From the sequence record MN563784.1: 64,000 nt of DNA. One strand, written 5' to 3'. Below, in pieces: positions 1-64,000 of this stretch. The notes under the pieces were generated by a model, which searched no databases, was not told where the DNA came from, and saw only the letters and a list, made by a program, of their open reading frames with translations. The stretch's first letter is position 1. Each line of letters opens with the position of its first letter. Position numbers and translations under genes: made by a program.

Positions 1-1010
1 TTTTCAATGACGTACGCAATTAACCCAAAGCGATGTTGGACAATATCTAATCCTTTCTGTGTCTCTTTTCCAAATGCTTTCTTAAAACGTTCTTCAACCT
101 CATTGGTGAAGAGATCGTCTAATACTCTTAATGCACTTACTAATTCAGAACCAAGTGCTTTAACAGGGGTACCTGACGCTAATAATCTGTTATTAGAGTT
201 AGACATAAAACATATTTGCTGGAACTTAAGAGATTGTGCAGAATTAGGATCGTTCATATTGTGTGATTCATCCAGAATCACCGTAATGTTCTTACCTTTG
301 AATATACCGCTTCTTAATAGATCAATTATTTTATCTTGCGCCTGGTAATGGGATATAAGTATTCTTTGACCGTTGTAGGCTTTATCATCAATGGTCGACC
401 ATACTTTTTGTCTTTCCTTATACATCTCAATAATAGATGGCTTCCATATTAGATCAATAGACTTCTTTTCACAAACAACTATAATGATATCCGACTCAAC
501 CATTTCAGCAATAGCCATCGTCATGAATGTCTTACCAGTACCAGGTTTACCTGCAACAATATCACCACGTAAACCATACTGGTCAATTCGATAATTATAA
601 TTTTCAAAATAAGCTTTTTGAGACTCATCTGGTGTAAATGTCAATTTGTCTAACATCTTGAAATTGAGTCTACCTGGTACAGAGTTGGTATCTACAGGAC
701 GAGTATTTTTTAACCAGGTATATTGAAGCATTGCTTCACGGATGGCATTAACAGTTTTAATAGAGATGTATCTACTTCTATAATTCTTTACTGCTTCTAG
801 CATGTAATATATTTCAGGAGCAAAGAATTTATAAAATGAAATACTACGACGACTAACCGTGTTAAATAACTGCGTAGCTAATTTAGTGGTTCGCCAATAC
901 TTGTTAATATCTCTAATGAATGCAGCACCATCAAAACCACTGATGATAATTTCTTGATCAGTTTCAGTAATTGATAGCGAGCCCATTAGCTTCCTAAATG
1001 AGTCTATCAT
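1..1010 (-). CDS. SF2 (SNF2/DEAD-like) helicase, N-terminal part; runs off window edge
   Basis: Hand translation from ATG at 1010 (MIDSFRKLMGSLS...): Walker A GKPGTGKT, Walker B ILDESH, motif III SGT; open to position 3; missing from ORF track because truncated. Confidence 0.88.
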   Translation of the reverse strand, partial: MIDSFRKLMGSLSITETDQEIIISGFDGAAFIRDINKYWRTTKLATQLFNTVSRRSISFYKFFAPEIYYMLEAVKNYRSRYISIKTVNAIREAMLQYTWLKNTRPVDTNSVPGRLNFKMLDKLTFTPDESQKAYFENYNYRIDQYGLRGDIVAGKPGTGKTFMTMAIAEMVESDIIIVVCEKKSIDLIWKPSIIEMYKERQKVWSTIDDKAYNGQRILISHYQAQDKIIDLLRSGIFKGKNITVILDESHNMNDPNSAQSLKFQQICFMSNSNNRLLASGTPVKALGSELVSALRVLDDLFTNEVEERFKKAFGKETQKGLDIVQHRFGLIAYVIE

Positions 1011-1032
1011 TGCATTTTTCCTTAAGGGGTAT

Positions 1033-1285
1033 GTAAATATAACTCTAAGTCATAAGATTAGCTAACGAATAAAAATACGCACAGTGCAATGATATAGAGC
1101 AAGGCAGTTTGCGTAAAACGCACTGTACTTTAAGGGGGTGATCCAGTCGTAAATAAACCGGGGTACTAAAGTATCGTCAGGAACGACACGAACCCCAACT
1201 ACGGTGCCTTGCTACTCACCGACCTCTAGATAGGGGTCGGACCTATTACATTAAAGGAGCCCACCAGGGGCTCCTTTATGCCATT
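1033..1285 (+). ncRNA. candidate structured ncRNA with pseudoknot potential
   Basis: TATGTA at 1030, no ORF, helices 1081-87/1120-26, 1098-1106/1205-13, 1160-64/1192-96, 1219-27/1232-40, terminator 1252-1278. Confidence 0.6.
1252..1278. terminator. intrinsic terminator hairpin
   Basis: taaaggagccc/gggctccttta 11-bp stem. Confidence 0.8.
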
Positions 1286-1289
1286 CATT

Positions 1290-1314
1290 ATAAATTAATT
1301 TAAATCTATATTAC
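1290..1314 (+). promoter_or_regulatory. early (virion RNAP-type) promoter
   Basis: aaatcTATATTAC at 1307-1314 with upstream A/T tract; matches the phiKZ early consensus. Confidence 0.75.
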
Positions 1315-1360
1315 AGGATTACCATAAAGATATTTATCCTTTTATAATGAGGAAAAGATT

Positions 1361-1756
1361 ATGTCCGATATTAATAGCACCAATGTAACAGATGAATTAG
1401 TACCTTATTTTCCATCGGCGGATGCCATTACTAGTTCTACTATTAGGGATGAAGTAATTCCTAATATTTTGTTATTCTACAAGAATGCTTTTAGTGACTT
1501 CCAACACGTTAGTAATATCACAGGTACTAACCAGATTGCATCAGGTTATTTACCAGGTGTAGGTTATTATTTCGAGTATAGTGTTACCGGTAATGCTAAT
1601 CTTATTCCACCTGAAGCAATTAAAGTATTACGTAATGTAATCACTAAAAATGGATATAAAGATGACATTACCATCACACCAAAAGGTTTTGGCCTAATCA
1701 ATTGGTTCATTGTGAGAGTATACGTAGATGAGCAAATTAAGAAGACTACTCAATAA
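1361..1756 (+). CDS. hypothetical protein, paralog of 1921 and 35095 ORFs
   Basis: GAGG RBS; shared FPS/IPT N-terminal motif and C-terminal helix-G(Y/W)-strand pattern. Confidence 0.8.
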   Translation: MSDINSTNVTDELVPYFPSADAITSSTIRDEVIPNILLFYKNAFSDFQHVSNITGTNQIASGYLPGVGYYFEYSVTGNANLIPPEAIKVLRNVITKNGYKDDITITPKGFGLINWFIVRVYVDEQIKKTTQ

Positions 1757-1920
1757 AGAATTAGAAAAAGAGTTAGTTAAAAAACTAGATTTTCTAGAAC
1801 GTGATTTTAGAGCTATAAAAGAAGTTATCAAAACTGGAAAATATCCTGATCCTGTTAATCCGAATCGCAGACAAAGTGATTATGATTTATCTTTTAATAA
1901 TTAACCTATAAGAGGATGCT

Positions 1921-2322
1921 ATGGAAATCACATTTCCATCTGTAAAAGAAGTAATGACAACTGATCCAGCATTTATTGATTTGGTTCTGAAAAGTAAATT
2001 ACTTACTATCCGTAAAGCAATGATTGATGTTATTCGAAATATTGAGAATACATCACTAGCATCTAGTAGGCTTGTTAAACAGAAAAGCTATCCATATCAA
2101 ACTACTTTCGAACTTGTATTTAACCCAAAGGTTTTTAAATGGTTTGATAAAACAGATGCTATCAATATTAAAAATATTCTTCATGCTGAAGTAGTTAACC
2201 AGGATTGGGAGAGTATTGATATTTCTTATAATGGTAGGGATATACATGGTTTTGAAAAAGTGACTATTGTATTAACTCCTATGAAAGATGAAGCTATTAA
2301 ATATGATCTTTCAAAAGCATGA
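1921..2322 (+). CDS. hypothetical protein, paralog of 1361 ORF
   Basis: GAGG RBS; followed by terminator. Confidence 0.8.
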   Translation: MEITFPSVKEVMTTDPAFIDLVLKSKLLTIRKAMIDVIRNIENTSLASSRLVKQKSYPYQTTFELVFNPKVFKWFDKTDAINIKNILHAEVVNQDWESIDISYNGRDIHGFEKVTIVLTPMKDEAIKYDLSKA

Positions 2323-2564
2323 ATTAAGATAACATATACCCTCCCCTTTATTGGGGAGGGATTATTTACTTATATGTTTAATAGAATAAGGACTCTACCT
2401 TGGAATAATGCTAATGCTCTTCACCAGAGAAAAGAGATATATAGATAGACGTATTACACATTATCAGGTTGAGTAGTAAATTAAAACAACCAATAATACG
2501 TTATTCAATATTGAAATAGTTGTTATAAAACATTTATATTAATCTAATACAGGAAATAAAGAAA

Positions 2565-3275
2565 ATGGGTGATTATGTATATTTAGAAACTCAAGCTAAA
2601 GTAAATAATGAATGGATTGGTATCGAAGATATTGAACTAACACAGAATTATGATCTTTATGCATATCTACTTGATATTCGCAATTATTGGGATGTAAAAC
2701 CATTTGCTTACCATAATGGTGTTCCTGATGATCTGAAAAAGAAACCAGAATGGTGGAGTAGTTATGATGATGATCCACGCTGTGATGCATGGATTAGTGG
2801 TGAAGCTATTCTAAAAGGTATGAGTGAGCTTAAACCAGTTACTAAAACAGTATATATGAGTCTATATACTTATATGTCCTGGGATCGTATGTCAGAACCA
2901 GATTGCTATTCACGGTATAGCCCACGTCTTGTAACAGATGAACCAAAAATTAATAAAATCTCTCAAAAACAATTACAGTATTATAAGAATTTAACTGAAA
3001 GTTTTTATTCTCTAAACCTTAAAGCTAATTATGATTGGAAGGTTATCGACGGTCGGTTACAACGAGTCGGGCCTAAATGTGGTAAGAATCACCTACGTAA
3101 TCTACGTCGAGTATCGCGTTATCTATCTTTCTGCAATGTTCCTAATGAACCTATCAAAGTAACTTATACACTCACGGCTGATCAACAGCGAAAAGAATTT
3201 AAACCTTTTATTTATCAAGTCCGAAATGCCGTTCTTAAGTACGGTGATATCCGTCTTCTAATGAGGGTTAGATAA
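2565..3275 (+). CDS. conserved phage protein (MG-D-I/V...RNY...G+P-D family)
   Basis: AGGA RBS; NYDLYAYLLDIRN...GVPDDL pattern common in phage hypotheticals. Confidence 0.75.
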   Translation: MGDYVYLETQAKVNNEWIGIEDIELTQNYDLYAYLLDIRNYWDVKPFAYHNGVPDDLKKKPEWWSSYDDDPRCDAWISGEAILKGMSELKPVTKTVYMSLYTYMSWDRMSEPDCYSRYSPRLVTDEPKINKISQKQLQYYKNLTESFYSLNLKANYDWKVIDGRLQRVGPKCGKNHLRNLRRVSRYLSFCNVPNEPIKVTYTLTADQQRKEFKPFIYQVRNAVLKYGDIRLLMRVR

Positions 3276-3928
3276 TGGCAATGACAGCTATTGTCGGTAG
3301 TCGCTATGCCCCTACATGGGCCCTAGAATTGATGATACGCGCAGGAAGAACATTTGTTGATCTAGGTATAGGTATTTCATCAGGCGATGCATATGGATCA
3401 GATAGAGCTGGTTGGTATGGTGCAATTCAGTCTGATAAATGGGATACAGTAGAAAGTCGTATTTACATTATTCGAAATGGATTTCTTGGAAGACGAATTG
3501 AGAATCTAGCGTGGTTTCATGATGCCTCCGTATATACTGATACCATTCCCACAGCTATGGCAATGGCCTGTGCAGCTCGGGGAAGTTTCAATGGTTTAGG
3601 TAGAACAGGTATTGAACTACATACTCGTAATGTATTTCAAATTCATGGCCATACTTTACGTGAACCTGTTTCAACTATTATTGCATACGGTGAACAAAAG
3701 ACACCAACCTCTGTAATTAGTGGTGGTACTAATACAGCGTGGCAGTTGGCATTAGATGCAAATGTGCCAACTATGTATAACCTATACTGGTCCGATGATG
3801 TAAAGAGACTAGAAGAATGGTTAAATAAAAATGAATCTGATGAGCCATATATGCCAATTGATTGGTCTGAAATCTTAGATCCTAGAGATAGCCGTCTACC
3901 TGAATTGATGGATGAATATAATAATTAA
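3275..3928 (+). CDS. DprA/SLOG-like Rossmann-fold protein
   Basis: IVGSR, ISSGDAYGSD, GGT..AWQLA, VPTMYNL motifs. Confidence 0.75.
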   Translation: MAMTAIVGSRYAPTWALELMIRAGRTFVDLGIGISSGDAYGSDRAGWYGAIQSDKWDTVESRIYIIRNGFLGRRIENLAWFHDASVYTDTIPTAMAMACAARGSFNGLGRTGIELHTRNVFQIHGHTLREPVSTIIAYGEQKTPTSVISGGTNTAWQLALDANVPTMYNLYWSDDVKRLEEWLNKNESDEPYMPIDWSEILDPRDSRLPELMDEYNN

Positions 3929-4031
3929 TTTTCTCAAATGAATTAGTTATAATAGCCAAAATAAACCCTCCTCTTAGTAGGAGGGTTTATATCGTCTCAA
4001 ATTAGATTATCAATTAGAAAAGGAACATCAA

Positions 4032-5132
4032 ATGAATTATCGTAATAGCAAACTTACGTTAGTCCAGCAGAAGTGGATTGATCGTTTTATCTCCATTGCT
4101 ATGGAGGTTGATAATGGCCGTGCAATTTCCAATGCATATCGCTATACTCTTAATGAACAGGGAATTAGTTCAGATAGTGAAGATCTACGTATTCACTATC
4201 CTTTTGGAGTTGATAGAAAAGAATTCATCAAAGAACAAATTTACAAACTATGTGATGAAGTTATAAGCCCTTTAAATCTGAAAGCATTCAGAATTAGTGG
4301 TGGTTTTGCATTACTAGATGATGAAGGAATCATTGGTTTCCTAATGAATGGAATGGAAGGTACCACTAGTCAGAACTTTAGATTATACTCCAATGAAGAA
4401 CTGATCAAAGTATTTAAATTACGTTTTGAAGAAGTATTTGATCAGACTCGTCCACCTAGTATTAAAAGAATTCGGGTTAACTATCAAAATAATGAACTAT
4501 ATAGCTTTAGTGAAGTTATTTCTGTTCGTAACTACAATCCAAATATGATGGAAATGTATCCATTCCTAGATCGATCTCCAGCTGAAATCTGGACTGAATT
4601 CGCTGCATCTGAATCTAATGTTCTACTATTGATTGGTCCTCCTGGTACTGGTAAGTCTAATTATATCAATGAGATTATTCGGGCTCGTGGTTATAATGAT
4701 CGTAATGTGTATCTAGCTGATCAAGATGATGTACTTGGCCACGCCGGTTTGACTAATTTTATTCGTGGTGTTGAGGATAATTCACTCATTATTACAGAAG
4801 ACTCTGATAAAATGGTGGCTAAACGTGTAGATGGTAATAGTAATATGTCAGGGCTATTAAATGCTACAGCTGGTCTAGTATCTACTAAGACCAAGATTAT
4901 CATTTCTACTAATCTTCCGACTCTTCGTGATGTTGATGAAGCTTTAGTTCGACCTGGCCGTGCTTTCGATATTCTTACCTTCAAAACACTTACTGCTGAA
5001 CAAGCGAATGCAGCTCGTTTAGCTAATGGTCTAGATCCAGTTGAGTTTGTCGGTAATAATCTTACTTTAGCTGAAGCATTGAATACTAGTTCTTGCAGTA
5101 GCCCACGCAAAGCAAGTCGTGTAGGTTTCTAA
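4032..5132 (+). CDS. AAA+ ATPase
   Basis: Walker A GPPGTGKS, Walker B IITED, MSGLLN, STN, arginine finger ALVRPGRAFD. Confidence 0.92.
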   Translation: MNYRNSKLTLVQQKWIDRFISIAMEVDNGRAISNAYRYTLNEQGISSDSEDLRIHYPFGVDRKEFIKEQIYKLCDEVISPLNLKAFRISGGFALLDDEGIIGFLMNGMEGTTSQNFRLYSNEELIKVFKLRFEEVFDQTRPPSIKRIRVNYQNNELYSFSEVISVRNYNPNMMEMYPFLDRSPAEIWTEFAASESNVLLLIGPPGTGKSNYINEIIRARGYNDRNVYLADQDDVLGHAGLTNFIRGVEDNSLIITEDSDKMVAKRVDGNSNMSGLLNATAGLVSTKTKIIISTNLPTLRDVDEALVRPGRAFDILTFKTLTAEQANAARLANGLDPVEFVGNNLTLAEALNTSSCSSPRKASRVGF

Positions 5133-5239
5133 GGAAAAGTAAGCTGCTTTTAAACTAGCGAAGAAACATGAATTCCAACGTGTTATTTATAATCCTGATG
5201 ACCTTAAAGTAAAGCATTATTTCACATACGGAGATCAGC

Positions 5240-5842
5240 ATGCAGCGCAATAATGACCCGCAGCAAGTAATCATGTCGATTGAGATGTACAATAGCCTAC
5301 TGGCTATGGCTAATGATTCACCTCATTACACGACAAAACTTATCCAACGTCACGTGCGAAAGATGAATCCTTTTTTACAACCTGCACATCTAAAGAATGT
5401 CAGAACTAAGGAAGCTATTCGGTCCCAACGTATTCGTGAAGCTCGGGCTTTCTTCGAAGCCAATCATAGAAAAATTCTGTACGCAAAGGTTGATATGGGT
5501 AACTGTAAAAAAGGAGATGATCCGGTTTACTTCCCATGCATATCTGAACGTATTGCCAAGAATAGACAACTAATCCAAGTTCGTCATGCCAATGAAGTTG
5601 GTTATGGACGGTGCATCCGGTTGGTAGAGGCTAAATATCTCACAACCATTATTCCTGATGGATATATCCAAGGAACTGGGCCGTATAAAAAATATCTTGT
5701 TAAAGAGAATGGTCCTTACGATATCCGTGAACAAGAAGAAAAACGTAAACAAGCTTTTTCGAGTGAGATAGCTAAGAAGTTTGAGTTCAAACATGATTCT
5801 TACGATATGGATAATCTCAAAAAGAATTATTATACACAATGA
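5240..5842 (+). CDS. hypothetical protein, paralog of 30204 ORF
   Basis: Aligns by eye: V.M.+E.Y..L, I.RH.RK.N, IR.A..FF..N..KI. Confidence 0.8.
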   Translation: MQRNNDPQQVIMSIEMYNSLLAMANDSPHYTTKLIQRHVRKMNPFLQPAHLKNVRTKEAIRSQRIREARAFFEANHRKILYAKVDMGNCKKGDDPVYFPCISERIAKNRQLIQVRHANEVGYGRCIRLVEAKYLTTIIPDGYIQGTGPYKKYLVKENGPYDIREQEEKRKQAFSSEIAKKFEFKHDSYDMDNLKKNYYTQ

Positions 5843-5969
5843 GATTAGTATAAATGGACATTAGTTTATCTCCAGTATGAGTATTCCAACTTCTTAAATA
5901 TTACTAAAGAGCAGACTATGAATATATCAGTGTTTGCTCTTTGGAGGTAATTACTCTGGAGCATCTAAT

Positions 5970-6302
5970 ATGTGTGCAATTCCTGTAATACCTGTATCAA
6001 ATGACATCACTGTTATTAAGCCAGGTGATACAGTTTGGTCAACAGGTGTTCTCGGTATGAAAGCATCCTGTGAGCATCCACCAGCGCTATTCTGTATACG
6101 GGGTGATGAACTTGAAGTTCTAGAAATTAGCCCTCCCACGGAATATGAGAAAAAAGCAATGTATAAGTGCCGCTTAAAAAGAGGCACTGGTCATTTCTGG
6201 ATCTATCGTAGTGGGTTTACTAAAATAAAGCCATTTAATCACAATATGACTGGTTATGAGTTTTGGGATGGTGAGAAAATTAGAGAATATGGTGGGCATT
6301 AG
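5970..6302 (+). CDS. SH3-like small beta-barrel protein
   Basis: KPGDTV...GDELEVLEI pattern; GGAG RBS favours start 5970 over 5934. Confidence 0.65.
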   Translation: MCAIPVIPVSNDITVIKPGDTVWSTGVLGMKASCEHPPALFCIRGDELEVLEISPPTEYEKKAMYKCRLKRGTGHFWIYRSGFTKIKPFNHNMTGYEFWDGEKIREYGGH

Positions 6303-6313
6303 AGTAAAAGAAA

Positions 6314-6439
6314 ATGGCTAGCGAAAATAATAAATCAGACATGCAACATGAACAAGAAGAACCACCCATATTCAAAATGCTTTTTCTAAGTGCAGTTATA
6401 GGTGGATCATTATGGGAAATAATTAGACAGTGGTTTTAG
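6314..6439 (+). CDS. 41-aa predicted membrane peptide (not in ORF track)
   Basis: MASENNKSDMQHEQEEPPIFKMLFLSAVIGGSLWEIIRQWF; fits operon spacing. Confidence 0.55.
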   Translation: MASENNKSDMQHEQEEPPIFKMLFLSAVIGGSLWEIIRQWF

Positions 6440-6564
6440 CCACTGTCTTTATAATGTATTTTGAGTTATAAAAATGTCCATAGAAAAAGCCTATTCCAAT
6501 TTAATAGCTTCAATTAAAACAGTTAGAAAACATTTTCCTAAATTAATTCAAGAGAAGAATTTAG

Positions 6565-6822
6565 ATGAGGAATTACGACGGGAGTTTACGACTCCTATTC
6601 AATTCGACCCGACTAAGAAATCGGGAAACTCCTTTTGATAACGAACAGTCAGAAATGGATAAGTTAAAACCAATCGATGACTTTTGGAAAACTAAAACAA
6701 TTAAACCATCAGATGCTTATTTAGAAAGAAAGAATGAGCAACTAAAGATGATTAATCCGCATAAAGTTTATAATCCATTCAATGAAAAAGATACGGTATT
6801 AAAACCTATTTCTAAATTATAA
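6565..6822 (+). CDS. hypothetical protein (start uncertain)
   Basis: ORF collinear with operon. Confidence 0.5.
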   Translation: MRNYDGSLRLLFNSTRLRNRETPFDNEQSEMDKLKPIDDFWKTKTIKPSDAYLERKNEQLKMINPHKVYNPFNEKDTVLKPISKL

Positions 6823-6834
6823 AAAGGATTTACT

Positions 6835-7254
6835 ATGAAACAAGATCATCAATTCTGGCATGATAAACCATTTTCAGAAAATGAAGTTAGGAAGAAACTT
6901 GGCGGATCGTCATTATCCAAACTAAGTACAGAACAGATTTTAGAAGAGTGGCGAACAGAACATATTGAACGTAATACTCCTTTAAGTAAAAGGCTATATG
7001 ACATTCGTAATAAAGCCATCAATGATTACTCACTTACTGATAATCAACAAGTTAATAATTTGTTGCAATGTGCAGTGGATCAAGTCTTAGCAGATGTGAT
7101 CATTATGTTAGATGGTTCAGTGCCACATAAGCAATTTCAAATTTCTGAATATGAAATTGAAATGGACAGTAAGGAATTATCGATTAAAGAACATACTCGT
7201 CCAATAACTGAAGATCTACTAAAAAATTATTTTGAATTGGTGAATGGCAAATGA
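6835..7254 (+). CDS. hypothetical protein, possibly related to 33015/33746 family
   Basis: AAGGA RBS; IIMLDGS motif. Confidence 0.7.
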   Translation: MKQDHQFWHDKPFSENEVRKKLGGSSLSKLSTEQILEEWRTEHIERNTPLSKRLYDIRNKAINDYSLTDNQQVNNLLQCAVDQVLADVIIMLDGSVPHKQFQISEYEIEMDSKELSIKEHTRPITEDLLKNYFELVNGK

Positions 7255-7595
7255 CTGAACGTATTCATTACTCAGATCGTAAGTTACCGCTGTGTTTTAA
7301 AGGTGTTTATGACATTCCAGTTGTAACCATCGAAAACTATTGTAAGTGGTATGGTCTTAATATTGTCTATCCAGATGGGCGTGTTGAATGGGTTGACACT
7401 GATTTACTTGCTGAAATAGAACGGGAAAGCAAGTTCGCAGTAATGGGTGATCACAACTATCATCCAATTCTGCTGGACAAAGTAGCTGAGAAGATTGGCG
7501 GGGCGGCATGTGATGTTGCACGTGAGTTGATGACTGGCCGTTGGGTACTAGAGGTTATGGACGGTGAAATCCCTGGTCAAGAAAAATTCTGTTAA
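7251..7595 (+). CDS. hypothetical protein
   Basis: Overlapping start/stop coupling. Confidence 0.75.
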   Translation: MTERIHYSDRKLPLCFKGVYDIPVVTIENYCKWYGLNIVYPDGRVEWVDTDLLAEIERESKFAVMGDHNYHPILLDKVAEKIGGAACDVARELMTGRWVLEVMDGEIPGQEKFC

Positions 7596-7608
7596 ATGGA
7601 TGATTAAA

Positions 7609-8148
7609 ATGGGTATTGATGTTTTCCCTGTAGTTACCAAACGTTCCACACGTTCTTCAGATGGTGCACGTGTACTTAAATTCATTGACATGCATACATG
7701 CGAGGCTCTTAACTTTAGCCGTTGCTATTATCTTTGGGATTGGTTAACCGATAATAATGAGTATACCAACCGATTCTGTCGACCGACTCTTAAAGGCTGT
7801 GGATTTGGTACACTCGTCAGTGATGACTCGCATCCAGTATGGAACAACTTTGAAGGTCGCCTTTCACAAATTGTCAATTCCAAACAGGACAATCTAACAC
7901 CGTACGCCTATTATAGTGAAGATGGTTGGTACCCACTTACAATGATCTTCAATATGGAAGACCTCTGGAACTTCGATTATGATCAGAAGCCAACGATGTT
8001 CGATCAAGATGTTAATGGTGAAGTCATTTCGGAAAAAACCTATCGCCAGCTATTTTTGAGCAATGGTGTGGATGATGGTTATTTCAAGTTCCTGGAAGAA
8101 ACTAAAAAGATGGAGTGTGTTCACTTCATCGCCCGATTCTGGGGATGA
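7609..8148 (+). CDS. hypothetical protein (MGIDV start)
   Basis: In-frame ATG at 7609 preferred over 7564. Confidence 0.7.
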   Translation: MGIDVFPVVTKRSTRSSDGARVLKFIDMHTCEALNFSRCYYLWDWLTDNNEYTNRFCRPTLKGCGFGTLVSDDSHPVWNNFEGRLSQIVNSKQDNLTPYAYYSEDGWYPLTMIFNMEDLWNFDYDQKPTMFDQDVNGEVISEKTYRQLFLSNGVDDGYFKFLEETKKMECVHFIARFWG

Positions 8149-8171
8149 TTACTTAACAGGAAAAGTTAAAA

Positions 8172-8741
8172 ATGGCTATTCTATCTGATAAAACAATCAC
8201 TGACTTATCTAAAGGTCGTGAACCAATGATTACGGATTTCATTGGTCACCAGGTCCGTGAAAAAGATGGTAAAAAGATTATTAGTTATGGGCTTAGTTCA
8301 TATGGGTACGATGTAAGGCTAGCCCGTAATTTTAAGATCTTTTCTAATGTAACAAGTGCAGTTATTGACCCATTAGACCCTAGTGATGGATTCTTAGTAG
8401 ATTGGACTGGTGATTATTGTATTATTCCACCTAACAGTTATATTCTTGGTCATACTGTAGAATCGTTTAATATTCCAGATGATGTCCTAGCTATTTGCAC
8501 AGGTAAATCAACCTATGCACGACTAGGTGCAATTGTTAATGTCACTCCTATTGAACCAGGTTTCAAAGGACAAGTCGTTATTGAGATTGCAAACTGCACT
8601 ACACTACCTCTAAAAATTTATGCTGATATGGGTATTGCTCAGTTTATGTTCTTTAGAGGTGATGCCCCATGTGAAGTTAGTTATGCAAAACGTAATGGTA
8701 AATATCAAAATCAAATTGGTATCACAACAGCGAGACTTTAA
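8172..8741 (+). CDS. dcd: dCTP deaminase
   Basis: ISYGLSSYGYD, GKSTYAR, TPIEPGFKG, GIAQFMFF, YAKRNGKYQNQ.G motifs. Confidence 0.95.
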   Translation: MAILSDKTITDLSKGREPMITDFIGHQVREKDGKKIISYGLSSYGYDVRLARNFKIFSNVTSAVIDPLDPSDGFLVDWTGDYCIIPPNSYILGHTVESFNIPDDVLAICTGKSTYARLGAIVNVTPIEPGFKGQVVIEIANCTTLPLKIYADMGIAQFMFFRGDAPCEVSYAKRNGKYQNQIGITTARL

Positions 8742-8743
8742 TA

Positions 8744-8980
8744 ATGCTTAGTCCTAACCAAGAAAAGTTTGTCAGTCGGCTAACTGAAATTACAAAGGCA
8801 TCTGATTCAGAACTTTGTGCAGTTAATGATACAATCTCATTTGATATTTCAACTGATAACATGCATGCTGAATTCTTTAATTTGGTTGCTGAACTGCATT
8901 TTAAGATTGTTCATATGTTTCCAATTAACCAATATAACACTCGTTATCGGGTTGTTATTCATGAACCATTCTATCTATGA
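8744..8980 (+). CDS. hypothetical protein
   Basis: Coupled to dcd. Confidence 0.65.
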   Translation: MLSPNQEKFVSRLTEITKASDSELCAVNDTISFDISTDNMHAEFFNLVAELHFKIVHMFPINQYNTRYRVVIHEPFYL

Positions 8981-9000
8981 TTGACCAACATAGTGGTTTA

Positions 9001-9043
9001 TACATTCAAAGCATTTTAAACAGTATATCACAAATGTGATATA
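9001..9043 (+). promoter_or_regulatory. early promoter with perfect 9-bp inverted repeat
   Basis: aaagcattttaaacag-TATATCAC; tatatcaca/tgtgatata at 9024-32/9035-43. Confidence 0.7.
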
Positions 9044-9070
9044 ATCAACATATATAGGAGATTCTAATAC

Positions 9071-9547
9071 ATGTCACGCAATACTATTTCTTCCTGGAGT
9101 GAACTTGGTTCAATGCTGGGTGTACAGCCGAAGCCGGTTCAGAAGAAACAGAAAAATCGAGCTAAAAAGAATCATGAAGCTGCGGTTCGTAAAAATTCTA
9201 GGGAAACCTTTATGGACATTGCTGCAAAACAAACTAAATCAAGTCCTAACTTCCGTAAGAACAAACAAAAAGATGTTCGTCATTGCAGTGTATGTGATAA
9301 TATTAAACTAAAAGAAAATGGCATCGAAGAAGGGCGGGCCAAACCAATTGGTATGACCGAATTAGCTAAGTTCAAAGTTGAGCTAGCAAAAAATGGTCTT
9401 GAGCTATTCGGTTGTGAAGTACGTAAGCAAGAATCTTTTGCAGATGCATTTTATGGTAATAATACCATTTGTGAAGAAACTGCAAAGCTGATTAAAGCAT
9501 ACCAGGAAGAGTTTGATTCAGTCTTCCGCCGCGCTATTACTGCCTAA
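9071..9547 (+). CDS. basic hypothetical protein, monocistronic early gene
   Basis: AGGAG RBS, K/R-rich N-half, CxxC; own promoter and terminator (9554-9573). Confidence 0.85.
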   Translation: MSRNTISSWSELGSMLGVQPKPVQKKQKNRAKKNHEAAVRKNSRETFMDIAAKQTKSSPNFRKNKQKDVRHCSVCDNIKLKENGIEEGRAKPIGMTELAKFKVELAKNGLELFGCEVRKQESFADAFYGNNTICEETAKLIKAYQEEFDSVFRRAITA

Positions 9548-9603
9548 CGATATAGGGGACCTTCTGGTCCCCTTAGTCATTATTATTTTTTTGGATTTTA
9601 GCT

Positions 9604-9795
9604 ATGGATGATATTGAAAAGAAAATAGCCAAAATGGAAGCTCTATTTAGGTACCATGGTATTACCGTTGATATTAACCATAAGTTGAAACCTAATGCTA
9701 AGACAAAATTAACTCGTGCGGAAATTAACCGATTACAAATACAATATGATAAGCTTTTAGCTGAACGCGAAGAAGCTTTAAAAGCAATTCCTTAA
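9604..9795 (+). CDS. hypothetical protein
   Basis: GGA RBS; collinear. Confidence 0.6.
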   Translation: MDDIEKKIAKMEALFRYHGITVDINHKLKPNAKTKLTRAEINRLQIQYDKLLAEREEALKAIP

Positions 9796-9799
9796 ATTA

Positions 9800-10030
9800 T
9801 TGAGGATTTATAAAATGTTCAAGCGCGTTATGAGATATATTCGTGTTTTGAAATTAATTGTTATTTTCTATGTTAGGCGACAACTGGGTTTACACGATTA
9901 TTGTACACGAAAAAATACAATTGCATTAGATCGTGAAAATAATAAACGTGTTCAAATAAATGCTATTTCTCGTAAAGTCGAAGAAGCATTATTTAAAGTT
10001 GAACTAGCTGCGATAATGAGTAAGCGGTAA
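9800..10030 (+). CDS. hypothetical protein
   Basis: GAGGA RBS suggests a later ATG near 9814; ends before terminator. Confidence 0.55.
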   Translation: MRIYKMFKRVMRYIRVLKLIVIFYVRRQLGLHDYCTRKNTIALDRENNKRVQINAISRKVEEALFKVELAAIMSKR

Positions 10031-10042
10031 TGTTGTCATAAA

Positions 10043-10087
10043 GCCCTCCCTTCGGGGAGGGCTATTGCACTAAATTTTATTTGAGAT
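10043..10087 (+). repeat. 45-bp terminator+promoter cassette, identical copy at 25162-25206
   Basis: gccctcccttcggggagggctattgcactaaattttatttgagat read at both sites. Confidence 0.92.
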
Positions 10088-10140
10088 CTACATTATAGAT
10101 TAGCATATACTAATGGAAACATCTACATGAGGTAATTATC

Positions 10141-10440
10141 GTGAACGAAGCTATTATTTCACTGGACCGCAGAGGAGCCCATCATTTAGGATCTCGCGGT
10201 TATCCAATTAGATCAATTGGAGATGTTACAGTATTTGATTTGAATCATAATCAACTATATCCCAAAATCCATTCTCTTAAAGATCAAAATCATGATGGAT
10301 GGCACTCCATTAGTGTTGATGATGAAAATGGAGTAACAGCATATACGTTTGTTTTGAATATGGATCTTAATCTAGGATGGCTAAGACCTAAGCAGCCTAA
10401 TGTTGGTGGTGGATATATCAAAATCAAATTTGAACAATAA
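10141..10440 (+). CDS. hypothetical protein
   Basis: GAGGT RBS, GTG start. Confidence 0.7.
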   Translation: MNEAIISLDRRGAHHLGSRGYPIRSIGDVTVFDLNHNQLYPKIHSLKDQNHDGWHSISVDDENGVTAYTFVLNMDLNLGWLRPKQPNVGGGYIKIKFEQ

Positions 10441-10489
10441 GCGGTGTGTACACCGCTTTTATTCCGTGTTTATACTCAAAAGGTAATTT

Positions 10490-11623
10490 ATGATTATGTT
10501 TAAGTACTTAAAAAATGTTATTGATATTTTTAACAAACCAAAAAAGGTAGATACATTAGAACAAAAGATAGCTAATCTAAATGATAAATACATCAGAGAA
10601 AATGTAGATGTTGATCAAATTGATATTCTGTCAGGTTATTTCACAGGAATGCTATCTGGGAAATTACATGATCGAAGTTTAGTATGGGGTTATTATACCA
10701 AAGAAACTAAGACATGGATGATTTATTTTGTTGAACAAAATTTTGATTCATTCATGTATAAAGTAACTAATAATTCATTAGATATTATTAATCTAACTGA
10801 TATAGAAGATCTTAAATTATTCTATTTCTCTAATGAACAATACATACCTGTAAATACACCAATCAATAGTGATCTAAATGTGGCTGTAATTTTCACATCA
10901 AAACCACTCACTAAGGATTTCATTGATCCATCTTTAATAGATCAAGTTAAATCAGTTAATAGTAATTACAAGATTGTGATGGGTGGGTTATCTAATAATT
11001 CCAAATTTGATAGTAACCCAATAACTCTAATTGTAGAGTCTTATGAAGCAGATGGTGATATCGTCGTAGTTGAACTAACTAATGGTACAACTGTGGCCAT
11101 CAATAGAAAACTACTTAATATGTTTATGTATCAGTCAAGAATAGTTGATACATGTAATAACTCAAAAGTGCTTATAGATTTCAATGGACGGCTAAAGTTC
11201 ACACCTATGGAGAATCATTTAGGTGGTATAAATAGTGCAATGCATTATTGGTCAAGTAATGGAATTATCAAAATTAGGTGTGACTATAGTATCATATTAG
11301 ATCTAGATAAGTTTCCAGAGATTGCTAATCATATTGGAAACTGGATACATATTGAAGCTAAGACAATTGCAAAAGTAATTGACTCGGTTGTAGTACCATA
11401 CTTAACAAATGGGGAGCTTAGTACGCTCATTGTTGATTTAGATAATATCGATATTCAGTATCGTGGTTTAACATTATCTGGTAATATCAGCTTGCGTGAT
11501 CGTTTAGATAAATGCAAAATCAAACTGATAAATCCATCAACTGATCCATATGAGATACCTAGTCTAAATGGTAAACGTGATGTCCATGGTTTTTATAGAG
11601 TAGATGGAAGTTTATTAAAATGA
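10490..11623 (+). CDS. hypothetical protein
   Basis: 377-aa ORF, AAGGT RBS. Confidence 0.85.
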   Translation: MIMFKYLKNVIDIFNKPKKVDTLEQKIANLNDKYIRENVDVDQIDILSGYFTGMLSGKLHDRSLVWGYYTKETKTWMIYFVEQNFDSFMYKVTNNSLDIINLTDIEDLKLFYFSNEQYIPVNTPINSDLNVAVIFTSKPLTKDFIDPSLIDQVKSVNSNYKIVMGGLSNNSKFDSNPITLIVESYEADGDIVVVELTNGTTVAINRKLLNMFMYQSRIVDTCNNSKVLIDFNGRLKFTPMENHLGGINSAMHYWSSNGIIKIRCDYSIILDLDKFPEIANHIGNWIHIEAKTIAKVIDSVVVPYLTNGELSTLIVDLDNIDIQYRGLTLSGNISLRDRLDKCKIKLINPSTDPYEIPSLNGKRDVHGFYRVDGSLLK

Positions 11624-12090
11624 TTAAATTAGTGATTAGTCTTTTTTATAAAATAGTTAATGAAAAGATGTCTCCCACATATAAGAAATTAGTTACATTA
11701 GATAGAAATGGATACATTTTCAATAATAAACAAGATCTGTATTCGATTAATCTTTCACTCTATCTTGAACTCATTCATTCAGTGACGAATGACTATATTG
11801 TTCAAGAAATTATAATGTGTCTAAGTTCTAAGCCACAAGCAGTGAAAGAACTATTCCTTGAAGACCTAAGTACTAATAATCAACTACATTATTCATTGTT
11901 AGCTTGTAAAATAATGAATGAGAGGAAAATCATTAATAAGAATATTAATAAAGCGTGTGCTAAAAATATGGCTACTTTTTTAAAGGGTTATTTCCCAAGA
12001 GACTACTTCACTTGGTATAGTTGTCTCTATTTAGCCCTATCGGCTAAAAATAAAGCTGAGAATAACAAAGTATCTGTTATTAATGAGTAA
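11620..12090 (+). CDS. hypothetical protein
   Basis: ATGA overlap with previous ORF. Confidence 0.75.
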   Translation: MIKLVISLFYKIVNEKMSPTYKKLVTLDRNGYIFNNKQDLYSINLSLYLELIHSVTNDYIVQEIIMCLSSKPQAVKELFLEDLSTNNQLHYSLLACKIMNERKIINKNINKACAKNMATFLKGYFPRDYFTWYSCLYLALSAKNKAENNKVSVINE

Positions 12091-12192
12091 ATACAATACT
12101 ATGTAGTAGTATTTCTATTACGTACCTTTCGAGGCATATACTCCATGACTTATGTTGTGGGGTATATGTGTTATAATGTTTAAGAGGTTAAA

Positions 12193-12540
12193 ATGCAAAA
12201 GCAACTAAATTCTGATGATCTAGATGTTCTTGACTCCTTTAATGCAGCATGGGAAATTGTTAAGGAAGAACATACTGATCTATTCTCACGTATAGCAATG
12301 ATGGCTATTAATAAGTTAACTGATGATGATATCTCAGTCAATGATACTAAAGTAAGTATTCAACAAGTAGTTAATTTCCATGAGCGAATTCGAGATATCA
12401 TTCCTAGCTCTGAGATTGTTAATCTTACGATTGTTAAAACTATCTTAGGTGAAATGAATGGTTGGTTAGAATTTGATGAACTTAATGAAGAACTATTTAC
12501 AGCTTTAGGCAAAGCTTATAGCACTGTTAACTTTAATTGA
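12193..12540 (+). CDS. hypothetical protein, probably late
   Basis: GAGGT RBS; TATGTAG at 12100 upstream. Confidence 0.8.
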   Translation: MQKQLNSDDLDVLDSFNAAWEIVKEEHTDLFSRIAMMAINKLTDDDISVNDTKVSIQQVVNFHERIRDIIPSSEIVNLTIVKTILGEMNGWLEFDELNEELFTALGKAYSTVNFN

Positions 12541-12608
12541 TCATTAATATGAAAATTAAAACAATATAAGTGAGGCATGTGCCTCACTACATAGTAGAGG
12601 ACTAACAC

Positions 12609-12941
12609 ATGCAGATTCAATTAGATCCATTAATGGTTTACCATGGTAGCACTAGATCTTTATTTAATGAAGATTCTAGTTTAAATGTTGTTGATGTAAG
12701 GGGCATTCAATTAAATGCTGAAGGGATAGCTGATAACAAAAATTACTATTTTGATTATGGACGTAAGAAAGATGATGATGGTGAAATACTCACTATTTAC
12801 GTACATGATCGAAATGTAGCTAAAGATTTTATTGTACTGTACGTTGAATTCCATTTAGGCACACATAAATTTCATACGTATGTACATCCACAATATCGGC
12901 ATAAATTTCCAGTATTAGTACTGGAGTTATTATTCGTTTAA
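12609..12941 (+). CDS. hypothetical protein
   Basis: GAGG RBS. Confidence 0.75.
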   Translation: MQIQLDPLMVYHGSTRSLFNEDSSLNVVDVRGIQLNAEGIADNKNYYFDYGRKKDDDGEILTIYVHDRNVAKDFIVLYVEFHLGTHKFHTYVHPQYRHKFPVLVLELLFV

Positions 12942-13129
12942 TATTAAGGGACTCTTAATGAGAGTCCCTATTTATTTTGCGTAAGTGTATATATGAAAAA
13001 GAAAGCATTTATTGAAACTAGTCTAAAATATTCAAACACCAAATATAACAAAGCGATCATCTGTAATGAAATAAAATTCAAACGGTACTAAACATACTAA
13101 CCCTATGAATTAAAACGCACGGTGGTTGT

Positions 13130-13528
13130 ATGAAAATCTATGGTTCTTCTTTTCATGAGGTCACACTAGAATATGGAAAACCCTTTATACGCAATGGGGT
13201 TTTAAAACATTTACCTGATCTAGGTACACCAGACTTAGGATGGACTGATTTTAATATCCTTGAAATTATTCCAGGACCAGGTTATATCGATAAGAATACT
13301 CTAAACTTTTATAAAGAAAGAGATTGCTTATTTCCAGCAATCGTCAGGTTTACTGTATTTGAAGAAGAGCGTAATCGTATTATATCAACAATTAATGTTG
13401 ATCTGGCGAAAAAGGAATTAGAGTGGAATAAGACTGATCGTTTTTGGGAAATCGAAAACTTTGCAATTAGATTCCAATTAACTCAAAATCCTTATTCAGT
13501 TTTATGGGCATCCAATGGATCACTATAG
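13130..13528 (+). CDS. hypothetical protein
   Basis: GGTGG RBS; TATG motif at ~13104. Confidence 0.75.
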   Translation: MKIYGSSFHEVTLEYGKPFIRNGVLKHLPDLGTPDLGWTDFNILEIIPGPGYIDKNTLNFYKERDCLFPAIVRFTVFEEERNRIISTINVDLAKKELEWNKTDRFWEIENFAIRFQLTQNPYSVLWASNGSL

Positions 13529-13949
13529 GTGTCATATGCTTACAATGGTTCCGTTATACCCTGGTGTGAGAGGATATCTTGAAGACTCGGTATTTTCAAA
13601 GAATGGGATTAATGATATTGGTTATCATAAATGGCTATCCCCTAAACGAGTGGTAGGTCCAGATGGGCTAATCATTAGTGAGGTAAAGATAACTCCACGT
13701 ATAGCCAGAATGGAAGGCGAAGTAATTCTTAAAGTATGGGATAAATGGCGAAGAGCCCAGCCTAAGCTAGTTGCTACTGTGTATATTGATCCTAAAGATA
13801 ATTCATACAGGGTAGAAGTAGAGCCTTTTTATGCATGTCGTCGGATATTACTTGAAGTGGATTTATGGGCTCAAGTAATACCTGGTGACCGTGCACCATT
13901 TGTAAATGACTCTGTAGATGGTACATGGGCATCAAGAGATATTATTTAA
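13515..13949 (+). CDS. hypothetical protein
   Basis: Overlaps previous ORF. Confidence 0.75.
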   Translation: MDHYRCHMLTMVPLYPGVRGYLEDSVFSKNGINDIGYHKWLSPKRVVGPDGLIISEVKITPRIARMEGEVILKVWDKWRRAQPKLVATVYIDPKDNSYRVEVEPFYACRRILLEVDLWAQVIPGDRAPFVNDSVDGTWASRDII

Positions 13950-14248
13950 TGCTTATACCAATTAAACTTCGTAAGACATTTAAAAGACTGGGCAAAAGAC
14001 ATTCTAAAAGAGTGTTGGCTGCCCAGTCATCTTTTCTGCCGTTTGGTGAATTAACGTTGAGGAAGCAAAGAATGCCTAAGAAAAATAAAGAATATATTCT
14101 TGATGTTATTGATACTAATACTAAAGAACTACAGGCACAGATTAATACGTTAAGTGAACTTGTATGTGAACAACAGAAACAAATTAGTTTATTAAACAGA
14201 ACACTAGTTGAGTTACAAGATAATTTGAAAAAAAAAGATAGGGATTAA
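13925..14248 (+). CDS. coiled-coil protein (true start probably later, MPKKNKEY)
   Basis: C-terminal heptad repeat; GAGG upstream of internal ATG. Confidence 0.65.
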   Translation: MGIKRYYLMLIPIKLRKTFKRLGKRHSKRVLAAQSSFLPFGELTLRKQRMPKKNKEYILDVIDTNTKELQAQINTLSELVCEQQKQISLLNRTLVELQDNLKKKDRD

Positions 14249-14250
14249 AA

Positions 14251-14580
14251 ATGAATGTAGTTGATGAGTACCTACTTTTGACCTTATTCTGGATAGTTGT
14301 TTTATTTTCATTTATCCATGTATCGCAACGTTATAAACGAATTAAAGAAAAACGAAGAGTTGATTTTCTAGTTAAAAGAGAATTAGTATATAATTATTTC
14401 AAAGTAACAGATCCTTCTGAATTAACTAATGATTCTATAGAAAGTATTATACTTAAATTAATTGGTGATAATTATAGAAAATTAACAGATATGCAGAAAT
14501 TAGTAATTAGGGCAGCAGCAGGTCGTGGTTATATGTATAACCCTAACAGACCAATTGGCAAACATTTGAAATATATGTGA
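14251..14580 (+). CDS. N-terminal TM-anchored protein
   Basis: LLLTLFWIVVLFSFIHV followed by basic residues. Confidence 0.75.
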   Translation: MNVVDEYLLLTLFWIVVLFSFIHVSQRYKRIKEKRRVDFLVKRELVYNYFKVTDPSELTNDSIESIILKLIGDNYRKLTDMQKLVIRAAAGRGYMYNPNRPIGKHLKYM

Positions 14581-14589
14581 GTTATAAAA

Positions 14590-15105
14590 ATGTCAGAAAA
14601 CCGCCCGTTATATATAGCTGCTATTAAAAAAGATCTTTTAAAAACAACAGGTTTGTATAAACCTTATAATGATTCACCAATAGCTGTGGTTAGTAATGAA
14701 ACCAGTAAGTGGCATGTAATGCTAAATATATTACGACATGGTTGGGAATGGATTGAAATACCTGAAGGTGAGATTAAACAACCGGAAAGTTACCATGACT
14801 ATGTTATTCTAGCATTAACCACTGTATTAACTGATACTTTAGATTATAAAAATGATCCAAACTCTGATAAATATATCAAGCAAATAATCTGTACTGATAT
14901 AGCACTAAAAGTTGAATATGATAAATTAATCAATGTGCTAGAGACAAGTAACGAGTTAGATTTAGCTGATGAATACACCTTTACTAAACAAGGTAATCTC
15001 AGAGGATATTTCCATTATGATGAGTATTATGGTTTAGATGTACTGGCATGTGCATCTTATGTGATCTGTTCACATATCGAACTAACACCTAGAAATGTTA
15101 AATAA
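14590..15105 (+). CDS. hypothetical protein
   Basis: Collinear ORF. Confidence 0.8.
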   Translation: MSENRPLYIAAIKKDLLKTTGLYKPYNDSPIAVVSNETSKWHVMLNILRHGWEWIEIPEGEIKQPESYHDYVILALTTVLTDTLDYKNDPNSDKYIKQIICTDIALKVEYDKLINVLETSNELDLADEYTFTKQGNLRGYFHYDEYYGLDVLACASYVICSHIELTPRNVK

Positions 15106-15117
15106 TAGGAACTACTG

Positions 15118-15717
15118 ATGAAAAAACGTACCGCTTATATCGATCGTGCTAAATTCCGAGATTTTCTAGCCGAGAAAAAAATTAGCGTAAGTAGCCGACA
15201 GTGGATTGAAAAGAGCCACCCAGATCATAAAGAATATTACAAGGCAATCCTAGATTACGTCGTATCTAATGTAAAATTCAAAGAAGAACGTTATATTGAA
15301 AAGGCAAATGAGGTTATTATTAATGGGTGTATTCGATATCATCTGCCCATTCACGCTCAACGTGCACTAACTGTAGTTGAAGAAGAATTCATTAATAATG
15401 CTAGTCTTCAATTTACTTATCTGAATGATAATGATACTAATATTGCCAATATTAACTTTGAAGAAGTTCTTGATGCACAAGTAACTGAGAATGAAACTGA
15501 ACTAAGACAAAGTTGGGAATATGTCAATTGTGATATCAACCCATCAGAATACTTTATTGATGTTGTTGATGTACCAGAAGAACTAATTCTTCGTCTATCT
15601 GTATTCCGTTTTGTACACAGTATCAAGAAACTGGAAGTAAAGGATAAGTTAGATCTTGCCGATGTTGTAGGTAAAGATCTAGTTATTGAAGATGGTAACG
15701 TTAAGGTTGTAGAATGA
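15118..15717 (+). CDS. hypothetical protein
   Basis: AGGA RBS. Confidence 0.85.
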   Translation: MKKRTAYIDRAKFRDFLAEKKISVSSRQWIEKSHPDHKEYYKAILDYVVSNVKFKEERYIEKANEVIINGCIRYHLPIHAQRALTVVEEEFINNASLQFTYLNDNDTNIANINFEEVLDAQVTENETELRQSWEYVNCDINPSEYFIDVVDVPEELILRLSVFRFVHSIKKLEVKDKLDLADVVGKDLVIEDGNVKVVE

Positions 15718-15770
15718 TTTAAGGCTATTTTAGTAGCTTTATATTCTGATCTTAGCAACCTAGGTACAAC

Positions 15771-16139
15771 GTGATGCAATGTTTAACACACGTAATGAAG
15801 TTAGTGGCCGTATTAAGTACGTTGTTATACGTATCAAACCCACTAGCTGCATCGTTGGTAGTTGACGAGAATTACTGTAATGGTGTTGCACTTATAGCAC
15901 ATGCCACAGCAGAAGCACGTCAGCGTAAAACACCCATTTTACAATGGGAAGAAAACCTACGATCCCTAAAAGGGTACGGCGTGAAGAACAAAGATAACGT
16001 TCTTTACAATGTTCTCCCAGCAGCAATTAAAGAGGTGCACGTTGTGTATTCACGTAGACAAAGCCCACGTGATGCATACGTTACATCATTTAAAACCTGT
16101 ATGGATAACAACTACGGTAAAGCTGTGGTTGTAAAATAA
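15771..16139 (+). CDS. predicted exported two-cysteine helical protein
   Basis: Signal-like KLVAVLSTLLYVSNPLAA; Cys near both ends of mature region. Confidence 0.7.
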   Translation: MMQCLTHVMKLVAVLSTLLYVSNPLAASLVVDENYCNGVALIAHATAEARQRKTPILQWEENLRSLKGYGVKNKDNVLYNVLPAAIKEVHVVYSRRQSPRDAYVTSFKTCMDNNYGKAVVVK

Positions 16140-16174
16140 ATACCAGCCCTTCGGGGCTGGTTTATTTCATCTAG

Positions 16175-16492
16175 ATGAGAATCTGTGGGTTGCAAATGTA
16201 TAAAGTATTTGTTATATCAATGATAACACTAACGGCTATATCAACATGTGTAACTTTCATTATTAATATAAAAAATCATTATATTCACTGGATGGGTGTT
16301 TATAAGGTTAGATATGTATTAGATAAAATGCCCAATGGCATAAGTTATTTTTTCTATCAAAATGCTGTCCAAGACATTATAGATAAAGAATCATCTAAAA
16401 TAACAAATCAACATATTTTTACATCTTTTATTTACGATATCAACTCATTGATTATATTAAAATGTAATAATAGGGAAACAGCAAATGAATGA
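16175..16492 (+). CDS. TM-anchored protein, paralog of 16485 ORF
   Basis: DKMPNGISYFFYQNAV vs DNMSDGLSEYQYTVAI. Confidence 0.7.
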   Translation: MRICGLQMYKVFVISMITLTAISTCVTFIINIKNHYIHWMGVYKVRYVLDKMPNGISYFFYQNAVQDIIDKESSKITNQHIFTSFIYDINSLIILKCNNRETANE

Positions 16493-16775
16493 TATCATGA
16501 CAGTAATTATAGGTATTTTGTTTCTGATTATAATGATGGCTTTAATTAACTGGGGTTATTATGCCATCAAACACACGATAAAGTGTAACAGGCTTTATAA
16601 AGAAGCACTATCAATTATTGACAATATGAGTGATGGTTTATCTGAATACCAGTATACAGTAGCTATTGGACGTTTACGTAAAAAGGCATACTCTATCGAC
16701 CATTTAACTGCTGTTAAAATGTTTGAAGCATTAGACTTAGTTATTAAAGATAAGTCAAGAAAGAAAAATAAATAA
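16485..16775 (+). CDS. TM-anchored protein
   Basis: IIGILFLIIMMALINWGYY. Confidence 0.75.
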   Translation: MNDIMTVIIGILFLIIMMALINWGYYAIKHTIKCNRLYKEALSIIDNMSDGLSEYQYTVAIGRLRKKAYSIDHLTAVKMFEALDLVIKDKSRKKNK

Positions 16776-16808
16776 GCATAAATAGGAGAGCTATTTAGCT
16801 CTCCTTTA

Positions 16809-16841
16809 TTACATTAAATTTTTTTTGAAATCTATATTACA
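16809..16841 (+). promoter_or_regulatory. early promoter, 33-bp identical copy at 31922-31954
   Basis: ttacattaaattttttttgaaatcTATATTACa. Confidence 0.85.
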
Positions 16842-16876
16842 TATTTGGTCAAGTCATATCAAAATAGGTAGTTATA

Positions 16877-17050
16877 ATGCTAGCATTACATTCACTACTA
16901 TTATTAGTTATAGTGATTTGTTATATAATTCATAAGTGGTTGTGGTATACTTTCAATATGTTTAAACTAAAAGACATTATTAAAAATAAAGACAATTTAA
17001 CTAATGATGAACTATTAAAATTACTCATTGATAAAATAAAGGCAACCTAA
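16877..17050 (+). CDS. 57-aa TM-anchored early protein (not in ORF track)
   Basis: MLALHSLLLLVIVICYIIHKWLWY...; AGGT RBS; TAATG coupling to next ORF. Confidence 0.65.
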   Translation: MLALHSLLLLVIVICYIIHKWLWYTFNMFKLKDIIKNKDNLTNDELLKLLIDKIKAT

Positions 17051-17517
17051 TGTATCCATTCTTTACAGGTAATGAGAAAGTTACTGTAGATGTTCTTGAT
17101 GATAAACATAATCTACATAGAAGTTGGACTGATTATAAACATCCCATCACGACGCGTGTGGACGGTAAACTAACCAATGTGTGGTATAAAGTTGAACCAC
17201 CGATGAGTGCTAAGGATATTGAAAATAACTTTACAATTGACAAAGATAAAGTTAAATTATCTAATCGTTTGCACCAAGCTTTAGATGCAACGTTGATTAA
17301 AAATGAATTAGAAGAGTTTAACAAATTAATTGATCTATGCGTAAAACATGTTAATTCAGTTAGTATTCATCTAGGTCTTACTATTTGGAAATTAGCAGAT
17401 ACTGTAAAATATGAAAAAGCAGATTTAAAGAAACTATTTAATGCACATTATACCAAATCTACTGAACTTGTAAAAGAAAAGAATATAGTGCCCTCAGTAG
17501 AAGATATCTTCCTATAA
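17050..17517 (+). CDS. hypothetical protein
   Basis: Coupled ORF. Confidence 0.75.
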   Translation: MYPFFTGNEKVTVDVLDDKHNLHRSWTDYKHPITTRVDGKLTNVWYKVEPPMSAKDIENNFTIDKDKVKLSNRLHQALDATLIKNELEEFNKLIDLCVKHVNSVSIHLGLTIWKLADTVKYEKADLKKLFNAHYTKSTELVKEKNIVPSVEDIFL

Positions 17518-17539
17518 TTTATTTAAAGGTAATACAAAT

Positions 17540-18448
17540 ATGCTAAAGGTAAAATCATTACTTACTGGCCATATTCTTCGAGCTACCTATGATTGGTTTC
17601 TTGAGAATAACTTCAGAGATATTCTAATTGTAGCACATACTCAATTAGTACCTGATTTATCTGAGGTAGCTCTAAAGCATGCGAAAGAAGATCACACTAT
17701 CACTTTCAATATCCATCCACGCTGTGCAAAGAATTTTTATATCAGTGACGAATATATCTCTTTCAATGTAACAGTAAATGGAGTTGGGGTCAGTATTAAA
17801 CTTCCTCTTTATGCAGTATTGGGTGTAGTTACACCTATTGATGATAATTCTAACGCATTCTTTGAAATGCCGCTAGTGGATAGATATCTCAATGCAGATA
17901 CTATTCGTGCAACATTAGAAGGAACTGTTAATAATGTAGTTGACAAAAACCCAGTATTAACTACCGTAGGTAATGTCACTGAGGTTAATTTTAAAAATAA
18001 AGCCGATACCACTAATGGTAAGTTAGTTGTAAGGAATACATCTGAGAATGAGCATGATCAGATGATTGAAAGCGCCATTAACAGAGTAACTGAATTTAGT
18101 AATCCAGAATTAGATGCACATATTAGAGTAGCGGTAACTGCAATTAAACAGAATGCACCAGAATTAATTATGGATTGGTGTGAGCGGGTTATTAATTGTA
18201 CACGTAATGAAAACTATCAGGATAACATCAATGTACTTATGATGGAACTCCTCAGTTACCCTATTTCAAATGTGGTTAGTGAATCAACTGTGGACTCGGG
18301 TGATAATACATCTAATTCATTTGACAATGATGTAAATAAGATGGTTGAGGATTTCAATAATTCTTCCAATTCGCAGATTATTATTAATAAACCTTCTCGT
18401 CCTACTGGTCCACCAAAACTCACTGTTATTAAAGGTGGTAAGAAATGA
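17540..18448 (+). CDS. sspB: SspB-like ClpXP adaptor with extra central domain
   Basis: RATYDWFLEN, ITFNIHPR, ISFNVTVNG, LPLYAVLGV and C-terminal PKLTVIK resembling the ClpX-binding LRVVK. Confidence 0.85.
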   Translation: MLKVKSLLTGHILRATYDWFLENNFRDILIVAHTQLVPDLSEVALKHAKEDHTITFNIHPRCAKNFYISDEYISFNVTVNGVGVSIKLPLYAVLGVVTPIDDNSNAFFEMPLVDRYLNADTIRATLEGTVNNVVDKNPVLTTVGNVTEVNFKNKADTTNGKLVVRNTSENEHDQMIESAINRVTEFSNPELDAHIRVAVTAIKQNAPELIMDWCERVINCTRNENYQDNINVLMMELLSYPISNVVSESTVDSGDNTSNSFDNDVNKMVEDFNNSSNSQIIINKPSRPTGPPKLTVIKGGKK

Positions 18449-18702
18449 ATGCAACTTTAGCAATTCTTTTTAGTAGTATCAGTATCGCTGGTTATCAAGC
18501 CAATGGTGCATCGCAGTCAACCACTGAGTTCTCTGACATGACTACTTGTTTTAGCGCGATTGAGCGTATTCAAAAACTAGCTAAAGCAAGTGCTATTCGT
18601 AATAATGTAGAGACTGTAAAAATCAGCGATGGTGTTCTATTACGTTATTTTTCTTCTAGTACCAGTAAAGTAGAACATACTCTAATCTGTGTAAATAAAT
18701 AG
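18445..18702 (+). CDS. small exported two-Cys protein, paralog of 60275 ORF
   Basis: Signal-like N-terminus; F-x5-C ... C-terminal C. Confidence 0.7.
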   Translation: MNATLAILFSSISIAGYQANGASQSTTEFSDMTTCFSAIERIQKLAKASAIRNNVETVKISDGVLLRYFSSSTSKVEHTLICVNK

Positions 18703-18710
18703 GTACGGAT

Positions 18711-19418
18711 ATGTCTGAGAAAATGTATTTATCTTTTTCTGGAATTGGACACAATGACGTAATCAAACAAGATCTTAATGGATTCATTCCAATGGATGTA
18801 TCAACTATTGATACTGAAGTGGCTGATCGATTATTTTATACTCCATTCAATAGTTCTGAACCAGATACGTCATTACCTAATGTTGCTAATGTGGTATTCA
18901 AGGTATTACCTATCCATATCGAGGATAACACTATCTGTGTTTTAGATAGTTGTTCTAGTACCGAATACTCATTGAATGACTTAGTTGATACCAGTGTCTC
19001 ATCATTAGAAACATATGGTCCATTAATAGATTTACGTAGTAGTGATCCAATTGAGACATATGCTAATCAGGCAGTGTATACTTGGTTAAATAAGAATATC
19101 TGTGATATCGAATTCGAAGTACATGGCGGGCTGCAAGTACAACTAACTGCTGACCAAGTGCGTTCCAATGTTAATGCATTTGTAGCAGGTATTGATCTTG
19201 ACATCGACGATAAATTGATGGTATATGTGGTGATTAAAATCAATGATCGTTTATACGATGCTTGGTCTAGTCAACATGTGGTGGAACCATTAACAATGTA
19301 TCATGTACAAGGTGGTCATGAGCCTATTGTCTATAGTGAAACCCATATTGAAAATAGCCTATTGCGATATGCTAAAGAGAAAGGTTGGGCTGAAATTTTG
19401 ACTCGTATTGGTCTGTAA
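18711..19418 (+). CDS. hypothetical protein
   Basis: 235-aa ORF; weak NUDIX-fold-like pattern only. Confidence 0.75.
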   Translation: MSEKMYLSFSGIGHNDVIKQDLNGFIPMDVSTIDTEVADRLFYTPFNSSEPDTSLPNVANVVFKVLPIHIEDNTICVLDSCSSTEYSLNDLVDTSVSSLETYGPLIDLRSSDPIETYANQAVYTWLNKNICDIEFEVHGGLQVQLTADQVRSNVNAFVAGIDLDIDDKLMVYVVIKINDRLYDAWSSQHVVEPLTMYHVQGGHEPIVYSETHIENSLLRYAKEKGWAEILTRIGL

Positions 19419-19523
19419 TAAAAATACTTTTAATAGACTAATATTATAGGCAAAATACTGGCCGATTGGTTAGTTGCGCTTAGGGGGTCCTTCGGGACTC
19501 CCGTATGCCGTCTAGGAGGTTTT

Positions 19524-19817
19524 ATGTATACAGTTACACTTGAACAAGTAGGACACCGTATACAGTCTAGTTTAAGTGCTTTTGTAATTAGACCGTTTGA
19601 AAATACCATTACGCATAATGATACGTCTTATTACTTGATTATGGGTAAAGATGATTTCGATAACATGCACATGGAATGGCGAGATGTAGCTGTAGCTGAT
19701 AGTCAAGCCGTTATAATTGCTACATACACTCCATCAAAAAACTCATTTAATCTTGTAAAAAATGAATTAGGTATTCCGGTTGAAATCAAATACAAACGGA
19801 TAGAGGTTGATCTGTGA
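19524..19817 (+). CDS. hypothetical protein
   Basis: AGGAGG RBS. Confidence 0.8.
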   Translation: MYTVTLEQVGHRIQSSLSAFVIRPFENTITHNDTSYYLIMGKDDFDNMHMEWRDVAVADSQAVIIATYTPSKNSFNLVKNELGIPVEIKYKRIEVDL

Positions 19818-19844
19818 TTATTAGTAAGACTAGAGGAATAAAGT

Positions 19845-20045
19845 ATGGATCGTCTTGATGAAAGAATCGCATTCAGTGTAAAGTCGTACAAAATTTTCAA
19901 TGCTCTCACCCATGGTCGAGTTCGGGCATTGATTATTAACTTTAAAGATGGTAAGGGTACGATCGTATCTATTAGTGATGAGCGCCGCCATGATAAACAT
20001 CTCTGGTTCAACTGTGGACTAGTAGACAATCCGAGGATCAAGTAA
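19845..20045 (+). CDS. hypothetical protein
   Basis: GAGG RBS; TAATG coupling to thyA. Confidence 0.7.
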   Translation: MDRLDERIAFSVKSYKIFNALTHGRVRALIINFKDGKGTIVSISDERRHDKHLWFNCGLVDNPRIK

Positions 20046-21511
20046 TGGAACAATATCTTAATTCAATCCGTTTAGTTAAAGAACACGGTGTACATAAAGG
20101 TGACCGTACTGGTACTGGTACTCAGAGCATGTTTGGTCAACAAGAACGTTATAGTCTGCGTAATAATCAGCTACCAGTTGTAACCACCAAGAAGATTCAT
20201 CTAGCTTCTGTAATTCATGAATTGTTCTGGATGCTGTCAGGTGATACTAAGGTGGATTACCTGATCGCTAATGGTGTACGCATCTGGAACGAGTGGGTTA
20301 AACCTGAAACCGCAGTATATGAGCCGATGACCGATGAGGCCGTTCTTAAAGCAGTAACTGCCCTCATTGGTGCCCCATTCGTAATGTACTTACATTGTAT
20401 GAACGATGACTCTACTCCATTCATTGAGACTGTAGCGGAATTCGAGTCGGGTATGACTCCAGAGACTATTCAGGCCTTCTGGGATGAATATCCAGTTAAC
20501 CGTGAGGAAATCCAATACATCATTGGAGTTAGCGTAACGTCGTGGAATAGGTTCGCTACTGAAGGGTTCGATGAAGCCAAAAATCCTGAAGGTATTCGTG
20601 CTGAATATAACAAGCGACTGTATCGTGCTTTGATGCATAAAGAACCAGAGCGTCTGGTCGGCGGCGATCTAGGTGCTGTTTACGGTAAGACATGGCGTAA
20701 TCTTGAAGACACTCGTGTAATCCCTAAATATGAGTGGTTTGATTATGAGAAGCGTGGTTTTGACTTCGTGGCGGATATCCCAGGTACAACCATGGAAACC
20801 GATAGATGCGTGGTTACTCGACGTATCGACCAAATCCAAGACATCATCGATCAACTTCGCACCAACCCGGATTCTCGTCGGATCATTGTTTGTGCATGGG
20901 CGCCACATCTTATTGATGAGCAGGCACTCCCACCTTGCCACGCATTTATTCAGTTCTGGACCCGTGAACTGACCGTAGATGAACGAGTGCAAGCTCTAGA
21001 CCAAACCCAGTTCGAAGCTGATGCTTATCATGATAAGATTAGTGGTGAGATTACTCGTGGTCAACCTCCATTCGATAGTGCTGAGCAGGTTAAAGCACTT
21101 CTGCGTGTCTGTCGTGGTTATGAAAAGGCTACAGATGAAGCAGTAGTAGAATGGCTGGATCAACATGGTGCTCCGAAACGAGCCATCAGTTGTCAACTCT
21201 ATCAAAGATCTTGTGATACTTTCTTAGGAAAACCCTTTAACATCACATTCTATAGTCTGCTGACTCACATGTTAGCTAACCAAATGAATATGATTGCTGA
21301 AGAGTTTATCTGGACTGGTGGTGATGTACATATTTACTCTAATCACCAAGAACAGACTGATCTTCAATTAACTCGTGAACCGAAGGTTCTACCAACTATT
21401 CGTTTCAAACAAGAAGCTATTGGTAAAGATATTCGGGAAATTGGTGTAGATGATTTTGTTATCGAAAACTACGAATATCATTCACACATTGCTGGTAAAG
21501 TTGCTGTCTAA
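20045..21511 (+). CDS. thyA: thymidylate synthase with three in-frame insertions
   Basis: DRTGTGT, VTTKK, ELFWMLSG, IWNEW, GDLGAVYG, DSRR, LPPCH, YQRSCD, GDVHIYSNH. Confidence 0.97.
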   Translation: MEQYLNSIRLVKEHGVHKGDRTGTGTQSMFGQQERYSLRNNQLPVVTTKKIHLASVIHELFWMLSGDTKVDYLIANGVRIWNEWVKPETAVYEPMTDEAVLKAVTALIGAPFVMYLHCMNDDSTPFIETVAEFESGMTPETIQAFWDEYPVNREEIQYIIGVSVTSWNRFATEGFDEAKNPEGIRAEYNKRLYRALMHKEPERLVGGDLGAVYGKTWRNLEDTRVIPKYEWFDYEKRGFDFVADIPGTTMETDRCVVTRRIDQIQDIIDQLRTNPDSRRIIVCAWAPHLIDEQALPPCHAFIQFWTRELTVDERVQALDQTQFEADAYHDKISGEITRGQPPFDSAEQVKALLRVCRGYEKATDEAVVEWLDQHGAPKRAISCQLYQRSCDTFLGKPFNITFYSLLTHMLANQMNMIAEEFIWTGGDVHIYSNHQEQTDLQLTREPKVLPTIRFKQEAIGKDIREIGVDDFVIENYEYHSHIAGKVAV

Positions 21512-21644
21512 CATAAATGCCTCCCTTTGGGGAGGCTTTATTTCCCTATGGTTCATTTGGGATATTCAGCGAATACTACTATGCACAGACTCCTGCCTAG
21601 TGGACCGATGTAGTACGTAAATACAATACAAAGGAATTTGTCCT

Positions 21645-22052
21645 ATGAACAACACTGAACTGAAGCGTCAACTTGAAATGGTTATTGAACTGATGGGGGT
21701 CTTTCCTGATCCTCTCACGATCGGTATCGCCGGTAATAGAGTAACCAAAGAAACTCGCTGTAGCCTTTTTAACGGAAAAGATCCAGGTGAAGAGTTTAGT
21801 ATTGGTCTTGGTATCAGTAGTCGCAAGCAATGGTTGAAGCTTGCAGATCATGCACTGATTCTTACTAAGCCCGAGAAAGAGCCTATTGTCATCCCGTACG
21901 AGGCTATATGCGAACTATCGGCACCACTGAAATTCGAAGAGGAACTTGTGAGCAAAGGTTGGTTTGTATACAACTTGCTGGGTACATCGATGTTCATGTA
22001 TCTGGACACAGGTAAAGAAGAAAAACTCAAATTTGAAAAGGTTGGTGGATAA
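21645..22052 (+). CDS. hypothetical protein
   Basis: AAGGA RBS. Confidence 0.8.
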   Translation: MNNTELKRQLEMVIELMGVFPDPLTIGIAGNRVTKETRCSLFNGKDPGEEFSIGLGISSRKQWLKLADHALILTKPEKEPIVIPYEAICELSAPLKFEEELVSKGWFVYNLLGTSMFMYLDTGKEEKLKFEKVGG

Positions 22053-22885
22053 TGGATCAACGTCATCCAGTTAACGATGAGATGCGGGTAACGATTAATG
22101 TAGAACTAGACCGTATCGAAAAGAAATATGGTGTAAAGATTATTTATGCTTGTGAGTCCGGTAGTCGTGGATGGGGCTTTGCTTCAACTAATAGTGACTA
22201 TGACGTTCGTTTCATTTACGTTAACCATCCGAGTCATTATGTTCGTGTGGATAATGAAGCACGTGATACTATTGAAGAGATGGTGTCTAAAGAACTAGAC
22301 CTAGCTGGTTGGAGTATCACTAAGACTCTTCAGCTTGCTTACAAGTCTAACCCCACTCTCTTGGAATGGCTAAACTCCCCAATCGTTTACCGTAAGGTTG
22401 ATCGGGACTACAAGTTAATCCGTGATGCTGCGCTAAAGCACTTCATCCCTGAATCGAGTTACATGCACTATATCTCGATGGCCAAACAAACCAAAATGCG
22501 TTGGTTGTCAGATGAGAAGATCCGGATGAAGAAATACTTCTATTCTCTTCGTCCTCTGTTGGCTGCAATGTGGGTCCGTGAAAGTCTGGAACATCCGCCG
22601 ATGGTATTCCATGACCTACTGCCTCTTCTGTCAGATCCTATCCTTTATAAACGTATCCAAGAACTGGTTAATGATAAGGTTGGGTCTATTGAACAGGATC
22701 TGATAGATCGTTGCCCTATATTAGATCAGTTCATCGATTTTCAATTGAGTCGTGAGAAACCAGACTTCGGTAAATACGAACGTCCGGACATCTATACACT
22801 TACCGATCTAGCCTGGCATTTTGTTGACCAATACAAGCTCGACACATTCGCGAAACTACAGGATATCGAACGAAGAAAATATTAG
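22052..22885 (+). CDS. Pol-beta nucleotidyltransferase, YcgL/RlaP type
   Basis: YACESGSRGWGFASTNSDYDVRFIY, DLAGW, KSNPTLLEWLNSPIVY, KKYFY.LRPLLA. Confidence 0.9.
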   Translation: MDQRHPVNDEMRVTINVELDRIEKKYGVKIIYACESGSRGWGFASTNSDYDVRFIYVNHPSHYVRVDNEARDTIEEMVSKELDLAGWSITKTLQLAYKSNPTLLEWLNSPIVYRKVDRDYKLIRDAALKHFIPESSYMHYISMAKQTKMRWLSDEKIRMKKYFYSLRPLLAAMWVRESLEHPPMVFHDLLPLLSDPILYKRIQELVNDKVGSIEQDLIDRCPILDQFIDFQLSREKPDFGKYERPDIYTLTDLAWHFVDQYKLDTFAKLQDIERRKY

Positions 22886-22934
22886 TCAATAAAGAAAAAA
22901 GTTTAATACCATCTTATTAAAAGGAAAATATTTT

Positions 22935-23435
22935 ATGCTATTTAAAGATGAACTATGCATCGAAAATATCTTAGTAAAAGAAAAACTATATCTAGTTAGA
23001 AATATTGGTAGGAATCGTGAGGTATATCCTAATCCAAAAGTAACATATAAAGATATTAAGGAATTCACTAAAATGTATGGTGTGATTCCAATGCAATTCT
23101 TAGGGCCGCTACTTCATGAAATCGTTGAACGAGAAGATTTCGCCTTAAAAGGAAAAGAAGCACAGAAATTCATTGATGATAATCCTTATACTTTAATTGA
23201 ATATGGTAGCAGTTTTCATATTTACTACATTATTCGTAATTATATTATCCCAACTACTACTGATCCAGATTGTAATAAATTCACTATTAATCTTTATAAG
23301 TATAAAGAATTTCTAGAAGAGGTTACTAATAGGTTAAACATGCCACCTTTTTTGGACACCAGTGAACCTTATCGTAATTTCTTACTGACAATGCAAGAAA
23401 GTCTACGTACCATCCAGGATATTGTGGAAAATTAA
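22935..23435 (+). CDS. hypothetical protein
   Basis: AAGGA RBS. Confidence 0.8.
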   Translation: MLFKDELCIENILVKEKLYLVRNIGRNREVYPNPKVTYKDIKEFTKMYGVIPMQFLGPLLHEIVEREDFALKGKEAQKFIDDNPYTLIEYGSSFHIYYIIRNYIIPTTTDPDCNKFTINLYKYKEFLEEVTNRLNMPPFLDTSEPYRNFLLTMQESLRTIQDIVEN

Positions 23436-23534
23436 TGAAGTTTAGAATGTTAAAAGTTAATGTATTAAATTTACTCTACTACATACTTTACCCTACTCCA
23501 TATTGGGGTAGGGGTATTAAGGTGGAGTATAAAT

Positions 23535-23828
23535 ATGTCAAGCAACAAACTATCTGCACAACTTAATCGTCATCACAATACTCGTATAGTTAATTATTAT
23601 GTTTCACTAGCCGAGAGTCGTTATAATGACACTAATCCTTCAGCAAAGGCTAAAGGTAAATGGCGTAAACATAATCCGTTTAACTGCGGTAGGTCTCGTT
23701 GTATGCTATGTGGTAATCCGCGTAAACATTGGAATAGGATTACTCTTAATGAATTAAAAATAAATATTTCATTAAAAGAGCAACTCAATGATCTTTATGT
23801 AGATTATACTACGCTGACTGAGGATTAA
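23535..23828 (+). CDS. basic protein with Cys cluster (C-x4-C-x2-C-x-NPRK)
   Basis: GGAG RBS; CGRSRCMLCGNPRKH. Confidence 0.75.
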   Translation: MSSNKLSAQLNRHHNTRIVNYYVSLAESRYNDTNPSAKAKGKWRKHNPFNCGRSRCMLCGNPRKHWNRITLNELKINISLKEQLNDLYVDYTTLTED

Positions 23829-23899
23829 ATTATGCATGAAGAATATGAAGCAATTTAATAGTTTAGATTAACCATTTGAAATAAATTTGGAATTAGCAA

Positions 23900-24022
23900 A
23901 TGAAAGTTAAAAATAAGCAACAGCCTAAGTTTGTCAATCTAGCTACTATGCAAGCTGCTTGGCGGCTTAATAATGCAGAACTCAAAGCTAAACGTGAAGC
24001 TAAAGAAAAGCAAAAAGAATAA
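23900..24022 (+). CDS. 40-aa basic peptide (not in ORF track)
   Basis: MKVKNKQQPKFVNLATMQAAWRLNNAELKAKREAKEKQKE, ends before terminator. Confidence 0.5.
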   Translation: MKVKNKQQPKFVNLATMQAAWRLNNAELKAKREAKEKQKE

Positions 24023-24163
24023 AACTATTTAGTTGCATAAAGAGAGAGGAATTTATCCTCTCTCTTTTTATGTTGTTTTATAATTTGTATACTACAGGTA
24101 TATTTCAATATGGAATCTTACTTACACGTACCATTCTAGATAGAAATATCCTAACTGATATGT

Positions 24164-24691
24164 TTGTTCTTTATTCTCGGATCACTGAACCTAAAGAGGA
24201 TTTTTAAGATGGTTGAGCATTTAAATAAAGATAACTTCTTTTCATGGGGTGCTGTAGTAGGTGGTGCGCTATTACAGTATTTTGAAAATGGTAAACTTGA
24301 AGGTGGGTATGATATATTTAAATTCAGTGATGATGTCAACGGCCTAGTTATTACAGGTGGTATAACGCATCGAAAAAATATCGGGATCCTGAATGGTCAA
24401 GGTGATGATGAAGATCTGTTTTTAGTATTTGTCATAAGTAATACCAATAATCCATATGTCGTATGGTATTATGATATTTATAAAGATAATGAAGGTATTT
24501 GTTTTACGAATGCTTCACCTACCAGTGGTCGTATTTTTAAATCAGATACTGATGAAAATAATGACCTGTCGATAAGTCAATTACTTAAAGTAGTTAAATA
24601 CCTAGTAGATGAACGAGTTCGTTTAAATAAAAATATAGTTAATTTACCAGGTTATGAAATCATTGAAGAAGATAAAGACTTTCAACTATAA
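24164..24691 (+). CDS. hypothetical protein (start uncertain)
   Basis: GAGG upstream of internal ATG (MVEHL). Confidence 0.75.
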   Translation: MFFILGSLNLKRIFKMVEHLNKDNFFSWGAVVGGALLQYFENGKLEGGYDIFKFSDDVNGLVITGGITHRKNIGILNGQGDDEDLFLVFVISNTNNPYVVWYYDIYKDNEGICFTNASPTSGRIFKSDTDENNDLSISQLLKVVKYLVDERVRLNKNIVNLPGYEIIEEDKDFQL

Positions 24692-24747
24692 TAAGTCTTT
24701 TACAAAGTCACCATAAAGTCCTCCCTTCGGGGAGGCTTTATATTTTA

Positions 24748-24790
24748 TTTTTTGTATTCAAACATATTTTAACAGTATATTACTAATGTG
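24748..24790 (+). promoter_or_regulatory. early promoter
   Basis: ttttttgtattcaaacatattttaacag-TATATTAC (24776-83). Confidence 0.8.
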
Positions 24791-24819
24791 AATTCAATCT
24801 TGAAAAAAGGAGATATGTC

Positions 24820-25149
24820 ATGAATATGTCAACTATTTCCACTGGTGTTCTGGTGCTTGGTGGTATTGCATTTGGTTACCATCTCTTTGATGGGGCACGT
24901 TCCATTTATAAAGAATGGTCGATGGAATACATTTACAAAAAGCAAATGGCTAAGGTAAAGGAGCAGCTTACCGAATATGAAAACAAGTATGTTGAGATTC
25001 CATCAATAGCTGAAATAAATATCTATATCGAACCAGTTCTAACTGAAGCTTTAAATAAACTTGATCGGTATAGTTACAACTGCTTCTTACATGATGTCGA
25101 ACAGTACATCGAGTTTATTATTGATAATTATCGTGTAGTTAATCGATAA
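24820..25149 (+). CDS. monocistronic early TM-anchored protein
   Basis: AGGAG RBS; VLVLGGIAFGYHLF then coiled coil; own promoter and terminator. Confidence 0.85.
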   Translation: MNMSTISTGVLVLGGIAFGYHLFDGARSIYKEWSMEYIYKKQMAKVKEQLTEYENKYVEIPSIAEINIYIEPVLTEALNKLDRYSYNCFLHDVEQYIEFIIDNYRVVNR

Positions 25150-25161
25150 TAAGAGCATATG

Positions 25162-25206
25162 GCCCTCCCTTCGGGGAGGGCTATTGCACTAAATTTTATT
25201 TGAGAT
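25162..25206 (+). repeat. 45-bp terminator+promoter cassette, second copy; TATATTAC at 25208
   Basis: Identical to 10043-10087. Confidence 0.92.
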
Positions 25207-25260
25207 ATATATTACATGTGTGTATTACAAAATCAAATTAATGTGTCGAGGTTTTAATAG

Positions 25261-25698
25261 ATGGACGTAGTTACTAACATTTGGGAGGACGTTCTTACGA
25301 ACGTGCATCACAAACTAAAGGTAATGGCCACTACTGCTGGCGATGTCATTCATATAGTGGAACCCAAATTAAATGAAATGATTAAATCGAATATTAATCA
25401 ACTACAGACAGAAAGGTATAGTCTTAGTTTAAACAAAACTAAAGACAATAAATACTACGCAAAATACCATGATAATCATCATGGCTGGGATGTTTATTTA
25501 TTTGTTGAACAAACTAGGTATGGGGCTATTGTTGGTAGTGGATTACGCCATCGTGCTAAAGAAGCTTGGGGTCTTAATAAATTCAGAGAATATAATCTTA
25601 TCAAAGTAAGGTGTACTCGACAAAATAGTGTTGTTGATAGTATTGTCTTCTTCGACGATCCATCTGAATATTTTCTTAGAACTGTAAATAAATTTTAA
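25261..25698 (+). CDS. hypothetical protein
   Basis: GAGGT RBS. Confidence 0.75.
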   Translation: MDVVTNIWEDVLTNVHHKLKVMATTAGDVIHIVEPKLNEMIKSNINQLQTERYSLSLNKTKDNKYYAKYHDNHHGWDVYLFVEQTRYGAIVGSGLRHRAKEAWGLNKFREYNLIKVRCTRQNSVVDSIVFFDDPSEYFLRTVNKF

Positions 25699-25718
25699 AT
25701 TAACTAAAAGGTAAAAAA

Positions 25719-26618
25719 ATGAATAATCTACAAGTTAATACCACTATTAAAGAATTACATAAACTTCTAATCTGTAATATTATTGATGGTAAACTAATTG
25801 AATATAATGACATTGTGAAAGAACTGAAAATTACTAATGATGAATTAGATAATCTACTAATAGCTATTTCAAAGCTATCTGATACACCAATTAATAATAT
25901 CTTTAAATCACTTTCACTAGCAATTGATCTACGTACAATTACATCCGTCATTGAAAAACTTAGTAATTCTACGAAACTATCTAAAAAAGAAATCCAGCTA
26001 GATCTGTTAACTAGGTTAGGAATAAAAGATAATTATTTTTCGAATAGTTTTACTAATGTGTATCATGAACTAAGTGATATTATCAAAAAGCTTGAATATA
26101 GTGATAAACTATATCAATCAGATTATCAAAACTTTATTATTGATAAAGTAACTAGTCATTTTAAAGATGTATTATATTCAGCTGGTTATGCAATCAATGA
26201 TATTTATAAGTACACTGATTCTAAAGTAGTTAATGTAGATAAAAATGGACTATTGGTAGGTATGAGTATTACCAATTATAGCTTCCATAATAAGGATGAA
26301 CCAATTAGGACTATTGGTTTTTCATTAATTGATAAAACCGAGCGTTGTGTTGGAAAATCTGAAACTATTAAAAAGTTTGATGTTGAAGATTTTCTTAATA
26401 CAATGGATACTATCAATATTAATCATAATGATATTATGTTTTTCTCAAAGCAGTATCGAGAAAAAGACTTAGCCATTCATAATGCGATCATGAATGAATT
26501 TAAGGTGAACAAGATTTCAAATGATACACGTGATAATATAATATCTTATCATATTGCCATGATGGGACATAACTGTATTATCTCATTTAATCACAGTGGG
26601 CTCCTATTAAAAATTTAA
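25719..26618 (+). CDS. hypothetical protein
   Basis: 299-aa ORF, AAGGT RBS. Confidence 0.8.
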
Positions 26619-26675
26619 TAGAATATTAATTAAAAATCATCTTATGTAGTCAATCTAATTAAGGAAACAAAAAGA

Positions 26676-27032
26676 ATGCCAACTTATATTGAATTAATCA
26701 ATATTGTCAATGACGATACTCCTGAAGATGATGCAGTTATTAGTGATCTGATGAGCCAAATGAATGATAAACAAACTGTTCTTGACAGTTGTCGTATCAA
26801 TCATAAAGGCTATGCTTATTTTAAGTTCCATGTTAAGGGATCAATTAGTAAGGATAAACTTAAGGCTCTAAATGAAACTTTAAAAGATTCTAATCTTGTT
26901 GTGACTGATGCTAGTACACAACGTGGTTTCATGCCACCTAATAAGTTTGATGATATCACTTATACTGAAGAGAGTGTTGGTTATAGGGCAATGGTCTGGA
27001 CAAGCTTCACTATTGAAAAGCTACTTGTATAA
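26676..27032 (+). CDS. late monocistronic gene, possible virion protein
   Basis: TATGTAG at 26643 and terminator 27034-27053. Confidence 0.75.
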   Translation: MPTYIELINIVNDDTPEDDAVISDLMSQMNDKQTVLDSCRINHKGYAYFKFHVKGSISKDKLKALNETLKDSNLVVTDASTQRGFMPPNKFDDITYTEESVGYRAMVWTSFTIEKLLV

Positions 27033-27082
27033 TAAGAGCCCTTCGGGGCTCTTTCTATTTCGCAATTAGGTATCTGTATTAA

Positions 27083-27517
27083 ATGGATAAGTATCCTATT
27101 CTACAAGCTATGTCTAAAGAAGAGGCATTTAGACTTTTAGACATACAAGGTGAGTTTAGAAAAACTCAAATGAAAGAAAGGTATTGGAATGAGGAAACTG
27201 GTCTATGGTGGTGGGAACAACATCCCGATGTGAAATTAAGGATAGTTGCCGCCTGCAATAGATGGAAGGATGTTTATTTCATTGCAGCGAGGCATTCATC
27301 AATCATAATGACTCAACAACAGCTAATGTATGGTGGTCTTAAGGTATTGCATGAATATGCAGGAGATGATCATGAACAAGGTTTTATTGATCAGTATGAA
27401 AACTTCCACTCTAGGGAAGAAGCAGTAATTATCGCTAAGAATAATAATCAGTTATATCGAGCTGAATTAGAAAATAGATTAGTAACTAAATATTTATTTA
27501 GTGAAGACCTATATTAG
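27083..27517 (+). CDS. conserved phage protein (RH...QGF...REEA...LFSEDLY family)
   Basis: Recognisable widespread phage hypothetical motif. Confidence 0.8.
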   Translation: MDKYPILQAMSKEEAFRLLDIQGEFRKTQMKERYWNEETGLWWWEQHPDVKLRIVAACNRWKDVYFIAARHSSIIMTQQQLMYGGLKVLHEYAGDDHEQGFIDQYENFHSREEAVIIAKNNNQLYRAELENRLVTKYLFSEDLY

Positions 27518-27547
27518 GTTTCCAATAATTTAAATAGGAATATAGCT

Positions 27548-28204
27548 ATGCTAATGAATGAAATTATCGATATTCTAGAAGGAGGGAAAGAGAATATTCT
27601 CTTAACTAACCATCTAGGTAATGGCAAATATTCCAATGCGGGTAATGCAATGGCTGCATCATATGCCATTGCGGCACATACTGCTGTTGGTCAATTGCGA
27701 GATGGTTCAGGAAAACCTTACTGGCATCATTTATTACAAGTAGCTGAGATGGCGCAATTATTCGACCTATCTCACGCTGCTTATAAAGCAGCATGGTTAC
27801 ATGATGTAATTGAGGATACTGCTGTAACTGCTTCTGATCTAACTAAACTATTCTCAATCCCTGTTGTTAATTTAGTAACTGAACTAACAAATGTAACTTA
27901 CGAAGGTAATCGTAAAACTAGGATTAGTTTACAACATGAAAGACTTTCTCGCATTTCATGGAGTGGTCAATCTCTTAAGTTACTAGATTCCATTTCAAAC
28001 ATGTGGTCGATTGTTAATGATAAGCCTGATTTTGCTGAACTGTATCTGACTGAGAAAGCTCAACTAATCAGTAAGTTAAATAATTGTCACCCCGCTATTA
28101 AAGATCTGGCTATATCTGTTCTCTATGGCAGGTGTACTATGGTTGGTGGGGATGCACTAAAAGAATATAATAAACTATTTTCTGATAATGAAATTGTATG
28201 TTAA
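27548..28204 (+). CDS. RelA/SpoT-type HD hydrolase (small alarmone hydrolase/Mesh1-like)
   Basis: H...GQLRDGSGKPYWHH, AAWLHDVIEDT, LKLLDSISN. Confidence 0.85.
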   Translation: MLMNEIIDILEGGKENILLTNHLGNGKYSNAGNAMAASYAIAAHTAVGQLRDGSGKPYWHHLLQVAEMAQLFDLSHAAYKAAWLHDVIEDTAVTASDLTKLFSIPVVNLVTELTNVTYEGNRKTRISLQHERLSRISWSGQSLKLLDSISNMWSIVNDKPDFAELYLTEKAQLISKLNNCHPAIKDLAISVLYGRCTMVGGDALKEYNKLFSDNEIVC

Positions 28205-28252
28205 AATAATTACTTAATATACACCCTCCCTTCGGGGAGGGTTTTATTTATC

Positions 28253-28300
28253 TTTTTTTGTATTTAAACTATTTAAAAAGCTATATTACAAATATGAATT
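28253..28300 (+). promoter_or_regulatory. early promoter
   Basis: tttttttgtatttaaactatttaaaaagc-TATATTAC (28282-89) after terminator 28223-42. Confidence 0.8.
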
Positions 28301-28322
28301 TAATAACCAAGAGGGCAATACA

Positions 28323-28586
28323 ATGACTGAACGTTTGAAATCCGTATGGTGCGCTTGCAGCTTACTGCGTGAACGCTGGAGACACATCCAAGACATTGCT
28401 GTCGGGGATGAACATCATGTCATAGTAAAAAACGATATGCTGATGGTGTTTCGTGGTCAAGTACCGGTAGGTAGCATGTACCGGGGTGACAGTGACCCAC
28501 TCATCTACGAGGGTGGTGCACTGGAAGAATTTACTAAAGTTGTATTGGATTTAGAATTCAATACTCGTGGTGAAACCAATAGTTAA
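28323..28586 (+). CDS. hypothetical early protein
   Basis: GAGG RBS. Confidence 0.75.
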   Translation: MTERLKSVWCACSLLRERWRHIQDIAVGDEHHVIVKNDMLMVFRGQVPVGSMYRGDSDPLIYEGGALEEFTKVVLDLEFNTRGETNS

Positions 28587-28612
28587 TAAAATTAATTTTG
28601 AGGTAATTCATT

Positions 28613-29020
28613 ATGAAATATGTAATTGTATTTATGTTGTCTATTGTAACTATCACTGCTAACTCGGCTGTCATGTACACTAATCGTGATTCATGCATCG
28701 AGTTTGTAAAACAGGCAGATGAATTGTTTGTAAAAGGTGCATCTGTAACTGAAGTGCAAATGAAGACTTATGAAAGGATTCATTATATCCTTAATAACAC
28801 TAAAGATCTAAAGACCAACCAGTCTAAAGTTGAAGAACTCACTGGTCTATTTTACCTATGGTCTAAGGTAGATAAAATGGCAATTGAGGCAAGTTTGCCA
28901 CGTGCAACAAATGCTGCTAAAGTCTATAAGACCACTCCTGAGAAATTCATCATTGATGGTTATTTCCAGCGTTGTGTAGCGGCAGGTGCGTTTGAAGCAA
29001 AACCACTTACTCTAAAATAA
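28613..29020 (+). CDS. predicted exported two-Cys helical protein
   Basis: MKYVIVFMLSIVTITANS-A; DSC...QRC. Confidence 0.8.
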   Translation: MKYVIVFMLSIVTITANSAVMYTNRDSCIEFVKQADELFVKGASVTEVQMKTYERIHYILNNTKDLKTNQSKVEELTGLFYLWSKVDKMAIEASLPRATNAAKVYKTTPEKFIIDGYFQRCVAAGAFEAKPLTLK

Positions 29021-29032
29021 TGGAGGTACAAC

Positions 29033-29392
29033 ATGCTTAAGAATTGGCTATTATTCCTTTTCCTGCCAATCCTGTCCATTGCATGTCAGCCTGCCCACGC
29101 TGTAGAAGTGGGTATTACTAAGAAATCATGTAATGTGGCAGTAAATCTTTCACAAAAAGCAACTGAGCTTTATGATAAGAACCTATCCCAATTTGAGATA
29201 ATGATGCAGTTAGATATGATCTCTCGTAAGGATATGGATGACTTAGAGTTCTATGCAGGTACCGTATATGCTAAATTAAACTTAGTTGATATTCGCGTAA
29301 ATAAACGAAAAGGATTTACCAATGGAGCTATTCTAGATAGGCTAGCTGAAAACTGTGTTGAAGCAATTGGTACTAAATTTAACTTGGAGTAG
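29033..29392 (+). CDS. predicted exported two-Cys helical protein
   Basis: Signal ending AHA; KSC...ENC. Confidence 0.8.
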   Translation: MLKNWLLFLFLPILSIACQPAHAVEVGITKKSCNVAVNLSQKATELYDKNLSQFEIMMQLDMISRKDMDDLEFYAGTVYAKLNLVDIRVNKRKGFTNGAILDRLAENCVEAIGTKFNLE

Positions 29393-29395
29393 AAT

Positions 29396-30190
29396 ATGGT
29401 TAGTATTTATATTGTCATTATACTCATGGCTATGCTAGCTGCATTGACATGTGGTAATTTGGTAGATAGCTGGGTAAGGCCAGCTATTCTAAAGTGGTTA
29501 AATGATGATGTCGCTATTCATTTCACCAATGCTACCTGGATGGTTGGGGGGATCCCTAATAGTGTTCCAATGCAACTAGGTAAAGCTGTTTGGTTACCCA
29601 AATACGTGGGTGACGGAATACGTCTTTATATCACGGCTGATGAAATAAAATTTGGATGGAATGGTAAAGAAAAAGATGCTTTAGCACGAGCCATTGTTGA
29701 AGTTATCTTTATTGGTAAAAATCCAAATAGTAAACTTCTTGAAGTAAGTATTAAACCTATTTGGTTACACCCTTCTATCCAAAAAGAAAGTTTCTATTTA
29801 ATGTTTGATTGGGAAAAGCTTTATACAAAAAATGAAGAGATGCGTATTTGTTGGAAGACAATACGTCACACTTTTTTCTATGGATTCCTAGGTTTGCTAT
29901 TTGGCGGTAGTGCCAATGCAGATAACCTTGTATTAACTGAACGTGGATGTGACCAATATGAAGCAATGGTGAGAACTATTGCATCTAAAGCTTATATTGG
30001 ATTAGATCCAGTTATGGGTAGGGAATTCATTATTAATGATCCTGATATGTTAAATGCCCGTGAGAAAGCACAACGTAATACCCGTATCATTATCGATATG
30101 GTGGAAACTGGACAAGAACCCAAAGACATTGCATTATGGATGAATACTCAATGTAAACAAGAAGCAGTGTCAAATTTAATCAAACAGTAA
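29396..30190 (+). CDS. TM-anchored protein fused to a second signal-like segment and two-Cys domain
   Basis: N-terminal TM; internal FFYGFLGLLFGGSANA then RGC...TQC. Confidence 0.75.
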   Translation: MVSIYIVIILMAMLAALTCGNLVDSWVRPAILKWLNDDVAIHFTNATWMVGGIPNSVPMQLGKAVWLPKYVGDGIRLYITADEIKFGWNGKEKDALARAIVEVIFIGKNPNSKLLEVSIKPIWLHPSIQKESFYLMFDWEKLYTKNEEMRICWKTIRHTFFYGFLGLLFGGSANADNLVLTERGCDQYEAMVRTIASKAYIGLDPVMGREFIINDPDMLNAREKAQRNTRIIIDMVETGQEPKDIALWMNTQCKQEAVSNLIKQ

Positions 30191-30203
30191 AAAAGGCATA
30201 GAT

Positions 30204-30587
30204 ATGAAAAGAAATTTTGAAGATGATCACGTGGTAATGGCAGTGGAAGTATATGAGAAACTGAAAGAAGCTGCTGCTTATTCATTACACTCTTCTGAAA
30301 TTAGTAAGATCGAACGACATATGCGTAAGTTTAATCGTGTTCAACGCGATAAACATATTGAAAATATGCATATGGAAATGCTTGAGAAACGCGAGGCTAT
30401 TAGAAAAGCAAAATCTTTCTTTTCTCAAAATGCCGGTAAAATTGGTTGCGTAGTAGATAGGCTTGTCAAAGTATGTGAAGTGTATAAAATGGATAAGTCT
30501 ATGGTGGTTGTTGAGTTTCTCCAACATAAATCTAAAATTAAAGTTCCAGTAAATCCTGAAAAAATTACTATTCTTACCATTAAATAA
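30204..30587 (+). CDS. hypothetical protein, paralog of 5240 ORF
   Basis: See 5240. Confidence 0.8.
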   Translation: MKRNFEDDHVVMAVEVYEKLKEAAAYSLHSSEISKIERHMRKFNRVQRDKHIENMHMEMLEKREAIRKAKSFFSQNAGKIGCVVDRLVKVCEVYKMDKSMVVVEFLQHKSKIKVPVNPEKITILTIK

Positions 30588-30604
30588 ATGAAGAAGGATT
30601 TAAA

Positions 30605-31060
30605 ATGAAAAATGTAATTGCAGCAGCTTTCGCTGGTCTCATTGCCATTACCGGTATCATGTTCAATACCGCAATGGCTGAAATCAAGATTGGTAAAAAA
30701 GATGCTCAACTCACTGTGCAGTCGTGTGCAATGGTTGAAACCATTACTAAACAAGCTGTATTTCGAATGAGTGAAGGTCATAGCGCAGATGAAGTTGGTG
30801 TGCTTATGCTCAACAACTCTGCTAAACTCAAAGATGAGTTGGATACCAATAATTGGATTGCGTTAACATTCGTATTCAATAGTCTTAATAAAATCAATAA
30901 TGACCTTAACAGTAAAGAGATCCATGATTATATCCGTAGTCAAGGTTACAATGTGACTACTCCTAATCTGGCAGCTTTTATCAGCGGGTATTATGGCAAT
31001 TACTGCATGAAGCATATTGGTGAGAAATTCACTCACATGGTAATTGTTGAACTCATTTAA
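30605..31060 (+). CDS. predicted exported two-Cys helical protein
   Basis: Signal ending AMA; QSC...NYC. Confidence 0.8.
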   Translation: MKNVIAAAFAGLIAITGIMFNTAMAEIKIGKKDAQLTVQSCAMVETITKQAVFRMSEGHSADEVGVLMLNNSAKLKDELDTNNWIALTFVFNSLNKINNDLNSKEIHDYIRSQGYNVTTPNLAAFISGYYGNYCMKHIGEKFTHMVIVELI

Positions 31061-31092
31061 TTCATATCGAATACTTTCAAAAGGAAAATAGG

Positions 31093-31470
31093 ATGAAATA
31101 CGTCTTCTCGCTCATTATCACTATGGTAGCAATGTCGGTTAATGCACAACCCGTAACCGTGTCATCTTGCTACGTGCTGCACAGCTTGGCAAAGAATATG
31201 GTTCAATTCTACACTAATGGCGGTGAGCCATTGGAGATGTATGCAATACTGCAAGATGAACTATCCATTGCCATAGATAAAAACCAGAGTGATAAGGCAC
31301 TCGCTATTAATATCGCATTGGATAATGTCGATGTAATATACCAAAATCTCACTGATCCCGCACTTAAGCTTTTGGCAAAGAGCGAGGGAAGTGATCTTGG
31401 TGAGATGCTGACTGAAAAACTCAGTAATGGGTGTTTCAATATAGTCGGCGAGGAGTTGTATGATAACTAG
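31093..31470 (+). CDS. predicted exported two-Cys helical protein
   Basis: Signal ending VNA; SSC...NGC. Confidence 0.8.
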   Translation: MKYVFSLIITMVAMSVNAQPVTVSSCYVLHSLAKNMVQFYTNGGEPLEMYAILQDELSIAIDKNQSDKALAINIALDNVDVIYQNLTDPALKLLAKSEGSDLGEMLTEKLSNGCFNIVGEELYDN

Positions 31471-31699
31471 AATCATCCTAATTGTTGCATGGGTATGGGT
31501 AATCTCTCTTATGGGAATGATTACGTATGTTCTTTATGATACGTATCAATTTCGTAAGAAATTAGAAATGCCTGTTGTAGAATGGGAAGATAAGGCGAAG
31601 GACACTCCTGTTAAGAAGTGTCCAGATGAAGTATTATTCGCTGAAGACCCAAAGGATGGCAAACTCAAAATGGGATGCCCTGAGAGTTATAAGAAATAA
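31460..31699 (+). CDS. TM-anchored small protein with two Cys
   Basis: IILIVAWVWVISLMGMITYVLY; GAGGAG RBS. Confidence 0.75.
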   Translation: MITRIILIVAWVWVISLMGMITYVLYDTYQFRKKLEMPVVEWEDKAKDTPVKKCPDEVLFAEDPKDGKLKMGCPESYKK

Positions 31700-31781
31700 T
31701 TAGAGGACCTTCGGGTCCTCTTTTTAACCGACTGGACGGTTAAAACTAGGTGGGATAAATTAAACTATTTGAGGAAATCTA

Positions 31782-31889
31782 ATGCAACTTAGTAATGAAC
31801 TTTTCTATGTGGGTATGGTAGCTGTATCAATGTCAATCGGTATGCTATTTAGCTATATTTATCACACTCATAAGAAAAAATATAAATAA
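31782..31889 (+). CDS. 35-aa membrane peptide (not in ORF track)
   Basis: [35 protein letters not shown]; GAGG RBS; terminator follows. Confidence 0.6.
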
Positions 31890-31992
31890 AGTCATAAACC
31901 CTCTCCCAAAGGAGAGGGCTTTTACATTAAATTTTTTTTGAAATCTATATTACACTAATACAACATTAAACTATTAAATAGGTAATTAAAAA

Positions 31993-32367
31993 ATGAATGA
32001 AAATATTAAACGCTCATTTATTGGTATGCCACTGTCTATCAATATTGGTAAAGATATTGATTTATCAATGTATGAACGAATTGTATTTGTATCACAAGTA
32101 GATAAAAATGATATAAAATACTTTGTTTATAAATTAAATAAATCCAAATTTAAACATGAACCAAATGTAGTTAATTACGCCGAAACAGATAAGGATATTA
32201 TTATTTATCCCCCGCTTGATTTCATTCAGACAATTAATGAATATTATCGAGTATCATTGGAAAATGAATTTATGTGTCATCCTGTTATTCTAAAAGCAGA
32301 TGATAGTAATAATCAAGAAGTATTTTTGAAAACTATTAAAATGGTACATGAGTATGTCGATGAATAA
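31993..32367 (+). CDS. hypothetical early protein
   Basis: After TATATTAC at 31946. Confidence 0.75.
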   Translation: MNENIKRSFIGMPLSINIGKDIDLSMYERIVFVSQVDKNDIKYFVYKLNKSKFKHEPNVVNYAETDKDIIIYPPLDFIQTINEYYRVSLENEFMCHPVILKADDSNNQEVFLKTIKMVHEYVDE

Positions 32368-32815
32368 CTGCGCATTTATTAATTTAAGGCAACGTTTAGT
32401 TAATGATAAACTAACCTATGTGATTCATCCCATAGTGAAGGTTTATGATTTCACTAGAAAGGCTATTAGACAATTAACTGATTTTGCTATTTTAGATAGT
32501 TATAACTTCCCAGAGGAAACTTCCAATATTAGTGTTCAGCCAACTATCACAGATGATACTAATAATAGAAATTCTTTGATACATCTTGGGGTTATAGAAG
32601 AGCCTGATTTTGGACCAACTAGATTATACGCCATCTTAGATAGAGAAATCAAAGATGATTCTAATCTAATTGAAACAACTGATGATGGCTGGTATACATT
32701 GGATGAGTTAATTCTAGTTGAAGACGATATGGATGAATTCGCGCGACTTATTGTTCAGTACTTGCGAACTATTCCGAGGAAGCCACAATGGTTAACTTCG
32801 ACAAAAGATGTTTAG
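32348..32815 (+). CDS. hypothetical protein
   Basis: Overlapping ORF; weak NUDIX-like C-terminus. Confidence 0.7.
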   Translation: MSMSMNNCAFINLRQRLVNDKLTYVIHPIVKVYDFTRKAIRQLTDFAILDSYNFPEETSNISVQPTITDDTNNRNSLIHLGVIEEPDFGPTRLYAILDREIKDDSNLIETTDDGWYTLDELILVEDDMDEFARLIVQYLRTIPRKPQWLTSTKDV

Positions 32816-33018
32816 AAATAGAGCCTAATCAGTTAGGTTATGTATTTACAAAGATCGGTTGGGAAATATGTGTTACTATTGGCATACGACATATATGTGC
32901 TAAAACCTATTATACAGTGTATTCACTTAATGATAAATGCATTTATTACATTGAGCATTCAGCGCAATTTACTAAACGCATAAAACCAAACTATATACAA
33001 AGGTTTCATGTTCTATGA
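32788..33018 (+). CDS. hypothetical protein
   Basis: GAGG RBS. Confidence 0.6.
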   Translation: MVNFDKRCLEIEPNQLGYVFTKIGWEICVTIGIRHICAKTYYTVYSLNDKCIYYIEHSAQFTKRIKPNYIQRFHVL

Positions 33019-33701
33019 TCAATACAACCGATAAAACTATAGTTGGTATAGGATTTGAAACAAAGGTTTCAGATTCACCGATTGAACAACCTGTAAAGAA
33101 AACTAAGACTCCTAAGATAAATAAACAAAAAGAATGGGAGAAAGTAGATGATCCGAGAGAATATACAAAAGAGGAACAAACTTCTCTCTTTGTAAATTGG
33201 CTTCAAAGCACACGTAATTACTGGCATAAACAGTATACCGATACTCAAAATACAGATAAGGCACTATCTATCAGAGATATGCTTGATGGATTTATATATA
33301 GCATCGCAGCTGGCCTAGATGGCAATGATCCAAATATACCCGGATTCAAACTTATACCTAATGTTACTCAAGAGGATATTGACTACCTAATAAGTATTGG
33401 TGAGAATTATTGGCCAGTAAACCCAGTTGAAAATTTAAAAGATAATATCCGTGCAAAGTGTGATGCAGTTGATATTTCTGGTAATCTACGTTATCAAGTT
33501 TCTAAGACATTTACGGAACCTTTCAAAGGACCACATGCACTATTGAACCATTTCCTTAGTTTAGCAGGTGAGAAACCTGTTAAGTATTACTCGGGTAATT
33601 TTACGCAAGAGCAACTTGCTATGTTAGTAGAAAAAGCTAAAGAAAAAGCGGAAAAGATACAATCACAAATAGCTGATGATATCAGTCGAATAATGCGTTA
33701 A
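33015..33701 (+). CDS. hypothetical protein, tandem paralog of 33746
   Basis: LDGNDPNIPGFKLIP vs LDGNNDDCPAFHLIP. Confidence 0.85.
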   Translation: MINTTDKTIVGIGFETKVSDSPIEQPVKKTKTPKINKQKEWEKVDDPREYTKEEQTSLFVNWLQSTRNYWHKQYTDTQNTDKALSIRDMLDGFIYSIAAGLDGNDPNIPGFKLIPNVTQEDIDYLISIGENYWPVNPVENLKDNIRAKCDAVDISGNLRYQVSKTFTEPFKGPHALLNHFLSLAGEKPVKYYSGNFTQEQLAMLVEKAKEKAEKIQSQIADDISRIMR

Positions 33702-33745
33702 TGAACTAATAAATTTATAAGCTACTGATAACAAGGTATGTAATT

Positions 33746-34120
33746 ATGATCTATTTTGAAGGCGATGGTAATGTTAAACCTGTAACACAGGAACAAGTTA
33801 AAGAACTATTTATTAGTAGTGTTGTCAATATGCGTGATAATGCTATCAATAACTCTAAACTTGATCAATTTACAGAGCCAGCTGATCGGGACAGGGCTGT
33901 AGCAGATAGTGTCATTACAGGCATGCTAGATATACTAGATGGCAATAATGACGATTGCCCAGCGTTTCATTTAATTCCAGCAGTTGGTGAGGAAGAATAT
34001 TTAGCGGCTGTAGAAGCAGGTGCTGATTATATCCCTTATGATGATGGTAGTGATAATTATCAACCATTAGATTTAGCTGGTGAACTACGAGATTATTTTA
34101 TCTTTGTTAATAGGGGTTAA
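33746..34120 (+). CDS. hypothetical protein, tandem paralog of 33015
   Basis: As above. Confidence 0.85.
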   Translation: MIYFEGDGNVKPVTQEQVKELFISSVVNMRDNAINNSKLDQFTEPADRDRAVADSVITGMLDILDGNNDDCPAFHLIPAVGEEEYLAAVEAGADYIPYDDGSDNYQPLDLAGELRDYFIFVNRG

Positions 34121-34122
34121 TA

Positions 34123-34557
34123 ATGGCTGATATAGTAATTGCACTAATCCTGTCAGCAATTATTGTTTATCTAATTAATATTTTTAAACACCCAAAAATA
34201 ATTTATGCCAATAGTGTAAATGATAATGTCTTCATTGTTACTGGTTGCTCTTATATATCTGAAAATAATGAAGATGGTACATTAACAACTTTTTCACCTA
34301 AATTAAATAATAGGTTAATAATTGATTTAACTAAAGGTCAACCCAATAAAGACTTTTATATTTCAGTATTAGATAACACACTTAAATTCCATCACACTGT
34401 TGATGAAATCATCACAGCTAATAAATGGGAAGCTTTATTTAAAATTAGCATAACCAAAGAGGATGTGTGTATCTCAGGAATGTCTCTTAAAAATAAACAC
34501 ATTAAATGTAATTTACACTGGGTTATAGTACCAGGTAAAATGGCGAATAAATTGTAA
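34123..34557 (+). CDS. TM-anchored beta-rich protein
   Basis: IVIALILSAIIVYLINIF. Confidence 0.75.
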   Translation: MADIVIALILSAIIVYLINIFKHPKIIYANSVNDNVFIVTGCSYISENNEDGTLTTFSPKLNNRLIIDLTKGQPNKDFYISVLDNTLKFHHTVDEIITANKWEALFKISITKEDVCISGMSLKNKHIKCNLHWVIVPGKMANKL

Positions 34558-34601
34558 TAGTTATTATATTGCCCTCCCATTGCGGGAGGGCTTATATTTT
34601 A

Positions 34602-34648
34602 TTTTTTTGTATTTAAAGCATTTTAAACAGTATATTACAAATGTGATA
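34602..34648 (+). promoter_or_regulatory. early promoter
   Basis: ttttttgtatttaaagcattttaaacag-TATATTAC (34631-38)-aaatgtgata. Confidence 0.8.
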
Positions 34649-34681
34649 AAACTATCTAAATTTCAAATAGGTAAATCAATT

Positions 34682-35041
34682 ATGTTGGATTATGCTTTGG
34701 AAAAGTGTCGCGAGATCCCTTATGTAAAACATCGTCAACGTGTTTATTCAGTCATTACTGATAAGCGTGGCAGGATTATTAGTGAAAGCCAAAATATGTA
34801 TGGTAAAACACATCCTGTTCAGAAACGTTATTCTCTAAAAGCAGGATTGTCTGATCTACGTTGTGAGATGCATAGTGAGTTGCGTTCTATCATCCTCTCC
34901 AAAGGAAAAGGATATAGGATCTATGTTGCGCGGGTCGGTGCTGATGGCAGGCCATTGGATGCGTATCCGTGCCCCACTTGTCAGATGGCGATTAATGACC
35001 ATGGTAAATTAAAAGAGGTAATTGTATCTATTGGTAAATAA
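34682..35041 (+). CDS. Zn-dependent cytidine/dCMP deaminase-fold protein
   Basis: HSE and PCPTC; start moved to 34682 because 34580 lies upstream of the promoter. Confidence 0.8.
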   Translation: MLDYALEKCREIPYVKHRQRVYSVITDKRGRIISESQNMYGKTHPVQKRYSLKAGLSDLRCEMHSELRSIILSKGKGYRIYVARVGADGRPLDAYPCPTCQMAINDHGKLKEVIVSIGK

Positions 35042-35094
35042 TAAACCATCAAAACGCGTATTAAAATTTATTTAACTCACGGGGAACTGATACG

Positions 35095-35439
35095 ATGACT
35101 CTTGGTATTTCAAAATCTCTTTTGGAAAATGCAATCAAAACTCTTCAAATAGAAACTGGCAATTGCTCTATTCCGACCAAAAATGAAATTCATGCAATGT
35201 TGGTTGAACGGCAAGCCAATGAAGTCTGTGCGGGTATTCGGAGAAAGATGCTTGAAGACCTACCTGGTTTCAACAACTTCCATTTTATTCGCAGTTATGA
35301 AATTGTTGTCGAACATAAGGATGAAATTGCTCCATCTGTAATGAAGGTTGTTAAAGCACGATTGCGTGAAGCGGGCTGGAGAAAAGTCGAGTTCGGTGAG
35401 CACGATTGCGGTATTACAAAGATTAGGATTAAGCTATGA
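35095..35439 (+). CDS. hypothetical protein, 1361/1921 family
   Basis: IPTKNEI...VVKARLREAGWRKVEF...KIRIKL. Confidence 0.75.
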   Translation: MTLGISKSLLENAIKTLQIETGNCSIPTKNEIHAMLVERQANEVCAGIRRKMLEDLPGFNNFHFIRSYEIVVEHKDEIAPSVMKVVKARLREAGWRKVEFGEHDCGITKIRIKL

Positions 35440-35858
35440 AAAATACACGCTTAGTTGAAGTTGCTGAACATGCATATTGCCTGATTGGTGGACTTCCTAA
35501 ACCAGAAGAAATGGATGAAGCAGAAAAAGAGTATTGGGCATCTGTACCAAGTGAGGATATTAAATTAGCTTCATATTGGAAAATGGTTCAACCACCACTA
35601 TATGCCCTAGTGATGAAATATAGTGGAATTGATTACGAAAGATTTTATCCTTATCCTGGTGGTCCTTCTCTTAACACTGACGAGCTAAAGACTTTCAGGC
35701 TCAATGATATCGATGAAGGTGCGCTTATTTGGCGTGATGTCTGCATTACTTGGTATAAACGACCAGGACGGTGTATGTGTGTTTCACGCGACATCGCAGA
35801 TGATGAACTCGTGCAACTTGAACAGGAACTCATTAAAGCTATCGCAAAACCGAAATAA
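35436..35858 (+). CDS. conserved phage hypothetical protein
   Basis: ITWYKRPGR motif; ATGA overlap. Confidence 0.8.
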   Translation: MKNTRLVEVAEHAYCLIGGLPKPEEMDEAEKEYWASVPSEDIKLASYWKMVQPPLYALVMKYSGIDYERFYPYPGGPSLNTDELKTFRLNDIDEGALIWRDVCITWYKRPGRCMCVSRDIADDELVQLEQELIKAIAKPK

Positions 35859-35909
35859 CTTATAAAAGAAGTTTAACAGATTTTTAATCCAACTAAAAGG
35901 AAATTGTAA

Positions 35910-36143
35910 ATGCAACATGTAACTGTAAAAACTATGAACTCTGGACTGAAAGTCATTGATCTGGATGGTATCCGACTCAAAGACAAAAATATTATCCAGC
36001 TACGTTCTATTATGAATCACGATGCAGCAAAGCAATCGTCAGCTTTTATGCATCACGATAGCCAGTTCAATAATGTACGTATTGAATTTTGGCGCGAACC
36101 ATCAGCGCGAATTATCTCGCTGATTAAAGATGCGGTCGCATGA
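35910..36143 (+). CDS. hypothetical protein
   Basis: AAGGA RBS. Confidence 0.7.
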   Translation: MQHVTVKTMNSGLKVIDLDGIRLKDKNIIQLRSIMNHDAAKQSSAFMHHDSQFNNVRIEFWREPSARIISLIKDAVA

Positions 36144-36170
36144 CCGCTTTCTTTTAAGAAGGTAACTAAT

Positions 36171-36449
36171 ATGTCTATCTCTGATGTAGTATATGAAGCC
36201 GCTGTCAAAAGTGGTGTTAGTCTTGAACACCTTGGTAAAGAAGAGCCTATTCTAAAAATTCGCTCTGTTAAAGAAAGTGATGGATGGGATATCATCCTCT
36301 ATTATCCTGGTAAGATTACCAAGACTGTGAAACTACTATCAAGCGATGTAGCTGGGTCAGATGCATCAAAGTTTATTGAACATGTATTTGGAGATGTTCA
36401 ATTTGCTAAAGAAGCAGTACGCAATGCTGAAGGCATTGTAATAAAATAA
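36171..36449 (+). CDS. hypothetical protein
   Basis: AAGGT RBS. Confidence 0.75.
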   Translation: MSISDVVYEAAVKSGVSLEHLGKEEPILKIRSVKESDGWDIILYYPGKITKTVKLLSSDVAGSDASKFIEHVFGDVQFAKEAVRNAEGIVIK

Positions 36450-36475
36450 TCAATCTGGAAAAAAAGGAAATATAA

Positions 36476-36895
36476 ATGTATATTGATGAAAAGTACTGGG
36501 CTCATTCTGTAAAAGCTATGGATAACAAACATCCAGTTTTGATGAATGTGCATGGTCTTCATTGGTGTTCACCGTCTTTGGTTAATTGGAGCCTAACTGC
36601 CGTCAAACGCGATGGATCACTTTCATCAAAAGAAGTGTTTGATATCACTAGCAAATATGCCAGCCATCTCATTGATCATGAAGTTAAAATCGTTAATGAT
36701 CAATTGGTCTACCTGATCAAAAATAATCTGATTAGTGGCATTACTGAGCTTGATGATGGTTTCTTTGTATTTGCAAATATTGATGGCGAGTCATGGTCCA
36801 TGCATGTTGTAATTGAATGCTTGATGGAACATGAAGAAAATTGGGAAAAACTCGCTGCCGTTAAGTGCAATGAGTTGACCATTTCTGCATTCTAA
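36476..36895 (+). CDS. hypothetical protein
   Basis: AAGGA RBS; terminator follows. Confidence 0.8.
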   Translation: MYIDEKYWAHSVKAMDNKHPVLMNVHGLHWCSPSLVNWSLTAVKRDGSLSSKEVFDITSKYASHLIDHEVKIVNDQLVYLIKNNLISGITELDDGFFVFANIDGESWSMHVVIECLMEHEENWEKLAAVKCNELTISAF

Positions 36896-36973
36896 TTAAT
36901 TATGAAAATGGGGGTCTAAAGACCCCCTATCTATTTAATAGAATGAAACTAATCTTAATAATGGTGAATACTA

Positions 36974-37270
36974 ATGAATAAATATTACCATTTGAAGAAA
37001 CAGAAGGATGCTACATGGACAATTGAATTTCTAGGAAAGATGCGTAATTTTAAATTCAACCATGTAACTAAACAGAATAATAGCTGGGTTAGCATGGGTA
37101 TTGAAGGTTATCCAGCACTTAAATTTAACTGTGATGGATTTGGTAGATTAGAAAGTATTCAACCCATTGATGATGATTTAACCATCGATGAAATATTTAT
37201 TCCACGTAAACATTCTGTTTCACAGTGTATCGATATAACAACACTTTACATAGGTGGTCAATGTGACTGA
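36974..37270 (+). CDS. hypothetical protein
   Basis: GGTG RBS. Confidence 0.7.
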   Translation: MNKYYHLKKQKDATWTIEFLGKMRNFKFNHVTKQNNSWVSMGIEGYPALKFNCDGFGRLESIQPIDDDLTIDEIFIPRKHSVSQCIDITTLYIGGQCD

Positions 37271-37700
37271 GATAATATTAGTTATTTTATCATTGTTTGT
37301 TCTTTCAGTCATAACCGGCTATTGTATAACCCGGTTAGAGAAAACCGAAGATATAGCCTATTATGTTAAATCAATTACGTATTACTTAGGTGAATCCGGT
37401 GATACATTTTTTAATAGTGAACCCAAAGTAATACAGCTGGATAACCCTGTAAAACTAGTTTTCACTAATGAACCAGTTCAAATAAAAACACTTTATTTAG
37501 ACCTAGATAAGAAAGAATTATATCTTAATCATCCCGAACATGCTTGTATTGTAATGCGTGTTATTTTCTTTTTAAATTATCATAACCAGAAAAAACTCAT
37601 CGGTTATTCAGATGAGTACTATCATGACAATGAGTATGTTGATAGTGAGTTTGATATGGTCATAAAGAAAATTAGTGTAGAATGCTATAAAGGTTTATAA
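37254..37700 (+). CDS. TM-anchored beta-rich protein
   Basis: IILVILSLFVLSVITGYCI; AGGTGG RBS. Confidence 0.75.
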   Translation: MVNVTEIILVILSLFVLSVITGYCITRLEKTEDIAYYVKSITYYLGESGDTFFNSEPKVIQLDNPVKLVFTNEPVQIKTLYLDLDKKELYLNHPEHACIVMRVIFFLNYHNQKKLIGYSDEYYHDNEYVDSEFDMVIKKISVECYKGL

Positions 37701-37736
37701 TGGTCAATTTTATAGACCATCAATCAGGAGTTAATA

Positions 37737-38168
37737 ATGAGTGTTCTACAACAGCTAGGAAGTTTCCCAGTATATAAGAAAACTAATGGTGAAACTCGAT
37801 TTCTATTAGACCATGATGTTGCTATCAGCATGGTTACAACTGAGCAAGGTAGTTTTATGACTGCCCCACTAAAAACAGATGGGGTAAAGTTCAATCTATC
37901 TGAAGTCTTTGGTGATTATAAAAAATTCGATAATGTGATTGTAGATAAACTCTACTATCGTGATTTATCTGGTAAAATGCAGTCTAAAAAAGTACCAACT
38001 ATCCCACAGCTTTATAAAGACATGACTGTATTTAAAAGTGGGTATACCACTAAAATAAATAACCTTCGCTGGGGTTATTGTGTAACTATTAAAAATGATG
38101 GTACAGCTAAAATTTGGACAGATTCTAATAGTCCTATTTGTGGTGTGTCAATTCGTTTCACAATGTAA
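37737..38168 (+). CDS. hypothetical protein
   Basis: AGGAG RBS; terminator 38179-96. Confidence 0.8.
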   Translation: MSVLQQLGSFPVYKKTNGETRFLLDHDVAISMVTTEQGSFMTAPLKTDGVKFNLSEVFGDYKKFDNVIVDKLYYRDLSGKMQSKKVPTIPQLYKDMTVFKSGYTTKINNLRWGYCVTIKNDGTAKIWTDSNSPICGVSIRFTM

Positions 38169-38230
38169 CGTCATAATGGCCTCCCTTCGGGGAGGCTTTT
38201 ATATCCCTTTATATAAACAGGTATATTCAA

Positions 38231-38533
38231 ATGAAAATGAATAATAAGGTAATTGACTCGGCGTCGTATATGTTGGCTAATACCGATAAGTTCATTAGTA
38301 CTGTATTCGCTGGTGAAGACCGGTATATTGAGTCCTGTACTGGGCTCATTAGCGCACATGGTGATAAGGTGGAGCAGTACCGTAATGGTTGGGAAGAGGC
38401 TGGATTAGACTTTAATAAAGCACAAATAATCTATCTTCTAACCTATACTAAACTACTAGGTGATACTCCTAAGTATATGTCTAATCAATGGGTGATTGAC
38501 AACTATTCTAAATACAGTGAACTATTGCCATAA
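38231..38533 (+). CDS. conserved phage hypothetical protein
   Basis: LLTYTKLLGDTPK motif. Confidence 0.75.
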   Translation: MKMNNKVIDSASYMLANTDKFISTVFAGEDRYIESCTGLISAHGDKVEQYRNGWEEAGLDFNKAQIIYLLTYTKLLGDTPKYMSNQWVIDNYSKYSELLP

Positions 38534-38616
38534 TGCATAAATGGTTTATTATAAGTAAATTTAAAAATATATAATAACCATGCTAAGTTAGATAATCATT
38601 ATTTGAGGTACTCAAA

Positions 38617-38769
38617 ATGGAAGGAATCAAATATGTAGCACTGTTTTTGATTATAGCTATTTTAAGTAGTACATTAGTTGGTATTAATAAAATTATTAGT
38701 ATAGGTGATATCGATGGATATAGATCAGAAAAAGAAAGAATCACCGAAATTCAATCCCATCATAAATAG
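38617..38769 (+). CDS. 50-aa TM/exported peptide (not in ORF track)
   Basis: MEGIKYVALFLIIAILSSTLVGINK...; GAGGT RBS. Confidence 0.6.
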   Translation: MEGIKYVALFLIIAILSSTLVGINKIISIGDIDGYRSEKERITEIQSHHK

Positions 38770-38825
38770 TATCTTTAACAAGTCATGGTTAACTGAAGAT
38801 AAAAGTGGTAAAGAGGTAAAAAGAA

Positions 38826-39128
38826 ATGAGTACAACAGTGAGCTGTCTAGCAAACGTGCTAGCTAATGGTATTAGTCTTATCGCTAAGAATAAAGTTCAA
38901 GTAGGTATGATTCTACAAGCAACACAGGATATTTGGATCATGCGTACTTGTAAAAAGAATGGTTATTTAGAATGGAAGTTTGCTAATGAAGGTGATGACC
39001 TAACCGTATTAGGTGTTGATGAGGGTAATCCCGAAGGCGGCTTTAGAGTTTTAAATGCCGACAATTATAATCAAATTGAAACTGTACAATGTACAGATAT
39101 GGATGATATTCTTCACGCCTATAACTGA
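38826..39128 (+). CDS. SH3-like protein
   Basis: VQVGMIL...GDDLTVLGV. Confidence 0.7.
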   Translation: MSTTVSCLANVLANGISLIAKNKVQVGMILQATQDIWIMRTCKKNGYLEWKFANEGDDLTVLGVDEGNPEGGFRVLNADNYNQIETVQCTDMDDILHAYN

Positions 39129-39136
39129 GGTGATAT

Positions 39137-39349
39137 ATGTCAAATTCATTTAAAGCCGGTGACAAAGTTGTAGTCAACACAGATATTATTAATAGCACTG
39201 GTGAATGCGGCTATGATCTTACACTATGCAAAGCTGGTACTGTAGTTATAATCGAATCTGTTAATGGAGACCATCTGTTAGTATATCCATCTAATAGCGG
39301 TCCTAGTAATGGATTTTATGTTCATCTACATCAGGTTAATGCACAATGA
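39137..39349 (+). CDS. SH3-like protein
   Basis: FKAGDKVVV...GTVVIIESV. Confidence 0.7.
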   Translation: MSNSFKAGDKVVVNTDIINSTGECGYDLTLCKAGTVVIIESVNGDHLLVYPSNSGPSNGFYVHLHQVNAQ

Positions 39350-39723
39350 AACTTGAATGCGTAAGAGATACTGCACAGATCCTCTACAGTAAAAGAGCTT
39401 TTATAAAAGGTAATTATATTGGTAGCGAATATCATATTTACCAATTACTAACCCATCTTCATCATCGTATCGTTAATGCGCTTATTGAAATATATGATGA
39501 TGATTCACTAGCTGATGTGCTAAATAAAAGTCCTGATGATATTATTATCTTATTCTCTAAACATGCGACTAATGCGTATCAGCATTACAAAGTTCTTCGC
39601 CAAAATATAAATGCTAAGATTGAAGAAGTAAATGCATCACGAAATAGGTATACTCTATGGTCTAACTTAGTAGAGGATATTCTTAAGTTTAGACTATATT
39701 GCAGTAAACTAAAGGTGGGTTGA
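39346..39723 (+). CDS. hypothetical protein
   Basis: ATGA overlap. Confidence 0.75.
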   Translation: MKLECVRDTAQILYSKRAFIKGNYIGSEYHIYQLLTHLHHRIVNALIEIYDDDSLADVLNKSPDDIIILFSKHATNAYQHYKVLRQNINAKIEEVNASRNRYTLWSNLVEDILKFRLYCSKLKVG

Positions 39724-39724
39724 G

Positions 39725-40090
39725 ATGATCGAAATTAATTCTGCTGAAGTGGAAATGCTTGTTAAAACAATTACTGGCGATTTACTCTACTCTATCCACG
39801 ATGGTACATATCCAGCTGAAGTTCATTGGATGTTTAAAGCAGATGTTGCAATGCTGGATGCATGGTTTGCTAAAATTTATCAGTTTGGTATGTCAAAGCA
39901 AATCCCATATGCCAGTATTCCATTTGCCAATCTAGTGGATGTATCAACTGAGTGGCTATTCCAATATATGGCCAATCTGTCAGCTAATCTAGGTGATTTT
40001 GAAGAGGTCCAAGAACCTATTTTCAATATCATCAATAAGATCCATTCAATGTGGTCAGTTTATGATAAGTATTCATGGACTGGTAGCTAA
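39725..40090 (+). CDS. hypothetical protein
   Basis: Collinear ORF. Confidence 0.75.
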   Translation: MIEINSAEVEMLVKTITGDLLYSIHDGTYPAEVHWMFKADVAMLDAWFAKIYQFGMSKQIPYASIPFANLVDVSTEWLFQYMANLSANLGDFEEVQEPIFNIINKIHSMWSVYDKYSWTGS

Positions 40091-40133
40091 TACTTGACCG
40101 TCCAATTAGATAGTTATAGGACGGGAATTAGCC

Positions 40134-40469
40134 ATGTTTATAGTTGATGATAAGTGTTATAGTTGGTCAAGTACTTCGCACGGTCGTGGGAAAAGAAGCG
40201 AAATAGTTGGAGCAGGTGTTTACGTTATTGAACACATTGCAACTGGGAAGTATTTGGTAGGACTTTCAAAGACTGTTAGTAATGAAGTTGATAAACATAT
40301 CGCTGCATTACGTAATAATAGTCATCAAAATAAGGCGATGTTAGGTTTAGTACATCGGGATATGGATTTACGTTTATTAGAATATCCCATTAGTAAGGTT
40401 AGTGATCAGAAAGCTCTTATTGCCAAGATCCGAGCCACTACTGAACCTAAATATCTAATGCTTAACTAG
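40134..40469 (+). CDS. stand-alone degenerate GIY-YIG domain protein
   Basis: GVYVI...GKYLVGLS...H...L....H.N pattern; usual Arg appears absent. Confidence 0.65.
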   Translation: MFIVDDKCYSWSSTSHGRGKRSEIVGAGVYVIEHIATGKYLVGLSKTVSNEVDKHIAALRNNSHQNKAMLGLVHRDMDLRLLEYPISKVSDQKALIAKIRATTEPKYLMLN

Positions 40470-40514
40470 GGAGGGTAATACCTCCCTTTCTTATATAAGA
40501 AAAGGAAATATACA

Positions 40515-41201
40515 ATGAGTAATCCGTTAGTTATCAAATCGGCAAGTGATTTAGTAGAGCCGAAAGGAACAGACTATAAAGCACCTATTTTTAAGACTAG
40601 TTATGAATATTCAGCTATTCGTGAAAATAGTCGAAAGCAAATCGAAGAACAAATGAAGCGGTCCAAACAACCATTCGTTGTGCTTGAACGAGATGGTGAT
40701 ATTGGTTCGAATGTTGTATATTACACGTGCGGATGTAATAAAGAAGATCCTCTGTTTCCTGAACTAGTAATCACTGCCTGTATTACTAAGGAATCAGCCA
40801 TCAACACTATCTATGCTATTTTTGAAAAATTAAAAGAAGTTAAGCAAATTACAGGCGGCGTAGAAATTGCAGATCTTCTAAGTGCATTCGAAGAAGATCA
40901 ACGAATGGGTCGGCAACCGAAGTTTGGTATTCGTCCAATTGATGCGCATCAATTTGTTTATGGCTTTGGTGGTAAACTACATGCGTATTACAATATGGAT
41001 GACTATTATAACCAATTACCAATTTGGCAAATTCTCATTAGCGATATTGAAGGATTCCTACCTACCGACAGTGGTTACCTGCAAACAGTTTGCCCACAAT
41101 TTCTTTTAGCGGATAAACCATTTGGACAGGCTGGTAATATCTATCCGACAGATATTTTCAAAACTATGACATGTCGTCCTTCTACTGCAATTATTCATTA
41201 A
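40515..41201 (+). CDS. DUF4262-like protein
   Basis: YTCG...PELVI, WQILISDIEGFLP, PQFL pattern. Confidence 0.6.
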   Translation: MSNPLVIKSASDLVEPKGTDYKAPIFKTSYEYSAIRENSRKQIEEQMKRSKQPFVVLERDGDIGSNVVYYTCGCNKEDPLFPELVITACITKESAINTIYAIFEKLKEVKQITGGVEIADLLSAFEEDQRMGRQPKFGIRPIDAHQFVYGFGGKLHAYYNMDDYYNQLPIWQILISDIEGFLPTDSGYLQTVCPQFLLADKPFGQAGNIYPTDIFKTMTCRPSTAIIH

Positions 41202-41213
41202 GAGGTTAATATA

Positions 41214-41453
41214 ATGCGTGAGTTTCGTACTGGTCAATATTGTATTACTAAAATTGATATCCCTCACCCAAAACCCAATGCATTAACTGGTCCAACTTAT
41301 TTAACAGCTGGGCAGCAGTGTCAGATCATCGTCTATGATCCATCGAAAACACCTTCTACTGGTATTCGTAAAGAAGGTGAAAACTTTGCAATGGTTTATG
41401 TAGATGAATCTGCATTAATTGCTGATCCATCAAAACCGGTTCCAACTCTATGA
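41214..41453 (+). CDS. SH3-like protein
   Basis: FRTGQYC...AGQQCQII. Confidence 0.65.
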   Translation: MREFRTGQYCITKIDIPHPKPNALTGPTYLTAGQQCQIIVYDPSKTPSTGIRKEGENFAMVYVDESALIADPSKPVPTL

Positions 41454-41809
41454 TATTTAAATTCTTTGATGTTAATGGAGAATATGATCCACGTAACTTA
41501 TGGTTACCCGCTGCACGTCAGCTATACATCTCTATTATTAATCCAGAGGGCCATGATGTACTCTGGTATGCTAGAAAGCCAGGCACCAATGTTGCCATTT
41601 GGACACCAAAGCGAGATGATTATGAGTTAGTTAATTGCTCAGAAATCATAAAAGCTAGACAGGTGCTATTAGCCAATCATGAGGCAGGTTCAGTAGAAAA
41701 GGCATTACATGAATATGACTTACCTGTTAAAGGTAAATATAAATTAGCAAGTCGTACATGGGAATGTAGTGAACTATTCACTCTCCAATTTATTGAATAT
41801 AATTTTTAA
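41450..41809 (+). CDS. hypothetical protein
   Basis: ATGA overlap. Confidence 0.75.
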   Translation: MIFKFFDVNGEYDPRNLWLPAARQLYISIINPEGHDVLWYARKPGTNVAIWTPKRDDYELVNCSEIIKARQVLLANHEAGSVEKALHEYDLPVKGKYKLASRTWECSELFTLQFIEYNF

Positions 41810-41823
41810 ACAGGTAATTATAA

Positions 41824-42345
41824 ATGGCTCTTATTTGTGGATATGGTGAAAATGCCGTACTATTCGGCGGTGATGTTGATGTAGTCGATTATGCAATGTC
41901 TCAAAGAAAATATACCTTAGATAATAAATTCATTATCCGTGGTATCGCTGTTATGAGTGCTGATAAAGAAGCACGACATAGTTTCTGCCGAGCTAATAGA
42001 GAGCTATTTCTTAGTCATCGCACAAAAGACTATAATGTAATCACACAACAATTCCAAGAATCGGTTAATAATTATAAAGTGATGGTTTATATTGTATTCG
42101 ATGATGAGTTAGCTGTCTTTGTACCGAATACACCAATCACTGTACTGAATTATAAAAATAACCCGGATGGAGTTACTGTGATTAATAAAGGTTTCCGCTA
42201 TAAACAGAGGGAGAGGCTTAAAGTTCTCATTAAAACATATCACAATGATCTACTGCTATTGGCTAAGAATATTGCAGATAATTCATTGAAAGATGTTAAT
42301 CAACTAACTGTCTTTAAAGACGGAACTACCCAACGGTTTATTTAA
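41824..42345 (+). CDS. hypothetical protein
   Basis: AGGT RBS. Confidence 0.8.
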   Translation: MALICGYGENAVLFGGDVDVVDYAMSQRKYTLDNKFIIRGIAVMSADKEARHSFCRANRELFLSHRTKDYNVITQQFQESVNNYKVMVYIVFDDELAVFVPNTPITVLNYKNNPDGVTVINKGFRYKQRERLKVLIKTYHNDLLLLAKNIADNSLKDVNQLTVFKDGTTQRFI

Positions 42346-42356
42346 GGTATCTTTAC

Positions 42357-42656
42357 ATGACCACTAAACAACAGCGCATTACCTATCACTACCACTGTAA
42401 AGGTCTTAAACAGACATATCACCCAGTCATTGGTAAAGATGGGGAATTGAAACTGTCTGTACTTACACCTGATAATATTTATAGTCAATATCCATTATAC
42501 GAGGATGTAGAAGATGAAGCTATCGATAAATTATGCGATCAGGTAGAACTACTACTGAGAAAAGAACTTGTGGGTGTAATTGCTATTAAATATAATGTCG
42601 ATTATCTAGCTACCCCTGGTGAGAAATTAAAAGAAGTATATAGACTCGTAATTTAA
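42357..42656 (+). CDS. hypothetical protein
   Basis: AAGGT RBS; terminator follows. Confidence 0.75.
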   Translation: MTTKQQRITYHYHCKGLKQTYHPVIGKDGELKLSVLTPDNIYSQYPLYEDVEDEAIDKLCDQVELLLRKELVGVIAIKYNVDYLATPGEKLKEVYRLVI

Positions 42657-42714
42657 TAATGGTATAATTGCCCTCCTTCGGGAGGGCTTCTATTTCGTAA
42701 AAAGGAAAATACAA

Positions 42715-43155
42715 ATGAAAGCGTTCATCCCAAAATGGCGCCAAGACCCAAATAACGTTGACCATAAGTATGGTTATGAACTGAATGCATACACCTCTGT
42801 TTCTGGTACTCGCGTCTTCATCGAACGTCGTGTTGAATACTACAATAAGAAAAAGAAACAATGGTGCGATGAAACAATTCAAGTAATTCATCTTGGTAAA
42901 CTGAATTGTTATATTTGGAAACACTATCCAGTTATCAGTTTCAGAGATGTTGGTGTAATCTACGGTCGGTTAGAATTTGATGAACTAAAGAAAGTAAATA
43001 AACTTATTCAGAGTTCAAATTCCGTATCTATTGAACTGATGGAATCTATTTCAAAAGAATATCAGGTTTATATCACAGCTGTAATTAATAACATCAAATA
43101 TGTGTTCAGCCCTGAACGTACTTATGTATCTGATGAGGGTTACGTAGATGACTAA
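42715..43155 (+). CDS. hypothetical protein
   Basis: AAGGA RBS. Confidence 0.8.
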   Translation: MKAFIPKWRQDPNNVDHKYGYELNAYTSVSGTRVFIERRVEYYNKKKKQWCDETIQVIHLGKLNCYIWKHYPVISFRDVGVIYGRLEFDELKKVNKLIQSSNSVSIELMESISKEYQVYITAVINNIKYVFSPERTYVSDEGYVDD

Positions 43156-43609
43156 AGCAACTACTAATATCGTAATACAAGAGAAGCTTAAAGAACTCCG
43201 TCATAATAGTGATTGGATGTATTACATGACTTCCCAGTTCACTAACTGGATGTCAATGACTCCAGGTGCACTGAATTATAAAAACAACATGACACCAGAT
43301 GAGTATTACGAGCATCTGGTAACTTGGCGGGTGATGACTGAGGATCTAATCCGAGTTCGTAAATCAATTGGTATCAGTATGTCAGGTATGATTAGTGATA
43401 CACTAACACATCTTGATGTAAATGAAGTAATGTGTGAGTTCAGTGTATCAGCTAAACTACGTGTTCATCGCAATCATTGGAAAACCAATATGCTTTACTT
43501 GGGTCTTGACTGCGGTGATCATCTATGGCGTCCTAAAGAACGAGTATTCGTAGTTGGTCAAACGGAATGGTCTCGTTTCCGCGATGCTATTGTCAATGGT
43601 GTTTACTAA
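43148..43609 (+). CDS. hypothetical protein
   Basis: GAGG RBS. Confidence 0.8.
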   Translation: MTKATTNIVIQEKLKELRHNSDWMYYMTSQFTNWMSMTPGALNYKNNMTPDEYYEHLVTWRVMTEDLIRVRKSIGISMSGMISDTLTHLDVNEVMCEFSVSAKLRVHRNHWKTNMLYLGLDCGDHLWRPKERVFVVGQTEWSRFRDAIVNGVY

Positions 43610-43641
43610 GTGATTCCTTTATGTATTTAGGATAATTAAAA

Positions 43642-44154
43642 ATGGCAAAAACACTCCGTGTAGTACGTGTCCGTGATGGGATCGTTGATAGTCTTAATAA
43701 CGATGGTCTATGGGTTAACAAACATACCTTTTGTATGGAAGAGGTATGGGAAGCCCACAAACAAACAACCCAATTCCAGTCTTACAACTGGGGGACTATG
43801 TACTTCGTTAGTGAAAATGATGTAGCATGTAATCCATATCCTCATCATCAATACCGTGAAGTATGGATCTGTCAACGAGGTGTGCAACAAAAACTAGAAC
43901 TATGTGAGGATTTAGAATCCGGTATAGTTGGGGATGATCATGTTGTAGTTATTATGACTACCACGGATGGATTAGATTATAGTTTTGTGAGTGGTGTGTA
44001 TGGCGACCGTATTAACTACAGTCCTTACTATGGTGATGCCATTTCTATACCTTGTACCAATAATCAAGAAGCAGACGATGTCTATCATATTCTAGCTAAA
44101 ATGGCTAATGGCATAAGTCTATCTGTTCCTCTAGTAATGAAGCTGATTAAATAA
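43642..44154 (+). CDS. hypothetical protein
   Basis: AGGA RBS. Confidence 0.8.
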   Translation: MAKTLRVVRVRDGIVDSLNNDGLWVNKHTFCMEEVWEAHKQTTQFQSYNWGTMYFVSENDVACNPYPHHQYREVWICQRGVQQKLELCEDLESGIVGDDHVVVIMTTTDGLDYSFVSGVYGDRINYSPYYGDAISIPCTNNQEADDVYHILAKMANGISLSVPLVMKLIK

Positions 44155-44161
44155 AGGAGTA

Positions 44162-44527
44162 ATGATTATGGATTATAAATGGCATGATAAGTTCATTATA
44201 GAAATTATTAGTAAAAGTTGTAAAAAAGATGGAATTGGTAAAAGTTACTTAGTGCGTAAAGATTGGAGAGATGTTAATCAGCGTGATTACGCCATTCTAT
44301 CACGTATTGGTTTCCATGATGCTCTTTTGCTTGATGAACATGAAGTCGAATACTATTTGAACAATGTAGCATTTGATATCGCAAAGGCCGTATGGGAGTC
44401 TGAAGGTAAACCAAAAGATACTGATATGCATATTCGGGCATTGCGCGTAGATATGGATAGCCTATCTAATAGATTCAAGATATATACTGATATAAAACTA
44501 GATATGGATAAGCACCGGAAATCGTAA
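44162..44527 (+). CDS. hypothetical protein
   Basis: AAGGAG RBS. Confidence 0.8.
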   Translation: MIMDYKWHDKFIIEIISKSCKKDGIGKSYLVRKDWRDVNQRDYAILSRIGFHDALLLDEHEVEYYLNNVAFDIAKAVWESEGKPKDTDMHIRALRVDMDSLSNRFKIYTDIKLDMDKHRKS

Positions 44528-44567
44528 AAGATATCCATCGTATACATTTATTAATAGGAACCTACAA

Positions 44568-44924
44568 ATGCAACTAGATAAAGACAAATTGAAAGAATTG
44601 GTAAATATCATTGAAGAGAATACACGCCTTAAAGGTAAAGTATTCCACCAGGAAACCTACTCCAGTATTCATGGTGAAATAGAGGTTCGCAGTTACGCTG
44701 GTAATTTCATTTTCTATAAAAATCATACTACTGAACAATATGCAATGTTCAATGTAGAGTTTGACACACATGGTAAGGTAGTTAGATTCATAGCACCTGC
44801 ACTATTACGTGCGACTATTATTTGGGAATTGAACGAAGAACCAGAATACTACAAAATCAACATCGAGCAAATGCTGATCGAAGCAGTAACCAATCACTTC
44901 AATACTGCCACACTACTACCTTGA
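44568..44924 (+). CDS. hypothetical protein
   Basis: AGGA RBS. Confidence 0.8.
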   Translation: MQLDKDKLKELVNIIEENTRLKGKVFHQETYSSIHGEIEVRSYAGNFIFYKNHTTEQYAMFNVEFDTHGKVVRFIAPALLRATIIWELNEEPEYYKINIEQMLIEAVTNHFNTATLLP

Positions 44925-44970
44925 AGTTAATTGATAACCATAACTCTTATAAAGCATAGTGGATTTTATT

Positions 44971-45486
44971 ATGAATAAACCAGAATTACTTTACCATGGT
45001 TCTCTTTATAAACAAGATGAATTAATGCCAGGATTTAAAAGATCTGGTGAACTTGTTATGTGGGATGGTATTGAGTCTAACCAATACCTATATGCAACGT
45101 CATCTGAAAAAGATGCATCTTATTTAGGTATTGGTAGCGCTATCGAAAAGTTATTTGATAGTGATAGATATGCTACTGTTGATAGGGATATTACAATCTA
45201 TTGTCAAAATAATATCGATAAAAGTGATATTTTAAAAATGGTTGTGTATGTTTATACCATTCCATTTAGGGACTCTGACAAATGGATTAAGAATAATAAT
45301 CCTCACAATAGCATTGATACTGAGTGGATTACGAAAAACACTATCCATGATGTTACTGTAAGGAAATTAGATATTGGTGAATTTTTAAAAGGTGCTCGCT
45401 TAACTGTCACTAAAGCACCAGTGGATGTTGATCCATTAAACATCATGTCACAATATCGTTCAGTAACAGAGCGTTATCTGTTTTAA
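44971..45486 (+). CDS. ADP-ribosyltransferase-fold protein (H-Y-E pattern)
   Basis: LYHGS, YLYATS, YVY, TEWIT. Confidence 0.55.
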   Translation: MNKPELLYHGSLYKQDELMPGFKRSGELVMWDGIESNQYLYATSSEKDASYLGIGSAIEKLFDSDRYATVDRDITIYCQNNIDKSDILKMVVYVYTIPFRDSDKWIKNNNPHNSIDTEWITKNTIHDVTVRKLDIGEFLKGARLTVTKAPVDVDPLNIMSQYRSVTERYLF

Positions 45487-45501
45487 TTAAATAGGTTAAT
45501 T

Positions 45502-45966
45502 ATGTATCACATATCGACAGTATACCTTGGGGATTATGTTTTATTAAGGCCATATATTCCAAGTAATAGAGCTGATGGCGAAGACAGTGTAACCAACCGT
45601 ATATGTGTGGCCCCATCAGTTATTGAATGTATTGCAGCTAAAAGCGGGAGTTATGATATCGATCTTAATTTACTTGGTTCTAAATCAACTATTTACGCAT
45701 ACCGAAGTAATTCTACTGACTACATTATAGGAAATGTACCTGATCAAAAACAATATAGGGAACACTGGTATTTAAAACCAACTTTATTTGCGTATGTTGG
45801 CTCTCTGCAATTATTAGAGACTGGGGTGATTAAGGTAAGTAGTGAAGTCGATATGCATTCTAAATTAATGGTATCACATCGGTTAAACTACTTCAATAAT
45901 ATTATTAGTAAAGAAGAACTAATACACCATTGGCATATAGAGGCTTTATCTATTTTAAATGGTTAG
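45502..45966 (+). CDS. second ADP-ribosyltransferase-fold-like protein
   Basis: YHIS, RICVAPS, IYAY, EHW. Confidence 0.5.
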   Translation: MYHISTVYLGDYVLLRPYIPSNRADGEDSVTNRICVAPSVIECIAAKSGSYDIDLNLLGSKSTIYAYRSNSTDYIIGNVPDQKQYREHWYLKPTLFAYVGSLQLLETGVIKVSSEVDMHSKLMVSHRLNYFNNIISKEELIHHWHIEALSILNG

Positions 45967-45969
45967 ATC

Positions 45970-46000
45970 ATAATTTATTTAAGATCTATATTACAAGTGT
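45970..46000 (+). promoter_or_regulatory. early promoter
   Basis: aatttatttaagatc-TATATTAC (45987-94). Confidence 0.75.
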
Positions 46001-46021
46001 ACTATCAATAAACTAATAGGA

Positions 46022-46384
46022 GTGATACAAGTGGATTTTATAATTGAAATTATCGATAATCCCAATAGTGATACTGCGTTGTATGTTTATGATTATTGGG
46101 GTACCCTAACTACGGTTGTGGGTAATGCAAAAACCCTGGCAGAAGCATATAGTTTTAAATATTCATCCATTGACAGCATTGAAAAATTAAAAGCTGTCAT
46201 TGGTAAAAATATCGAATGCATTTTTAAAGAAATGCATGATCAATCGAATAAGGTAATTCGTGTTAATATCGTAAAAGTAGATCTAGAGAATAAGATTATT
46301 AGTAAGCGCATCGAAATTGTAAAAAGCTATAGTGTTATCAATAGTGATGGTGAACTTATTCTAATCACAGATGTAGTACGGTAA
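46022..46384 (+). CDS. hypothetical early protein
   Basis: AGGA RBS, GTG start. Confidence 0.7.
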   Translation: MIQVDFIIEIIDNPNSDTALYVYDYWGTLTTVVGNAKTLAEAYSFKYSSIDSIEKLKAVIGKNIECIFKEMHDQSNKVIRVNIVKVDLENKIISKRIEIVKSYSVINSDGELILITDVVR

Positions 46385-46425
46385 TTGAATAAATAATTCA
46401 TTAATTTAACATAGGTGATATAACC

Positions 46426-47298
46426 ATGGCACGTCGTTCTAATAAAATTCGTATTGGTTTTAACGTATCGCTTAAAGCGCTTGAACGAAATGGATCTGAT
46501 GTAATTAAACTACATGATGACATCATATCTTGTTTTAGTGAACTATATCAAAATTACGTAAAAATTGATACAACTACTGACAAAGATGACAAATCACTAA
46601 AACAAGGCATTATTGATGTCGTGGTGTATGTCGATCTAAATACAGCGAACCAAGCCATTCGTTTTAAAGGTATTAGTGATCTGGTAAACCATCTACAGTT
46701 TAATGTAATGGCGAATGATGTTATCGTCGATACAAGTGAATATATTCAGCCTAGCCATATGTCATATATCGAAGATGGTCACCTGAATATGTTAGTGCGT
46801 CGAGAAGGTAAAGAGGTTATCAAAACCATTTTCACTGATGAATATGGTGTTGATCCACTAGTTAATAATGGATCAATAGGAGATGGATGTAGTGTTTCCG
46901 GGATCTATCTAATCGGTGAAGAAAATCGGGTTAATAAACTGGCACGTATTGTTTCTAACAACATTCGCAACGGAGAGTTTAATTTCAAGACCGAAATAGG
47001 TATCCGTAAATTCTATTGGAGTGTACTCGGAAAACCAAGTGCGCAATTTAAGTATATCCACAGTGTGGTATTTAAGTACATCCACAATGAAATATGGAAC
47101 CGTAATAGTTTCTATGTGGATACACTGATTAAGCTAACCAATGGCAAAGTTTATAGCTATGCTAAGAATGGTTTTGTTGGTGGACCTACTGAACTAGAAT
47201 TCCATTATTATGGTGTAACTGATCGAGAAAATTGGGATAATGCGTCAGACAATTTCCTATATCAGGAATTCGAGCAAAGTTGGTCTGTAAAAATCTAA
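46426..47298 (+). CDS. hypothetical protein, tandem paralog of 47355
   Basis: M.RR start; IYLIGEENRVNKL vs LTVFGERSKVNYV; KNGF/KNGY. Confidence 0.85.
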   Translation: MARRSNKIRIGFNVSLKALERNGSDVIKLHDDIISCFSELYQNYVKIDTTTDKDDKSLKQGIIDVVVYVDLNTANQAIRFKGISDLVNHLQFNVMANDVIVDTSEYIQPSHMSYIEDGHLNMLVRREGKEVIKTIFTDEYGVDPLVNNGSIGDGCSVSGIYLIGEENRVNKLARIVSNNIRNGEFNFKTEIGIRKFYWSVLGKPSAQFKYIHSVVFKYIHNEIWNRNSFYVDTLIKLTNGKVYSYAKNGFVGGPTELEFHYYGVTDRENWDNASDNFLYQEFEQSWSVKI

Positions 47299-47301
47299 TA
47301 C

Positions 47302-47327
47302 ATAAAGGGCTCTTCGGAGCCCTTTAT
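47302..47327 (+). terminator. intrinsic terminator
   Basis: 11-bp stem, TTCG loop, T tract. Confidence 0.85.
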
Positions 47328-47354
47328 TTTTTCTTTATTTGGCAGGAATATAAA

Positions 47355-48140
47355 ATGCATCGTCGAACTATGTACAGATTTAGCTTATCATATTCCAATA
47401 AACTTATTAATAATAACCCACTTGGTTTTACAGTCGAGAGTTATCTTGAAAGCTGGTTTGACAAACTCAAGTGTCGATTAACTAAAGGTTATACCAAAAG
47501 CCATGCTATTCATTTTCGTGGAAGTTGGAAATACTTTGAATTAGATCAATATAAGAACAATGCTTTCTTCAATCAATATCACATGGTGATGCAGTCACTA
47601 GAAGATCTAGAAAGAAAGATTAGTGGAGTGATTGGGTTAAGTATCAAAATCACTAAACCAGAACGACATTTATTTCATGTTCTATTTAACCATGAAAAGA
47701 TTATTCTATCCCCTAATGGCATTATCTTTGATGTACGTGTTCCAAAACACACCGTGATAGCTAATCCTGATGTTATGGGATATCGTAATTGCAATGTAGA
47801 TAAACTGACGGTATTTGGCGAGCGCTCTAAAGTTAACTATGTGGTTAAACAAGTACGTTATGCCTTAAAGCAGAAAGGGGTGACAACTGTTGCCAATAGT
47901 TCAATGACTCGTTTTTTATATGACCTATTTCATCCAAAATACAGAGACAATCAAATTTATAACTACGGCATGACTATGTCTGATGTTTATGTAATGGCCG
48001 TATTCAAAAATGGGTATACGGAAATCTATGGTAAAGATGTAGGTGAAATATTTGAAAGTCATACTCTAGATTTTCTAGAACGTGAATACATGATCTGTGG
48101 ACAATATTTTCCTAAGCTATCCAGAGGGATGCTAGTATGA
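47355..48140 (+). CDS. hypothetical protein, tandem paralog of 46426
   Basis: AGGA RBS before ATG 47355; 47280 start crosses the terminator. Confidence 0.8.
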   Translation: MHRRTMYRFSLSYSNKLINNNPLGFTVESYLESWFDKLKCRLTKGYTKSHAIHFRGSWKYFELDQYKNNAFFNQYHMVMQSLEDLERKISGVIGLSIKITKPERHLFHVLFNHEKIILSPNGIIFDVRVPKHTVIANPDVMGYRNCNVDKLTVFGERSKVNYVVKQVRYALKQKGVTTVANSSMTRFLYDLFHPKYRDNQIYNYGMTMSDVYVMAVFKNGYTEIYGKDVGEIFESHTLDFLEREYMICGQYFPKLSRGMLV

Positions 48141-49663
48141 TTATAGAAACCTTATTGCAATATTACGCCATGTTCATCGATATCTCTCAGAAGAATATGG
48201 TTATGGGTGGAGCTATCGGAATGGCAATTGGTGGTTTATTCTGGACCACTCTAAGAGGCTTACCAAGTAAACTAGCTAGGTTCGCATTAAATCAGTTTAC
48301 AGTTAGTCTACATATTACCAACATGGGTAATGGGCTGAACGAGAAGAACTTTGATTGTTTCATGGAATGGTATATTAAGCAGCCATTAGCTGGATTTAAT
48401 CGACGTTTTTCAACTAATGTTGATGAGCAAAGTTATAGTGCAACTAAACAGAAAATTGGTGTTGGTTTTGGCTTACATTTCTTTCTGTTTAAAGGTAGGT
48501 TATTCTGGTTTGTAAAAGCACGCCGGGATAGTCAAAATGCCAGTCGAGATCAAATGGATATTACTATCCGTGGATTATCTAGGAGTAGTAAACTAATTAT
48601 TGATTTAGTAGATGCTTACCATTGGCGCCCAAATGAAAGGGGTCTGACTATTTCACATTGGGATGGTAACCGTTGGGGCAATGAGATTGAAGTTACTAAA
48701 CGCGATATCAACACGGTGATTTTGCGTAAAGAGATCAAAGAAGAATTCCTTAATAAGATTGAAGAATTCTATTCTGATCGGAAATGGTACGATGATCGTG
48801 GACTACCCTATAAATTCACTTGTGTTCTAACAGGTCCTCCTGGTACTGGTAAAACCTCAATCAGTAAAGCGATTGCCTCACATTTTAATAAAAATGTTAG
48901 TGCACTGTCATTAGCCTCTATGACCAATGATAGTCTTAGGCGGGCATTTACTACACTACCTAAAGGTAATATTCTTCTAATTGAAGATTTCGATGATACC
49001 CCGGCAGTTAAAGATCGTGTTTTAAATGATCCTGTAAAACTAGATAAAGAGATAAAGGAATTAGAGAGGAAATATTCTTTTATTGATTTAATTGAAAAAT
49101 ATCCGTCTGCATGGGTTGATCTTAAAGATGACTATGAAGGATACTCTGTAGTTGGGTTTAATGACACCATCTATATCTTTGATGAAAATAGCGATGATCA
49201 AGGTTTTGGGATAAGTGCTTATGCTATGGCTGAACTGGGTGTTTCAAAATGGGCCGATGAAAAAGATCCATTATTTACCACAATTCGCCGATGGTGGAAA
49301 TTAAAGAAGTGCATGAAGAATGGAATCACGTATGAACAACCAGCTAGCGGATTAACTTTGTCAGCTCTATTAAATGGGCTAGATGGCATTGTTCCACTAG
49401 ATGAGACTATGACCATTCTAACTACAAACCATCCTGAGAATATTGATAAAGCACTTCTAAGGAAAGGTCGCGTTGATTACATGGTGGAGATTCCATATCT
49501 ACGAGATCAAGAAGTTAGGGAGTATATTAAACTAATGTTCCCTGACTTCGATATTCCTGAAGATATCAGATTTAAAGATCAGCCAGGGTGTGATGTAATG
49601 GCGGCTTTTTCAAATAACCGTTATGACCCTAATGCTTTTATCAATAGTCTATTGAAATATTAA
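48137..49663 (+). CDS. membrane-anchored BCS1-like AAA+ ATPase
   Basis: N-terminal hydrophobic helix, BCS1_N-like region, WYDDRGLPYK, GPPGTGKTS, LLIEDFD, LTLSALLNGLDG, TTNH, ALLRKGRVD. Confidence 0.85.
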   Translation: MIIETLLQYYAMFIDISQKNMVMGGAIGMAIGGLFWTTLRGLPSKLARFALNQFTVSLHITNMGNGLNEKNFDCFMEWYIKQPLAGFNRRFSTNVDEQSYSATKQKIGVGFGLHFFLFKGRLFWFVKARRDSQNASRDQMDITIRGLSRSSKLIIDLVDAYHWRPNERGLTISHWDGNRWGNEIEVTKRDINTVILRKEIKEEFLNKIEEFYSDRKWYDDRGLPYKFTCVLTGPPGTGKTSISKAIASHFNKNVSALSLASMTNDSLRRAFTTLPKGNILLIEDFDDTPAVKDRVLNDPVKLDKEIKELERKYSFIDLIEKYPSAWVDLKDDYEGYSVVGFNDTIYIFDENSDDQGFGISAYAMAELGVSKWADEKDPLFTTIRRWWKLKKCMKNGITYEQPASGLTLSALLNGLDGIVPLDETMTILTTNHPENIDKALLRKGRVDYMVEIPYLRDQEVREYIKLMFPDFDIPEDIRFKDQPGCDVMAAFSNNRYDPNAFINSLLKY

Positions 49664-49686
49664 TATACTAAAAAGGAATCTGTAAA

Positions 49687-49875
49687 ATGAGTCTACTCAA
49701 CATTCTAAATACCGTTGCGGCTGCTAATGGTAGGGAAGTAGATGATTTTAATATCACCTATTTAAACGATACGGATGTGTCATCTAGTTATACCTCATTT
49801 CGATATCGGTATGTTGATGAGGATCGTATTGCACATATTTTCATTGTTTCTGAAAAAATCGAACAGGTTCGCTAA
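49687..49875 (+). CDS. hypothetical protein
   Basis: AAGGA RBS. Confidence 0.65.
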   Translation: MSLLNILNTVAAANGREVDDFNITYLNDTDVSSSYTSFRYRYVDEDRIAHIFIVSEKIEQVR

Positions 49876-50023
49876 TTTGTATTGTTGGCAAAACTAACTG
49901 GTTACAATGTAACTGTAAATACATGTATTTAATTTTGAAAACATACTGGAGTTATTGATGTATTGAGTTGAAACTCAATAATAACTCCTACTTTAATTTA
50001 AAAAATACAAAAGGAATATTTCC

Positions 50024-50677
50024 ATGGCGTCAATCATTAGTCTACCTTTTATCAAACTAGTAATCAGCCGTAATAATAATTACACTGTTAACCATCAGTC
50101 AGGTGCTGATAATGTACCTCATCTATGTGTTAAAGTAAAACATTCTAACGGTTATGCCTGGTTCGGTATTATCATTGTTGATTATGAAAAACGTACCAGT
50201 GGTTGGACTGAAGAAGAATTCAATGCAGTTGTAACTCGTTTCCATGAAGCAATGAATTCTCAATGTGATATCCAACGATTAGAAACAGACATTAACCGAC
50301 TAATGGATTCCATCCAAGATGTTGTTACTGGTCGGAAACGACCAACCCTATTCGGCGGTGATAGTAATGACTTCATTCAAATGCATCTTCAAAATAATAT
50401 CCAACTTGATATTTATCGGAATGAAATTAACGAAGATACTCTAACCTATGGTGGGTATCGTGGTAAAGTAAGTCTTCGCCATGGTTATGATGAATACAGC
50501 TTCTTCCTGTATCATCGTGGTATTATTCTAAACCATTACATCGATGCAGAGATTGCTAAAGAGCTAATTGAAGATGCTCTTAATAAGACTTTCCCGGAGA
50601 TTACTTATCTACCGCGAGCCACTGTCGAACCTACAGCAGTGGAACGCACTCGTAATAGACATCTGGATAAAAGTTAA
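50024..50677 (+). CDS. hypothetical protein
   Basis: AAGGA RBS. Confidence 0.8.
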   Translation: MASIISLPFIKLVISRNNNYTVNHQSGADNVPHLCVKVKHSNGYAWFGIIIVDYEKRTSGWTEEEFNAVVTRFHEAMNSQCDIQRLETDINRLMDSIQDVVTGRKRPTLFGGDSNDFIQMHLQNNIQLDIYRNEINEDTLTYGGYRGKVSLRHGYDEYSFFLYHRGIILNHYIDAEIAKELIEDALNKTFPEITYLPRATVEPTAVERTRNRHLDKS

Positions 50678-50678
50678 A

Positions 50679-51092
50679 ATGACTAGTCAACTTATCGTAG
50701 TTGATTTACAAAACCCTAGAAATAAACATATATACAGTGAATTAACTCATGAACACCCTAGAACAATAACATCACATCTAGTTGAAGAATTAGATGATTT
50801 TGATGTTCATCAATATTCATACCAAGCGGAGTATAAATCTGGGATTGATCTTAGATTAATATTCTTTTGGGATGGACCATACACTGAACCAAGAGAAGAA
50901 GGTTACGAACCAACTGATCTAGAGAAAAGGTGTGTGAAGTTGTGTAGGCAATATGAGGCTGCGATTAACGGGCAATTATCTGTAGTTGATCACTCTCGGT
51001 TCCGGACGGTGTGTACCTTCAGATCAGATAATAGTTTACCAACAACTTTAGACTGGATTCATAAAGAACCCCCATCTAAAGAGGTTGTGTAA
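50679..51092 (+). CDS. hypothetical protein
   Basis: ATG at 50679 directly after previous stop preferred to 50568. Confidence 0.7.
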   Translation: MTSQLIVVDLQNPRNKHIYSELTHEHPRTITSHLVEELDDFDVHQYSYQAEYKSGIDLRLIFFWDGPYTEPREEGYEPTDLEKRCVKLCRQYEAAINGQLSVVDHSRFRTVCTFRSDNSLPTTLDWIHKEPPSKEVV

Positions 51093-51121
51093 AAAATAGT
51101 AAAAGAAATACACTATTCTAT

Positions 51122-51210
51122 GTAGTTCCTTTACGATTGCTCTTTTATCTTAGTTTCAGTTTTGCTGAAGAAGTACCAATGAGATACCCTCCCCTGATCG
51201 GGGAGGGTTT
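51122..51210 (+). ncRNA. candidate short late RNA
   Basis: TATGTAG at 51119, no ORF, terminator about 51187-51207. Confidence 0.35.
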
Positions 51211-51233
51211 TTGACATCTAAGAGGAAAATATA

Positions 51234-51614
51234 ATGTGCAAACAACATCGTGTAGTATCTATGAAAGTTACATGCACGCAAGCTCGCTATCCGATCGGTC
51301 TGTGCGATCTCGGATTTGATAATGCTGCTGATGCTCGGCAATATCTACTAGATGTCGTCGAGTACAATATGGATCGTCTCCACCCACAACATGCTAATAC
51401 ATTCCAGCTACAAAATCTACAAGACGGGTTCGTAGTATCCTACGATATCGAAAAAGATGGATCCGTTTATCTTCGGTTAACACTGGCGGCTGTAGCTTAT
51501 CAATCAATCGATCTTGAGTTGGGGGTTACCGTTAAAGAAAATGAAGGGATCAGTGTTGTAATCAAAAATTGGATCAATGGTGATTATACTGCGGGGAACA
51601 AATACTTGCAGTAA
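51234..51614 (+). CDS. hypothetical protein
   Basis: GAGGA RBS. Confidence 0.8.
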   Translation: MCKQHRVVSMKVTCTQARYPIGLCDLGFDNAADARQYLLDVVEYNMDRLHPQHANTFQLQNLQDGFVVSYDIEKDGSVYLRLTLAAVAYQSIDLELGVTVKENEGISVVIKNWINGDYTAGNKYLQ

Positions 51615-51622
51615 TACCATAT

Positions 51623-51742
51623 GTAAAGAATACCCAAATCGGGATCTCCCGGACTATCTCCCTTCAGCGTTCCCGTCCGCAAATGAAGGTGCCGCCGAGA
51701 TCCCACCTATTGATAATGCCCTCCCTTCGGGGAGGGCTTTAT
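51623..51742 (+). ncRNA. candidate GC-rich structured late ncRNA
   Basis: TATGTA at 51620; gggatctc/gagatccc and ccttca/tgaagg helices; terminator 51718-37. Confidence 0.6.
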
Positions 51743-51780
51743 TTCGCTTAAGCCTATTTATTTTATTATAAGGGGTGAAA

Positions 51781-52512
51781 ATGACATATATCGTAAATGA
51801 TGGTAAAGTCATGATTGCAGACTGCCTATTAATTGAGCGGAATAATGCAACTGATAGCATTGGGCGACTTCCAGTATTAGATAACGGTTATATTGATCTA
51901 ACTGCTAAAGCTGAAGGTGTAGATGTATATTACAATGATTGCCACAAGATAATTTTTCATCCGACTGTTACTTGGCAAGGCAAACGTGTTAAAACTATGG
52001 CTTTTGCTGGAACTATAGATAATGTTTATGATCTATTGAATGCCCTTACCGCAGGTGTTGATTTAGCTGATTGGTTTAAAGTTGAAGTAAATATCTTGCC
52101 AGTCATAGAACGCAGGTTGTTTAATGGTAATACTTCTATGATGTTCACTATGGAGAATGGTGACATATATACAGTTATTCTTAAAGACATGGGTATCAAC
52201 ATCACCAAGAAAGATTGGGCTCATTTGGGTAGTGGTGTAGATGCAGTTAATAGTGTACTTGAGTTTATCCCTAATTGTAATGATAATGGATCAACCAAAC
52301 TAACTGCACTTGAAGCATTTGCTATTGCATGTGCACATACTACTACTGTAAGTCGTAAATTTGATTATTACATCCATGCTACAGGTGAGTACAAGCAAAA
52401 TCAAGAACTATCAACTAAACAACTAAAATGGATACTAGCGCGCATTCAAAAGCGGATGGATCTTACCCGCATTTTCAATGACCGCGAATATGCCAATAAC
52501 ATATGGGGTTGA
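51781..52512 (+). CDS. Ntn-hydrolase / proteasome-beta (HslV-like) fold protein
   Basis: M-TYIVNDGKVMIAD (Thr1), AFAG, LGSG, EAFAIA; AAGGGG RBS before ATG 51781. Confidence 0.7.
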   Translation: MTYIVNDGKVMIADCLLIERNNATDSIGRLPVLDNGYIDLTAKAEGVDVYYNDCHKIIFHPTVTWQGKRVKTMAFAGTIDNVYDLLNALTAGVDLADWFKVEVNILPVIERRLFNGNTSMMFTMENGDIYTVILKDMGINITKKDWAHLGSGVDAVNSVLEFIPNCNDNGSTKLTALEAFAIACAHTTTVSRKFDYYIHATGEYKQNQELSTKQLKWILARIQKRMDLTRIFNDREYANNIWG

Positions 52513-52517
52513 TTTGT

Positions 52518-53033
52518 ATGAGTAATTCTAATATGGATATGCTATATTACACTAATGTAAATTGGGAGCAATATTTTCATCATGTGAAACAACGTGCAGA
52601 TGATACTGTTAAAGTAATGTATAAACCTGAATATGAAGATCTTATTGATGAAGCATGTAGGCCATTAATTAAATGGTTTAATCAATTTACCAATGTTGCA
52701 ACTATTTATTGCTGTTCAGGCCATGTTGATGAAGAAACTGGTGGTAGCCCTGGATACATTAGTCTTTTATTTAAAGATACCAATGCAGAGAATTCTGCAA
52801 TGCGTTTATTGCGTGAAGCAATGTGTAAGGGGCGTGAGTGTAAGATCCCATTCGAAATTGAACTGGGGGCTTATTTCGGGCATCTACATGAGACCATTGA
52901 TCAGAATCACTGGGTCGCCAATCTAGTCATCCGCACCAATAGCTACAAACGTAAAAATACGTATGATCGCTATTGGCATCGTCTTTACAATATCATAACA
53001 ACATGTAATACTGAGGGTTTATACACCGTCTAA
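52518..53033 (+). CDS. TYW3-like fold hypothetical protein
   Basis: IDEACRPLIKWFN...TIYCCSGH. Confidence 0.5.
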   Translation: MSNSNMDMLYYTNVNWEQYFHHVKQRADDTVKVMYKPEYEDLIDEACRPLIKWFNQFTNVATIYCCSGHVDEETGGSPGYISLLFKDTNAENSAMRLLREAMCKGRECKIPFEIELGAYFGHLHETIDQNHWVANLVIRTNSYKRKNTYDRYWHRLYNIITTCNTEGLYTV

Positions 53034-53051
53034 AAAATCTGAGATAATTTA

Positions 53052-53201
53052 ATGAATGATATTAAAAATACATTATTAGTTAGATTAGAGAGGAAACAAA
53101 AAGCTAAGCGTATAGATAAATTACAAAGACTAGGTTTATGGTTTATTCTATTGCTATGTGTATCTAATCTATTTGTCCAATTAATAAAAGGTATATTCTA
53201 A
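53052..53201 (+). CDS. 49-aa C-terminal TM peptide (not in ORF track)
   Basis: ...RLGLWFILLLCVSNLFVQLIKGIF; stop abuts next ATG. Confidence 0.55.
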   Translation: MNDIKNTLLVRLERKQKAKRIDKLQRLGLWFILLLCVSNLFVQLIKGIF

Positions 53202-53882
53202 ATGGTAGAAAAGCTCAGTTTTGCTGATATATTTAAGATGGCTAAAGAGGAAAATGTTAAGCTTGAATTGCATTGTCTAATTGGTACTCGACCAGTTAGG
53301 GGTCTTATTAAAAGTTTAAACTTTAATTCAATCAGACCTGATATATGTGAATCTGTTAATTTATATGTAAATGTATTTTCTAAAGTAGTAGAGGCTAGAG
53401 TAGATCTATCAAGTACTACTGCTGATTATGGTTGCTGGAGAATGACGCCAGAAACTAAGAATTATGTAGATAGTAAATATAACTTACCAGAAAAAATTGA
53501 TATCACTAATCCAGATATCGTTAGGAGTAATATTAATTATTACCTCAGTTTACCTACTAAGGAACGCACTGAGTTATTTAATAAAATAAATAATCCTAAT
53601 GTCATTGAGGCAATAAACAAAGAATGGTCTAAAATGGTTGTAGAGTATTATCAATTTGAGATCGATTCGTTTATTGGATTAATTGATTTCGATCATGTCC
53701 TTATCAGTAAGTTCATGGTATTTAACTGGATGGATGATCTGTTTGAATATGCTTTAAATATCCCATTAAAACAAACCAATACAGTAAATGAAGGCACCTG
53801 TTGCTTACTGGTTCACAAAGATAAAAAGGCAACATATACCCATTTTACTGATATTAAAAATCTTATCAAAGTAAGTGTATAA
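53202..53882 (+). CDS. hypothetical protein, last gene of plus-strand block
   Basis: AAGGT RBS. Confidence 0.8.
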   Translation: MVEKLSFADIFKMAKEENVKLELHCLIGTRPVRGLIKSLNFNSIRPDICESVNLYVNVFSKVVEARVDLSSTTADYGCWRMTPETKNYVDSKYNLPEKIDITNPDIVRSNINYYLSLPTKERTELFNKINNPNVIEAINKEWSKMVVEYYQFEIDSFIGLIDFDHVLISKFMVFNWMDDLFEYALNIPLKQTNTVNEGTCCLLVHKDKKATYTHFTDIKNLIKVSV

Positions 53883-53894
53883 TTACGGCATAAA

Positions 53895-53916
53895 CCCCTC
53901 TCCGTATGGAGAGGGG
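53895..53916. terminator. terminator at the convergent strand switch
   Basis: cccctctcc/ggagagggg between convergent ORFs. Confidence 0.85.
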
Positions 53917-53942
53917 ATATGTCTTTATTTTTTTATTTAAAC

Positions 53943-54332
53943 TCACTTAGAAAAATCTTCTACTGGAATATCATCCAGCCAATCATTAAGTAGTTTAAAT
54001 TGATGAGGGTGTTGCATCTTAGTAACTTTACCATACTTAACACTAACTGCTTTACCAGTAGACACGGCAAGATCAACTAGTTTCTTTTCATATGCATTAA
54101 ACTCATCATACCACCGAGTATGAATAAGTTTTGCTAGGCGATCGTAAGCCGTCTTTCGATAATGATCTTCTTGTTCGCGACGCTGTTCGTCAAGTAGTTC
54201 TTTTTGACGTTGTTCTTGCTGACGCTTTTCTTCTTCCTTTTTCTCTTTCTCTAGTCGTTTCTTCTCAGCAAAATATGATAGAACCGGTAGTTTGAAAAGT
54301 AGGCTTAGAAGTAGTTGAAAGAATTGTTTCAT
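53943..54332 (-). CDS. late protein with hydrophobic N-terminus and charged coiled coil
   Basis: GAGG RBS before MKQFF at 54332; TATGTA at 54388-93. Confidence 0.8.
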   Translation of the reverse strand: MKQFFQLLLSLLFKLPVLSYFAEKKRLEKEKKEEEKRQQEQRQKELLDEQRREQEDHYRKTAYDRLAKLIHTRWYDEFNAYEKKLVDLAVSTGKAVSVKYGKVTKMQHPHQFKLLNDWLDDIPVEDFSK

Positions 54333-54412
54333 TAGTATTTCCTCAGTTTGATTAAATAGATAATTTACAAATGGCAATCCGCCTAGTTACATACTAGATA
54401 GCTGTAAGTATT

Positions 54413-54823
54413 TTAATCCGTTACAATGTCTGGATAACGTTCATCAATTAATGATTTTCTATATGCAAACTCACGCACCTCTGCTTCTAATTTTTCTTTA
54501 GTTGCATCTGTAGCACCGATCACAATAATTGAATCATTATTAATTGATAACTCTACGTCATTATCTTTTCCAAATACTAATTTAAAAACAGTATTTAATT
54601 CATCTAATTGATCTTGAACGGTTACTGTATCATCATGGATTGCCCTAGACGGTTCCTCTAATAGACCCTCTAGCACTTTATAAGACTTTATAAAAAGAGT
54701 ATCATTAAAATCTTCTTTTAACCATGTTAATTCAAGTGTATATAAATCAACCACTCTATTAAGATTTGAAGTAGTTATATCTGTTTTCCATTCATAACCT
54801 AGATAGTTAGTTTCATTACTCAT
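54413..54823 (-). CDS. late hypothetical protein
   Basis: AGGAG RBS; TATGTA at 54843-48. Confidence 0.85.
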   Translation of the reverse strand: MSNETNYLGYEWKTDITTSNLNRVVDLYTLELTWLKEDFNDTLFIKSYKVLEGLLEEPSRAIHDDTVTVQDQLDELNTVFKLVFGKDNDVELSINNDSIIVIGATDATKEKLEAEVREFAYRKSLIDERYPDIVTD

Positions 54824-54865
54824 TATAAACTCCTTTGATTAATACATATTAAATAATCTGGAGTA

Positions 54866-55042
54866 TTATTTCTTTGTAATGCGATAACCAACTGACCATA
54901 AATCTATACGGACGAAACCTTTTCCCTCATGTTGACCGTATAAACATACACGTAACATTCTATTACCTGGCTTCATATCAATTCGTGTTACCTCAAATTT
55001 ATTAGTAATGTATTCTTGGATGATAAATAATAGATGACTCAT
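54866..55042 (-). CDS. 58-aa hypothetical protein (not in ORF track)
   Basis: MSHLLFIIQEYITNKFEVTRID...; AGGA RBS. Confidence 0.55.
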   Translation of the reverse strand: MSHLLFIIQEYITNKFEVTRIDMKPGNRMLRVCLYGQHEGKGFVRIDLWSVGYRITKK

Positions 55043-55171
55043 TTTATATTTTCCTGATTAATGACAAACATAAGCCCCTCCATATGGAGGGGCAATATGA
55101 TTTACTGAGTCTTTCGCGTTCAATCCCATCCTAACTAATATATTTAAGAATAGTTTAAACCTCAGTAAATT

Positions 55172-55248
55172 TGGTGCCGCCACTCCGAATCGAACGGAGG
55201 ACCTACGCATTACAAGTGCGTTGCTCTACCTAGCTGAGCTATAGCGGC
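55172..55248 (-). tRNA. tRNA-Thr(UGU)
   Basis: Full cloverleaf, CT-TGT-AA loop, encoded CCA. Confidence 0.96.
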
Positions 55249-55309
55249 GGAATCTTCTACATATAGTGTATATGAAAGTATTATTTTATTTATTATAATA
55301 AATAAAGTT

Positions 55310-55350
55310 ATATTCAAACATATTTAAACAGTATATCATTAACTTGATAT
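55310..55350 (+). promoter_or_regulatory. early-type promoter inside the late block
   Basis: tattcaaacatatttaaacag-TATATCAT, same extended motif as 24748. Confidence 0.6.
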
Positions 55351-55395
55351 TACTAAAAGTAATATTTTCTATTAATTGTAAATAGGATACTAAAT

Positions 55396-55533
55396 ATGAA
55401 TATTGATCCAAAAACTCTTGGCATTATTATTAGCACCACTATTGGCACCGTAGGTGCTCTTATTCTTACGTATGGTATTGCGAGAGCAGTACGTTGGAAT
55501 AATAAACCTGATGTAAAAGATGTAGCAGAGTAA
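55396..55533 (+). CDS. 45-aa single-TM peptide, isolated plus-strand unit (not in ORF track)
   Basis: MNIDPKTLGIIISTTIGTVGALILTYGIARAVRWNNKPDVKDVAE; AGGA RBS; terminator 55544-66. Confidence 0.7.
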   Translation: MNIDPKTLGIIISTTIGTVGALILTYGIARAVRWNNKPDVKDVAE

Positions 55534-55590
55534 GATAACATAAAGCTAGCCCATTAGGGGCTAGCTCTTATATTTATTTTTTTATTTGTT

Positions 55591-56220
55591 TTAACTTAGA
55601 GTACTATAATAAATAAATTTAGTTAATTCATCTTGTTGCTCTTTGATTATATTATTTTTCGTTTGTTTAACATTAATGTAATATTCAATAAATAACCAAC
55701 GTCTATCATGTTTGGCTAAGTCTTTGAATTCAATTTTCTCAAATCGCCATGACTGTACAGTAGTCCTAATGAGATTACCGGATTTATTGATAATATACCC
55801 TTGCATGGTGTTAATTTGATCATCGATAGTAGGCGTTGGTAAAAATATCAAATAAACACCATCTGTATTTTTAGTGTGCATACTTTTTAATTTATACATC
55901 ATTGGGTTAAAGTATTCATCACTTTTATGATAATCGCTTAATTCTAACACAGCATCAATCATCATTTTAGCGCTTTCAGTAACACCAACATTTAGTAAAT
56001 AATCATTAAGCTCTTTTAATGAATTATCTGTAAGTGATGCATCTATGTGTTCTTCACTTATAGGTTCATTATAAACTAGTTTATTAATAGTTGAATTAAC
56101 AATATTTAGCCTATCGATATCATAAACTGCTAGTGTTTGTTTACCAACATTTATTTTTAAGTCTTTACCTGATTCATTGATAAAATCATTTAAATCTACT
56201 TCAGTAAAATGAAAAGCCAT
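55591..56220 (-). CDS. hypothetical protein
   Basis: AAGGTG RBS. Confidence 0.8.
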   Translation of the reverse strand: MAFHFTEVDLNDFINESGKDLKINVGKQTLAVYDIDRLNIVNSTINKLVYNEPISEEHIDASLTDNSLKELNDYLLNVGVTESAKMMIDAVLELSDYHKSDEYFNPMMYKLKSMHTKNTDGVYLIFLPTPTIDDQINTMQGYIINKSGNLIRTTVQSWRFEKIEFKDLAKHDRRWLFIEYYINVKQTKNNIIKEQQDELTKFIYYSTLS

Positions 56221-56691
56221 TTTTATACACCTTTATGTTTTCCGTAGTGTTAAATTTTATTAACACCCGGTTTCAAGTTGAGTTATGTGTAGAACTAATC
56301 TACAAATAATATTAACTCTATGTATAATTTTACTTATAAATAGACCACTCTATATAGAGGGGTATTAAGTCATATAAAGTTATTTTAGTGTGGGTCTAAA
56401 TACAAACATTACGTCTACTTCATCAGTTGGGTCGACATCATATTCTGTCCCAGTATTATCAATCGCAACCAACATTCTCACATTCCTCGGTAAAGGGCTT
56501 TATGTGATTTAGATAGGCAAGTGATAAAATACCTAAATGCACTGAGATATTCTCTGATAAATCCTTTACCTTTATTAAAATTATCACCTACATGGACCAT
56601 TCAATCACTTTTATGTAGCTTGATTTCAATCAATTAAAGGGTATAACGAATGTAATGTATTTATACACGAATATAGTTATCATAAGCTCAA

Positions 56692-56982
56692 CTACTTGGG
56701 GTAAAAGAGTGGACGGAGATCAGTCTCATGGTATTCATCTTTGATATGGGAAAAGTACTTATTGAAATTATCCACACTATACGAAGTTCTAAGCCCATTT
56801 GGCCAAATCACTAACATGTCACCAACTTCGAATGCCGTGATCATAGCCTCAAAGTCTTTTATGTTTACATGATCATTACCAAGTTTCACGAATCGACATG
56901 CACGGAAACCACATTCCCAGTCAGACGACATCCATTGACCAGCCTCAGTAATCAGCTTTGCACGAACTAATGTCTTAGCCAT
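56692..56982 (-). CDS. hypothetical protein
   Basis: Coupled to 56975 ORF. Confidence 0.75.
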   Translation of the reverse strand: MAKTLVRAKLITEAGQWMSSDWECGFRACRFVKLGNDHVNIKDFEAMITAFEVGDMLVIWPNGLRTSYSVDNFNKYFSHIKDEYHETDLRPLFYPK

Positions 56983-57160
56983 ACTTGGTACCCCAGTTTA
57001 TCGTTTTGTCGAGAAGAGCTTGACTAGGTCGTTTATTACGAATCTGATTCTTAATAGACTCATTTAGCTCTTCCATCGTTTTCCGAACTTTAACTAATCG
57101 TTCCTTTTGTTCATTTGTAGGAACACTACTAACTATATCTTGCAATGCTTTAAGTGACAT
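56975..57160 (-). CDS. hypothetical protein
   Basis: AGGG RBS. Confidence 0.7.
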   Translation of the reverse strand: MSLKALQDIVSSVPTNEQKERLVKVRKTMEELNESIKNQIRNKRPSQALLDKTINWGTKYG

Positions 57161-57291
57161 GTCTTTACCCTATTTGTATTCAGCTATAAGATTCAACTAC
57201 TGGGTACTTTTACAAGACGACATAAAGGCAGCATTAGCTGCCTTTATAGTTTACATAGTAGTGAAATATAACTAAATCTAAAACTATGAAT

Positions 57292-57367
<76 letters not shown>

Positions 57368-57528
57368 AGAATTATGGCGATTTTATATTAGAGATGAGTT
57401 ACTGACAACCTAATATAGATATGTAATAACTACATATTATTACAATCTGAGTATTATTTATTTCTTGTTATGACATTATGTAAATAACGTGTAGTTAATC
57501 TTATTAGAAACTATCAAAGTTACTAATT

Positions 57529-58041
57529 CTAACTAAAACGAACCACCATTACCTCTGTACCAAAAGTATCTGCAACCCACTGGTTAAATTCTTTATCAGT
57601 GATACCGCGTAGGTTCAGATTAAATGAGGCATTGTCAACAAGAATATATTTTACAGACGATATTAATTCTTCTTTAATATCTTTTTGAATAGATGATTCC
57701 TCAGGTTGATGAATATATTTACGGAGTTGGTGTGTAATTAAACAAGAAACAATATTATCTTTAGCATTCTGGAACTTAGCCAGTACAGCCTGTTTAATTT
57801 TATCCTCTACAAATACAGCTAGACATTCGCCAGGATGACGATTAGCAAACTCAATCAATGCAGTTGTACTACCACATTGCCGACCTACAAATAATCCAAC
57901 AGTCCTGTATTCACGAATAACAATATGACCAATAGAATTAGATCGATAATTAACCCAGTTCTCATTCGTTTTTTGAATTAAAGCATCTAGGATATCTTGG
58001 TACTTTACAATAGTTCTTACAAACTGATTAGAGTTAGTCAT
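57529..58041 (-). CDS. degenerate P-loop-like protein
   Basis: GRQCGST (Walker A-like) and YILVDNA (Walker B-like); AGGAG RBS. Confidence 0.6.
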   Translation of the reverse strand: MTNSNQFVRTIVKYQDILDALIQKTNENWVNYRSNSIGHIVIREYRTVGLFVGRQCGSTTALIEFANRHPGECLAVFVEDKIKQAVLAKFQNAKDNIVSCLITHQLRKYIHQPEESSIQKDIKEELISSVKYILVDNASFNLNLRGITDKEFNQWVADTFGTEVMVVRFS

Positions 58042-58069
58042 AATAGACTCCTTTATTACAATGTAGCAT

Positions 58070-58273
58070 AGATTCAGTTTTTTAACTGGAATTAAATGCC
58101 GATTTTGAAAAGGTGATAAAACCTTTTCTCATCTATAAATGAATTTATAATAGTAACAATGAATATAACCAGGGGTGGCAAACCCCTGGCATTTAGACAC
58201 ACTCTATAATAAGTTCTACCACCGAGTGTGTTTAGTGGATAGATTTAAGAATACTTTATTATAGTACTCTTAC
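58070..58273 (-). ncRNA. candidate multibranch structured ncRNA (strand tentative)
   Basis: At least six helices, no ORF, TATGTA on minus strand at 58271-76. Confidence 0.55.
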
Positions 58274-58325
58274 ATAATATCATCGTGCCAGTATAATTAT
58301 CTAAATAGTTATAAATATTATTATT

Positions 58326-59333
58326 TTAATCAATGATTAATGGCGCTAGTTTTACCTGATAGATACCTGATAACAATTGGCTTTTCAACATATATGCTCC
58401 ACCACCAACTGGCATTTTAGATCCACCTACAATGATCATGCTATTATCCGGACCTTTAGCTATAGATGAAATATTAAGGAATCCGATACCTAGTTCAAAT
58501 GGTTCAGCCCATTTCCGGCGCCTAATATTAAAACGTTGTGCAAACATTTTAGTTACACCGCCGACATCAACAGCGTTAAGGTAATTAAAATAGTCCCCAT
58601 CTACATAACCATTACCTTGCCAGATTGTTCCTTTATCAGCAGGTATAATCATCCAAGGTGTTTGCTCCCATATTAAGGTAGTTGCATTATATCGATAAAC
58701 TTCAAGATTAGGTATGTTCTTTGTATTATCCCAACCACCAAAATGGTAAAAGTAACCATTATAAAAGAATAACTGTTGACCTGAACGAGCACCACCTGAA
58801 TAATCTTGCCCACTAAGCCATGTCTTACCCGATGGTTTTAACCGCATTGCATTTACCCCAACTGGGTTAACACACATAATAAGATCATTACCATCTGATG
58901 CGGAGGCTGTGCCCCAAAGTGGTACGGGACCACTATATCGCTCAACCCTATTGCCTGTAGCTATATCAAAATGTTGTATAAAGTTAGATGTTCCCGTACC
59001 ACCATTACCAGCCGAGTTCCATCCAGTAATACCGCCATAAACAATAAAGTTATTCTTATGTAATGTCCCAAATCCTAAAGATACCCCTGGTAAGAATGTT
59101 CCAGAAGCAGTTGCACCTATATCGGCAAATGGCGATATGGTAAAACGTCTGAACACAGTTGCAGCTGTTTGTCCTTCAGTATGATGACCAGATCCAACAT
59201 ACAGTGTATTTCCATCCACATATGACATTGTACCAGCTAACGCTACAGGTAGATCACCTAATTTAATAATTTCATTAAATCCAACCAAGGGTAACTCTTC
59301 GCCTATATCTGGCGATAATAGTAATTCAAACAT
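58326..59333 (-). CDS. kelch-like beta-propeller protein, probable virion component
   Basis: Repeated YVGSG / IVYGG / YHFGGW / IIVGG blades; late TATG upstream. Confidence 0.8.
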   Translation of the reverse strand: MFELLLSPDIGEELPLVGFNEIIKLGDLPVALAGTMSYVDGNTLYVGSGHHTEGQTAATVFRRFTISPFADIGATASGTFLPGVSLGFGTLHKNNFIVYGGITGWNSAGNGGTGTSNFIQHFDIATGNRVERYSGPVPLWGTASASDGNDLIMCVNPVGVNAMRLKPSGKTWLSGQDYSGGARSGQQLFFYNGYFYHFGGWDNTKNIPNLEVYRYNATTLIWEQTPWMIIPADKGTIWQGNGYVDGDYFNYLNAVDVGGVTKMFAQRFNIRRRKWAEPFELGIGFLNISSIAKGPDNSMIIVGGSKMPVGGGAYMLKSQLLSGIYQVKLAPLIID

Positions 59334-59417
59334 GAGTGTGCTCTCAAGTAAATCATTTTAATTCATAAGATAACCCATGGCAACATAAAAGAGTAGCCGA
59401 AGCTACTCTTTAGAATA

Positions 59418-59493
<76 letters not shown>

Positions 59494-59499
59494 ATTAAA

Positions 59500-59576
59500 T
59501 GGCGCGCCCAAGGGGACTCGAACCCCTGACCACCCGCGTGACAGGCGGGTATTCTAACCAACTGAACTATGAGCGC
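59500..59576 (-). tRNA. tRNA-Asp(GUC)
   Basis: CT-GTC-AC loop, CCA. Confidence 0.97.
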
Positions 59577-59628
59577 AAACGTATGGACATGACTTCCTAC
59601 ATAGTATTACATAACCAGTAATATTTTA

Positions 59629-59976
59629 TTACGGGCGATCAGTCCAGTGCTTGAAATAGTTACCATCCTTGGGACGATCGTACTTAGCAAGAATATTTTT
59701 AAGTTCTTCGCCGGACAACTTAATACTATCGCCTACTGGGCTATCCAGTTCAGGGCAAGGTTCAGTTTTACGTGTAATGATTAAATTATCAGTCCCATCT
59801 TTGAAGATAAAGATAAACTGCGTTTCATTAGCACTAATCTTTTTCTTAACGCAATGCTTTACTTCTGGATGTTTCTTGTGGATCGCTACAAAAGATTCAA
59901 CAAGAGTTAGCTTTATAAACTCAGGGCTAATAAATGTGAAATATACAGCGCTCTGCGTTGGGGTTAGATGATCCAT
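59629..59976 (-). CDS. hypothetical protein
   Basis: GGAG RBS. Confidence 0.8.
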   Translation of the reverse strand: MDHLTPTQSAVYFTFISPEFIKLTLVESFVAIHKKHPEVKHCVKKKISANETQFIFIFKDGTDNLIITRKTEPCPELDSPVGDSIKLSGEELKNILAKYDRPKDGNYFKHWTDRP

Positions 59977-59978
59977 AT

Positions 59979-60284
59979 TTACTCCGTATGTTTGAGATAG
60001 GCTTTAACTGCTTTAAGACCTTTATTAAAGAACATAGCTTCAACATAAGTAATGTTACTTACATCCTCGCCGATAAGTTCCCATTTGATGCAACGTGTAA
60101 CAGCGTTGATTGTAATATCTAATCCGTTTGGGAATAGGGTTACTTCATCGGTCAGGTGAATCCAATCGGGAGCCTTCGCTCCATTACGTAAACGGGGACT
60201 AAAAGTAAGATTATAAAGTGTTTGTAATGGTTGTCTCAATAGTTCTTTTTGTTCTTGATGTTCCATGTATTTTCCTAGAGACAT
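59979..60284 (-). CDS. hypothetical protein
   Basis: Collinear ORF. Confidence 0.75.
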   Translation of the reverse strand: MSLGKYMEHQEQKELLRQPLQTLYNLTFSPRLRNGAKAPDWIHLTDEVTLFPNGLDITINAVTRCIKWELIGEDVSNITYVEAMFFNKGLKAVKAYLKHTE

Positions 60285-60496
60285 TTAAAAATATAAATAG
60301 AATGGTTATCTCTTTCGGTTATCTTTAGAGTATTCTCATTTCGAATAACTTCAAGAGACTTGTATTTATGTTCCAGAATATCCAGATGAGAAATACACTG
60401 TTCCCTATTTTCAAATAGGATATTACTTTCATTAGTCGAAATGAAACCAAATAATCCAACTTTGATAGATAATACCAACATTATTACTGTATTCAT
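60275..60496 (-). CDS. small exported two-Cys protein, paralog of 18445
   Basis: GAGG RBS before MNTVIML at 60496; FENREQC...IFKCL. Confidence 0.7.
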   Translation of the reverse strand: MNTVIMLVLSIKVGLFGFISTNESNILFENREQCISHLDILEHKYKSLEVIRNENTLKITERDNHSIYIFKCL

Positions 60497-60548
60497 GTTT
60501 TCCTCAATGAGACAGTATAAAACCTCCCCCAAGTGGGAGGCTAGTATA

Positions 60549-60625
60549 TGGTGGGCCCAGCAGGACTTGAACCTGCGACCAAGCGATTATGAGTCGCCTG
60601 CTCTAACCAACTGAGCTATAGGCCC
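60549..60625 (-). tRNA. tRNA with CAU anticodon, Ile2-type body
   Basis: GAGCAGGCGACTCATAATCGCTTGGTCGC core matches recalled enterobacterial ileX rather than Met tRNAs. Confidence 0.85.
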
Positions 60626-60632
60626 TTTTTAT

Positions 60633-60926
60633 TTATTCTGGTAAGAATGTTCCATCTTTTTGACGGACTAATACACCTGACCATTTGAATGTATTTGTAT
60701 CACTAGCAGGGCACTCTCTAATTACATTGGTTCTAAATGTGCCATGTGGATAGGTTACAGTGAATGTAATATGGTTATTACAAACATGTAATACAGAAGA
60801 CTTTGCTTCTGTTAGATAGTGTAAGCCTTGAGCTAATTGAATATTAGTTAATTCAGGGTCACTAAGAATAGCGTAAAGAGCTGTTCCTATAATTTGATGT
60901 TCCCATGATATCCATTTATTATCCAT
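60633..60926 (-). CDS. hypothetical protein
   Basis: AGGA RBS. Confidence 0.75.
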   Translation of the reverse strand: MDNKWISWEHQIIGTALYAILSDPELTNIQLAQGLHYLTEAKSSVLHVCNNHITFTVTYPHGTFRTNVIRECPASDTNTFKWSGVLVRQKDGTFLPE

Positions 60927-60947
60927 CCTATTTACCTATTATTAAAA

Positions 60948-61023
60948 TGGTCGGAGTGGGGAGACTCGAACTCCCGACATCCTGCTCCCAAAGCAGGCGC
61001 GCTACCAACTGCGCTACACTCCG
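60948..61023 (-). tRNA. tRNA-Pro(UGG)
   Basis: TT-TGG-GA loop, CCA. Confidence 0.97.
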
Positions 61024-61032
61024 TATTTAAAT

Positions 61033-61117
61033 TGGTGCCCGAAGTCAGATTCGAACCGACAAGACCGTAGCCGGAAGATTTTAAGTCTTCTGTGTTTACC
61101 AATTTCACCATTCGGGC
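61033..61117 (-). tRNA. tRNA-Leu(UAA)
   Basis: CT-TAA-AA loop, long variable arm, CCA. Confidence 0.96.
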
Positions 61118-61175
61118 ATTGTGCTTCAATACATAACATGTAATGCTAGGTATTTTATTACAACTTATTTTAAAT

Positions 61176-61628
61176 TCAACGTGGCCATTGTAAAGAAGTT
61201 ATCTTATTACCATTAATGTAGACATCGGTCACTTCGCACCAATCATTAATTCTGTGTTCAATAATTGGAACATCATTTCGGCCAGCCACTCCAATCATAT
61301 TCCATTTAACATAAATATTCATTAGATCAATTGTTAATTTCTCTTTTATGAGTTTAGGAGAAATTAATTTAATATTATTAATGTTAAAGAAGTAATTATT
61401 AACTTCTTCTAAATATTCATTAGTATTAGTAGTACTAACTTTGCCTTCATGTTCAAGTGAGGATGGTTTATTCTGATTTACAATATTATTCACTAGACTT
61501 CTTAAAACGGCGCTTGCCCTACCAGCTTCACGTCTTTTATATTTATCATAGTCTTTTACATTAGCTGCAATTTTATCAAATTCTTTTTGGGCATAGATTA
61601 ACCCTGGTAAAAGTTCATTCTTAATCAT
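61176..61628 (-). CDS. late hypothetical protein
   Basis: TATGTA at 61653-58. Confidence 0.8.
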   Translation of the reverse strand: MIKNELLPGLIYAQKEFDKIAANVKDYDKYKRREAGRASAVLRSLVNNIVNQNKPSSLEHEGKVSTTNTNEYLEEVNNYFFNINNIKLISPKLIKEKLTIDLMNIYVKWNMIGVAGRNDVPIIEHRINDWCEVTDVYINGNKITSLQWPR

Positions 61629-61682
61629 TTTATAATTACTCTATGTTATTTGTACATATTTTAACATACTCACGTAAAAACA

Positions 61683-61836
61683 AAATATAAAGCCTCCCCG
61701 AAGGGAGGCGATATATCGTCATTAATGCCCAGCAAAGAGTTTTACTCTCTGGGAGCCAGTTGGAAGGGGGACTGGCTCCGATTTATTATGACTAATGTAG
61801 AAACGAGGGGGAGGGATCATTTCTACATATCATTAC
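61683..61836 (-). ncRNA. candidate late sRNA with C-rich, anti-SD-like loops
   Basis: TATGTA start 61834-39, two 9-bp hairpins with loops UGAUCCCUCCCCCUCG and CCCCCUUCCA, UUCG terminator 61692-61709, no ORF. Confidence 0.7.
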
Positions 61837-61848
61837 ATACTCAGTAAG

Positions 61849-63732
61849 TTATTCTTCAATACCAATGACCGTATTGCGTTCATTGGTGTTCTCTACGGTT
61901 GAACCACTTGGGAAGCTACTGACAGATGCTTGCATTAGTTTCAACATGTCGATAGCAAATACTCGATATGTAGATTCAACCTTAGCGTCGTCGTACGATG
62001 CATGAATGTTAAGAATGGCATTATCGGCCCTTTTAGCCAGCAGATATACATCCTCAAGAGCATCTTTATCTTTAATAGTGGATAGCTTATGTTTGTAGAT
62101 ATCCCCATTGACAGATAGGTCAGGATACTGGGCTACCCAAGTGTCCGCAATAGTCTTAGTGTTGTTAGACAGAACGTCAATGATAACGTTAGCTGCTTCC
62201 ACAATACCGGTAGCATCAAGCAACTTAATCTTAGCACCAGCATTATCTGGCCATTTGGGTTCTTGGAAGTTTGTCTTTACATTGGGTTTCCATTCAGCCA
62301 GAAGAGTAGCGACTTTCTTAGGGTCTTGCCAATCATTCCCTTTGAACAGATTAACCACGGGGGCTAGTATCTTACTGTTCTCATCCAGAACTTTCTGGTT
62401 GTGACGATCAGCTTTAGCTACAGCATTAGTGATATTGGCTTTTGCGGTCTTAGGATCATTAGACGCGAACGTCTCGTAACTCGATACTTTTACTTCGCCG
62501 GTTTTAAGCTTTGCTTCTGCCACCCATTTGGCATCACCATAGGTACTTTTCAGTGTAGCAATAGCTTTCTTCTTTTTATCAAGATTGATCTCAGGGCCAG
62601 AGTCGAAGATACTCTTAATGGTGTCGATAAGACCTTCATTTGAGACTTGTATAAAACCGGGAGTATTAATGATGGACTTCTCTACATACCCGCCACGAAT
62701 AACTCGATTTATAAAACCATTAAGACCACTACCAGTTTCGGCCATATCTTTCATGATTTCTATATTTGTTTCACCAGCACTCTGGGCATTGTATAAATAA
62801 TAAGAACCATCTTTAAATTTTAGTATAATCCAGTCATCTCCAGTTAGATATGAATCAATATTACTATCATTCATACTTTGGTATTTAATGAATTCTGGAT
62901 TAGTACTTAGTACTTCTTCAATAAACTCTTCTAATGCCGCAGAATTATTAATAGCATCAACAGGTGGAATTTCACCATCAATGGGTTCAGTAGTTGGACC
63001 AGTAACAATGGCAGGTAACGGATCCTCCTCTACAATAACAGTTTCTTCCACTGGTAGAGCACCACATGAAGCATCAATTAGTTTATTAAAACTACTAATG
63101 ATCTCACCAAGTGCTACAAGAACTGCTGGCTGTTCAACTTGTTCAACTTTAGCAATACCAGTTTCTGTAAATTCTTCAGTGATTCGGTTATAAACTTCTA
63201 CTAGTTGGTTAGTAAGTTCTGCTACTTTTGGCAGAGTCTGCTTAGACAGAGGTTCAACTACAGTTGTATCTGCTTCAACAAAAATAGAATCATCTTCTTC
63301 TAAACGGCTAGTATTAGCTGAGCCAGCTGTGAAGTTATAAGGCATATCTTGAATTACTTCATTAATTTCAGATGCCTCCATATCTTCATTTAGACGACCA
63401 CTATAAGTACGCATCATACCTTCTGCTTCTTTAATAGTGGAATGCGCTAAGCGTCCCCAATCACCACGCATAATACCGCGCTCGGTAAGACCGCGTGCAG
63501 CTGAACCAAGATCAATAGGTTCTTCAATAAATGATTGTTCTTCAACCCACTCTTCATTACTGTAACATTCTTTTAGAATGGTTTTAAATTTAGTACTAAA
63601 GGGTTGTAGAATCTTTTTATCTACTTGTTCAACATTTGTTTTAAAGTGTTCTAGACTTGGTGTAGCTTTTGAAGATACTTTTTCAGTACCGCTATATAGC
63701 GTACGGTTTAGGAAGTTTAGCATTTTATTCAT
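61849..63732 (-). CDS. large head/inner-body-type virion protein with KTSC-like domain
   Basis: Acidic N-half with SLE/SNE/ALE/SNE motifs matching the S/A/G-X-E head-protease consensus; SNIDSY..GDDWIILKFKDG.YYLY segment. Confidence 0.7.
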   Translation of the reverse strand: MNKMLNFLNRTLYSGTEKVSSKATPSLEHFKTNVEQVDKKILQPFSTKFKTILKECYSNEEWVEEQSFIEEPIDLGSAARGLTERGIMRGDWGRLAHSTIKEAEGMMRTYSGRLNEDMEASEINEVIQDMPYNFTAGSANTSRLEEDDSIFVEADTTVVEPLSKQTLPKVAELTNQLVEVYNRITEEFTETGIAKVEQVEQPAVLVALGEIISSFNKLIDASCGALPVEETVIVEEDPLPAIVTGPTTEPIDGEIPPVDAINNSAALEEFIEEVLSTNPEFIKYQSMNDSNIDSYLTGDDWIILKFKDGSYYLYNAQSAGETNIEIMKDMAETGSGLNGFINRVIRGGYVEKSIINTPGFIQVSNEGLIDTIKSIFDSGPEINLDKKKKAIATLKSTYGDAKWVAEAKLKTGEVKVSSYETFASNDPKTAKANITNAVAKADRHNQKVLDENSKILAPVVNLFKGNDWQDPKKVATLLAEWKPNVKTNFQEPKWPDNAGAKIKLLDATGIVEAANVIIDVLSNNTKTIADTWVAQYPDLSVNGDIYKHKLSTIKDKDALEDVYLLAKRADNAILNIHASYDDAKVESTYRVFAIDMLKLMQASVSSFPSGSTVENTNERNTVIGIEE

Positions 63733-63787
63733 GTCTACTCTCTCGTTGATGACTGTTAATAAGAGTGCTATAGAATTGTTAGCATAA

Positions 63788-63809
63788 ACCCTCCCAATTA
63801 AGGGAGGGT
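63788..63809 (-). terminator. intrinsic terminator
   Basis: accctccc/gggagggt. Confidence 0.8.
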
Positions 63810-63817
63810 CATTATGT

Positions 63818-64000
63818 CTACATTATATCTCGTGTACCATCATTCATTTCAACAACAGTGACTTTATCACCAACCTTTGGTTTTTCATTGGTAACTGTTT
63901 GAACCATGTACTGCTTGCCATCTGTATTAACAATCAGTTTACATTGAAATGTTTCAGTAGCACTAACATTATTACCGACTGCGCCGCCTGCGGCACCACC
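63818..64000 (-). CDS. glycine-zipper (SlyB-like) membrane protein, C-terminal part
   Basis: GGAAGGAVGN...KVGDKVTVV; truncated by window edge. Confidence 0.7.
   Translation of the reverse strand, partial: GGAAGGAVGNNVSATETFQCKLIVNTDGKQYMVQTVTNEKPKVGDKVTVVEMNDGTRDIM

Follow-up and report, generated by a model that had tools for sequence, protein, structure and literature searches.

The blocking of ribosome binding sites by the C-rich loops of small RNAs, RNAIII among them, is an established kind of regulation (PMC3771888, PMC4615179), as the preliminary description of the locus studied here had stated. In particular, the sX13 RNA of Xanthomonas, a GC-rich gammaproteobacterium, is about 115 nt long, Hfq-independent, and folded into stable stems with apical 4C/5C loops, and it represses mRNAs bearing G-rich motifs near their start codons, with targets shown experimentally (PMC3771888); the motif of its loop 3, UCCCCCU, is common to the loop of the H. 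pylori sRNA HPnc5490 (PMC3771888). In S. aureus, the UCCC apical loops of RNAIII and the Rsa RNAs start the pairing with the ribosome binding sites of several mRNAs (PMC4615179), and the ar14 or 'cuckoo' RNAs carry two to four adjacent hairpins with anti-SD-like C/U-rich loops on freely covarying stems (PMC4615179). Strictly lytic phages have few small RNAs with a known role, and none in a nucleus-forming jumbo phage was found in the literature searched.

The closest described transcript is TU237 of phage phiKZ. According to Putzeys et al. (2024, Microlife, PMC10914365), it is a small intergenic transcript of 141 nt that lies upstream of PHIKZ302, ends at terminator T131 and has a mapped primary 5′ end; it was detected by ONT-cappable-seq and by northern blot, the latter confirming its size and abundance and also revealing a longer, full-length read-through form. 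The same paper classes the RNA as a 5′ UTR-derived non-coding RNA candidate that arises from premature termination, with no function assigned. The late promoters of phiKZ consist of a TATG motif with the +1 position at its G (PMC4666361). The small RNA is absent from the reports of earlier dRNA-seq and Grad-seq work on phiKZ, which in both cases sampled early infection; the comparison with published dRNA-seq lists that the preliminary description had proposed thus gave no match. No functional work on the TU237 RNA after its publication was found in the literature searched.

The window analysed here is a 64,000 nt stretch of sequence record MN563784.1. Between two of its minus-strand genes lies a 220 nt gap (61629-61848), the locus of a small RNA homologous to TU237, and the unit had been called ORF-free, which is confirmed in that the one 32-codon ORF inside it is judged non-coding (see below). 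The features of the locus, in window coordinates, are as follows; the score of the small RNA is that of model R1, a covariance model built from alignment A5 of the homologues.

61849-63732, minus strand: upstream neighbour, a 627-aa virion structural protein of the PHIKZ303 family
61836-61839, minus strand: first TATG, which is TATC in phiKZ; a possible secondary late-type start in the window strain
61826-61829, minus strand: second TATG, the likely promoter with start G61826, kept in all homologues in three genera
61686-61826, minus strand: small RNA of about 141 nt, homologue of phiKZ TU237 with its 3′ end equivalent to T131 (R1 98 bits, E ~1e-19)
61797-61826, minus strand: P1, 5′-terminal hairpin of 10 bp from the start site, or 12 bp if the start lies upstream; two pairs changed on both sides among homologues
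61807-61816, minus strand: L1, apical loop UCCCUCCCCC, C/U-rich in all homologues
61785-61792, minus strand: 5′ strand of P2, GUCAUAAU, part of the helix closing the three-way junction
61752-61779, minus strand: P3, 9-bp hairpin GGAGCCAGU/ACUGGCUCC, with 100% of alignment cells paired
61761-61770, minus strand: L3, apical loop CCCCCUUCCA, with the invariant core CCCUUCCA
61733-61751, minus strand: P4, small hairpin CAGAGAGU-AAA-ACUCUUUG, with one pair changed on both sides
61718-61726, minus strand: 3′ strand of P2, AUUAAUGAC
61681-61709, minus strand: intrinsic terminator GCCUCCC-UUCG-GGGAGGC with a U-rich tail, corresponding to phiKZ T131
61655-61668, minus strand: two further TATG motifs (61668-61665 and 61658-61655), seen in the sequence only, between the terminator and the next gene
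61176-61628, minus strand: downstream neighbour, a 150-aa function-unassigned protein of the PHIKZ302 family, with a tRNA cluster beyond it

Over 61400-62100, the window matches Pseudomonas phage vB_PA32_GUMS at 100% identity and 46 further phiKZ-like phages at 91-99.6%, and the phiKZ counterpart of the gap is 273952-274163 on the minus strand, at 94% identity. The cluster downstream of the PHIKZ302 homologue includes tRNAs for Leu, Pro, Met, Asp and Asn, among more. ARAGORN and the Rfam tRNA model found no tRNA or tmRNA within 61629-61848; the window's seven tRNAs are all elsewhere.

The discrete minus-strand transcript of about 150 nt that had been postulated is documented in phiKZ as a 141 nt RNA, by ONT-cappable-seq and northern blot (PMC10914365). 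Transcription from G61826 for 141 nt would place its 3′ end at about 61686, within the U tract past the terminator, while a start at the first TATG, which is the TATGTA start of the preliminary description, would yield about 151 nt. Because phiKZ keeps only the second TATG, and because the published length fits G61826, the second motif is the conserved promoter; a late-type start is thus present as described, but its conserved position gives 141 nt, and the P1 helix therefore opens directly at the RNA's 5′ terminus. The proposed UUCG terminator is present as a hairpin (61709-61692) followed by a U tail, and was recovered by the consensus scan. The unit was also termed stand-alone, which holds for its own late-type start and terminator but must be qualified by the read-through transcripts known in phiKZ (PMC10914365). 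Judging by the promoter type, the RNA would be made late in infection, and the TATG motifs past the terminator may provide the downstream genes with starts of their own.

The 157 nt stretch folds with a free energy of -58.9 kcal/mol, compared with -32.5 +/- 3.4 kcal/mol for its dinucleotide shuffles (z = -7.8), none of which was equally stable (0/200). The predicted architecture begins with the 5′ hairpin P1, continues with P2 closing a three-way junction that holds the 9-bp hairpin P3 and the small P4, and ends with the terminator; each of the eight distinct homologues, folded alone, is predicted to adopt it (8/8). The structured strand is the minus strand of the window, since the G-U pairs of P1 would read as A-C mismatches in the complementary strand. 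Compared with the helices drawn in the preliminary description, the arms of its first 9-bp hairpin (61795-61803/61820-61828) are present, but P1 extends to 10-12 bp with the 10-nt loop UCCCUCCCCC; its second 9-bp hairpin stands as P3, with loop CCCCCUUCCA (61752-61779); and the letters of its CCCAG/CUGGG arm are present in the window, but Pawinskivirus and phiPA3 lack the arm. It was consequently discarded as a conserved arm, the conserved fourth helix being CAGAGAGU/ACUCUUUG (61751-61733) instead. Pairing of the CUGGGC junction with the loops as a pseudoknot was likewise rejected, as only 3 bp are possible and the segment is missing in other genera.

The comparison across phiKZ relatives that had been proposed as a check shows covariation, in that the fold is kept while pairs change. 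On A5, 95.7% of the cells of 29 consensus pairs are standard-paired, and 7 pairs are changed on both sides; in slid controls, where the 3′ partners were shifted by 1-3 columns, about 42% of the cells (39-46%) are paired and 0-3 pairs show two-sided changes. In 500 column shuffles of A5, the pairing, the number of two-sided changes and the covariation score never came up to the observed values. P3, for example, has two pairs with two-sided changes, one going from G-C to A-U or C-G and the other from U-A to C-G. Further, P2 was misaligned between the genera by MAFFT and was compared by direct reading of the helix: it is GUCAU/AUGAC (plus AAU/AUU) in Phikzvirus, GACCACAGC/GUUGUGGUC in PS119XW, GGAUCACAGC/GUUGUGAUCC in phiHQ and GAACCGCAGC/GUUGCGGUUC in HPP-Temi. 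The sequence of P2 is thus wholly different in Pawinskivirus and yet remains paired, with three two-sided changes inside that genus. The connecting segments vary as well: the junction sequences differ by genus (AAUAAAUC, UCGCC, GCGCC), the junction between P4 and P2 ranges from 0 to 10 nt, and 8 to about 55 nt separate the fold from the terminator.

Both apical loops are C-rich and predicted to be unpaired in every homologue, with an unpaired probability of about 1.0 in the fold ensemble, in agreement with the prior expectation that the C-rich tracts are accessible. Loop conservation, which had also been expected, differs between the two. L3 takes the form CCCCCUUCCA in Phikzvirus and AACCCUUCCA in the other two genera, Pawinskivirus and that of phiPA3, and its 8-nt core CCCUUCCA is unchanged across all of them while two stem pairs below it vary. 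L1 is conserved in composition only: it is UCCCUCCCCC in the window, UCCUUCCCCC in phiKZ and UCACUCCU in Pawinskivirus, and becomes a longer loop containing ACUCCUCG in phiPA3, so that a CUCC or CUUCC core is retained but not the sequence. The motif UCCCCCU is present in both loops. Moreover, in Pawinskivirus and phiPA3 an additional linker precedes the terminator and bears more unpaired C/U-rich motifs, of which CCCCUCCUUU occurs only in Pawinskivirus and UUCUCCUUGUUGUGUUGAUG in both.

Such elements are rare in these genomes. The window has a GC content of 35% and about 41 C-rich 10-mers, counting both strands; many are terminator arms, and the two longest are L1 and L3. A search through some 282 kb of phage sequence, covering both strands, for G-free, C-rich loops of 6-14 nt on stems of 7 bp or more returned about eight hairpins, among which P1 and P3, located 45 nt apart, have the longest stems (12 and 9 bp).

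Homologues occur in three genera of P. aeruginosa jumbo phages, namely Phikzvirus, Pawinskivirus and phiPA3 (genus Miltoncavirus). Those of the Pawinskivirus type (PS119XW, phiHQ, BRkr, PA1C, phiLBG22 and HPP-Temi) were located by low-stringency BLAST and synteny, and the R1 search matches these homologues only, detecting no further copy elsewhere in phiKZ or in the window. A pattern scan of IMG/VR for more relatives returned only a PA7-like contig, and pattern scans of metagenome and genome collections gave only chance matches in GC-rich coding DNA. The loci L011-L013 and L022-L025 were rejected as chance matches, including L024 (R1 24 bits), which was retrieved by its loop pattern and overlaps ORFs. 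At the same locus, adjoining ribonucleotide reductase genes, Phabio and Viktualia have short RNAs running from a TATG to a terminator, with a 5′ hairpin and a CUCCUU that is single-stranded in Phabio and weakly predicted to pair in Viktualia. As these RNAs lack P2-P4 and neither is detected by R1, their kinship to the small RNA is only probable.

Within Phikzvirus, the RNA is more constant than its surroundings. It is identical at 140 of 144 positions between the window and phiKZ and at 140-144 of 144 across strains (97-100% identity), whereas the spacer that follows agrees at no more than 44-49 of 54. Neighbouring proteins can fall to 56-70% identity in strains that keep 96-100% identity in the RNA. 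The upstream gene of phiKZ and Brmt bears no resemblance to the window over its final 390 nt, and the breakpoint falls just 5′ of the second TATG. Across the three genera, the upstream neighbour is always a virion gene of the PHIKZ303 family, but the position downstream is taken by PHIKZ302 in Phikzvirus, immediately by tRNA-Leu in Pawinskivirus, and by the unrelated gene 374 (74 aa) in phiPA3, where the small RNA is not adjacent to tRNAs. Since the downstream neighbour differs in each genus, the small RNA is an autonomous module and not a leader of PHIKZ302. The swapped neighbours, free junctions and variable distance to the terminator therefore favour a self-contained RNA gene whose loops have a sequence-specific function; a secondary contribution in cis is possible because read-through is published for phiKZ (PMC10914365).

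The preliminary description held that the loops mimic the anti-SD tail of 16S rRNA. The 3′-end string it quoted is correct, matching the end of the annotated E. coli 16S gene, whose last 14 nt (GGAUCACCUCCUUA) served as the reference here. The likeness itself is partial: L1 of the window with its flank (GAUC-CCUCC) aligns to the tail with one gap and 9 of 10 positions identical, and the Pawinskivirus linker motif UCCCCUCCUU also agrees at 9 of 10, but L1 shares only UCCUU with the tail in phiKZ and only CUCCU in phiPA3, and L3 is the least tail-like loop, sharing only 4-5 positions. The G and A of GAUC sit in the P1 stem, and that G is altered in phiKZ. No identity to the tail beyond the CUCC core is conserved among the homologues. 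Because phiKZ, phiPA3 and L3 share so few positions with it, a close copy of the tail is a trait of some strains only, those of the window type; by sequence, the conserved property is an unpaired C/U-rich segment able to pair with GGAG or GGAAG. Complements of L3 with lengths of 8-9 nt also occur in E. coli rRNA, which is the wrong species and where such a length is unremarkable within about 4.4 kb.

Potential targets were sought among the phage's own genes, which in the window carry short sites (AGGA, AAGG, GAGG) before their starts. The loops pair more strongly with phage starts than with gene interiors (-4.7 vs -2.2 kcal/mol, p ~1e-11). At the starts, however, the mean pairing energies of -4.7 and -4.6 kcal/mol were equalled by 82 and 115 of 200 shuffled loops, and because shuffled loops do equally well, the start preference is an effect of base composition. 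The search for complements covered phiKZ positions 1-213,500 and 275,500-280,334 together with the window. In this near-complete phage genome, no translation start has a complement of at least 7 nt to either loop, and complements of the TGGRRGGG, GGRRGGG or GGGGAGGG type are found at no real gene start in the searched sequence; those of at least 9 nt are confined to the 3′ arms of terminators, the antisense strand of the RNA itself and one site opposite PHIKZ134. The suggestion that phage early mRNAs are specific targets is therefore not supported on either count, lacking a complement of at least 7 nt at starts and any gain over shuffled loops. Since no phage start has an extended complement to L1 or L3, phage mRNAs are unlikely to be specific targets.

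The reading favoured here, and held tentatively, is by analogy that of an sX13/RNAIII-like small RNA whose C-rich loops would pair with G-rich ribosome binding site regions, most plausibly of host mRNAs. In this proposal, the phage non-virion RNA polymerase would start at G61826 of the TATG late-type promoter, and most transcripts would stop at the GCCUCCC-UUCG-GGGAGGC terminator to yield an RNA of about 141 nt. P1 and the three-way junction, in which P2 closes P3 and P4, would then hold UCCCUCCCCC and CCCCCUUCCA unpaired, and these loops would act as seeds that pair with G-rich, SD-like sequences near start codons and block the access of ribosomes. The same device was reported or proposed for sX13 (PMC3771888) and for RNAIII and the 'cuckoo' RNAs (PMC4615179). 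Host G-rich mRNA sites are the likely target class because the AT-rich phage offers short sites with no extended complement, while the host is GC-rich. The transcripts of phiKZ are made inside the phage nucleus. An action on cytoplasmic mRNAs would thus need export of the RNA. It is doubtful that the proposed pairing and repression go further, with the RNA serving as an anti-SD look-alike that masks strong G-rich ribosome binding sites of the host late in infection and shifts ribosomes to phage messages with weak SD sequences. The CCCUUCCA loop would then be tuned to P. aeruginosa, as only phages of that host carry it.

Several other readings must be weighed against loop-mediated pairing. It is somewhat unlikely, though the published classification points that way, that the RNA is a cis-acting leader or attenuator, namely the 5′ part of a PHIKZ302-tRNA transcript with conditional read-through that would set the output of the genes behind it and the short RNA as a by-product. 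Putzeys et al. class it as 5′ UTR-derived by premature termination and see a read-through form on the northern blot (PMC10914365), and the RNA heads the tRNA cluster in Phikzvirus and directly precedes tRNA-Leu in Pawinskivirus. Against this, the downstream genes are different in the three genera (PHIKZ302, tRNA-Leu, phiPA3 gene 374); moreover, TATG motifs follow the terminator in the window and overlap its tail in Pawinskivirus and phiPA3, so that the downstream genes may have their own starts. Nor is an alternative anti-terminator pairing apparent, and the junction nucleotides, where a sensor site is expected, vary freely while L3 is invariant. As the junction sequences are not conserved, a ligand-binding pocket is disfavoured, and a riboswitch or ligand-sensing leader was rejected on these grounds and for want of an Rfam riboswitch match. 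That the RNA is instead a structural or stability element without a role in trans, such as a 3′ module of the virion transcript, a transcription insulator between units, or an element for export or processing close to the tRNA cluster, with the phage T4 RNAs C and D as a precedent, would account for its constant position after a PHIKZ303-family virion gene, for its strong terminator, and for the terminator-like score of P3 on the opposite strand. This is quite unlikely given the primary 5′ end mapped in phiKZ (PMC10914365) and an invariant 8-nt loop core over covarying stems in three genera, which neither termination nor stability needs.

A decoy that mimics the 16S 3′ tail would titrate a factor binding the anti-SD tail or pyrimidine-rich single-stranded RNA, for example ribosomal protein S1, with no mRNA pairing. 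The 9 of 10 matches of the window L1 and of the Pawinskivirus linker UCCCCUCCUU speak for it, as does a CUCCU(U) in unpaired sequence of every homologue, which Phabio and Viktualia also carry, the Viktualia copy being weakly predicted as paired. It is nevertheless improbable, because the extended likeness is not conserved (phiKZ has only UCCUU), the invariant element CCCUUCCA belongs to L3, the loop least like the tail, none of the analyses run yielded a candidate binding factor, and complementarity to GGAG-type sites explains the same data more simply. Hardly credible is a small protein from the 32-codon ORF (61722-61820, minus strand). The ORF begins with ATG in the window, but the codon is ATA in phiKZ, 124.01 and Brmt and ACG in PS119XW, a loss by which the unit is considered non-coding and the ORF was rejected; in addition, no SD-like site lies upstream, the start codon falls within the P1 helix, and the substitutions compensate for RNA pairing and are not codon-like. 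The remaining weight is left to functions outside these readings.

The transcript itself was already known as TU237/T131 of phiKZ (PMC10914365); what is new is that its four-helix fold covaries, that it spans three genera and does not depend on the gene that follows, that the CCCUUCCA loop is invariant, and that the search for phage targets was negative. An RNA abundant enough for a northern blot and near-invariant among phiKZ-like strains while its neighbours are swapped, which in three genera preserves its fold by compensatory changes and one loop sequence unaltered, ranks with the best-founded candidates for regulatory RNAs that function in Pseudomonas phages. If its loops pair with G-rich ribosome binding sites, the phage would be employing the sX13/RNAIII device to bias translation, and if host ribosome binding sites are masked, the RNA would be a counterpart of the protein-based shut-off of host translation. 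If the loops do not pair in this way, the invariant loop still marks a specific partner worth finding.

In comparison with known systems, the window RNA shares with phiKZ TU237/T131 the same locus between the PHIKZ303 and PHIKZ302 homologues, the strand, the size and the terminator; the accessible part of that paper (PMC10914365) presents no fold, covariation, Pawinskivirus or phiPA3 homologues, or C-rich loops. Rfam searches of the whole region and of a narrow stretch gave no match at threshold, the best being STnc100, which aligns to the terminator only, and ar14. The ar14 family (RF02344) scores 19.9 bits (E = 0.06) on a 221 nt stretch against a gathering threshold of 58.8, and this alignment, far under threshold, matches each of the two hairpins to a CCUCCUCCC loop of ar14. 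The CCUCCUCCC motif is absent from the hairpin loops of the phage RNA, whose UCCCUCCCCC and CCCCCUUCCA are related to it by composition only. With 19.9 bits against 58.8, the RNA shares a design with ar14 and is not a member of that family; the loop motifs and the host clade differ from those of the alphaproteobacterial ar14/'cuckoo' RNAs, and the junction architecture is found only in the phage RNA.

The stable RNAs C and D of phage T4 are small, lie in the tRNA gene region and have no assigned function; the likeness to them, drawn from general knowledge, is in the tRNA-cluster setting alone. RNAIII and the Rsa RNAs belong to an unrelated organism and have another size and architecture, so that they are alike by analogy only. 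No sequence homology to sX13 was found, with nothing at the Rfam threshold, and sX13 is a chromosomal RNA of three consecutive hairpins, whereas the phage RNA combines a hairpin with a three-way junction. Even so, the phage RNA is, like sX13, highly structured with C-rich apical loops, and the sX13 motif UCCCCCU recurs in both L1 and L3; in its predicted fold, stable stems present unpaired C-run loops, which is the feature common to sX13, RNAIII and RepG/HPnc5490. By analogy, this suggests that the RNA is best filed as a phage-borne C-rich-loop small RNA with a putative function.

Across the phage genome, 9-nt complements to the small RNA's hairpin loops L1 and L3 were found only in the 3′ arms of intrinsic terminators, apart from two exceptions: the strand antisense to the RNA itself and a single site on the strand opposite PHIKZ134. 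These terminators are of a CCCUCC-loop-GGAGGG type that recurs throughout the phage genome, with the following L1- or L3-complementary arms.

phiKZ 172313 (+), terminator arm, 9-nt complement
phiKZ 43769 (-), terminator arm, 9-nt complement
phiKZ 2109 (-), terminator arm, 9-nt complement
window 2352 (+), terminator arm, 9-nt complement

An mRNA hairpin (AUAUUCU / AGAAGGAGGGAAAG / AGAAUAU) is also present at window 27571-27598 (+), beginning 24 nt past the start codon of ORF 27548-28204. Within the loop lies GGAGGGA, all 7 nt of which are complementary to L1 (UCCCUCC); the match may have arisen by chance, because the same stretch codes for E-G-G-K.

The antisense of P3, the helix beneath L3, scores as terminator-like on the plus strand at window 61752-61779 (+), where GGAGCCAGU...ACUGGCUCC is followed by GAUUUAUUAU; there is no plus-strand gene near this site. 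The window also carries seven tRNA genes, including two tRNA-Asn genes within one cluster.

57292-57367 (-), tRNA-Asn (GTT)
59418-59493 (-), tRNA-Asn (GTT)

A mosaic breakpoint lies directly 5′ of the RNA's second TATG. Upstream, the PHIKZ303-family virion gene shows no detectable similarity to phiKZ or Brmt over its last 390 nt (window 61849-62238), which match PA7, SL2 and others at 95-100%.

In phiPA3, a second TATG-initiated stretch lies just upstream of tRNA-Leu (L019:5830-5975), starting with GUAGAGAACAG and finishing with CUGUUCUCUAU, which form a long-range helix around ~130 nt; the stretch may be a further structured RNA or the leader of a tRNA. Further, Phabio and Viktualia each have a short RNA running from a TATG to a terminator.

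L020:2967-3056 (Phabio), short RNA beside ribonucleotide reductase genes
L021:1449-1556 (Viktualia), short RNA beside ribonucleotide reductase genes

Each of these RNAs has a hairpin at its 5′ end and carries CUCCUU, a motif that is single-stranded in the predicted Phabio fold. The annotated 39-codon 'hypothetical protein' overlapping the Viktualia RNA is probably spurious. A GC-rich stretch of an Opitutales MAG (L024:1776-1866, -), picked up with the loop pattern before scoring, received 24 bits from covariance model R1 (rough E ~0.009); it overlaps ORFs and was judged a chance match.

In the Pawinskivirus-type phages, a 55-nt linker joins P2 and the terminator (L002:3121-3175 in PS119XW). 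The linker is identical across PS119XW, phiHQ, BRkr, PA1C, phiLBG22 and HPP-Temi, unchanged even where the RNA's helices differ. Two C/U-rich motifs occur in it, as does UCAGUUGGUAAG, a sequence similar to a tRNA D-loop.
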